Positions 1 through 32,804 of a DNA stretch of 32,804 nt are shown in pieces. The position numbers were made by a program, and so were the translations under genes. The stretch is from a virus. Lineage: Duplodnaviria > Caudoviricetes. The notes below the pieces were generated by a model. It made no database searches, had not been told where the DNA came from, and saw nothing but the letters and a program-made list of their open reading frames with translations. How positions within the stretch are numbered: position 1 is the first letter of the stretch; every line of letters begins with the position of its first letter. Location: IMG/VR virus record IMGVR_UViG_3300037483_000307, positions 1 to 32,804 of that record. One strand, 5' to 3'.

Positions 1-122
1 TGTTCAAAATGTTCTGAATTGACCAGTAGGTTAATAGATTTCTCATTACACCTGTCGAATGTCAACCAGATAATAGCCAAAAAGCAAACGACTATGATTG
101 TTGGATTTATTAGATTTTTCAT
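1..122 (-). CDS. 5' part of putative spanin (Rz-like/u-spanin-like); continues across the window junction into 32804..32417 (169 aa total)
   Basis: ATG at 122 overlaps the TGA of the upstream endolysin (ATGA). Encodes MKNLINPTIIVVCFLAIIWLTFDRCNEK... with an N-terminal hydrophobic segment, is open to position 1, and is in frame with the ORF at the other end. Confidence 0.75.
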   Translation of the reverse strand, partial: MKNLINPTIIVVCFLAIIWLTFDRCNEKSINLLVNSEHFE

Positions 123-556
123 CGTAATTTTTTATTTATTTTATCATAGCTTAAAAAAACATCTTTAATCGTAATCTTTCCTTTACCTCCTCCATCAATT
201 GCTAATTTGGTGATGTGCTTTTCGGCTGTTTGCCAAATTTTCTTGTAGTCTGTATGAAACCCCACCAAAGGGCAACCGAGGGTGTCTTTGGATGTGTTTC
301 CTCCGTGTATTCTTATCCCCCGAAACCCAAGGACATCTTTGATCAAAATCATTTTTCGTTTAAACTTTGGAGAAAATGTAACCTCATAATTATACGTACC
401 AGGAGGTATGCACGTTTCGCCATAAATTTTCACTCCATCAGCTTTTTTTTCATCTTCTAATGTAAAACATTCAAACCCATTTTCTGAATGAAAATCACCG
501 ATAACATTTCTATCACCTACTTGGTTGTACGTATGCCTGTAAATTGTGAAATTCAT
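119..556 (-). CDS. DUF5675-family protein, putative endolysin
   Basis: Motifs CFTLED, TCIPPGTY, SPKF and GIRIHGGNT..DTLGCPLVG are typical of DUF5675. Sits between holin-like genes and the spanin-like gene. Confidence 0.8.
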   Translation of the reverse strand: MNFTIYRHTYNQVGDRNVIGDFHSENGFECFTLEDEKKADGVKIYGETCIPPGTYNYEVTFSPKFKRKMILIKDVLGFRGIRIHGGNTSKDTLGCPLVGFHTDYKKIWQTAEKHITKLAIDGGGKGKITIKDVFLSYDKINKKLR

Positions 557-732
557 TTACTACTTCGTTTATAACTTTCACCCCCTATGTACATGGTCGT
601 AATTGTCAATAGCCCTGCAATAGCAGTCGTTGCTACCGTTTCTAAACTTTGATAAATTGAATAAATAGTTATTATTCCTAAAAAAAAATTAATAATCATC
701 ATTGCTTTTAATCTCGTTCTAGTAAATTTCAT
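553..732 (-). CDS. putative holin (59 aa, two TM segments); not in the ORF track
   Basis: Hand translation: MKFTRTRLKAMMIINFFLGIITIYSIYQSLETVATTAIAGLLTITTMYIGGESYKRSSK. ATGA overlaps with both neighbours. Confidence 0.7.
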   Translation of the reverse strand: MKFTRTRLKAMMIINFFLGIITIYSIYQSLETVATTAIAGLLTITTMYIGGESYKRSSK

Positions 733-920
733 TTTTTTAATTTCTTTAATAAATAATTCACAAAAAATTTCCCTAAAATAGCCGCGCCCCCGCCAACAAA
801 GCCTGTCATTGTTGCTAATAACATCGGCAAAATAACATGGTCAAGCAGCGTATAAGCAACAGCGGTTGATGGAATTGCCCCAACAATAAACACCAATAAA
901 TCTTCCACATTTTTACTCAT
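729..920 (-). CDS. small two-TM membrane protein (holin/antiholin-like)
   Basis: Two hydrophobic segments, basic C-terminus (KKLKK), first gene of the lysis cassette. Confidence 0.6.
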   Translation of the reverse strand: MSKNVEDLLVFIVGAIPSTAVAYTLLDHVILPMLLATMTGFVGGGAAILGKFFVNYLLKKLKK

Positions 921-971
921 TCTATGACGCCTGGTTTAAAGAGTTATATTTTAGATAGTAGCTATTCATAA

Positions 972-1979
972 TTACGGAGTTATTCCTAAAGAAAATCTAT
1001 TGTTAAAATAATTTCTTAATTCAAACTCTTCGGGGGCAGATAAAATTTCATTTGTCATTACTACCGCATACAATTTACCATCATAATAAGAAGACCCTAA
1101 TCCAGCAAATCCAAAACTAGAATCATTACCACAATTATTAAACATTCCACCAACCGCGGTTAGAGTAGTTTCAGTCGCAGCATCATTTATTATTTGCCTA
1201 AATTGTCCGTTCACGGTGTCTATGGTCATTCGATTTAATTGGAGTAATGCTGCATCGCTTTGCCAAACACCAGTAAAAAATGAACCGTCAGCATTTTTTA
1301 TTCTTAACCTATACCTTGAAACAGTGTCCATATAACATCTTCCTCCATTCGTATCACCAAAATGAAACATATCTGTTGCATTTCCCGGATTTGTGTGGAT
1401 AAAATAAACAACTGTTTGGTCACGGGTATCGAAATTAGGTTGATGATTAAGGCGGTCATCAATGCCATCAAAAATAACGTGTATTCCATTTGCATCTGAA
1501 TCTTGCAAAGGTTGTTGAATTGCTGATGCATTATTAAAAAAATAGCCAGTCCCTGCCAGATCATCAAACTCACTAACGAAATCTGAGGCATCTTTAGTTA
1601 CAAATTCAGCATCATTCCACAACAACAATTTAGACCCTAACGCGAGGGGGGTCCAAACAATCGCAACAGTATCACTATCTACACTTGAATTTCCTACCGC
1701 ATTAGTTCCGGTTACAACACATTTTAAAGTTGTTCCAACATCAGCTAATACAATAGTGTGTGAACTAGCTGTATCACCTCCTATTGGTGCTGCATCTCTA
1801 TACCATTGATAGGTATAGGTTATTGGTGTAGTTCCAGTCCAAGTGCCGTCATCACAAGTTACAACATCGTTTATATCTAACGTGGTATAGCTTAATGCAG
1901 GTGCTACGGTGTTAACTGGAGCAACTCCGCTACTTCCGACAACTGTAAGCGGTGATATTTTAATTGGACTTAAAAGCAT
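972..1979 (-). CDS. virion accessory/receptor-binding protein: Ig-like domain + LamG/concanavalin-A-like domain
   Basis: PVNTVAPAL..GTWTG..TYTYQWYR..LKCVVTGTN is an Ig-like pattern. WTP..LLLWNDA..FDGIDDRL..YDGKLYAVV..LS is a LamG-like pattern. Start moved to ATG 1979, which overlaps the upstream stop region. Confidence 0.7.
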   Translation of the reverse strand: MLLSPIKISPLTVVGSSGVAPVNTVAPALSYTTLDINDVVTCDDGTWTGTTPITYTYQWYRDAAPIGGDTASSHTIVLADVGTTLKCVVTGTNAVGNSSVDSDTVAIVWTPLALGSKLLLWNDAEFVTKDASDFVSEFDDLAGTGYFFNNASAIQQPLQDSDANGIHVIFDGIDDRLNHQPNFDTRDQTVVYFIHTNPGNATDMFHFGDTNGGRCYMDTVSRYRLRIKNADGSFFTGVWQSDAALLQLNRMTIDTVNGQFRQIINDAATETTLTAVGGMFNNCGNDSSFGFAGLGSSYYDGKLYAVVMTNEILSAPEEFELRNYFNNRFSLGITP

Positions 1980-2242
1980 TGTATCGAACCGCTTGTTAAT
2001 GTTATTTCTGTTATTACCCAATCTCTGGGCACGATTAGAAAATCGGTGTTTTGCAATGTGCCGTCCCAATTTTGAGTTGTTAATAAATTAACGACATCAC
2101 CACTCGCATTTACGCCGGTTAATGCCGATATTACCGTATCCTCTCTAGGTATAAGATAAGAGTAATTTAATCCCGAATGAGCGTTGGTATCATCTATAAT
2201 TATCATTCCACCTGCTCCTGAAATTGCATCTAATTTTGTCAT
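1970..2242 (-). CDS. small beta-rich putative virion protein
   Basis: ORF in the structural operon; C-terminal ITEITLTSGSI pattern. Confidence 0.55.
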   Translation of the reverse strand: MTKLDAISGAGGMIIIDDTNAHSGLNYSYLIPREDTVISALTGVNASGDVVNLLTTQNWDGTLQNTDFLIVPRDWVITEITLTSGSIQCF

Positions 2243-2252
2243 AATATTTTTT

Positions 2253-2693
2253 TTATGTTTGTGGTATATCTGTTAATCCATTTACTTTCATAAGACGGAG
2301 TTGAATAGTCGCAACCCAGCCACTTACAACATCTAATTCCTTTTCAACGACACGAACGGCCCTTGGGCGACCTACTAAACCACAATACCTCCAAGTATTG
2401 TCTGTTTCAATTACATTGATAATATCCCCTAAAATCAACAAAGTTTCACTTTCAACATCTAATTTATTTTTTGAGCCCTTCAAAATCTTGTCAACAATTG
2501 CTAAAGTCATTGTAACAGTTATATCTGTTGTGTTTGGAACTGCGGAAACTACATCTAAAATAACCGCCGTATGCTCGATTGTATTTGCTTTATAAACTTC
2601 TCCAATTTGACCATATAGAAAGTTCGCAATTTGGAAGTGACCATTACAAATGTCTTCAATTTTACCTACTACTTCTTTTAACGAAACTGTCAT
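2253..2693 (-). CDS. putative tail terminator/tail completion protein
   Basis: 146 aa, downstream of the adaptor; ends E..D.VSGW..T.L, as in tail-terminator-like proteins. Confidence 0.55.
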   Translation of the reverse strand: MTVSLKEVVGKIEDICNGHFQIANFLYGQIGEVYKANTIEHTAVILDVVSAVPNTTDITVTMTLAIVDKILKGSKNKLDVESETLLILGDIINVIETDNTWRYCGLVGRPRAVRVVEKELDVVSGWVATIQLRLMKVNGLTDIPQT

Positions 2694-3250
2694 TATCTAC
2701 CACAATTAGGGTCATCATAATTTCTTCTTCTTCTATTTCTCCCTCCCAAACTTACTCCAAAAATTCGGGAATAAGAGTTTTGATTTTCTTCTTTATCTAC
2801 TCCGTAAGTATCGTAAACATCGTACAATGGATAGGTCAACCGATTTTCGTCTAAATAATCTTTCAATCTTTTTTTGTAAAATGTCAAATCTTTGTAACTC
2901 ATATCTTTTCCTCGTTCAATTCCATTTGCATCTTGTACTTGCAAATCTCCCGAAGTTGAGGTTGCATAACCTACGTTTCTAACTTGTCGCGAAAGTGTAT
3001 CCATGACCTTAATTTCAACTGAAATTGCCAACACTTTGGAAATATAATCTTCAATTAAAGTAAGTTCTGATACCGACAAATCATTGTCTGCAACGCCTGT
3101 TAATAGTCGGTTGTATAGGCTGCTACCTAGTACAGGCTGCACATACATATCTTGACATCGTTCCAAAGCAACGCGCAACCCAGAATTTTCCACGTTATCG
3201 TGCACTAGGCTGATATTTTTGAGAGTATCTAAATCTATTAATAGTTCCAT
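2693..3250 (-). CDS. putative head-tail adaptor protein
   Basis: Immediately downstream of portal; QDMYVQPVLGSSLYNRL...LIEDYI...YPLY pattern of Bacteroidota phage neck proteins. Confidence 0.55.
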   Translation of the reverse strand: MELLIDLDTLKNISLVHDNVENSGLRVALERCQDMYVQPVLGSSLYNRLLTGVADNDLSVSELTLIEDYISKVLAISVEIKVMDTLSRQVRNVGYATSTSGDLQVQDANGIERGKDMSYKDLTFYKKRLKDYLDENRLTYPLYDVYDTYGVDKEENQNSYSRIFGVSLGGRNRRRRNYDDPNCGR

Positions 3251-3252
3251 GT

Positions 3253-5118
3253 TTATTCAATTATAGCCGATTGTTGCCAAAAATGACGGCAACTTGTTGT
3301 TGTTACTTTTGTTTTGGGGTTGGAATAATATCCCCCTTTGTATAACCAAACATTTCTATCTACTACTTGGCTAATTTGGTCAATTTCAGCTTTTGTAAAA
3401 TATTTTTTTACCCTTAACATTTCCCGACAAAATTCTCTCGTGTGCGGGATAATTTCCGCCCCTAATCCATCTTTAACCTCGTAAGAGTAAACAACACTTA
3501 CAACTGCTTTACCACCATCTACCAACGCCTTACCGCCTTTAGCCGTTACATTACCATCTTTAAGCAACCCATCTTTTTCAAGTTCATTAATTATTTTAAT
3601 AAGTTTTTGATTTCCAATACCTAATTCTTTGCTTATCAAATCGTTATCCATGCCTTTATTTAAAAGGTTTAGAACATCTTGTTGTTGGTTTGAAATTGCA
3701 AATTTCTCATAACTCATTTTGAAATTTTCTTCATCAAAATTTTCATGGTTCAAAGGACGCGAAAATAACACCTTACATTTATCTTTGGGTCTTCCAACGC
3801 TTGAAAGAGCAATTATAACAGGGTCAACTTCTTTATTAAAAGCAGATGGTGTCGAAATTGGAATTTCGTCGCCTCCAATTACCGGAGTTAAGTTGGCTAA
3901 TTTTCTAATTTCGTTAGTGGTCAAAGAGCCTAACACTTTGTTAGCTAATAAAGGCGACATGTCGTTCAATGTTTTTAAGGTAGATGAACTACCTTCTTTT
4001 TCTACCAACGAAATTGAAACATCGTTAAATGAAATATTTCCAACAATACCACACATTTCAGCCACATAACTAATCGTTGCTAAGATAGCACGTTGGCGAT
4101 ACTTGAAATAACCATTTTTCATTAAGTTATAAAGCATTTCGATTTCGGTCAACCCTCCTAATTGCCCTTCGGTTTTAACTCCAAACAACAATCCCGAAGT
4201 GACACTATGCGATAGCAAAATATTTTCTTTATTGTCTTTGGAAAGCACCAAATAACGGCTATCTAAATTATTTCCCGCGAGGCTTGCAACTGTAACTTCT
4301 CTGTCTTTTCCGTTGTTGAACGCTGCAAAAGACCCCCCTGCATTAGAAGTGCCTTGTGTTGTCGCTGATAGCTCATCTAATATTCTATCCTCATCCTCCT
4401 GCAACTGAGGTTTTCCATTATTGAAGTTAATAATCGTACCTAAACTAAAATTATTTGCAATTTCATTTCTTCGGTAGTTATTGATTTCTATATCGGTTTC
4501 GATTGCCAAAACACCACCGCTGTAAGTTGGCACAGGATAAATGCCTTTTGTTAATTTGCCTTTGATTTTAATTTGATTCGGCTTTTCCATGTAAACAACT
4601 AATTGTTTCCCAACCAGATTGTTTGAGTTAAATTTTTCAAATGTTTGAATCGGCTCTTTTCTGTCGCTCCAATCATTTGAGCCTCTCCAGGTGCCGTCTA
4701 ATCCTTTTCGTAACTTTTCAAAAGGATAGTGCTCCAATTGGTAGGGCTTCCCTGCCACGTAAGAGATGGTAAAGGCGTAAGCGTTAAACAATTCCAAGTC
4801 TTTACTGAAATTTTCTGTTATTTCTTCGATTGTGAAATCGGAATTACCATTAGATAAAAATTTTTCCCATTCAATCGTTTGAGTACCTTCGTAAGCTAGT
4901 CCACCACTTACTGTATAATGAGTTTTTGAGGTTAAAATGCCGCCATGCAACGCACAAGCATATTTTAAGTATGCCAAATAATTAGGATAATAATTATCAT
5001 CACCCCATTTAAAAATCTTCTTGCTAGTGTCCTTAATTTCATTCGCATTAACTTCAGGCATTTGCTTTGAAACATCGTAGAAATTTTGTTCGTATATTTT
5101 AGCTGTTGTACCTTTCAT
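3253..5118 (-). CDS. portal protein with C-terminal HTH-like and Cys/His (MuF-like) extension
   Basis: WGDDNYYP..L, YPVPTY, GTSNAG, ILLSHSVTSGLLFGVK..GQLG motifs of Bacteroidota phage portals; C-terminal TREFC...KGG...CRHFW. Confidence 0.8.
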   Translation of the reverse strand: MKGTTAKIYEQNFYDVSKQMPEVNANEIKDTSKKIFKWGDDNYYPNYLAYLKYACALHGGILTSKTHYTVSGGLAYEGTQTIEWEKFLSNGNSDFTIEEITENFSKDLELFNAYAFTISYVAGKPYQLEHYPFEKLRKGLDGTWRGSNDWSDRKEPIQTFEKFNSNNLVGKQLVVYMEKPNQIKIKGKLTKGIYPVPTYSGGVLAIETDIEINNYRRNEIANNFSLGTIINFNNGKPQLQEDEDRILDELSATTQGTSNAGGSFAAFNNGKDREVTVASLAGNNLDSRYLVLSKDNKENILLSHSVTSGLLFGVKTEGQLGGLTEIEMLYNLMKNGYFKYRQRAILATISYVAEMCGIVGNISFNDVSISLVEKEGSSSTLKTLNDMSPLLANKVLGSLTTNEIRKLANLTPVIGGDEIPISTPSAFNKEVDPVIIALSSVGRPKDKCKVLFSRPLNHENFDEENFKMSYEKFAISNQQQDVLNLLNKGMDNDLISKELGIGNQKLIKIINELEKDGLLKDGNVTAKGGKALVDGGKAVVSVVYSYEVKDGLGAEIIPHTREFCREMLRVKKYFTKAEIDQISQVVDRNVWLYKGGYYSNPKTKVTTTSCRHFWQQSAIIE

Positions 5119-5503
5119 CTATAAATTCAATTGTGTTTGTTGGATTTGCAGCAAACGATTTGTAAATTCTAACTTTTGCACAATATTGAGCCGTTAACCC
5201 AGTTACATCTTGCGAACTTTCGTCTGCCATTTCATAAATAGACAACACCCAGTCGCCTGTACGTAAAATGATGTCATTTGTGTCCACCACAAATGAATAA
5301 TATCTGTTTAAAGACAATCCCGGTACTACATCATCTGTAAAAGCATCTTTCCAATTAGGAGCATTTGATGGCGTTAAAAATGATTTGACAGTATGACCTT
5401 TTAAGTCATCGAATTTAAACACAAATAGCCAACTAGGACTTGCGATTGTTGGTTTTAATTCTACGTAAATGTTTTGGCTTGTCAGCAAATTTAACTTTAT
5501 CAT
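5099..5503 (-). CDS. hypothetical structural (neck/head-closure-like) protein
   Basis: ORF between tail tube and portal; start MIKLNLL chosen. Confidence 0.5.
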   Translation of the reverse strand: MIKLNLLTSQNIYVELKPTIASPSWLFVFKFDDLKGHTVKSFLTPSNAPNWKDAFTDDVVPGLSLNRYYSFVVDTNDIILRTGDWVLSIYEMADESSQDVTGLTAQYCAKVRIYKSFAANPTNTIEFIDERYNS

Positions 5504-5639
5504 TTTCCTTTTTTGTTTCAAATAAATGCATCAATCCGTGAGCCATAAGAGTTCCTTTATTTTCATCACAAACTAAAACTTCACGCCCTAATTTCTTTAC
5601 AAATATTCGTGACCCTAAAAATTCTTTTTTCAGTTCCAT
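5433..5639 (-). CDS. hypothetical protein
   Basis: ATG at 5639 (MELKKEFLGS...) downstream of the terminator hairpin; the longer track ORF overlaps the hairpin. Confidence 0.5.
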   Translation of the reverse strand: MELKKEFLGSRIFVKKLGREVLVCDENKGTLMAHGLMHLFETKKENDKVKFADKPKHLRRIKTNNRKS

Positions 5640-5651
5640 TTTTTCGGTTTT

Positions 5652-5681
5652 AAAAAAAAGGGAGTTGTTACGCTCCCTTTT
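5652..5681 (-). terminator. intrinsic terminator after the capsid/tail-tube genes
   Basis: Minus strand AAAAGGGAG-CGTAACAA-CTCCC-TTTTTTTT immediately after the stop at 5686. Confidence 0.8.
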
Positions 5682-5685
5682 ATTA

Positions 5686-6204
5686 TTAAGATGCAGCCAC
5701 AAGTAACGCTTCGGCTAAATTGAGTGCCATTGTCGGTGCTTTATTCACCTCTTTACCACTCATTGAAATTTCATCACCGTTACGATTAGCGTATTCAGTA
5801 CCTGAATCGTCCGTAGAAGTATCCGTCATTAACCCATTTATCAAACCAAAATGTCTAACTAATCCACTTTCATAAACGACAATTACGCCAACTCTACCGC
5901 TGTTCAACTTTTCAACCAACACTATATTATCATTTGTTTTATCGGTTAAAATAGCCGTAATGGCTTGGGCATAAAATACCGTAAAGTCAGGACGTGAACC
6001 AGTACCCACTTCGTTCGCATTCGCCGTGTTCATTTCCACATCGAAAGCAAAAGCAGCCTTACCGCTTTCCATTTCAATAGCAGTTATAATGCTGTCAGCA
6101 ACAGTATAAGATGATCGGTTTTCAATGTTATACATAATAAATTTCAATATCCCGCCAACACTTCTGTAATTAGGTTTGGTGTATCCTGCTGTTATTTCAC
6201 TCAT
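5686..6204 (-). CDS. putative major tail (tube) protein
   Basis: 172 aa directly after the capsid; ITAG...SVGGI...FY.Q...G..NG...SG...NG...SG.E pattern; followed by a terminator, consistent with high expression. Confidence 0.6.
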   Translation of the reverse strand: MSEITAGYTKPNYRSVGGILKFIMYNIENRSSYTVADSIITAIEMESGKAAFAFDVEMNTANANEVGTGSRPDFTVFYAQAITAILTDKTNDNIVLVEKLNSGRVGVIVVYESGLVRHFGLINGLMTDTSTDDSGTEYANRNGDEISMSGKEVNKAPTMALNLAEALLVAAS

Positions 6205-6233
6205 TATTTTAAGTTTTAAAAGTTAATAATTGG

Positions 6234-7202
6234 TTAGGATGCCGCTAATGTGTATTTCTTGAATTGGTCAGGATAAACATATTGTACGCCCAAACGATAT
6301 TTCACATCCAAATAAATTTGGTCGGTTTCGTCTGAATACTTTACGCTAAAATCTTCCCAATCATGCTCCATATCTGTTCCAATGAACATCAAGTCAGTAT
6401 TACCTGCATAAATTGAGCTAGTCCCATTCAATCCGTAAACACATTCAATAATTGTGTTGTAACCATACAATTGAGCTGATAACCCATCATTTTCTAATTT
6501 ATAGTGAAATAAATTTCCGTTAATAACAGCCGCACAATACATATCGAAAACTTCTTTCCCGACAAAAATCTTATGATTTCCTTGCAAAACTTTTAATGGT
6601 AAAGCATTTCGAACAGCCACTAAAATGCCAACAATATTAGCACTTGTGAAAGCAGTTACGCCAGTTGTGTTGATATTTGCAACAGAACCATCTGCATCGA
6701 ATTTTTTCTTAAAGCCATCGTAGTTCAACAGATTTGCAGAAATAGAATCGGTATCGCCTTGCCAAATCCCAACCTCATTGAGTTCTCTGATTTTATCCGA
6801 TTTAAAAGCAATAAGCAAATCTTCATACGCCAAATCTTCACGTTGATTTCTAACACCATTAGGTAAGCCTAATTGTGTCCATTTTCCAATTAAATCTTCT
6901 GAACAATAATTTTCATTTATCATTATTGGAGCGACAACCATGTCAACATCTGTAAACGTGCCACCACCAAGTGCATTTCTGCCGCAAGAAGTCGCTGGTT
7001 GCAACGTGGTTGTCCCGTCAAACAATTTAATTTTTTGCGTTTCTTTAACGCCTTCCATTACTTGAATTAGTTGAGCCGTACGCCCATCATAAATCAAAGC
7101 AGGAATTATCTCGGTCGATTGTTCATCGACATAATCAGTTAAAGAAGACACGGTTATGCCGAACTTTGCTTCAACTAATTTTTTTGTTTTATTTTTTCTC
7201 AT
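6234..7202 (-). CDS. major capsid protein (HK97-like)
   Basis: 322 aa downstream of the protease; E..IWQGD...YDGF.K and FIGTD..D motifs typical of Bacteroidota phage MCPs. Confidence 0.85.
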   Translation of the reverse strand: MRKNKTKKLVEAKFGITVSSLTDYVDEQSTEIIPALIYDGRTAQLIQVMEGVKETQKIKLFDGTTTLQPATSCGRNALGGGTFTDVDMVVAPIMINENYCSEDLIGKWTQLGLPNGVRNQREDLAYEDLLIAFKSDKIRELNEVGIWQGDTDSISANLLNYDGFKKKFDADGSVANINTTGVTAFTSANIVGILVAVRNALPLKVLQGNHKIFVGKEVFDMYCAAVINGNLFHYKLENDGLSAQLYGYNTIIECVYGLNGTSSIYAGNTDLMFIGTDMEHDWEDFSVKYSDETDQIYLDVKYRLGVQYVYPDQFKKYTLAAS

Positions 7203-7204
7203 GA

Positions 7205-8176
7205 TTATTTAGTTTTTTTGGTGAATTTCTTCCAAGTTATGCCACCTTCGGCAATGTTTTGAAATTTTTGTTCCCCTTTTATTTGAGACTTTTCAAAAAC
7301 GGTAAACCTTTCGCTTAAAGCGACAACGCTTTTATTTATTTTTGCCATCGCTTCGATGACTTCTTCAACGGTAATTTCTTCGTCCTTTTCTTCCGCTGGT
7401 AAAATTTCCGTAACCAATCCATCACCGTCAATAGTGATTATCATACCATCTTTACATTCGATTTTACCTGCTGGAGCAGCTACTTTAGTGCCGTCAACAT
7501 CTACAAACATTGCCGTGCCAACAGCTAACTCGCCATCATACATTAAGATAGTGCCGTCTTTACATTCCATTTCAGCAAACTTTTCTTCGCCGAAAATCAT
7601 TTGAAATAGTGATTTTTTCTTATTCATTTTTTTATTTTTTTGATTAGTATTAAATTTTATTGGGATTTGCTCAAATAGACCTTCAATCGAGTAAGCAAGT
7701 CTTCCCTTTTTGATTGTGTTGTAAAGATTTTTATCCTCAACAAAATATGTCATAACATAACTTCCTAATTGTATATTTTGATTGTCTAATGATTTTGGCG
7801 GTCTTGTTGTTTCTGAAACAAAATAACCTTCCATAAACACAACACCGTTGGCAACTTGATTGCTATCGTGCTGTAAATTAACGCTCGATAATAATTGTTG
7901 CTTCGACATTTTTAAAATCATCTTTTCGATTTGTTCTGGATCGAAATAAACATAGAACTGTCCTAGTTCTTGGGTTTTTCGTTCGATTAACTGATTAGCT
8001 GAAATTGCTACACCAGTAATCATCTGCTTATTGTCATCAAAAGAAAAGTAAGTTTGTTTTTTAGACTTATCAAAAGTCATCAAAGCTTTGTTGTGAGCAG
8101 GACTTTCAACTAAGGAGTTGAAAGTTAATCCTGTGCCATCATCCTCTAAATTTACAATTAGCTTAAAAATCTTCAT
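7205..8176 (-). CDS. prohead maturation serine protease (XkdF/S78-like) fused to a scaffold region
   Basis: SLVESPA, FYVYF, NLQH, GSYVM, YSIEGLF protease motifs; acidic C-terminal DGT..APAG..DG scaffold-like part. Confidence 0.8.
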   Translation of the reverse strand: MKIFKLIVNLEDDGTGLTFNSLVESPAHNKALMTFDKSKKQTYFSFDDNKQMITGVAISANQLIERKTQELGQFYVYFDPEQIEKMILKMSKQQLLSSVNLQHDSNQVANGVVFMEGYFVSETTRPPKSLDNQNIQLGSYVMTYFVEDKNLYNTIKKGRLAYSIEGLFEQIPIKFNTNQKNKKMNKKKSLFQMIFGEEKFAEMECKDGTILMYDGELAVGTAMFVDVDGTKVAAPAGKIECKDGMIITIDGDGLVTEILPAEEKDEEITVEEVIEAMAKINKSVVALSERFTVFEKSQIKGEQKFQNIAEGGITWKKFTKKTK

Positions 8177-8180
8177 TTAA

Positions 8181-8188
8181 CAAAACTA
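8181..8188 (-). promoter_or_regulatory. Bacteroidota-type -7 promoter box (TAGTTTTG) for the head genes
   Basis: Matches TAnnTTTG; ATG follows after a 4-nt spacer. Confidence 0.55.
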
Positions 8189-8881
8189 TAAACATAATTT
8201 TGTTATGTTGTTGTTTTTTTTTGAGAAAATTTCATTTGATAGTTCAATTTGTCGGCTTTCGCAATATCTATGCGACTTGTATATGGAAGTATCAACTTCC
8301 ATAACTTTAAAATAACCCACATCGTGAGGTAAGACCGTTATCTTTTTGTTTTGATTTATTGCTTCTAAACCAAAAAGTACATCACTCATACATTTGTCGT
8401 TCGACTTCCAAATTTTTTTAGGATTAAAATATTCAGTTGAAAAAGCAGTTACGCCAGTTCCAGCAACATCAATTAATCTTTCTTCCGTTTGGTTGTTGGC
8501 ACAATGGAAAAATTTATGACCTCCATAGTAGCTGACATCTTTAGCCATGATAATTCTACCATGATGGGAAACTATTGTACTGTGTTCTTTTATTTTTGCC
8601 ACCATATCATTTGCATAATTTGGTGGATAAATAATATCATCATCTAACGTGAAATAATATTCAGGCTCTTTTATTTTTGAAAGGAAATAAAATTTGCCAT
8701 TATCGGTTAAATCAACACCATAAGCAATATGATATTTATCCATCCATCTAGGTATAGTTTCATAGCTATTAGCAAATATTCTTATTTCATCAAACTGATT
8801 TTTAATACTTGCCAACATTTTTTTTAAATGATTAATTCGGCAAGGCATAGTAGCAATGTTAGCTGTTCTTTTCATACACAT
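8186..8881 (-). CDS. glycosyltransferase (GT-A fold)
   Basis: ATMP.R..L..ML.SI..QFD N-terminus, DLTDNGKF, YYFTLDDDIIYPPNY (DxD), GTGV, MSD. Confidence 0.8.
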   Translation of the reverse strand: MCMKRTANIATMPCRINHLKKMLASIKNQFDEIRIFANSYETIPRWMDKYHIAYGVDLTDNGKFYFLSKIKEPEYYFTLDDDIIYPPNYANDMVAKIKEHSTIVSHHGRIIMAKDVSYYGGHKFFHCANNQTEERLIDVAGTGVTAFSTEYFNPKKIWKSNDKCMSDVLFGLEAINQNKKITVLPHDVGYFKVMEVDTSIYKSHRYCESRQIELSNEIFSKKNNNITKLCL

Positions 8882-9428
8882 AAAAATCTGAAAATGAACC
8901 TTGTTTATGGTTTAAACTTTTAAAAGGATTGATTTCTCGTTCGATTAACTTATAACCCACGATGTCCTTTGTGAAGTTGCGAGGGCGTACATGAGCTGCC
9001 ATGCCTTCCATTTCTTCGTTTGGTGAATAAACGATTAAATATTTCGCACCCAATCCAACCAAGTTAGCCATATAATCGTAGTAATCTATATCATTGACTA
9101 AATGGTAAATTACATCTAAACTTAAAATCAATTCAGGAGTTTCTTTTATATCTTTGAACTTGCTGAAAATTTCGCAGTTAACCTTTTGTTTGCATAGGCT
9201 TAAAGCCTTTTCAGATACATCGAACGCAAATATTTTTTCACACTCAATCATGGCTAATTGATTGCCATCGCCACAACCATATTCTAATAAAGAAGTGATG
9301 CCGTTGGTGTCAATAAAATTGTTAATAAACTCCGCCTTATAAGCAGCCAAAAACCCATAGCTACCGTTACCACTATTGCCACCGTTCATGTAACGGTCAT
9401 TCCAATATTTATTAGTGTCTAATTTCAT
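8859..9428 (-). CDS. class I SAM-dependent methyltransferase
   Basis: YW..RY..GGNSG.GS.G, LLEYGCGDGNQL (motif I), DVS, LSLDVIYHLV. Confidence 0.85.
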   Translation of the reverse strand: MKLDTNKYWNDRYMNGGNSGNGSYGFLAAYKAEFINNFIDTNGITSLLEYGCGDGNQLAMIECEKIFAFDVSEKALSLCKQKVNCEIFSKFKDIKETPELILSLDVIYHLVNDIDYYDYMANLVGLGAKYLIVYSPNEEMEGMAAHVRPRNFTKDIVGYKLIEREINPFKSLNHKQGSFSDFYVYEKNS

Positions 9429-10011
9429 TTCCTAAAAATTTTGATGTCATGTTAAAATCGTGAATTTTCAAATAAACGTAACCCTCGTTAATTGTGATAA
9501 CTTTACCAATATGTTTACCCATCATCCCATGAGGTCTGTCATGTACGCATTTCGTCTTTTCACCCCTTTGAACGAGAGCAAGAAACATAGACGTACAATG
9601 TTCGTTATAATCTCTTTCATGCCTGTAGTTAACGCCTTTGTATCTCTTTATTGGTTTGAAATTTATCAAAACATTTTCTTCTCTCTCAGCAATTTTTTTG
9701 ATAAATTCGATGAAAGTTGACACAACCTCATCGTCGCTATCTAACCGAATTTCAACATCGTATTTAAACTTTTCAATACCATCGAAATAGACGTTCAAAT
9801 CTCCAAAGTCTAAATTTTGAATCAACTCCAAATTTTCGGGATGTCCGATATTTCCTAAATGTTCTTTGCAAATTACGAAAATATCAAAATCTTTAAATGT
9901 TTGATTTTTTAATGATGCAATGAAATTATTTTGCATCAATTTCAATCTTGATTTGTCTAACTTTTCAGTATAGCAAAATCTTGTGAATACCGCTATTTTC
10001 ATCTGTACCAA
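9412..10011 (-). CDS. putative glycosyltransferase (rhamnosyltransferase-like, GT-A)
   Basis: VFTRF...R..L....ASL.NQT.KDF and RLDSDD motifs. Confidence 0.7.
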   Translation of the reverse strand: MVQMKIAVFTRFCYTEKLDKSRLKLMQNNFIASLKNQTFKDFDIFVICKEHLGNIGHPENLELIQNLDFGDLNVYFDGIEKFKYDVEIRLDSDDEVVSTFIEFIKKIAEREENVLINFKPIKRYKGVNYRHERDYNEHCTSMFLALVQRGEKTKCVHDRPHGMMGKHIGKVITINEGYVYLKIHDFNMTSKFLGNEIRH

Positions 10012-10622
10012 CTTCTGATTATTTCTATTTGATTTTTCCTTAAATTTTGATATTCTTTCGTGACAATGCCTATTGATTTTTGACCGCTATGTCTGCGATA
10101 GTAAGCAAGTGTTTCATCGACATACCTAAACTTCAAATGATTATATAAACACCTTAGATTAAATTCATACTCCTCCGCTGTCCACAAACTTTCATTAAAC
10201 AAACCCATCTTTTCAAACACTTCTTTTCGATACATCAATGTACCACCATGTACATAATTATTTACTATCATATTTCCAATATTCAAATATTTTTTCAAAG
10301 GTCTGTAAATTATCCCTTTTGAAACGATTTCTTTAAATACAATTGCGTTTCCGTGGATTACATCGGTAGCAGGAGTAAATGCCTTTACACTTTTTTCGAT
10401 TGAATCTTTTGGTAACATATCATCATCACACAAATATTTAATAAAATCGCCTGTACTTTTTTCAATTCCATTGTTAAAATTATGAGACATTGATTTGTGC
10501 GATTGCGAAATAATTAATTCTACATTGCTATACGTTTGATTTTCTACTGATTGGAGGGCTTCATTTAAAAATCCTCTGTCTTTGTTGAACGGGATGATGA
10601 TGCTTACTTTTGGTTTTTTCAT
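9999..10622 (-). CDS. family 2 glycosyltransferase
   Basis: PKVSIIIP, QTY.NVELI, N.GI..STGDFI.YL.DDD, GLFNESL..AEEYEF.LR, YYRRH. Confidence 0.9.
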   Translation of the reverse strand: MKKPKVSIIIPFNKDRGFLNEALQSVENQTYSNVELIISQSHKSMSHNFNNGIEKSTGDFIKYLCDDDMLPKDSIEKSVKAFTPATDVIHGNAIVFKEIVSKGIIYRPLKKYLNIGNMIVNNYVHGGTLMYRKEVFEKMGLFNESLWTAEEYEFNLRCLYNHLKFRYVDETLAYYRRHSGQKSIGIVTKEYQNLRKNQIEIIRSWYR

Positions 10623-12817
10623 AATTGACTTAAAGTGATTGATTGCTGATTATTGTCGGTTGCTTTTTTGATGTCGCTTTCTAAAACGGTAACCGTAGTC
10701 CCCCCTGTTGTTGGCGGATTGAGTAAATCATTTGTGGAAGTTCCACTAGCACCTACTCCTTGCTGCCCTTGTGGTTCTGTTGGGATTGTCGGCTTAGATA
10801 TGCTTGGGGCAGAAATACCACCGCCACCGCCACCGCCACCGCCACCGGGAACTTTTGTTGAAACAATTTTTTTCACATTCATTATTCCTGCCGCCACCGC
10901 TAAACCTGCTGCTATGGGGCCCAAAATCCATCCTACAATAGGAATGCTTGAGGCACTAGAATATGCTCCTGTCGCAGCTTTGTAAGTATCAATTGTAGCC
11001 TGTGCAACTGCTGCTGCCTTTGCTTCTGCACTACCCTCTTTTAGCATTGAACTAATGCTTCCTAGCATTAGTTCAGAAGAATTTATAGCATTGTCTATTT
11101 CTTGTTTCTTTAATGCCTTTTTAAAATCATTTTCTTCTTTTGCTATTGCTTTTTTCTTACTAGAATGTTGTGCTTCTAACAATTCAATTTTCGCCTGTTT
11201 CTCTTCTATTGGAATTAATTCATTTGTTAAATTATTTCGCAAAGATTCCAATTCTAATGCCGCTCTTTCTTCTGCAATTTCATCCATCACCGCATAGTAC
11301 TCTTCCATTTCCTCCGGTGTTGGATTGTCAGAAAGTCCACCTGCATTTAATTCTTTTAATTCCAATTTCAATTCTGCCAACCGTTCGGCTTTCAAAATTT
11401 CATCTTCTATTTTTTTGTCATCCCATTTTTTTTGAATCTCGGAAATTTCAGCACGTTGTGCATCTTCCAATGCAGCACTATCAATGCCGTATTTTTTCGC
11501 AGCTTCAATTTGAGCAAAGTATTTATCATAAACAGCATTTTTTTCTTGTTCGATTTTTGAAAGCTTTGCATCTTCAGCAGCGTTTTCTTTTTCAATAATT
11601 TTATTAATAGCTTCTGCCCTTAAATTAGCTTCTTCATCTAAAGATTTCTTTATATCTGCTAATTTTTCATCTGCTATTTTTTTTGATTTTTCATTTGATG
11701 AAATTATAATTTTTGCAGTTTCATCGGCAGCCTTTTTTTCTTCTGTTAATTTTGCGACTGTAATTTCTCTATAAGTTGATTGAGCAAGTTTCTTTATCTT
11801 TTTTATTTGTTTTTTTTGTTCGTCTGTTGCTCCTCCGTTTAAGATTGCCGTTTCATAAATCGCCTGTGCGGCAACTTTTAGCGTCTCAATTATTGCAGCT
11901 CTCTTAGCCTGTTCTAATTCAAAAGTATTTTTACCTGCTGCCTTTGCCTTTGCTATCTCAAAATCAAAACGCCCACCAACAGCTTCAAGAGTTTCGTCCA
12001 TTTGGGCAACTAATTCCTTGTTTTTTTTAGTGACGGCATCGTCTGCCAATCCCATTGCTTCCAGTCCTTTTGTAAATTCATCAAAAGACCTCTTTACCTC
12101 GTCAACAATAGGTTTTAGCCATTTGAATCTTTCACCGACATTTGTAACCCACCCACTTACATCTTTAAAATTTGCTATTAAAGCTCCAATAGCTAAAATT
12201 ATAAGACCTATTCCTGTAGCTGCAAGTGCAATTTTAAAGACCTTCAAAGCACCTGTTGAAGTTCCAACAACAGCCGTATAAGCAGCCTGTGCCGCACCCA
12301 TAACCTTAGTTGCAACGGCATTGGCTTCCATAACCAACAAACTATCACCTATTGATTGAGTGCCTAATTGTTGTACCCCATTCATTACCGATTGAATAGC
12401 AACTAATTTTTGAATGGATTTAGTTACCTCCTCATTTTCTTCACCAAATAATGCAGCTCCTCCCATCGCTATCTGTGCCGCAGAACCAATTGCTGTAAAT
12501 CCTTTAACAACTAAATCAAGTTTCTTGGTATCGGATGCGTAGGCTTCAATACCTTTTCGAGCATCATCCATCCTCTCTCTCAATTTCCCTGCTTCCTGTG
12601 CTAATTTCTGATACTCTTTACTTCCTTTATCTGACATTGATGTCATCTGATCCATGTACTTACGCAACTGCCCTCTGGCAGAAACAACCTTGTTTTCTAA
12701 CTGCTCAACTCCTTTTTTTTGGTCGCCCAACTCCTTAAAAGCAGTTTCAACTTTTTCAACATTGCTAACTGAATCGGCTGTATCTAATTTTAACTTTAAT
12801 ATTATTTCCTTTTCCAT
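10619..12817 (-). CDS. tail tape measure protein
   Basis: 732 aa, Ala/Lys/Glu-rich helical; ALAATGIGLIILAIGALIANF and IPIVGWILGPIAAGLA hydrophobic segments; Gly-rich C-terminus. Confidence 0.85.
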   Translation of the reverse strand: MEKEIILKLKLDTADSVSNVEKVETAFKELGDQKKGVEQLENKVVSARGQLRKYMDQMTSMSDKGSKEYQKLAQEAGKLRERMDDARKGIEAYASDTKKLDLVVKGFTAIGSAAQIAMGGAALFGEENEEVTKSIQKLVAIQSVMNGVQQLGTQSIGDSLLVMEANAVATKVMGAAQAAYTAVVGTSTGALKVFKIALAATGIGLIILAIGALIANFKDVSGWVTNVGERFKWLKPIVDEVKRSFDEFTKGLEAMGLADDAVTKKNKELVAQMDETLEAVGGRFDFEIAKAKAAGKNTFELEQAKRAAIIETLKVAAQAIYETAILNGGATDEQKKQIKKIKKLAQSTYREITVAKLTEEKKAADETAKIIISSNEKSKKIADEKLADIKKSLDEEANLRAEAINKIIEKENAAEDAKLSKIEQEKNAVYDKYFAQIEAAKKYGIDSAALEDAQRAEISEIQKKWDDKKIEDEILKAERLAELKLELKELNAGGLSDNPTPEEMEEYYAVMDEIAEERAALELESLRNNLTNELIPIEEKQAKIELLEAQHSSKKKAIAKEENDFKKALKKQEIDNAINSSELMLGSISSMLKEGSAEAKAAAVAQATIDTYKAATGAYSSASSIPIVGWILGPIAAGLAVAAGIMNVKKIVSTKVPGGGGGGGGGGISAPSISKPTIPTEPQGQQGVGASGTSTNDLLNPPTTGGTTVTVLESDIKKATDNNQQSITLSQL
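10817..10846. repeat. in-frame 6-bp tandem repeat (GGTGGC)n encoding Gly10 in the tape measure
   Basis: accaccgccaccgccaccgccaccgccacc on the + strand. Confidence 0.8.
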
Positions 12818-12824
12818 TTTTATC

Positions 12825-15377
12825 TTATTTTAAAAACCAGCCCGTCATTGTCAATTTTCTTTCAGGGCTACTGTAAATAAACGTGTTGCTCTCGTATTCA
12901 TTTGCATAAACAATCGAAGCCTGACCGCTTATATTTCCACTTGCTGCAACAACCGTAACTCGATTGCCAGTACCCCCATCTTGCTGAATAGTTACTTCCA
13001 TCCCATTGGACACATCCATCGGTAAGGTGATAGTGAATGCACCACCTGTTACTTTTGCAAATATCATTGCACCATCATCAACGTCATAGGTGTAAGTTGT
13101 TGATACCTCCGTGGTCTTAGCGACCTGCCTGTTTTGCATTCCACCAACGGCAGCCTTTCCCCTTGGTGGTGGTGTATTACTTATTCGAGGACTTCGGGCT
13201 TCAAGGACTTTTATCAATTCATGTTTAGTTGTCTCAAAACCAGTTGCATCAAAATCATTAATCAAATTTTTACGATAAACAACGCCGTTCACGTTTACCA
13301 ATCGTGCCATGAAGTCCCCTTGCAAATCTCTTTCGTTTATTTTAAAATATGCTTTCAGCATCTTACTATCAATTGCAGTCAATTCTTTGATAAAAATATC
13401 CCAAAAAGTTGAATAAAGATTAATATTTGTATACGCCGATGTGGTGTAATAGATTTCAATAGGCACTCCAAAATTCAAATCAAAAGTTGGCGAAGCAACA
13501 TCGTTAACATGATGAGCTAGTGGGTAAGAGGTTTCTGCTGTTGCTGCTCCTGTTGTCGAATTGAGCAAATCCCAATCGCCAACCTCTAATCCATTGTAAA
13601 TAAAAATTCTTGGTTTTCCTTTATACGGAGTTACCACATTGGTAATTTCATCTCTAGTAACAATTTGTGGGATTACCAAATCACCGACTTGAACAGGCAC
13701 GGATTGTGCAAACACCAATTGATATAATTTGTCGCCTTTCTTAAAAGTTGTCGGGACATCGTAAAATAAATCACCGTAATCAATCCCCCACCGCTTGAAG
13801 TAATATAATTTGTAAGCATCTCTATCTTCTGCAAATCGAAATTTATAAACTTTTCCGTCAATATTAGCCGAGGAGGTAATTGTGATGTCTTTTCCTTCGT
13901 CTAATTTCCCTGTGTAATTTTCGGCGTCCGCTGTACTTCCATAATAATAATCAAAAGCATCCAGACGGATGACATCATCTTCGTCTGGCTCGGACATATA
14001 CAAATTACACATTGTGATAATTGAGTTCACAAAATCACGGCATTTTATATTTGGCATCCATCGGGCAACCTCTACATTGTCACCTTCTGAAAGACCTATA
14101 TTAATTGCCGTTAATTTAAAAAATGTTCCTGCTGAATATGCCGTAGAATAATATACAATAGGAGGGGTGCTCCCACTTGTTAAAGATTCGGTAGTTGCCA
14201 AAATAACTCCTCTATTTTTAAATTCCAATTCATCACCTGCATTTAATTGAGATTGGATATTTATTGAAACAGATGGAGAAGCACCCCCAAGTCCAATTAA
14301 TTCTCCAGCGGTTGCAATTTGAGTTCCATTTTTATAAACCGAAATGTCGAACAGCCCTTGAACGCTGACGGACAAAAAGCTTCCAGTAAATCCGATGTTG
14401 GTAGTGCCATTTATGGTAAATTCAATCTTATAAACGCCTGTTTCGGCAATTGTTAATTTCTTAGCCGTCTGGTTAAACTGCGAATTATCGTCATCAACTA
14501 ATGCAGCAGTACCAATTGTAAAATTGCCCACCCAATTATATTTATGTTGCCAAAATCCGCTTTGTGGAATTGATTGATATGGTGGGATCCCCGGACTGCT
14601 ATACGAAAAAGGAATATCATAGTGGCACAACCTAGCCTGTACTTGCAACGCTGTTAGTAATATTTTATCCCCTCCACTTAATCCAAAAATTAGTCGTTTG
14701 AATGTTTGGCTGTTAAATAATGTACCAGTAATTGTATACCCGCCAACAGCAAAACATTTCCGCAAGGCTTCTAAAACATAAAAATAAGGTAATAATTCAT
14801 TAGTCTTTGGTGATATTTGATTCGCAGCGTATCCAAAATTTATTAAAGGATAAACATATCCAAAACCTTTGGGTGCTCCCCCTGCTGTAAAGTTAGAAGT
14901 AGGCACTCCATTCACTTCAACAGAAGTATCCCAACTCAATTCTAAATTAGCAATTGTCAGGTCATGGTCATATTCTGACCAACCCAATTCGGGCAATGTC
15001 ATGTCTCCTAATTTTTCAAACAAGCCTACTGATTTTCCAAATATTTGAAAGTCAAAATAGTATATGCCTTTCGATTTAGTCGTAGCCATATAATGGGCCA
15101 CTCCAGAAAAGACAACATACCCTTTTCTTTTTACCTCGGCAATTAGTTCAGCATTTGGATTAAAATCAAAACCTACACCAACATCTTCTAAAGATAAGGA
15201 GTAAGCAGCAAACATAACATTAAGGTTATTTTGTGTGCCTTTAATCTTGATTGTCTTGCTGCGATTTCTAGCTCGTTTATCGGGGTGTCGAATGTCAGCA
15301 ACTGAGTACGTCAATGGCATGATGATATTTTCATCAATATCAATCTGTTGTCCGTTTATTCTAAATTCTAAAACCAT
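12825..15377 (-). CDS. large tail tip/hub protein
   Basis: 850 aa; LTYSVADI....R....SKTI..GT..N N-terminus, YPLINFG, KPRIF..NG; beta-rich C-terminal domain (AFTITLP...). Confidence 0.7.
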   Translation of the reverse strand: MVLEFRINGQQIDIDENIIMPLTYSVADIRHPDKRARNRSKTIKIKGTQNNLNVMFAAYSLSLEDVGVGFDFNPNAELIAEVKRKGYVVFSGVAHYMATTKSKGIYYFDFQIFGKSVGLFEKLGDMTLPELGWSEYDHDLTIANLELSWDTSVEVNGVPTSNFTAGGAPKGFGYVYPLINFGYAANQISPKTNELLPYFYVLEALRKCFAVGGYTITGTLFNSQTFKRLIFGLSGGDKILLTALQVQARLCHYDIPFSYSSPGIPPYQSIPQSGFWQHKYNWVGNFTIGTAALVDDDNSQFNQTAKKLTIAETGVYKIEFTINGTTNIGFTGSFLSVSVQGLFDISVYKNGTQIATAGELIGLGGASPSVSINIQSQLNAGDELEFKNRGVILATTESLTSGSTPPIVYYSTAYSAGTFFKLTAINIGLSEGDNVEVARWMPNIKCRDFVNSIITMCNLYMSEPDEDDVIRLDAFDYYYGSTADAENYTGKLDEGKDITITSSANIDGKVYKFRFAEDRDAYKLYYFKRWGIDYGDLFYDVPTTFKKGDKLYQLVFAQSVPVQVGDLVIPQIVTRDEITNVVTPYKGKPRIFIYNGLEVGDWDLLNSTTGAATAETSYPLAHHVNDVASPTFDLNFGVPIEIYYTTSAYTNINLYSTFWDIFIKELTAIDSKMLKAYFKINERDLQGDFMARLVNVNGVVYRKNLINDFDATGFETTKHELIKVLEARSPRISNTPPPRGKAAVGGMQNRQVAKTTEVSTTYTYDVDDGAMIFAKVTGGAFTITLPMDVSNGMEVTIQQDGGTGNRVTVVAASGNISGQASIVYANEYESNTFIYSSPERKLTMTGWFLK

Positions 15378-16535
15378 TTATACAACCGTTGAAGTATCAT
15401 TGTTTTTATGTATCATAAATTTTTCTAAAAATACCATGTCGTTTTCACTTGTCTTTTCCTCCCCTCCTGTATCGGTAATACGTACAGGGATTAGATTATC
15501 ATCTTCAAATAGAAAAACTAAAGGAGAAGTCAATAACTCATTTATTAACCAATGTTGCTCGTCTTCGTTTAACCAATCCGTTTGAACTTCCAACTTGTTT
15601 TCGATTTTCTTCACATAGTCTGTGGACCCACCCAATGTATAGCCAAAAACGCCAGAATCATCTAATCTTCCAAATGTTTCTTGGAACGGTTCGCCTTTTA
15701 CCTTTAATTTTGTTCGGCTTCTTTTGATAAACGTGAACGGCTCTAAGCCACCAATGGATGACATAAACACTAAATGCTTATAAGTATTTGAATAATCACG
15801 GTCATCTATCCATATCGTCAAAACCTCACTTACAATTGCTGCTGCTGCCGTTTGAACATGAATGGTAAAATATGAAGTGTCGTCAATTTCTTGCTGTGAC
15901 ATCCCGATCCCAAGTAAAATTGCATTGTCAAAATAATAGGTAGTTAGGGATGTTGATGTAGCTATTGCAGGGGCGTAAGTAAATATCAATGAATCGGTGC
16001 TATCATAGCAATTTACCTCCAATTGTACGTCCTCCTCATTCGTTATAAATGTATAGAAATTTGGCGTTGATAAATTGATGTATCTCTTTATATTTCGTGG
16101 AAAAAAAGAGAGCCACAATTTTGAATCTGCGAAGATGTAGCTGTTTTGCAATAATGATAGAAATTTGCTTTTACTTAACTTTCCTTTATACGTGTTTATA
16201 GTTGATGTTGCCGATGATTGCCGTGTTGGCGTTGTTCCATATTTTTCAAAAACTTCAACTTCAACTTCAACAAAATTTGCACTTGAAAATTCCAGTGCAC
16301 TTGTTAAGGGAAATATTTTGTTGCAATATCTTTCAGCGACATCTGAGCAGTCGATATGTGCTTTTATTCCAACCTCAGGAAATACCTCATGCGTTTCAAT
16401 TACGTTTCCATCTACTGAAATATCAATTGAGTAAGAAAAATTATCTTGAGCCGTTTCATCGCTTGAAAATACGAATACCAAAGGGTTGCCACTTGGAGTG
16501 AAATTGTTAGGACTAGAGTGAATAGTTACCGCCAT
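15378..16535 (-). CDS. tail protein (distal-tail-like)
   Basis: NPLVFVFS N-terminus; F.SSIGGLEPFTF, TDWLNE, ELLTSPLVFL motifs of Bacteroidota siphovirus tail proteins. Confidence 0.65.
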   Translation of the reverse strand: MAVTIHSSPNNFTPSGNPLVFVFSSDETAQDNFSYSIDISVDGNVIETHEVFPEVGIKAHIDCSDVAERYCNKIFPLTSALEFSSANFVEVEVEVFEKYGTTPTRQSSATSTINTYKGKLSKSKFLSLLQNSYIFADSKLWLSFFPRNIKRYINLSTPNFYTFITNEEDVQLEVNCYDSTDSLIFTYAPAIATSTSLTTYYFDNAILLGIGMSQQEIDDTSYFTIHVQTAAAAIVSEVLTIWIDDRDYSNTYKHLVFMSSIGGLEPFTFIKRSRTKLKVKGEPFQETFGRLDDSGVFGYTLGGSTDYVKKIENKLEVQTDWLNEDEQHWLINELLTSPLVFLFEDDNLIPVRITDTGGEEKTSENDMVFLEKFMIHKNNDTSTVV

Positions 16536-16546
16536 CTTATTTTTAT

Positions 16547-16735
16547 TTAAAATAATTTATCATTACTTGGAAATTTCATTTGTTCGCAAACATCATTATA
16601 ATGATGCATTATTTTTTTCACAACATCGTGGATGGAATTTTGGCAAATTATTTCTTTTTTACCAATTTTTATTAGAACAACTTCCGAATCAAAATTTTTA
16701 AACGATTTTTTAATGTATTCAATTTTTACTTCCAT
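16547..16735 (-). CDS. hypothetical protein
   Basis: 62-aa ORF tightly packed in the operon. Confidence 0.55.
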   Translation of the reverse strand: MEVKIEYIKKSFKNFDSEVVLIKIGKKEIICQNSIHDVVKKIMHHYNDVCEQMKFPSNDKLF

Positions 16736-16736
16736 T

Positions 16737-17306
16737 TTATTTTATGTTTAAAAATATTAGTTTGCCTGTTTCTTTACTAATCAACGCTGCTATTTCATTG
16801 ATGAAATTTTCACTTAAAACTTTGTCGACAAAATGGGTCGGTTTTATTCCGAATTTTTTGGTGTTAATTGCTGCACCCCAAGCTGCTGATAAAGTGTTTT
16901 TTTTATCGGAATAAGCATCCATCACCCCCTTTCTTGTTGACCCCTCTTCAAAACTCTCAACCATTTTTCTTGAGGGATAAAGATTTTTAAAATAGTAAGG
17001 CGAACCGAAAGCAACTTGAAATCCGTTTACCCTTCGAAATCCGTTTACCCCTTGATTTACAAAGTCCCAATAATGATTGGCTTCAATATTTATTGATATT
17101 TTACCACCCTCCTGTACTACCGCTAATGGCTTAATGGATTGACTTAACGATGAACCTTGCATCTTCAAACCTTCTTGCATTTCCTTGATTATTCGATTAG
17201 CTATATCTAAAATTAGCTGCTCAATAGGATTGTTAGAAGTCATTTTAAATGATTTCTTTATTTTACCAATGTCGGCTAATGCCTCTTTCAATCCTACTAA
17301 TTCCAT
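16737..17306 (-). CDS. putative neck/tail-completion protein
   Basis: SLSQSI, YWDFVNQGVNG, GIKPTHF motifs. Confidence 0.55.
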   Translation of the reverse strand: MELVGLKEALADIGKIKKSFKMTSNNPIEQLILDIANRIIKEMQEGLKMQGSSLSQSIKPLAVVQEGGKISINIEANHYWDFVNQGVNGFRRVNGFQVAFGSPYYFKNLYPSRKMVESFEEGSTRKGVMDAYSDKKNTLSAAWGAAINTKKFGIKPTHFVDKVLSENFINEIAALISKETGKLIFLNIK

Positions 17307-17488
17307 TACACTTTTAATGATTCCATAAATTTCACAAACAATTCATTTGTTGTCATATTTCGTTCAGATTCAGATTTCCAAACAGATTCATAATTAGACT
17401 TCAAATCATATAATCGAAAGTGATTTTCAGCTATCCACTCAGCAAACCTTAAAGCTAAAGTTGCATTAATGTCTTCTACTCTTTCCAT
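17306..17488 (-). CDS. hypothetical protein
   Basis: 60-aa ORF, FAEWI...T.ELF..F pattern. Confidence 0.55.
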   Translation of the reverse strand: MERVEDINATLALRFAEWIAENHFRLYDLKSNYESVWKSESERNMTTNELFVKFMESLKV

Positions 17489-17568
17489 ATTTTATTTTTT
17501 TAAACTTTTAATCCAGTCGCATTTATGCTTAAACCAAAATATGTTGTTATTTGTAACCTCATCCCACT

Positions 17569-18177
17569 TCATGCCCAACTCTTTAGCCACCGCATGAATC
17601 GAGTTTTCCCAATCATATCTGCCAGACGACCCCCTTTTGTTCTTTGATTTTTTTCCGTACAATTTTTCTTGAAGTTCTCCAATTTCTTTTGCAAAAAAAA
17701 ACGCAAATCTATTAAAATATTAGCAGGTAAATGCGCTCGAAAAATGTCCGCACGTTGTTTGATGGGGTTCAAAATATTACTATTTTTGTCCTTTTGGCAA
17801 TATTCTAATCCCTTTTCAATATAATAGAAAGCTGCAATAGTTGCAGGGTCTGCCATATCGAATGCAGTCATATCAATATGCCAATCCGTAGGCATCTTAC
17901 CTGCTTCAGGGATTAAACAATATTTCAAACCATCAACTTCAAGTTCTTTTGGCAACTCTTTTGACTTATAATATCCAATCAAAATGAAATAGTGTTCCAA
18001 AATAGCCATGACATCATCAAACGCCATACGTTTAATCGTCTTTATATCTATGCCTGTAAATGATGAACACAAATACGCCCGGTCAGCTATTGTGATTGTT
18101 TCTAAGTCGACCTTTGCCATGGCTTCTAAATGGCGTTGTCTTAATTCATTAATTTCTTTTGGTAGCTTTATCTGCAT
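17569..18177 (-). CDS. tail assembly chaperone (G-like); a -1 frameshift would give a longer GT-like form ending at 17492
   Basis: Slippery run CGT TTT TTT TTG at 17693-17701; the -1 frame is open to TAA at 17492. Confidence 0.65.
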   Translation of the reverse strand: MQIKLPKEINELRQRHLEAMAKVDLETITIADRAYLCSSFTGIDIKTIKRMAFDDVMAILEHYFILIGYYKSKELPKELEVDGLKYCLIPEAGKMPTDWHIDMTAFDMADPATIAAFYYIEKGLEYCQKDKNSNILNPIKQRADIFRAHLPANILIDLRFFLQKKLENFKKNCTEKNQRTKGGRLADMIGKTRFMRWLKSWA

Positions 18178-18331
18178 CTTCTTGACTTTTATAAAATTTC
18201 GCTTTACCTAAACAACATTGTTTATACTTCTTGCCGCTTTCGCAGGGGCAAATATCATTACGTCCAATCGTAACGTGCAAATGTTGTATGGGTGTTCTTT
18301 TTAGTTTGAATTTCTTTAATTTTTTCATCAT
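18149..18331 (-). CDS. stand-alone SEC-C motif (Zn-binding) protein
   Basis: IGRNDICPCESGKKYKQCC is a SEC-C consensus match. Confidence 0.85.
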   Translation of the reverse strand: MMKKLKKFKLKRTPIQHLHVTIGRNDICPCESGKKYKQCCLGKAKFYKSQEDADKATKRN

Positions 18332-18332
18332 T

Positions 18333-18340
18333 CAAATTTA
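18333..18340 (-). promoter_or_regulatory. -7 promoter box (TAAATTTG) for the tail operon
   Basis: TAnnTTTG in the terL/SEC-C intergenic gap; ATG 18328 follows after a 4-nt spacer. Confidence 0.55.
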
Positions 18341-18349
18341 TAAAAAAAA

Positions 18350-19618
18350 TTAATAGATACCATCATACTCTGAATCTAATTCAAAATACATTCTCATAAT
18401 AAACATATCTAAGATGTCGGGAGAATGCCCTATCGTTTTCTTCACTTCTTCTTTTGGTAGTATTTGAATCTTGCCGTCTTTGTCCAACTCATAACTTTGC
18501 AAACATTCGATTTCTTTGATTGCTGCTGTTTTATCAATTTCACAATCAAATAGTATCTCTCCTGCATTGATTTTCTCTGCTAATTTGTAAGCACATTGTG
18601 ATTTTAAGTTCTTATAGTTAACCTTACCAACTACTTTACCACCATTTAAGAATGGTACTGCTCCACGCAAATAACCACGCAAAAACGTACCTAATCCATC
18701 GGCATCATAAACGATGTTAGAACGCATGACTTTCCAGTCCTCACTAACTTTTTTCAATAGCTTTTCAACCTCGTCAGCATCGCATTTATCAACCTCTATG
18801 TAGTGTATTAATCGTAACCCCTCCCAGACACCAACAACAAACTTATCAGACCCATGAAAGGCAATGTCGGAACTAATGTAACGAGTAGACCCTTTAACGT
18901 GTTCGTTTGTCCATAAACTATTAATTGAACCAAAAGAACATAGCATATCGTTATTTTCTTGTCCTTCCGCCAAATAAAGTTGCTTAAATATCTTAGTTGG
19001 TAAATCTCTTTGAGCTTGCAGTATCTCTTCTTCTTCTAATATACCTGCTTCAACCGCATCCCACGCTGTTATTTTGAAACAATCATATTCAGGGTCGGTT
19101 AATGCTTTTTCTTTTAATTGGTGCATCCAATTAGAAAGACCTCCAAAGTTACCAATCAACTTCATTTTACCCCTTGTTGCTGTAATGGTCGAACGTAAAG
19201 CATGAAAGGCTGTTACCTTTGCTCTTGGTGCTTCATCAAACACAATCCCGTAAACATCTTCACCAAATAGATTGTCGGGTTTATCAGCTGACTTAAAATG
19301 AATATTAACCCCCAAAGGGGTTGTAATAATTAGATTTGATTCATTTATTTTGTACAAGCCACAGGGTGCGACCTTTACCCTTAGTCGATTAAAAGCTATT
19401 TTTGTTTGAGAATAAACAGGAGCGACCCACCAATAGTTATAATTAGGTTTATTCGTTGGCAAATGTGCCATTTCAAATATCCACCAAATATGAGCAAAAG
19501 TTTTACCAACCTTAGTTGATGCTTCGGTAATCGTAAATCGAGCTTCATTGTAAAGAAAAGCCTTTTGATATGTTGTTAATATTGGGTTGTCAATTTCTAA
19601 ATCTAAAAAACCATCCAT
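18350..19618 (-). CDS. terL: terminase large subunit
   Basis: Walker A EASTKVGKT, WVAPVYSQ, Walker B VFDEA, nuclease SSDIAFHGSD, YDADGLG, SPDILD. Confidence 0.92.
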   Translation of the reverse strand: MDGFLDLEIDNPILTTYQKAFLYNEARFTITEASTKVGKTFAHIWWIFEMAHLPTNKPNYNYWWVAPVYSQTKIAFNRLRVKVAPCGLYKINESNLIITTPLGVNIHFKSADKPDNLFGEDVYGIVFDEAPRAKVTAFHALRSTITATRGKMKLIGNFGGLSNWMHQLKEKALTDPEYDCFKITAWDAVEAGILEEEEILQAQRDLPTKIFKQLYLAEGQENNDMLCSFGSINSLWTNEHVKGSTRYISSDIAFHGSDKFVVGVWEGLRLIHYIEVDKCDADEVEKLLKKVSEDWKVMRSNIVYDADGLGTFLRGYLRGAVPFLNGGKVVGKVNYKNLKSQCAYKLAEKINAGEILFDCEIDKTAAIKEIECLQSYELDKDGKIQILPKEEVKKTIGHSPDILDMFIMRMYFELDSEYDGIY

Positions 19619-19653
19619 TATTTATCGCATTTTAGTTACACCGCATGGATAAA

Positions 19654-20046
19654 CTATTCTTTAAACGATATTCTTATAGGTTTTTCGCCACCAGTCATTT
19701 CATTAACTTGTCTGTCAATCCAACCCATATTTTTTAAAGCAAAAATAGCCCCAACAGTATTACCCACTTGTAACTGCTCTTCATATTCACATTCAATAAA
19801 TAGCCTTGCTCTTTTTATAGTGTAAGAGAAATGCTCTTTTTTCTCGTAGTCATAAAAGGATTGTCTACTTTCAAACCCTAAAAATATAGTAAGTCCTGTA
19901 ATTGTAGGGACTTCAACCTCTATTGTTTTTTGATTAGGTGCTTTACCAATAATAACAGTACGCTTCTTTACTCCTTCATTAAAATATTCATCAATTTTTA
20001 ATTGTAATTTTTCTACTGATTCGAATATTGGACTACCTGTTGCCAT
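19654..20046 (-). CDS. terS: terminase small subunit (P22 gp3-like DNA packaging protein)
   Basis: PTITGL..FLGF.SRQSFYDY and GAIFALKNMGW.D motifs; directly upstream of terL. Confidence 0.85.
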   Translation of the reverse strand: MATGSPIFESVEKLQLKIDEYFNEGVKKRTVIIGKAPNQKTIEVEVPTITGLTIFLGFESRQSFYDYEKKEHFSYTIKRARLFIECEYEEQLQVGNTVGAIFALKNMGWIDRQVNEMTGGEKPIRISFKE

Positions 20047-20078
20047 ATCGTTTACATTTAACCTTTTGTGATTTCACT

Positions 20079-20198
20079 TTAGAAAATCAGATAATACAAG
20101 CCTATTAAAATTGATCCGACGGCGAATAATCCGAGTATTACTGAAATACATCCTTCTCCTGATGGGGGAGTTGTTTTATTTTCTTGACTTTTTTCCAT
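20079..20198 (-). CDS. small membrane protein (39 aa); not in the ORF track
   Basis: MEKSQENKTTPPSGEGCISVILGLFAVGSILIGLYYLIF fills the gap before terS. Confidence 0.5.
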   Translation of the reverse strand: MEKSQENKTTPPSGEGCISVILGLFAVGSILIGLYYLIF

Positions 20199-20514
20199 TT
20201 TTCTTGTTTTTTTTGGGGTGGTAGATTATTTTCTTTTCGATTTTTTTAATTGATTTCTCATTACTTAATGGAATTATTGTTTTAATTGGAGTTGGCTTTG
20301 GGATTAAGGTTTCGTTTACTTTTAAAAAGTTTACAATAACACGCTTAAAAACATCACATAATTTACCTGCACATGACATCATTGTATGTACTTTTTGCCC
20401 TGTAATTTCTTCAAAGGCATTTTTTATTGTTACTAAATCCTTTTCGGAAAGTTTTTCGTTGTTTAAAATTTTAGGTTCTAAAATTTTTAATTCTTTTATT
20501 AAATTTTGTTCCAT
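20176..20514 (-). CDS. hypothetical protein
   Basis: 112 aa, Cys pair, Lys-rich tail. Confidence 0.55.
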   Translation of the reverse strand: MEQNLIKELKILEPKILNNEKLSEKDLVTIKNAFEEITGQKVHTMMSCAGKLCDVFKRVIVNFLKVNETLIPKPTPIKTIIPLSNEKSIKKIEKKIIYHPKKNKKNGKKSRK

Positions 20515-20750
20515 GATAAATCTATAACTTTTGATATTAATATTGATAAAGAAAATTCATTTAAGTAATAAATATTGTTCGTAAAATATAAAATAGGCAA
20601 TAGTGCTAAGATGTTAACCCAAAGTGAAAGGCAAAAAAAACAATCATAAGGTTTACGATATTTCTTGCTTCCATGTATCATTTTTTTGAGCCAAGAGAAA
20701 AAATGGAACTCTTTTAAAAACAATATCATTAGGGTTAGTAAGTAAAACAT
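20499..20750 (-). CDS. membrane protein with KP.DCFFCLSLW (CxxC) motif
   Basis: Hydrophobic segments flank a CxxC; ATG 20750 preferred over GTG 20756. Confidence 0.6.
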   Translation of the reverse strand: MFYLLTLMILFLKEFHFFSWLKKMIHGSKKYRKPYDCFFCLSLWVNILALLPILYFTNNIYYLNEFSLSILISKVIDLSWNKI

Positions 20751-20755
20751 AATCA

Positions 20756-20763
20756 CAAATATA
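20756..20763 (-). promoter_or_regulatory. -7 promoter box (TATATTTG) heading the packaging genes
   Basis: TAnnTTTG; ATG follows after a 5-nt spacer. Confidence 0.6.
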
Positions 20764-20783
20764 TTAAAATTTAATCACTTTTT

Positions 20784-21143
20784 TTACAAAATTAAGAGAA
20801 TTTGATTTACTGTTTCGGTTTCAACGGTATAATTTCCCTCCATATTATTTCCTGTGAAAAATTTACATCCCATCCAGTAATTGTAATGTCGATATGCTAT
20901 TTCGTTTATCGAACCAAGTCCATGCGTATGTACTGCTCCAATCTGGTTTTTATCGTAAACCGTTTTCGCTTCTTTGTAATGCGGCATTGCTAATGAATAT
21001 CTTTCGTCATTATAAGTTTTTTTAAATAATTCAAATGTGGGCAGCTGCGGTTTATTGATTCTCTTGCCAAGTTCAGGAAGGATTTGGATATAAATATTCA
21101 AATATTCAATTAATAAATTAAACTCTTGATCTATTTCTTTCAT
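20784..21143 (-). CDS. hypothetical protein
   Basis: 119-aa ORF with an A-rich upstream region. Confidence 0.6.
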   Translation of the reverse strand: MKEIDQEFNLLIEYLNIYIQILPELGKRINKPQLPTFELFKKTYNDERYSLAMPHYKEAKTVYDKNQIGAVHTHGLGSINEIAYRHYNYWMGCKFFTGNNMEGNYTVETETVNQILLIL

Positions 21144-21191
21144 TTTTATTTAGTTTTTAAAAATTTGTTGCCAACACACATTAAAACGGTG

Positions 21192-21443
21192 TTAACGTAA
21201 AATTCGATTACAATCATCATCATAATCAACATCGTTTGTAAACGTAATTGAAGCTACTTTGTATATATCTTCCATTTTACCTAATTCAATTTCTTCTAAT
21301 CCAAAATATTCATAAATACCTTCTGGCGTACCATCTCCTGACGCATAATACCCGTTCATACGAAAATCTAACAATAACACTTCTGTAATGTTTGGCATAT
21401 TTTTAATTTTTTCTGCCAACTCTAAAAATTTTTCTACTTTCAT
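21192..21443 (-). CDS. hypothetical protein
   Basis: 83-aa acidic ORF; stop lies in a TAAC core. Confidence 0.6.
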   Translation of the reverse strand: MKVEKFLELAEKIKNMPNITEVLLLDFRMNGYYASGDGTPEGIYEYFGLEEIELGKMEDIYKVASITFTNDVDYDDDCNRILR

Positions 21444-21487
21444 TATATTTTGATTTAATAATTAACAAAAACGTTGGTATGCCGATG

Positions 21488-21709
21488 TTATAGGGCTTTT
21501 AAGAACAACACCGCATCTCCTTTATAATCATAAGTCATAAAAAATGGCTTACCACATATACATTTTATTTTTGTTGCCCAGTTTTTGTTTTTCTCACAGC
21601 GGTTTAAATATTTGTCATCCGCATCGCTGTATTCTTTTTTGCAATGCGGACATTTAAAATCCGTTTTGGCAAAATCTAAAAAACCATTTTTTATTTGCAT
21701 CCCTATCAT
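21488..21709 (-). CDS. small Zn-ribbon protein
   Basis: CPHC...C.CGK; start placed at ATG 21709, after the stop of the 21712-21852 ORF. Confidence 0.6.
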   Translation of the reverse strand: MIGMQIKNGFLDFAKTDFKCPHCKKEYSDADDKYLNRCEKNKNWATKIKCICGKPFFMTYDYKGDAVLFLKAL

Positions 21710-21711
21710 AA

Positions 21712-21852
21712 TTATTTGCATTTGCGTAGTTGTTGCTCCCTCCATTGATATACTTTTCTGCGTTTTGCAAACTGCCACCATTTGCAATCGTTCAGTTTAT
21801 AAATGAACGTCAGCTCAATAGTGTAGCGTAGTAGTGAAAATTCTTTTTTCAT
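21712..21852 (-). CDS. hypothetical 46-aa protein; not in the ORF track
   Basis: MKKEFSLLRYTIELTFIYKLNDCKWWQFAKRRKVYQWREQQLRKCK fills the gap after VRR-NUC. Confidence 0.45.
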   Translation of the reverse strand: MKKEFSLLRYTIELTFIYKLNDCKWWQFAKRRKVYQWREQQLRKCK

Positions 21853-21864
21853 AGTCGGATAATA

Positions 21865-22122
21865 TCAAAATTCATTTAATTCTAATTTTTTACTTACATA
21901 ACATTTAAAGCCATTTTTTTTTAATTCAGAAAGCCTATATTTTTGAATTTCTGATAATACTCCTGTTTGCGTTTTGCACTCGATAAATATAGGACCCTCT
22001 CCACTTTTTAAAGCAATCAAATCGGGGATGCCATTTTTATTACACTTAATTATTTTAATCAAATAATACCCCTGAGCCTCTAGTTTCTTTATTATTTTTG
22101 CTTGATATTTCTGTTCTGTCAT
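21865..22122 (-). CDS. VRR-NUC domain nuclease (Holliday junction resolvase-like)
   Basis: E...Q..I, GIPDL, FIECK...G.LS..QK PD-(D/E)xK motifs. Confidence 0.85.
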   Translation of the reverse strand: MTEQKYQAKIIKKLEAQGYYLIKIIKCNKNGIPDLIALKSGEGPIFIECKTQTGVLSEIQKYRLSELKKNGFKCYVSKKLELNEF

Positions 22123-23329
22123 AATATTTTAATGTAAAGTTTTTTTTATTTTTAACAACATTATACACTTTTTGTTCGATTCCGCAATCGGAAAATAACC
22201 AATAAATATCACTTTCATTACTTGTGATGGTCGTCATTCTATCTCTAAATTGAAAATAAGTTGTTGCGGAAAAATCAATATTAAAAGCAATAATCATGTC
22301 CGCTTTATCTAACTTAATCCCCTCACGCCCAGAAACAAATTGAAGACAAAGTGTTTTATCAGTTGAATTAAATTCATCCACATCATCAGTAACATCGAAA
22401 AACTCTTTTAACATTTCAAGTTCCATTTTGAACTTATAAAAAATAACTATCTTTTGACCCTCAAAATTATCTTGAATAAATTGGGCCTTTGTTTTATCAA
22501 TAATAACTCCTTTCTGACTTTCGTCTAAAATACAAGTGCCACTACTAAGTTGATGTATCTTCTGCATTTCTTTTGCCCCACTATCGGCTAAAATAACATC
22601 ATTTTTACCTTTGAAAATCTTGTTTTTTTTTAGTGTTTTTATAATATTTCTAGTCATTTCAGACATTTTTACATTAACAAAATGCTCCCGAATTTCATTT
22701 ATAAAACCTGCTTCCTTTTGCGAATAGGTAAGAAAATTTAATTTATCAATATCAAAATGGCAATCTGTATAATCATTAACCAGGTAACTATGTCCAACGT
22801 GCTTCTGTTTTATATTAACATTTTCTTTTGCCCATTGATAGAAATTATATCCCACAAATGGGCTTTTATTGCCCAAAACATACATTTGATGAAAAATTTG
22901 TGAACCACTTTCAGGAGTTGGCGTTCCACTTAAAAACATAACCATCGAATGAATATGTATTTTTTGTTTCAATAATTTTGATTTTTCGCATGGTTTCGGA
23001 AAACCGCCCAACTTGTGAACTTCGTCTAATATCCAACAATCTACATGAGTTGATAAATCTAGTTTGTGTAACCGCTCATAATTTATTATCTCCACTTTTA
23101 TCGAGTTGTCGTTTAATAATTTAACATCATTTTCAATAGATGAAATGGCTTTTAATTTTGTTACAAAAACAACTCTTTTCTTTTGACCCCCCAACTTACT
23201 AGCAATAGATAAAGCAGTTAATGTTTTACCTGTTCTGACTTGCATGGCTAAATAACACCATCGACGTTTGAGTAGTTGATTTAAACCTTTCTCAGCTATT
23301 TCTATTTGATAATCCCTTAATACTACCAT
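22055..23329 (-). CDS. SNF2-like superfamily 2 helicase
   Basis: LRDYQ, VRTGKT, LDEVH, LSGTP, SGREGI motifs. Confidence 0.88.
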   Translation of the reverse strand: MVVLRDYQIEIAEKGLNQLLKRRWCYLAMQVRTGKTLTALSIASKLGGQKKRVVFVTKLKAISSIENDVKLLNDNSIKVEIINYERLHKLDLSTHVDCWILDEVHKLGGFPKPCEKSKLLKQKIHIHSMVMFLSGTPTPESGSQIFHQMYVLGNKSPFVGYNFYQWAKENVNIKQKHVGHSYLVNDYTDCHFDIDKLNFLTYSQKEAGFINEIREHFVNVKMSEMTRNIIKTLKKNKIFKGKNDVILADSGAKEMQKIHQLSSGTCILDESQKGVIIDKTKAQFIQDNFEGQKIVIFYKFKMELEMLKEFFDVTDDVDEFNSTDKTLCLQFVSGREGIKLDKADMIIAFNIDFSATTYFQFRDRMTTITSNESDIYWLFSDCGIEQKVYNVVKNKKNFTLKYYDRTEISSKNNKETRGSGVLFD

Positions 23330-25677
23330 TCTATTTCTTTTAATTCTTCTTTTTTATTTTTTTCTCCAATATAAAAATGAAAAATGCCGTTATATTTTGT
23401 TTCGGTGAAATCTATTTTATGATATTTACAGTAATCTTTTACCTTTTGGTTGAATTTTTGGGGAGAATTAAATTTAGCAATAATTGGATATTGTTTATTG
23501 AAGTTGTCCCTAAAGTCTTTTCGATTTAAAGCACTACCATCAAAATTCTGCAACTCCATAAACTCAATAAATTCTGGTCCTAAATCATTTTTCAATTTTC
23601 TAAACGCTAAATTAATTTTATTACTTTCCACTAAACCATTTTTTAAAAAAAATTGAACACATCTAGTCATAAAATTATCGAAATTAGCCCACTCTTTATC
23701 GTTCCATTGGCTAAAAAATTGATGTTTAAATTCGTCCTCAGGAGTATGAGTTTCATTAAAATAATTAGCAATCTCAACTTCAAAAACTCTACGATTAAAA
23801 GAAGCTCCATCACCTTTAATTGTGTAATTTGTGGTCAATGAAATCTTAGGACTTTCTCTAAACGGAATTTGAAAAGCATCCTGTCCTTTCTTTTCAACCG
23901 TCATGCCCTCCGTTATTATACTAAAAAGGCTTTCAAAATTAAAGTTTTTTGGAACGTCGTCTAACAAGAAAATTTGAGTGTCTTTGTTTACTTTTTGATA
24001 CGAAAATTGACCCCTAGGGTCGAATTTTTTTCCGTCTTCAATAACAATGTTTTTTATTTGTCCAATAGCACGATGTATAAGCCCTTTACCACTTCCACCA
24101 TTAGGCACGTCCTCACTTATCATTTCATCGTTAAATATGATTGATTTTGGTTTTGATTCATTTTGATAAGAGTGCATTAAATAACCAATTACAGACTTCA
24201 AAGTGTAATATCTATCAATATTTTGACCACTAACAAGCCAAATGAAAGTTTTAAAAACACCGTCGCTTTCGTCCTTTAAAGAAATGTTTCTATCAATAAC
24301 TTGATTTTTCCAAATAAGGTCGTCAATTTCTGAGTATTTTAATAGTTCAATATTATCTTTTGTTGTTTTTACAGCTGCATTTTTATAGTAGATGTATGAA
24401 GTATCAACGGTATCACGATTGAATTTTACGTTAATTGTTTTAATCATGGACAAAAATTGTCCATTAAAATAATTTGTGTTTGCAGCCATCAACTCAAAAG
24501 CATCAATTTTTCCAGATGTTCTTAATCCCGTTAAAACAAAATCTTTTATCTTAGATTCTTCAAAAATGTAAATGAAGTTCTTGTCATTTTTTACAAATAA
24601 GTAAACACCGCTATTTTCATCAGGATAAAATTTGAAAATATTGTTGTTTTCAAGGTACTGCATAAATCGAAAAGTAGCCAACTTTATAACCTCATTTTCG
24701 TTGTAGAACCAAAATTCATCAGTTTTTAAATTGCTTTTGTGTAGTTCAAATTCATTTTCCAAAGCAGCAACATCAATACCTTTAAATTTTTCAACAGCCG
24801 TATTAAAATTTTCTCCTGCTAAAGCTAAATTTTTTACCTCATTTACTTTTTTCTTGTCCTCAAAACTTTTAGTGTTAAATTCGTTTTGATATTTGTAAGC
24901 TGAATTTATTAATTTTTGTATCTCTTTTTCTTTTCCCCCACTATCATACCGAAATAAATAACTTTCACAAGTGCTTTTATCAATTCCGAAAGCATTCATT
25001 TGTCGAGCGTAAGCATGAAGATTATTATTTCTATTAACTGCGGACCAACGTTTTTGAAACCATTTCTCTAAACGTTCAGCTATTTCATTTTGATTGGTTA
25101 ATGGAATATTTACAATTTTAGTGTCTTTTGGAAGTGGTCTATTAAATTTATCTGAAAATAATTCACTTTCGTTATTCAAATAAAGATTTTCGTCATAACT
25201 CAAATAACAAGCTCTTGCAATATCTTTAGTCGCTGGGTCTGAAATATGATATTTATCATAATACTTACATAATTCAATATAATAATCTTGGTAATCTTCA
25301 TTGTTATCGACAAATGGAATTCTTACCAAAACTTTTAACCCATCCCCACCGGGAGAAACAAAAGAACAAAATGTGTAATTATCAGTATTTAAAGCAAATC
25401 TTAAGTCTTCAACATCTTCAACATTATCGAAATCTAAACAAGCGAAACCGCTATGTTTTTTTAAATTTGAATTTGACCTACTCGAAAACACACCTCCAAA
25501 AGTAACGTAGCTTAATTTAGATTTTAGTTCATTCCTTTTTGTTTTTTCGCTTTCATTTCTAATTTTTGCAATTTCAGTTTTAAATTGTCCATTTCTTATC
25601 AATTCAAAAACTTTAAATACCGAAGTATCTTTTATTGGAATTGTTGATTTTATGTTTTTAAAAAAAGAAACTCTCAT
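23323..25677 (-). CDS. primase-helicase (BT4734/VirE N-terminal primase + PriCT + SF3/D5-like helicase)
   Basis: HSGFACLDFD, FVSPGGDGLK, KDIARACYLSYD, RNNNL, Walker A GGSGKG, LLDDV; ATG 25677. Confidence 0.85.
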   Translation of the reverse strand: MRVSFFKNIKSTIPIKDTSVFKVFELIRNGQFKTEIAKIRNESEKTKRNELKSKLSYVTFGGVFSSRSNSNLKKHSGFACLDFDNVEDVEDLRFALNTDNYTFCSFVSPGGDGLKVLVRIPFVDNNEDYQDYYIELCKYYDKYHISDPATKDIARACYLSYDENLYLNNESELFSDKFNRPLPKDTKIVNIPLTNQNEIAERLEKWFQKRWSAVNRNNNLHAYARQMNAFGIDKSTCESYLFRYDSGGKEKEIQKLINSAYKYQNEFNTKSFEDKKKVNEVKNLALAGENFNTAVEKFKGIDVAALENEFELHKSNLKTDEFWFYNENEVIKLATFRFMQYLENNNIFKFYPDENSGVYLFVKNDKNFIYIFEESKIKDFVLTGLRTSGKIDAFELMAANTNYFNGQFLSMIKTINVKFNRDTVDTSYIYYKNAAVKTTKDNIELLKYSEIDDLIWKNQVIDRNISLKDESDGVFKTFIWLVSGQNIDRYYTLKSVIGYLMHSYQNESKPKSIIFNDEMISEDVPNGGSGKGLIHRAIGQIKNIVIEDGKKFDPRGQFSYQKVNKDTQIFLLDDVPKNFNFESLFSIITEGMTVEKKGQDAFQIPFRESPKISLTTNYTIKGDGASFNRRVFEVEIANYFNETHTPEDEFKHQFFSQWNDKEWANFDNFMTRCVQFFLKNGLVESNKINLAFRKLKNDLGPEFIEFMELQNFDGSALNRKDFRDNFNKQYPIIAKFNSPQKFNQKVKDYCKYHKIDFTETKYNGIFHFYIGEKNKKEELKEIEW

Positions 25678-25687
25678 TATTATATTA

Positions 25688-25803
25688 AACCTCAACAAAA
25701 AGCCTAGCCCACCAGTCAGATTGGCATCAGCTTAAAGTTGAGGTTATTTTAAATCTTTAATTGTAACTTTCATTTGACTGATGTATTTCATTTAGCAAAT
25801 ATA
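25688..25803 (-). promoter_or_regulatory. primase promoter (-7 box TATATTTG at 25796-25803), 15-aa leader ORF (25744-25791) and stem-loop
   Basis: MKYISQMKVTIKDLK* followed by the AACCTCAAC...GTTGAGGTT inverted repeat just upstream of the primase ATG. Confidence 0.5.
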
Positions 25804-25852
25804 CAAAATTATTTAAAGTAAACTATTTTTTATATAAAAATTTTCAAAAGTC

Positions 25853-26180
25853 AATGGTAGCAAGGCTTAGGGTATAAATGCAAAAGTTTTGCCCCACTGG
25901 TAAAAATAAAAAACAGCTATAACCTAATGATACCAACGGCTAGGGCATAAATGCAAAACTGAAACCTTTCTTATTTATATTAGAAACACAATCTAAAATA
26001 AAAAAAACATACATAAAAAAACGTGTTTTATTTTTTTGCAAAGTCGTTTAAAAAAAATATAAAAATAAGAAACATTTTTTGCATTTCTGCCCCAAAAACC
26101 TAAAGTCCTTACTATCATTGAATTTTTCATTAGCAAAACTTTTTTAACAGTTTTATCTTCGGGGTAAAATATATAACCCC
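25853..26180. repeat. putative replication origin with iteron-like repeats
   Basis: Longest non-coding, very AT-rich gap. Two direct copies (25853-25885, 25926-25958) and one inverted copy (26077-26119) of AATGRTA..A.GG..GGGYAKAAATGCAAAA; GGGGT..ACCCC hairpin at 26161-26180. Confidence 0.55.
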
Positions 26181-26260
26181 AATTTCAATACCTACTAATT
26201 TTTATTGAGATTTAATTTATTTAATTAGGATTATTTTCTACTAAAAAATTATAAGTATTT

Positions 26261-26557
26261 TTATATTTCTTTTAATTTTGCATCCAAAGCATCATTAAAC
26301 AGCGACATCAAACGATATGTGTACTCCATAAACCCCCTCATGGTTTCTTCTTTAGTTGATGTCCCGCTTTCAAAATCATTCAAAAAGCCCTGACACATCT
26401 TCTCGGCGTCCCAACTTGTTTTTATCTTCGCTATTTTTACATCTTCCGTGCCTGTTTTTAATTTTCTAATCATTTTGATTAATTCATCTTTTGGTAATTT
26501 CTTAACGGCTTTCTCCCATTCAGAGCTGTAAGCTTGATATTTTTTTTCCATATTCAT
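26261..26557 (-). CDS. hypothetical protein
   Basis: 98-aa ORF. Confidence 0.6.
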   Translation of the reverse strand: MNMEKKYQAYSSEWEKAVKKLPKDELIKMIRKLKTGTEDVKIAKIKTSWDAEKMCQGFLNDFESGTSTKEETMRGFMEYTYRLMSLFNDALDAKLKEI

Positions 26558-26561
26558 TTTT

Positions 26562-26738
26562 TTAGTTTATTTTATTATTTTTATTTTTCTGCTTATATTT
26601 TGACAATTCAATTACAGCTCGGTTTCTTAAATTTATGCTTTCGAAAGAATATTTTTCCTTTCGCACTATGTCTTCCGCAAACTTTAATGTTGCTTCCAAA
26701 TCCAACAAATGTTGGTCTATTTTCTTAGGCTTTTTCAT
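26562..26738 (-). CDS. hypothetical 58-aa protein; not in the ORF track
   Basis: MKKPKKIDQHLLDLEATLKFAEDIVRKEKYSFESINLRNRAVIELSKYKQKNKNNKIN; overlaps the exonuclease stop. Confidence 0.5.
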   Translation of the reverse strand: MKKPKKIDQHLLDLEATLKFAEDIVRKEKYSFESINLRNRAVIELSKYKQKNKNNKIN

Positions 26739-27396
26739 ATGTCAAAGTTTTTATAAAATTTCTACATTCAATTACTCTACTTTTTAATTTTTCTATCACT
26801 TCTTGGTCTTTTTTAATCTCAAAAACTTTGATTTTTAAATTGTTAGGAATATCTGAGTACGTCATTTTAGCGATAAATTTGTCCAAAATATCCAAATCTA
26901 ATTCATCATATCCGTTATTTTTACAGAACCAGTAAGCTTCTTTTTCTATCAAATGCAAAGGCGTGTCCGAAAGGACATAAATTACTTTGTAATTTTCCCT
27001 GCCCACTAATTCCATGTAAACCTGAGCTTGATAAAAAAAATCGCTGTTGGGCAATTCTTTTTCAAATAATGGAAAAGTAAAACAATCCCAACTATTTTTA
27101 ACATCAATAATTTCGTTTGCCAAAATAATATCTGGCGTCCCCTGCATGAACTCGTTTTCAAAAAACTTTTCATTTTTTGCTAAAAAACCGTAACCTAATT
27201 CATCAGCAATAAAATCAATAGAATTGTCCTCAACTTCGTTTCCCTTTTGCGTGTATTTGTTTAAAATATCACGTTGTCTGTTGTACACTTGCCCTTTCAA
27301 CCAATCCTTACAATATGTTTCTCCTGTTTTTCCAAATGCTCTAATGCCCATAATATTGCCACTTGCGGAAGCTCTAATTTTAAATTCTTTTCTCAT
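26725..27396 (-). CDS. YqaJ/lambda-exonuclease-like recombination nuclease
   Basis: RAS, KGNEVE, GTPDII, DVKNSW, YQAQVYMEL motifs. Confidence 0.82.
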   Translation of the reverse strand: MRKEFKIRASASGNIMGIRAFGKTGETYCKDWLKGQVYNRQRDILNKYTQKGNEVEDNSIDFIADELGYGFLAKNEKFFENEFMQGTPDIILANEIIDVKNSWDCFTFPLFEKELPNSDFFYQAQVYMELVGRENYKVIYVLSDTPLHLIEKEAYWFCKNNGYDELDLDILDKFIAKMTYSDIPNNLKIKVFEIKKDQEVIEKLKSRVIECRNFIKTLTYEKA

Positions 27397-27920
27397 CTGT
27401 TATCTGTTAATAGTTTTTCGATTTCTGTTGATAATTGATATTTTGTTTTAACTTGCTCAACGGTAAAACCGTTTTTTAAGGATTCTTTAACCACTTTAAA
27501 TTTTGGGTGTTTTTCATCTAAAATAGGGAGTTTTATTGCCAGTCCTTTCACTCTAATCCCGTCCACTATTTCGCCCATCATTTTAACGCCTTTATCAACA
27601 AATAATTCAATTTCTAATCCAACCCAGTTTCCTATATTTCTTGAAGCAACATCATCAACTCCCTTTGCGTTTCTAATTAATCCAGCTATCTTTTTTCTGT
27701 TTGTAGAATTAACCACCATCGGTTTAATATCAATTCCATCAAATTCGAGAAAATAACCGTCTGTTTTGTTACCCGAAACATTTACACCTTTAGAGTAGTA
27801 GGCTTCTTTTATTTTTAATACACATTTGCCTTTTTCGGCAATTATGCTTTCAACATCAACACTAGCGAGGTGAGTTGATTTCCTATATTTTAAACAGTCA
27901 ATATTGATTTCCTTTTCCAT
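27393..27920 (-). CDS. putative ssDNA-binding/annealing protein partnering the exonuclease
   Basis: KPMVVNSTN.K.I...W.G..IEL...GIRV pattern; directly upstream of the exonuclease with overlapping stop/start. Confidence 0.55.
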   Translation of the reverse strand: MEKEINIDCLKYRKSTHLASVDVESIIAEKGKCVLKIKEAYYSKGVNVSGNKTDGYFLEFDGIDIKPMVVNSTNRKKIAGLIRNAKGVDDVASRNIGNWVGLEIELFVDKGVKMMGEIVDGIRVKGLAIKLPILDEKHPKFKVVKESLKNGFTVEQVKTKYQLSTEIEKLLTDNR

Positions 27921-27924
27921 AATT

Positions 27925-28056
27925 TTATTTATTATCAAATTCATATTCTTTTTTACAGGTTTTTGAGCAAAATTGCCCCGAACAAGGGCAACCGCAATTT
28001 TCGCAATACATTATTTCTTCTTTAATTTCCGAAATATTTGGATTTACTTTTTTCAT
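27925..28056 (-). CDS. small Cys-rich Zn-finger protein
   Basis: CENCGCPCSGQFCSKTC; start MKKVN chosen. Confidence 0.55.
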   Translation of the reverse strand: MKKVNPNISEIKEEIMYCENCGCPCSGQFCSKTCKKEYEFDNK

Positions 28057-28067
28057 ATTTTTTAGTT

Positions 28068-28262
28068 TTAATTTAACCACAACGTTACCGTTACTTTTTC
28101 GCTTGCCTCCCAAAATAACCAGGTCATTCTATCAGCTTTGTAAACTTCTAAATTTTGCTGTTTAGCAAAATCATAAACTTCTGCTCCAACTTTGTTAAAA
28201 GTTAAATCAATAAATAGTCCTGAACTTTCAGCAACTTCAATTATTTTCAATATCTCTTTCAT
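28068..28262 (-). CDS. hypothetical protein
   Basis: 64-aa ORF, coupled to its neighbours. Confidence 0.55.
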   Translation of the reverse strand: MKEILKIIEVAESSGLFIDLTFNKVGAEVYDFAKQQNLEVYKADRMTWLFWEASEKVTVTLWLN

Positions 28263-28480
28263 AATTTTAATGATTTGTAAAATTCCAAATTTTCATCAAT
28301 TTCTTCAAAAGGCATTTTATTTACTTTAAAGAAACTTTTCATTTCCTCCGACTCCTCTATCTTAATATCGACAGCCATTTTAACTATTGATTTGCCTAAA
28401 ATAGAATAGGTCATTTGAGCGTTTGTCGAAAACTGCAATAGAATCGTATTAACCAGTTCTTTGTATTTATCTTTTTTCAT
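28259..28480 (-). CDS. hypothetical protein
   Basis: 73-aa ORF, coupled to its neighbours. Confidence 0.55.
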   Translation of the reverse strand: MKKDKYKELVNTILLQFSTNAQMTYSILGKSIVKMAVDIKIEESEEMKSFFKVNKMPFEEIDENLEFYKSLKL

Positions 28481-28703
28481 ATTTTTTTATTATTTCGTCA
28501 ATGTGTTTTTCGATTACATCGAGCATAGTTGTTGATTTAATAGCACAAATAATCTTAAATTTTTTATGCTTTTCTTTCGGGATCAGGAGACTAATTGCCT
28601 GTAGTTCTTTTTCCATTTCAATTATTAATTTTTTTTGAAAAGCAGCTACAGGATTACCCTCCTTTCTATTTTTATCAATTTTTGCTTTTAATTTATCTTT
28701 CAT
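28467..28703 (-). CDS. ribbon-helix-helix (ParG/Arc-like) DNA-binding protein
   Basis: AISLLIPKEKHKKFKIICAIKSTTMLDVIEKHIDE fits the RHH pattern. Confidence 0.65.
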   Translation of the reverse strand: MKDKLKAKIDKNRKEGNPVAAFQKKLIIEMEKELQAISLLIPKEKHKKFKIICAIKSTTMLDVIEKHIDEIIKKYEKR

Positions 28704-28704
28704 A

Positions 28705-29322
28705 TTAGTTTATTTTTAAAAATTCGTTATATTTTTCTTCTGTTTCAAAAGACCATCCTGAAAAGTATTCAGTCATATTGTAAGATTTGTAAGAGCTATC
28801 AAACCAACCGTATTTTCCATTCATTTCTTGTGCTGTTTTATAAAAAAATGAAGGTATTGTTGTTGTTCTTTCAATTTTTTTTGCATTGGTTTGTAAAAAA
28901 TCTAATTTTCTTACTTCTAAAATTTTCTTTTCATCGGCTGCATTTTTTGCAGCAATTTTTGAAAGGTTTAATTTTTCAAAATAATCATCCCAATTTGTAG
29001 CAGCATCAACAATTTCAGCAGCGTTTAAGAAATAAGTTTTCTTCATGCCGCCACCATAAGCCTTTGGAAGTAAACCTGCGTGATGCCACTCCATATTTGG
29101 CACGGCATACAATAAAGTCTCTTTTACTTCCTCAACTGTTAAGCCGGTTGCTTTTGCAAACATCTGATTTGCCTTTCCAAGCGTCAATTTACCATCATCA
29201 CATTTCGCATCTTCATGTCTGTTGCTGGCGAATTTACAATCACTTAAACCACCACCAATGTTGTAATTTTCTTTATATTTTTTCGAAGAATATTTTGCGA
29301 TTATTTTTTCTAATTTTTTCAT
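28705..29322 (-). CDS. hypothetical early protein
   Basis: 205 aa; S.R..DA..G, EWHHAG, TYF motifs. Confidence 0.65.
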   Translation of the reverse strand: MKKLEKIIAKYSSKKYKENYNIGGGLSDCKFASNRHEDAKCDDGKLTLGKANQMFAKATGLTVEEVKETLLYAVPNMEWHHAGLLPKAYGGGMKKTYFLNAAEIVDAATNWDDYFEKLNLSKIAAKNAADEKKILEVRKLDFLQTNAKKIERTTTIPSFFYKTAQEMNGKYGWFDSSYKSYNMTEYFSGWSFETEEKYNEFLKIN

Positions 29323-29360
29323 TTTTGCAAGTTTTTATATGTTTCTGGCAATATTGCCGT

Positions 29361-29771
29361 TTATCTTATTTCTTTTTTAACCAATTCGATTTCTTCTTTC
29401 GTAGCAAATTTGCTAAGCGTTGGACAATTAATGTCCACATTAAATTTTTGATTTAAAAAATTCATATCAAAAATTGTCGAGTTAATTTTTTCAGCGTTAA
29501 AATTTCGTAAATGAGATAATAAACTAAAGGCTTTCAATTCAAACAATGATTGTGCCCCAGAAATTGCGGCCCCTTTTTCTTTATTATAAATTGCTTCTGC
29601 GAAATTGCTTCCATTTCCGTTCATATAATCAATATTATTTTCTTTATCAAAAATAAAAGCATCAAAATTATTTTCGTCAAATACAAGGTAGTCCGTGTCG
29701 TTTGTAAACCTGCTACTGCCTAATGCTCTTAGTGCTTGACCTCCTATTAATATTTTGTTTTTGTAAATCAT
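29361..29771 (-). CDS. minimal nucleotidyltransferase (pol-beta superfamily, AbiEii/MenT/DUF6036-like motif)
   Basis: LIGGQAL..LGSSR.T.DTDYLV (GG.A..R.T.D.D) and a C-terminal LK...D motif. Confidence 0.7.
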   Translation of the reverse strand: MIYKNKILIGGQALRALGSSRFTNDTDYLVFDENNFDAFIFDKENNIDYMNGNGSNFAEAIYNKEKGAAISGAQSLFELKAFSLLSHLRNFNAEKINSTIFDMNFLNQKFNVDINCPTLSKFATKEEIELVKKEIR

Positions 29772-29775
29772 ATGG

Positions 29776-29923
29776 TAAAAGTAAGCAAACTATTTTAATA
29801 TATAACTATAAAACTACAATTATTTTTCAAAAAACGCTGTTTCTGAAAATGAGAGAGATTAATTTAAGACCTTAATTAATTATTAATATTATTTATTTGT
29901 TTGCTTATTTTTACTTATTTTTG
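29776..29923. promoter_or_regulatory. divergent promoter region
   Basis: AT-rich gap between divergent operons; minus-strand TACTTTTA (29776-29783) and plus-strand TTTG(29896)...TATTTTTG(29916-29923). Confidence 0.55.
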
Positions 29924-29949
29924 CTTAATTGTTTAATAAATAAAACAAT

Positions 29950-30237
29950 ATGAATACACCACAGACCCCCCAATTACCTAAACATAGTGTTACCGCAAGT
30001 GCTGTTATAGGCAGGTTTATTTGTTCATTTAAGGGTCATTTTCCTGAGAAATATTTAAACGAAAACGATGGGTGGATTTGCGCTACCAGATGTAAAAGGT
30101 GCCATAGCACTTTGATGGGTGGGTTTACTTGGAAGTTTAAACAAATTCCACCCCCAAATTCAAATGAACAGCAGATAAAAAAATGGGAAAAATATTGTGA
30201 AGATAAATGGCAGTCGCTTCGGGAAACTTGCTACTAA
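29950..30237 (+). CDS. hypothetical protein spanning a GTTA core (cassette-like)
   Basis: C...GH...C.RC Zn-type motif; Val14 is the GTT core at 29989; the stop is the TAA of TAAC at 30235. Confidence 0.65.
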   Translation: MNTPQTPQLPKHSVTASAVIGRFICSFKGHFPEKYLNENDGWICATRCKRCHSTLMGGFTWKFKQIPPPNSNEQQIKKWEKYCEDKWQSLRETCY

Positions 30238-30331
30238 CAGCCTGTGTTATGTTGGTGCGTAGGGTTTTCGAGCGAGGGGCAGTTAAATATTTTAAATTAA
30301 ATTTTTGCGAGGGATTATTAAAACTAAAAAA

Positions 30332-30709
30332 ATGAGAACAATTAAATTTAGGGCTTGGACCGGAAAGGAAATGAGATACGATGTAAACATAAACGATGGG
30401 AAGCCTGTTAGAAAAGGGTACCAATGGTTTAATGAGGAAAATGATGTTCACGATTCAAGCCCATTGCAATATATAGGCTTTAGCGATAAAAGCAATAAAG
30501 AAATATACGAGGGCGATATTGTGGAAATAATACATCCTTGCTGGTCTGCAATTTGTGAAACGAAATTTATAGATGGTGCTTTTTGGTTTATTGAAAAAAA
30601 TAAACCTGAGAACAACTCACAAGTTAGATCAGATAAGTTTTTAAACCAAAAATGGGATATAAAAATAATTGGAAATATTTATGAAACTTCACATCGTAAA
30701 TTAATATGA
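30332..30709 (+). CDS. YopX-family protein
   Basis: MRTIKFRAW, LQYIG..DK...EIYEGDIV, IIGNIYE. Confidence 0.88.
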   Translation: MRTIKFRAWTGKEMRYDVNINDGKPVRKGYQWFNEENDVHDSSPLQYIGFSDKSNKEIYEGDIVEIIHPCWSAICETKFIDGAFWFIEKNKPENNSQVRSDKFLNQKWDIKIIGNIYETSHRKLI

Positions 30710-30960
30710 AAAAAAAAGAAGATTATTTAAACGATTTAGCAAAATTAGCATTTAAAATAGATGATGTTTTGCAAAAGCAACAAGAGCGTTCAGAAAGATT
30801 AGTGCAAATGGCTAGACTTGCAACCCAAGGATTAAAGGAAAGTCCTGAATTTAAAAAATTAGAGCAAGAATTTAAACATCCGCAATTTACAGGTCCAAGC
30901 GAGGAAATGCACGACTTGAGAGTTATAGTTAAGAGATTGCGGAAGTATAAGTTTTTATAA
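30706..30960 (+). CDS. hypothetical protein
   Basis: 84-aa helical ORF overlapping the YopX stop. Confidence 0.6.
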   Translation: MKKKEDYLNDLAKLAFKIDDVLQKQQERSERLVQMARLATQGLKESPEFKKLEQEFKHPQFTGPSEEMHDLRVIVKRLRKYKFL

Positions 30961-31044
30961 AACGCGAGTAAATGTAGCAACTTGTAAACGACCCCCAATT
31001 TGCTATATAAAATGTTAGGGATTGTCATTTAATACTATAAAAAT

Positions 31045-31296
31045 ATGTTTACACTTGAATTAGGGCAAATCGCCAAAGACAAATTAACAGGATTTAAAGG
31101 CATCTTAACCGCAAGGTGTGAGTTTTTAACTGGTTGCAACAGATATTGCATTCAACCGCAGCAATTAAAAGACGGTAAGCCAATTGATAGCATTTATTTT
31201 GACGAAGCTCAAATCGAAATCATCAACGAAGGTATTTCCGAAAAAGATGTACAAGGAGAGAAAAAAGGAGCGTGTTCACCTTGCCCATCGAAATAG
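31045..31296 (+). CDS. phage hypothetical protein
   Basis: LG...KD..TGFKG...AR.EFLTGC..Y...P.....FDE pattern. Confidence 0.7.
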   Translation: MFTLELGQIAKDKLTGFKGILTARCEFLTGCNRYCIQPQQLKDGKPIDSIYFDEAQIEIINEGISEKDVQGEKKGACSPCPSK

Positions 31297-31409
31297 TATC
31301 AACGGGGCTGTTATTAGAACTACAAAATATCAATTAACCACTGCACCCGCAATTTCTTGTAAGCATTTGTTATGCTCTCGTTTTGCGTGTGTGGGCAAAT
31401 CAAACTAAA

Positions 31410-31628
31410 ATGGAAATTAAATACACGAATGACAAAAAAGGTAAGGCACAGAGCTGGGACGCCACAAGTTCATTAACAGAGGGAAATAGTTGGACTAATT
31501 TTGAAGTGCATTTAGAGGGTAGTGCAGTAAATGAATGGTCGGCAAAAATGAACTTGGTAGAAGCTGCTGAAAAACTAATTGGTCACTTGCAGACGTTGTG
31601 CGAGGAGGCAAAGCAAAATGGTGCATAA
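31410..31628 (+). CDS. hypothetical protein in module 31369-31629
   Basis: ATG after an A-rich tract; the stop is the TAA of the TAAC core. Confidence 0.6.
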   Translation: MEIKYTNDKKGKAQSWDATSSLTEGNSWTNFEVHLEGSAVNEWSAKMNLVEAAEKLIGHLQTLCEEAKQNGA

Positions 31629-31637
31629 CGTTGAATT

Positions 31638-31727
31638 ATGAACGAACCAGGAAGCAAAATATACACAAACCTATATTTAGAAGATTTACCAAATGAAAAA
31701 TGGGTAGACACTTTTGGTTATGATTAA
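31638..31727 (+). pseudogene. truncated NUMOD4 (HNH homing endonuclease N-terminus) remnant
   Basis: MNEPGSKIYTNLYLEDLPNEKWVDTFGYD* matches the start of NUMOD4 (E.W..I.GY.G.Y.VSN.GRV) and then stops. Confidence 0.55.
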
Positions 31728-31830
31728 AAAACCAAAGCAAAATATATTAGTAAGTTTTTACCTAATTGGTGAGGTACGAGCGTTGGCAAAAAAATATTTT
31801 AATTATGGGTAAACAAGCACAAACGATTGA

Positions 31831-31870
31831 ATTAACGGATTAAAACTATAAAAATGGATATTGAAACACA
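31831..31870 (+). repeat. 40-bp perfect direct repeat, copy 1
   Basis: attaacggattaaaactataaaaatggatattgaaacaca. Confidence 0.95.
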
Positions 31871-32126
31871 ACTCATGAATGAACTTGCAGAAAATGGCAC
31901 AGAGCTGGGAAGAAAATTATTTCTAAAATGGCAAGAAGAACGAATAAAAACAAAAGAAAGGTTAATAGGAAAACTAAAGGCTGTTAATAATAATTGCGAT
32001 TTAGCCGATGTTAGCGGTTCGTTAGAAGCCGCATCAAGGCAATATCAAAAAGGGTTTAAACAGGCTTTAAAAGACATAAAGACTTACGGATTGGAACAGG
32101 TTTTAGCGTCTTACAATGACTGCTAA
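31854..32126 (+). CDS. hypothetical protein reading through the GTTA core at 32010
   Basis: ...CDLAD|VSGSL...; the stop is the TAA of TAAC at 32124. Confidence 0.65.
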   Translation: MDIETQLMNELAENGTELGRKLFLKWQEERIKTKERLIGKLKAVNNNCDLADVSGSLEAASRQYQKGFKQALKDIKTYGLEQVLASYNDC

Positions 32127-32252
32127 CGGCATTGGGCTAAACGCAGTAGGGGTTTCCTACCTGTAAAGATGGAATGGCAGACAATTTAAGTTTAACTTTG
32201 TTCTTGATTGTTTGGACGACATCCCCCTATTGCGTTTTAGCCCATGTTATGG
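32121..32252 (+). repeat. complete attC-like imperfect inverted repeat
   Basis: TAACggcatTGGGCTAAACGCAGTAGGGG ... CCCCTATTGCGTTTTAGCCCAtGTTA. Confidence 0.8.
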
Positions 32253-32375
32253 GATAGGTGGGGCATAGGTGAATTTGGTTGAAAGCGGAAACGCTGGATG
32301 TACTTCTGACACCGAAGAAGCCGAAAGCTTTGCGCCCCACTTTACCATAACGTTTTGCAGCTAAACGAAGTTATT

Positions 32376-32415
32376 ATTAACGGATTAAAACTATAAAAAT
32401 GGATATTGAAACACA
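32376..32415 (+). repeat. 40-bp perfect direct repeat, copy 2 (start codon followed by an early stop)
   Basis: Identical to 31831-31870; abuts the spanin stop at 32417. Confidence 0.95.
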
Positions 32416-32416
32416 T

Positions 32417-32804
32417 TTAAAATAAACTACGAATTATGGCCCCAACCCCAACTCCAACGAAAAAACTTTTGATTTTTCTTTTCTTTTGTTTCTTTATTTC
32501 CTGGTCTTTTTCGGAAACAATAACCTCATAATTGTCTATTACCGTGTCTTTTATATTGTTTTGATTTTCCAAATTAACGATAATTTCATTTTTTACGGAC
32601 AGATTTTGTCCGCAAATGGAATCGGTTGAATCTTGAATTGCTATTAATGAATCTACGAATTTTTTGGGTAAACATTCTATTGTGTCATTTAAAACCGTAT
32701 CAAAGACGGTCAAATACTTTGTTTTTATCATAACTCGTACGCTATCTTTTCGATTTAACACTTTTTTGTAGTCTTCGTTTAAAGAATCGTTTAAACCGCT
32801 TAAA
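32417..32804 (-). CDS. 3' part of putative spanin (joined to 122..1)
   Basis: Frame open to the window end; coiled-coil region, then KKRKIK plus a hydrophobic C-terminus SFFVGVGVGAIIRSLF. Confidence 0.75.
   Translation of the reverse strand, partial: LSGLNDSLNEDYKKVLNRKDSVRVMIKTKYLTVFDTVLNDTIECLPKKFVDSLIAIQDSTDSICGQNLSVKNEIIVNLENQNNIKDTVIDNYEVIVSEKDQEIKKQKKRKIKSFFVGVGVGAIIRSLF

Follow-up and report, generated by a model that had tools for sequence, protein, structure and literature searches.

A phage locus that reads as a largely decayed integron-like cassette array, with relatives in Bacteroidota and their phages

Integrase-less clusters of integron sites (CALINs) have already been described in phages: Qi et al. 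2023 reported 17, including one in Polaribacter phage P12002L (PMC9892861). According to the available part of that paper, two sites were called in P12002L and described as divergent; attC1 was the only one of six sites that IntI1 did not recombine, attC2 was recombined, and a site of the type described below was found by HattCI only. The accessible portions of two surveys list Bacteroidota among the phyla with integrons (PMC8618304) and name one complete integron in Bacteroidetes proper, using IntegronFinder 2.0 (PMC9024848). In an attC site, the strand that recombines is the one with more G:T pairs, and the cut falls in its AAC, according to the available text of PMC5027507.

A sequence-only reading of the locus studied here had proposed an integrase-less, integron-like cassette array and had considered its presence in a phage unusual. 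The array is real, but phage CALINs were already published, one of them of this very family (PMC9892861, available part). Our site profiles mark 7 left ends and 8 array-like right ends on the gene strand of P12002L, which places its CALIN in the family. We read its attC2 as the array's terminal TAAC in reverse orientation, which would agree with a gene-strand cut at TAA|C. The available portion of PMC9892861 contains no description of the family recombinase, of gene reversal or of module arms of 11 nt, all reported below, and a literature search, which covered few subscription journals, returned no account of them either.

The array and its genome

The window (the whole stretch of DNA analysed, 32,804 bases) is an entire virus record. 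It had been described as apparently complete; CheckV rates it 98% complete, and the record is linear and has no terminal repeat. Identified genes include terminase, portal, tape measure, helicase and BT4734-type primase, and the genome also codes for a RecE-like exonuclease. Almost all other genes lie on the - strand, whereas 29950-32415 is a + strand island of small ORFs. The absence of a recognisable tyrosine recombinase is confirmed: none occurs among the 43 ORFs of the window, and none was detected by PF00589 across the whole record, a search whose control was positive in 14 of 14 genomes. Rfam gave no matches in the window, and INPHARED phages gave nothing but one 58-nt YopX match. The right-flank gene led to no close relative of the phage backbone, viral sequences yielded no relative of ORF1 (29950-30237), and, for the seven ORFs compared with Pfam (six in the array, one in the flank), no match at E up to 1 passed the cut-off.

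We describe the locus as an array in which hairpin sites (TAAC...GTTA) alternate with modules (GTTA...TAAC). Its parts are listed below; loci of relatives carry the prefix L.

29916..29923, +: possible Bacteroidota -7 promoter word, weak, 1 of 38 on the + strand
29933..29992, +: site loop and right arm ending in GTTA 29989-29992, left arm absent; contains the start codon of ORF1; 79% identical to the L013 site; right-end profile score 12.7
29950..30237, +: ORF1, 95 aa, unknown product; starts in the site loop, crosses GTTA and stops on the core TAA
29989..30238, +: module 1, with two 5' ends, GTTA 29989 and GTTA 30004
30235..30249, +: collapsed site by comparison with L038, in which TAAC runs directly into the final 7 nt of a right arm and GTTA
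30246..30960, +: module A, an L038-like leader followed by two ORFs (YopX, PF09643, 30332-30709; second ORF 30706-30960); matching 3' end absent
30971..31017, +: site loop and right arm, TAAC and left arm deleted; 94% identical to the final 47 nt of a whole L275 site
31014..31308, +: module B (ORF 31045-31296, 83 aa, phrog_16275), 3' end deleted at about 31308; cassette intact in L274, L275 and L276
31310..31372, +: site loop and right arm, left arm absent; 77-80% identical to loops in L077 and L101
31369..31629, +: module 2, with ORF 31410-31628 (72 aa) and an extra base in the pairing of its ends
31626..31830, +: debris behind a core TAAC, with no recognisable left arm (left-end profile score 1.3)
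31831..32013, +: site X minus its left arm, with a long coding loop that contains the start of ORF 31854-32126, and right arm 31986-32013; profile score 12.8
32010..32127, +: module 3, carrying the C-terminal part of ORF 31854-32126
32124..32249, +: sole whole site, a 126-nt TAAC...GTTA hairpin with G·T adjoining the core, a 4-nt bulge on the left arm and one extra base on the right arm; 98.4% identical to its L003 counterpart
32246..32351, +: module 4, 106 nt, an extended stem (fold z -3.2) with no ORF of its own above 33 aa; L003 and L093 have short modules like it
32348..32415, +: left arm of site X (32348-32381) at the truncated end of the array; profile score 29.4

The word at 29916-29923 had been taken for the array's own promoter. 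It resembles what we take to be the Bacteroidota -7 promoter consensus, TAnnTTTG, but with 38 such words on the + strand it is a common motif, which makes it a weak candidate promoter.

Module ends and hairpins

The GTTA and TAAC cores proposed for four modules are all present, and the three ORFs said to end on the TAA of a core do so (29950-30237, 31383/31410-31628 and 31854-32126). The two ends of every module had also been described as complementary. Against a null of 20,000 non-cognate end pairs from the same family, pairing is significant for modules 2 and 4 (each 9 of 10 positions, P 0.005) and weak for module 3 (7/10, P 0.076), and it is absent from module 1 as originally drawn from 29989 (3/10, P 0.87). 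From the second GTTA, at 30004, module 1 pairs at 7/10 (P 0.076); its 3' end thus fits 30004 better, and the module is probably composite. With this start, the best partner of each of the four 3' ends is the 5' end of its own module. Anchored scores of 7.3, 6.6 and 8.7 (modules 2, 3 and 4) are reached by 0.2%, 0.4% and 0.1%, respectively, of 920 GTTA/TAAC pairs elsewhere in the window. The single bulged base ascribed to these ends is genuine in modules 2-4 but is a minority form in the family (46 of 274 5' ends).

Hairpins had been placed between the modules, and one of them stands: 32124-32249 is whole and folds with z -4.15, a value matched by 0 of 200 shuffles, with an AAC/GTT core closing the folded site as in integrons. 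The stretch 30961-31017 is no such hairpin (fold z -1.7; left-end profile score -28 to -16) and corresponds instead to the loop and right arm of a site that is whole in L275. We scanned position profiles of the left and right ends of sites on both strands of the window. At a score of at least 8, these mark left ends at 32124 and 32348 and array right ends at 29989, 31014 and 32010, with two more right-end matches elsewhere in the window; a shuffled window yields about one match per strand. The right ends at 31369 and 32246 score 7.0 and 7.1. A CALIN has at least two whole sites: the window holds one plus half sites, and the relatives reach that number.

A family in phages and hosts

The locus is one member of an integron-like system for swapping genes that is widespread in Bacteroidota and their phages and has barely been described. 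A seed site pattern, from which all family loci stem, gave at least 127 viral loci and at least 139 genome stretches, and a Bacteroidota organism is named in the title for 73 of the 79 genome loci listed. Among the matches listed, 362 sites were parsed in 131 phage loci and 211 in 138 host loci; in the first 30 phage loci, 112 sites are in frame and 7 reversed.

The 187 distinct phage modules among the matches listed have ends that pair, ungapped, for 11 nt past GTTA/TAAC and no further (identity 0.60-0.91 at positions 1-11 versus 0.20-0.33 beyond), with a G·T pair at position 7 in 81% of them. A score of at least 6 is attained by 81% of cognate but 2.8% of non-cognate end pairs. The proposal that pairing is module-specific and extends far past a 7-bp core is borne out. 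Of 270 distinct ends, 254 have a T 7 nt ahead of the core. Among 274 5' ends, 225 have G at position 7, and 46 of the remaining 49 have it at position 8; modules 2-4 of the window have the position-8 form, which is the bulge noted earlier. Because module ends are absent from the search pattern, their pairing is not circular, whereas site stems were chosen for pairing and their pairing is. G·T adjoins the core in 227 of the 236 sites that do not match the seed pattern. A one-sided 4-nt bulge is present in 387 of 476 sites (the parser permitted 3-5 nt). An extra base lies in the right arm of 90 of 469 sites and in the left arm of 61, with none, or an arm too short, in 318; the extra right-arm base of both window sites is thus not general in the family. 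The module arms that face each other across a site pair at the random level (4.21 versus 4.22), and 260 modules (192 phage, 68 host) have 237 different 5' arms.

Breakpoints at the cores

Gene content in the relatives changes exactly at a core, as in integrons. L005 and L006 share a recombinase (99.6% amino acid identity) and the DNA upstream of it but carry different arrays; their identity resumes at CTAAC beside the recombinase and, at the far end, stops at CAACG. What follows the TAAC of module B is different in each of L274, L275 and L276, all of which carry the module intact. In 105 site pairs with an identity of 85% or more, which are not independent of one another, the downstream flank alone is kept in 11, the upstream flank alone in 0, both in 1 and neither in 93. 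In the 32 pairs at 93% identity or more, identity upstream of TAAC is at the random level right up to TAAC, whereas the 12 nt downstream of GTTA have an identity of 0.56-0.81 (random, 0.26-0.69). This asymmetry of the flanks suggests that the travelling unit is a site plus its downstream module, cut at TAA|C.

The chief crossover thus appears to be TAA|C on the gene (+) strand, with GTTA also exchanging, less often. The expectation that breakpoints in relatives fall on the cores, with the same pieces intact between other neighbours, holds; the expected chief breakpoint, G|TT, gives way to TAA|C on the + strand and to a cassette made of a site and the module that follows it. A single crossover core is insufficient, because 93 of the 105 pairs differ on both sides and because the site upstream of module B differs between L274 and L275 (module 93%, site 63% identical). 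In the L003 locus, the 98% identical copy of the 126-nt site has other modules on both sides, and L284 has the same protein head as ORF 31854-32126 with another body after GTTA. A match in L285 was judged spurious. Contigs of four runs contain no joints at a core and no excised circles; as contigs drop rare variants, this does not count against excision.

Gene orientation and the associated recombinase

In 179 of 187 phage modules, the TAAC...GTTA strand carries the longest ORF, and 70 of those 179 ORFs start within the upstream site. In host modules, 66 of 68 ORFs lie on the opposite strand (2 of 68 on it). Phage genes therefore face opposite to those of host and classical cassettes. Because the G·T pairs are on the + strand, the rule in the available text of PMC5027507 would make this strand the equivalent of the attC bottom strand; relative to this presumed recombined strand, phage modules do not show the classical arrangement, in which genes are opposite the recombined strand.

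A tyrosine recombinase gene lies just to the right of the last TAAC in 6 phage contigs (on the same strand) and 5 host contigs (on the opposite strand, pointing towards the array). Five phage array ends share a non-hairpin, TAAC-N3-TATAT-like motif next to the recombinase. A fixed TAAC end equivalent to attI thus exists in relatives, and this attI-like end is absent from the window.

An IntI-like host recombinase had been suggested, but the recombinases linked to arrays in relatives lack the IntI insertion, and this genome has no IntI with that insertion. The L003 recombinase (277 aa) scores 156.9 bits against TIGR02249 (cut-off 265) in a match split in two. Its alignment with VchIntIA also breaks, at the position of the IntI insertion. 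The spacing between the catalytic K and H is 59-67 residues in 8 of 10 recombinases, compared with 107, by hand count, in VchIntIA, and is unreadable in L011 and L208. The best solved-structure matches of the L003 recombinase are XerA/XerD, aligned without a long gap, and its scores are under the NCBIfam cut-offs for XerA, XerC and XerD. A short-word search of genome contigs with this protein gave no relative; the host relatives came through the site pattern.

Decay of the array

The array in the window is largely decayed, with most junctions devoid of the crossover (TAAC) side. Left arms are missing from several sites, and 32124-32249 alone is whole. Compared with the L275 cassette, to which 30971-31308 is 90% identical, the module B region has lost the left arm and the 3' end of the module. 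At the collapsed site 30235-30249, the end of the right arm and the leader after it match L038, in which the site is whole. Site X is split: its left arm at 32348-32381 pairs with the right arm at 31983-32013 (-14.3 kcal/mol) and matches a whole site in L004. The deletion junctions near 30960 and 31308 and at the right end of the array are not assembly artefacts, because contigs of other runs bridge them (X4, X2 and X3, respectively); for the junction at 30235-30249, no bridging piece occurs among the listed matches in other runs. Two run-X4 contigs match 29950-29992 and then run into another module.

As most junctions have lost the crossover side, the genes are fixed in place. The active shuffling platform served in trans that had been proposed would be hypothetical for an array that is mostly broken and has one whole site. 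The site at 32124-32249 would be the one remaining putative substrate for a recombinase supplied in trans. The window is valuable as a likely record of how arrays become fixed by deletions that remove the crossover core.

The gene of ORF 31410-31628 also occurs without sites, because its relatives in L001 and L002 sit outside arrays. Separately, a 40-bp repeat has two copies 545 bp apart (31831-31870 and 32376-32415), a spacing equal to site X, module 3, the 126-nt site and module 4 together. This spacing is compatible with integration of a two-cassette circle and with a cassette duplication that deletions then trimmed, and is uninformative on the crossover core.

Mechanism and alternative explanations

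We consider it probable that the locus is a decayed array of an integron variant, in which the mobile unit is a site plus its downstream module and a Xer-like recombinase cuts at TAA|C. As a single-stranded circle, such a unit would fold in vivo into a dumbbell whose two ends, the site stem and the 11-bp module arm with its G·T pair, flank a central 4-bp core. The folded + strand would most likely be cut at TAA|C by a Xer-like tyrosine recombinase without the IntI insertion, and the unit inserted at the fixed TAAC beside the recombinase gene (the attI equivalent) or at the TAAC of another site. In a linear array, the arms flanking a site mismatch, which would disfavour excision. Sites and modules are re-paired at GTTA too, less often. 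This phage, which has neither recombinase nor attI-like end, would have taken its array from a shared pool, after which most junctions lost their TAAC side, or kept it only in broken form, through deletion.

In its cores, its hairpins and its ORFs that stop on a core the array looks classical, GTTA exchanges occur and phage CALINs are published (PMC9892861, available part), all of which would suit a classical CALIN with units of a module plus its downstream site, exchanged at G|TT on the gene strand by a host IntI. That reading is very unlikely and largely refuted: none of the 105 site pairs keeps the upstream flank alone, the fixed end is TAAC, 70 of 179 ORFs begin inside the upstream site, the linked recombinase lacks the IntI insertion and the family-type attC1 of P12002L was the sole site of six that IntI1 did not recombine (same source and part). 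The asymmetry of 11 pairs against 0, with identity raised downstream of GTTA and none upstream of TAAC, also argues against two independent mobile units, in which site and module hairpins would each recombine at both cores at similar rates. Differences on both sides in 93 of 105 pairs, the 98% identical 126-nt site between different modules and the ability of module 4 to fold well by itself would be expected of such units, but we regard them as most unlikely.

A role at the RNA level is improbable, although many sites contain ribosome-binding leaders and start codons. Under this explanation, the hairpins would be terminators, processing sites or translation heads, and the mosaic would need no dedicated recombinase, as the shared boxes themselves would be places of homologous or illegitimate recombination; the RecE-like exonuclease of the phage and the window junctions, which are deletions at short matches, are in keeping with this. 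However, identity falls to random at the base before TAAC, a recombinase occupies the same end in 11 contigs, and an RNA role leaves inexplicable why, in 66 of 68 host modules, the same arms go with a gene on the opposite strand. Fortuitous matches in AT-rich DNA account for no more than module 1 drawn from 29989 and the supposed hairpin at 30961-31017, neither of which is better than chance; for the whole array, this explanation is refuted by the end-pairing statistics, hairpin shuffles, profile scores and intact relatives.

Reusable frames and the origin of cassettes

To our knowledge, the origin of integron cassettes is an open question. Among the 260 modules, there are 17 pairs whose members have 11 nt or more in common at each end. 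In all 17 the cargo is unrelated (no likeness by tblastx), and the ORFs often fit the frame closely, from start codon to stop codon; in 7 of them, the upstream sites are also 79-98% identical. L006 and L017, for example, have a common 5' end through ATG and a common 3' end from TAA. Three of the end-sharing pairs join a phage and a host module, with ORFs in opposite directions. Of 151 well-paired phage modules with an ORF, 34 have a stop codon on the core, and in 72 the stop codon coincides with the outer edge of the arm, 11-14 nt short of the module end. In module A, the leader (30239-30313, 88% identical to L038) precedes YopX in place of the unrelated ORF of L038, which is DNA-methyltransferase-like by eye, and the module B ORF occurs in a different frame in L277-L279.

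We consider it possible but doubtful that a new cassette arises when a foreign ORF, reaching from close to its start codon as far as its stop codon and in either orientation, is fitted into a reusable frame, with a second exchange at GTTA swapping protein heads and bodies. Such a frame would consist of the 3' arm, TAAC, site, GTTA, and 5' arm with leader, one continuous piece in the circular cassette. End-sharing pairs with unlike sites may be convergent, given 237 different 5' arms in 260 modules, and ordinary recombination in A/T-rich leaders, combined with selection for intact genes, could set junctions at gene ends. If true, this would be a visible record of cassette genesis by a recombinase that lacks the IntI insertion and yet acts on folded DNA. 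The recurrence of one frame around unrelated ORFs that fit it closely makes the origin of cassettes testable by comparison and experiment.

Comparison with known systems

The family points to an extensive pool of integron-like genes in Bacteroidota phages and hosts, which standard detection seemingly captures only in part and whose recombinase lacks the insertion to which the action of IntI on folded DNA is attributed. Its closest described member, the CALIN of P12002L, resembles the window in being an integrase-less site cluster in a Bacteroidota phage, with an attC1 of the family shape (PMC9892861, available part). The L003 recombinase resembles the XerA/XerD-type recombinases, to which its best structure matches belong, in aligning with them without a long gap. 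It falls below the XerA, XerC and XerD cut-offs, and the family recombinase is linked to hairpin arrays and apparently not to a dif site.

With classical integrons, the arrays share the AAC/GTT core, a folded site with a variable loop, a G·T bias to one strand, tightly fitted ORFs and a fixed insertion end beside a tyrosine recombinase. They differ in that pairing outside the core covers 11 nt with a fixed G·T, compared with about 3-4 nt in integrons; in a one-sided bulge in place of the two-sided central spacer of attC, and in having no general counterpart to the extrahelical bases that attC carries on the arm opposite its cut AAC, so that the attC geometry is absent; in a recombinase that lacks the IntI insertion and in hosts points towards the array; and in phage genes that are reversed and often start inside the site. 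In function, this is an integron-like cassette array; by integrase, spacer geometry and gene orientation, it lies outside the classical family.

Strand-biased motif and modules lacking an ORF

In the phage modules (92.8 kb scanned), the motif GCG[ATG][AGT]GG is biased in strand, with 50 copies on the plus strand versus 5 on the minus strand. Copies in the leader and trailer, the module DNA before and after the ORF, often bracket the ORF, for example in the phage loci L003 and L038. The window contains the following copies and module.

30257, 30272, 30307 and 31780: GCG[ATG][AGT]GG
32246–32351: module of approximately 110 nt that lacks an ORF

This short module forms one family with those at L003 3123–3234 and in a third phage locus, L093. 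All three have a longer, GC-rich stem and could be empty frames (the module ends and site that are reused around unrelated ORFs) or small RNAs.

Debris within the array

31638–31727: 29-amino-acid ORF
31765–31785: putative destroyed site

Because a short word at the second position recurs in a site loop of Polaribacter phage P12002L, its sequence suggests a further destroyed site. The ORF is presumably similar to the N-terminal end of a NUMOD4/HNH protein; a Pfam search with it returned no match.

Remainder of the phage genome

Within the structural gene block, a methyltransferase gene and two glycosyltransferase-like genes (8862–10622, minus strand) possibly function in virion modification. 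The record probably lacks a short stretch of the phage's DNA, as ORF 32417–32803 extends past the right end and the window ends carry no terminal repeat.

Comparison with host and phage arrays

The recombinase is directed at the array in host loci (L136, L162, L179, L199 and L208), whereas it points away in phages; in both, cassette genes and recombinase share a strand. In P12002L (29000–41000), position profiles identify more family sites than the two given in the published account (Qi 2023, PMC9892861), including a second cluster near 38000–40800.

Follow-up and report, generated by a model that had tools for sequence, protein, structure and literature searches.

Antisense gene cassettes that start inside their own attC-like hairpins: a probable decaying, integron-like array in a tailed phage

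The 32,804-bp contig analysed here in full (the window) comes from a tailed phage, with matches to terminase, portal, tape measure, helicase, primase and exonuclease, the last with a RecE-like match. Its genes lie on the minus strand throughout, except for a plus-strand island at about 29950–32415. The BT4734-like domain, the Atlas taxa and the taxonomy of genomes carrying the same hairpin point to a host in the Bacteroidota. An initial annotation had read two open reading frames of the island, ORF1 (29950–30237) and ORF3 (31854–32126), as proteins built across recombination cores, with recombination at G|TT swapping N- and C-terminal halves to give combinatorial fusion proteins, or switching modules on and off by frame. 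By the CALIN criterion of at least two attC-like sites without an integrase, 29950–32415 is such a cluster, with one site intact, another split and several more collapsed or degenerate; neither an attI site nor an IntI integrase was found in the window, and none of the 45 window ORFs scanned matched an integrase. The island is a partly decayed, integrase-less array. We put at roughly 0.7 the probability that it is a decaying array of antisense cassettes of a Bacteroidota-type integron-like system, in which crossover would occur at the TAAC end, the hairpin would donate the start codon, and swaps at the Val codon would be rarer.

In both ORFs the GTT core was indeed an in-frame Val codon, at 29989 (V14) in ORF1 and at 32010 (V53) in ORF3, with the arm translated and the stop supplied by the TAA of a CTAAC. 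In ORF1 a second in-frame GTT follows at 30004 (V19), and all 11 candidate homologs match from V19 onward only. Further, two contigs of run X4 match 29950–29992, diverge on both sides and continue into another body. It follows that the leader ends at V14 and the body starts at V19, so that placing the module boundary at the first GTT was correct for ORF3, while in ORF1 the leader ends at 29989 but the body begins at 30004. The 13-codon leader (29950–29988, plus strand) comprises an ATG and an attC-like hairpin's right arm; the matching left arm is missing, none being visible by eye upstream of ORF1. The 15 bp between V14 and V19 (29989–30003) look like the stub of another, lost module, the first GTT probably being that module's start, with a 5-bp microhomology join to the usual leader arm. 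The ORF1 body, module 1 (30004–30238), runs from the second GTT to TAAC and encodes a Cys/His protein; its ends pair weakly (−7.3, 24/500 shuffles). The annotation's statement that modules 1 and 3 need an upstream start stood: the first ATG of module 1 is at 30115, beyond the Cys/His residues common to the family. In the predicted model of ORF1, pLDDT is 60 for residues 1–10, 70 for residues 11–20 and at least 90 beyond. Many of the 53 profile matches, the distant relatives, have a Met only a few residues ahead of the first Cys, so the fold needs no leader. A fold search with ORF1 gave a best Z of 3.6 and no match; its DUF1660-like character by Atlas features (0.91) is a lead only.

Module 3 (32010–32127, plus strand), from V53 to TAAC, is the start-less 38-codon tail of ORF3, with paired ends (13/500 shuffles), no in-frame ATG and one TTG, at codon 28. 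The 52-aa head of ORF3 is encoded in the preceding segment (31831–32009, plus strand), which supplies a long hairpin with its loop and right arm. The left arm and start of the same hairpin lie at 32347–32415 (plus strand); the arm itself persists only as the copy at 32347–32381, which pairs with the right arm at 31979–32013 (−15.0 kcal/mol, 0/500 shuffles); when the window was scanned in 5-bp steps no pairing scored better, the next being −14.6. Neither ORF1 nor ORF3 lies within an intact hairpin in this genome. An exact 40-bp direct repeat opens the first of these segments (31831–31870) and closes the second (32376–32415), and the 545 bp spanned amount in sum to two complete hairpins and two modules. 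We considered that 31831–32415 is a permuted two-cassette circle inserted via a pre-existing 40-bp target. An X2 contig that departs at 31833 argues instead for a derived junction at that end, and the arrangement is equally well explained by one hairpin present in two truncated copies.

The intact attC-like hairpin, at 32124–32248 on the plus strand and reversed relative to the host polarity, has AAC/GTT cores, one extra base and a fold with z about −4 (32118–32255), but its arms are offset by 4 nt; it has no Rfam match, and Rfam on 29700–32804 returned a single match, by chance. It contains a 27-aa ORF (32174–32257) that, as annotated, reaches GTT in frame. The frame ends three codons later, and in the single further copy that the pattern search recovered (locus L246, 98% identical, 1 of 12 matches) it ends 10 codons past GTT, so this ORF builds no protein with a module. 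The other 11 pattern matches were attributed to chance. Downstream lies module 4 (32246–32351, plus strand), about 100 bp, GC-rich and without Rfam match, with paired ends (2/500 shuffles) and, in the frame of the leader, no body. Other modules of this kind, GC-rich, lacking an ORF, about 100–110 bp long and with paired ends, recur at L246:711–821 and upstream of the L034 and L054 sites, and are possibly small structured RNA cassettes; the L034 and L054 upstream modules include a stretch that we take to resemble a tRNA T-loop.

The rest of the island is made of further site remnants and self-starting genes, all on the plus strand. A collapsed site at 30234–30249, TAAC to GTT in 16 bp and without a leader, is followed by a self-starting YopX gene (30332–30709) and a gene at 30706–30960. 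A degenerate hairpin (30957–31017), whose arm at 30991–31009 is present with another module in an X3 contig, precedes a self-starting gene at 31045–31296 (phrog_16275). The module at 31369–31629 starts at its own ATG (31410) and has paired ends (−13.1 kcal/mol, 0/500 shuffles); end pairing in the window is strong for this module and module 4, and weaker for modules 1 and 3. The stretch 31625–31830, common to the X2 contig, holds a left arm without its partner, then a remnant of 29 aa and a loop that belongs to another hairpin. The remnant presumably resembles a NUMOD4/HNH start, and the window ORF scans gave it zero family matches. A promoter and terminator scan, of a kind ill-suited to Bacteroidota, stayed at chance level.

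The initial annotation had proposed searching the two halves of each ORF separately, and both halves proved to have different partners, with the junction fixed at Val. Among 26 close ORF1-body proteins, a set that takes in protein clusters 1–3, P0004, P0011 and the protein of the window itself, 19 have one leader type and seven have five unrelated leaders, six leaders in total; by eye count, the junction residue is Val in 23. The ORF3 head was present in nine other proteins (10 of 17 candidates, its own included), with further proteins found by profile (20/722). The 25 proteins with this head have 11 tail types, and Val at the junction in 23, again counted by eye. Atlas gave the head less than 0.8. 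One protein pair (P0148 and P0017) is collinear across head and tail, with 58% identity over 92 residues, and P0148 lacks the hairpin-arm peptide; it may be the gene before or after conversion to the arm-bearing form. These swaps of the window's modules rest on proteins and short contigs: the modules themselves are absent from the viral contigs scanned, protein-seeded scans of viral contigs with ORF1 and ORF3 gave zero matches, and aligned contigs, with patchy cover, displayed no joints. A metagenome scan gave one locus, L107, where the arm is collapsed and the left arm missing, and in cultured-phage records the island match was limited to 58 bp of YopX.

Viral contigs were searched with the left-arm motif, which gave 105 stretches, 92 of them distinct; 72 were kept with their partner arm, and 20 without a scored right arm were dropped. 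Cultured-phage records had zero matches to the common hairpin. One leader family was found ahead of dozens of unrelated bodies. Of 67 distinct bodies from other phages, 59 follow a hairpin with an in-frame loop ATG and eight follow a leaderless hairpin. The frame of the GTT was open for at least 30 codons after 57 of the 59 leader-bearing hairpins vs one of the eight leaderless ones (Fisher p 3e-7), and the other two frames were open to that length in 11 and one of the 59; counted from 15 nt past the core, the three frames were open in 57, 14 and two. After all eight leaderless sites a downstream ATG opens at least 40 codons. The annotation's idea that modules are switched off by frame found no counterpart here, since every start-less body keeps the frame of the GTT and the genes behind leaderless hairpins have an ATG of their own. 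The possibility was weighed that the frame match is a by-product, with non-coding hairpins into which gene callers extend ORFs upstream of real starts elsewhere. Near-neutral, poorly folded leaders and the 27-aa ORF without a body would suit it, but Met is absent from codons 3–15 in 51 of 57 bodies, 17 bodies have no Met at all, and of the 65 hairpins with an A-rich loop ATG (71 examined), 63 have the first such ATG in frame with the GTT. With the open-frame difference between leader-bearing and leaderless hairpins, this leaves the by-product explanation hardly any weight. Given the frame bias and the lack of Met in bodies, start donation appears to be a property of the hairpin family as a whole.

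What the leaders encode seems to matter little. By a crude estimate in which pairs are not independent, leader codon pN/pS was 0.85 and 1.17 (34 sequences), 1.18 and 7.2 (10 sequences, the 7.2 being an arm comparison on few changes) and 0.18 (seven sequences), i.e., 0.85–1.2 in three of the four larger leader comparisons. Shared bodies, in five clusters, had 11 synonymous and no non-synonymous differences. The short leaders, usually 19–21 aa, look like start-codon donors that drift nearly neutrally, not functional halves. With pN/pS near 1 and low pLDDT, most of the supposed fusions would be cases of start-codon donation, and the combinatorial library of fusion proteins foreseen by the annotation is not borne out. 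We propose that a few long loops, such as the ORF3 head, encode real protein; between this head and L107 there are six synonymous and nine non-synonymous differences in 44 codons.

Which core is cut was approached through linkage and polarity. Module ends pair with their own partner at 8.7 of 11 positions, vs 4.7 across the hairpin and 4.9 when shuffled (n=48); this shows a circular or folded stage and is compatible with a cut at either end. Among 70 sites with both flanks, a shared downstream body with different upstream DNA was seen in eight clusters and a shared upstream module in one pair, a small count (p 0.039). A free scan for one body gave six loci in four contexts (five of the six contigs were already in the set), with the same hairpin family upstream in all and four different sequences downstream. 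The sequence directly after TAAC differs in all six independent module clusters. L034/L054 and L246, where different modules come after a hairpin, speak against a clean picture. Polarity agreed with the cluster counts. In host loci the G|TT behind the attI-like site is on the opposite strand and matches the TAAC at the 3' end of the gene. All 48 viral loci of at least 2 kb code mainly on the reversed strand, and arm asymmetry is −2 to −4 in seven of eight host sites vs +4, in gene sense, in 70 of 72 phage sites (a value partly forced by the search pattern) and in the window hairpin. Taking linkage, host attI polarity and arm asymmetry together, the G|TT of integron sense is the gene-end TAAC read on the other strand, which makes the Val GTT the inverse core, R''. 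The routine crossover is, as judged from these comparisons, the TAAC end and not the Val GTT, and leader and body would usually move as one cassette.

The annotation's own scheme, extended to the family, makes the Val GTT the main crossover: the cassette would be a body plus its downstream hairpin, and each N-terminus would come from the upstream neighbour, giving combinatorial fusions. Swaps fixed at Val in the ORF1 and ORF3 homologs speak for it, as do the one leader family ahead of dozens of bodies, L034 and L054, which have a common upstream module and different bodies, and the four of eight shared-body clusters in which the hairpin is no more alike than background. We nevertheless consider it very unlikely, for the host attI polarity is reversed, there are no clusters in which the downstream hairpin is kept but the upstream one changed, one leader prevails among the ORF1 homologs, and leaders are nearly neutral. 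Exchange at Val is the part of the annotation's G|TT recombination that survives. Leaders and bodies are shown by the alignments to have been exchanged there over evolutionary time, and, with hairpin likeness at background in those four clusters, leader change is not rare but common on that scale.

A genome scan gave at least 121 stretches, mostly chance; among the matches listed, real hairpins stood beside a tyrosine recombinase in three genomes, where the array genes lie on the other strand. In one MAG contig, L114, an attI-like junction at 7714 comes after the recombinase (6422–7459), and the first cassette there is a phage-type ORF on the opposite strand (7722–7961), its ATG inside its own hairpin; sense genes follow. 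In the stretch L114:5306–7459 the recombinase comes directly after genes that, we presume, encode ribosomal proteins L21 and L27, and it is transcribed toward its array. A close relative of the host enzyme occurred in 25 of 201 genomes of the order scanned. An attI-like G|TT followed the recombinase in 23 of 28 loci, by a pattern relaxed after the sequences had been inspected (a first, too strict version gave 4/28) and which misplaced one of them, L253. Of ten host first cassettes with paired ends, eight hold sense genes, and a clean phage-type antisense cassette was found in one only, L114. A second antisense call, L273, was rejected as not of the clean antisense leader type. The first cassette of L273 repeats exactly from the next G|TT, which supports the host polarity. 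Hairpins of the same family with a similar patch-less recombinase were also seen in Spirochaetota and Patescibacteria records (L129/L130/L116/L183 and L134), and, if the bins are right, the system reaches beyond Bacteroidota.

The host enzyme itself is Xer-like and lacks the IntI patch or insertion. Three host enzymes score 192, 212 and 225 vs the TIGR02249 cut-off of 265, and the L114 enzyme has 29 residues between aligned blocks vs 71 in IntI4. The best family match of the host enzyme is NF040815 (NCBIfam) and its best structures are PDB 5hxy and 4a8e; the closest family and structure matches are XerA/XerC/XerD-like recombinases. XerC/XerD-like recombinases act at a dif site, whereas the host enzyme adjoins an attI-like site and a hairpin-bounded cassette array. 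Searched with the host enzyme, cultured-phage records gave generic integrases only, below 40% identity. The fetched flanks of viral loci L001–L106 contained no recombinase motif, and for that reason action in trans is assumed.

The absence of such an enzyme from the window and from these flanks favors another explanation, that the sites came from host arrays and that within phages all shuffling, at Val included, is homologous or microhomology recombination by phage enzymes with no site-specific step. The window's RecE-like exonuclease fits, the collapsed and truncated sites, 15-bp stub and 40-bp repeat resemble microhomology junctions, and within-family leader swaps have about 25 bp of arm in common. 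However, unrelated leaders join one body exactly at the core with few shared bases, complementary module ends need a circular or folded stage, and the phage-type cassette of L114 sits at attI; we regard this explanation as unlikely. In the antisense-cassette reading that we prefer, each phage cassette would be a hairpin plus the gene downstream, with the ATG in its own hairpin loop and an ORF that would continue across the arm and the Val GTT of the inverse core as far as a stop in TAAC, the true crossover. A host recombinase acting in trans would move whole cassettes by the TAAC-end cut, keeping ORFs whole. Rarer exchange at the inverse core, whether by top-strand recombination or by homologous or microhomology exchange in shared arms and 14-bp ends, would give a body a new leader; the mechanism of these Val-site swaps may be either. 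Selection would keep the frame only, leaving most leaders as dispensable start-codon donors. It is also possible, though doubtful, that the host recombinase cuts both cores, the TAAC end to move genes and the Val GTT to join a ready start codon to start-less DNA in frame, making new cassettes and head-tail proteins like ORF3. The reaction required by the annotation's scheme is the top-strand R'' cleavage described for IntI1 in the accessible text of Nivina et al. 2016 (PMC5027507).

The nearest known relatives are integrons and CALINs, including the CALINs of virulent phages (Qi et al. 2023, PMC9892861), among which the available text lists a Bacteroidota (Polaribacter) phage. That text describes cassettes bounded by GTT/AAC, imperfect hairpin sites and phages without an integrase, as here, and contains neither 'start codon' nor 'in-frame'. 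In the present system, unlike integrons and CALINs, genes are antisense to site polarity, the ORF begins within the site that belongs to it, the two arms have a 4-nt offset and the host enzyme lacks the IntI insertion. The attI1 site offers a second likeness, in that a recombination site gives a translation start to cassettes without their own: as far as the consulted portion of PMC8876359 goes, ORF-11, ORF-17 and ORF-18 of attI1 supply initiation across the core to TIR-deficient cassettes, and the peptide sequence matters little. attI1, though, is a single site that affects the first cassette, for the most part through translational coupling, whereas here each attC-like site has a leader that runs in frame over the inverse core and is fused with the site's own antisense gene. 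Thirdly, the excerpt of PMC5027507 states that IntI1 can cleave the attC top strand in R'', a disfavoured event that inverts the cassette; such a cut would coincide with the Val codon, but R'' exchange here gives intact in-frame genes, and use of this route is conjectural. The R'/R'' naming and the cleavage rule follow the accessible parts of PMC5027507 and PMC5371416. No IntI with the specific insertion was seen in the window or among the host enzymes compared; the hosts alone had an attI-like site beside the recombinase with the first cassette at G|TT. Cassette ends pair mutually as in integrons and CALINs, and the phage genes are antisense with their start inside the site, not whole sense ORFs upstream of attC. 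The system works like an integron or CALIN and, given the failure of the IntI and sense-ORF tests, is not filed as a classical integron.

Phage CALINs and attI1-supplied starts were already known; what is new is an antisense variant of integron/CALIN cassettes. A literature search with subscription journals mostly outside its reach found neither this type of recombinase described nor cassettes that run antisense and begin within attC, and the accessible text of a MITE paper (PMC11602168), PMC5371416, PMC8618304 and an archaeal-integron preprint does not describe the system. How gene cassettes arise is still listed as an open gap in the available part of PMC12901181. Many natural leader–body pairs joined at one codon, together with a candidate enzyme, an attI-like site and defined hairpins, make that question tractable, and cutting of the Val core, if true, would be a visible route of cassette genesis. 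The recombination site doubles as the gene's own translation start, and the system offers a route for host integron-like loci and Bacteroidota phages to trade small genes. The single locus is a decayed example, and the value lies in the system.

Two further patches of the window, both on the minus strand, were noted. A second small cassette-like patch lies at 21150–21790, where short remnants of hairpins separate two ORFs, 21488–21787 and 21192–21443, that each terminate in TAAC, and a block of genes for glycosyltransferases and methyltransferases lies between the head and tail genes at 8186–10622.
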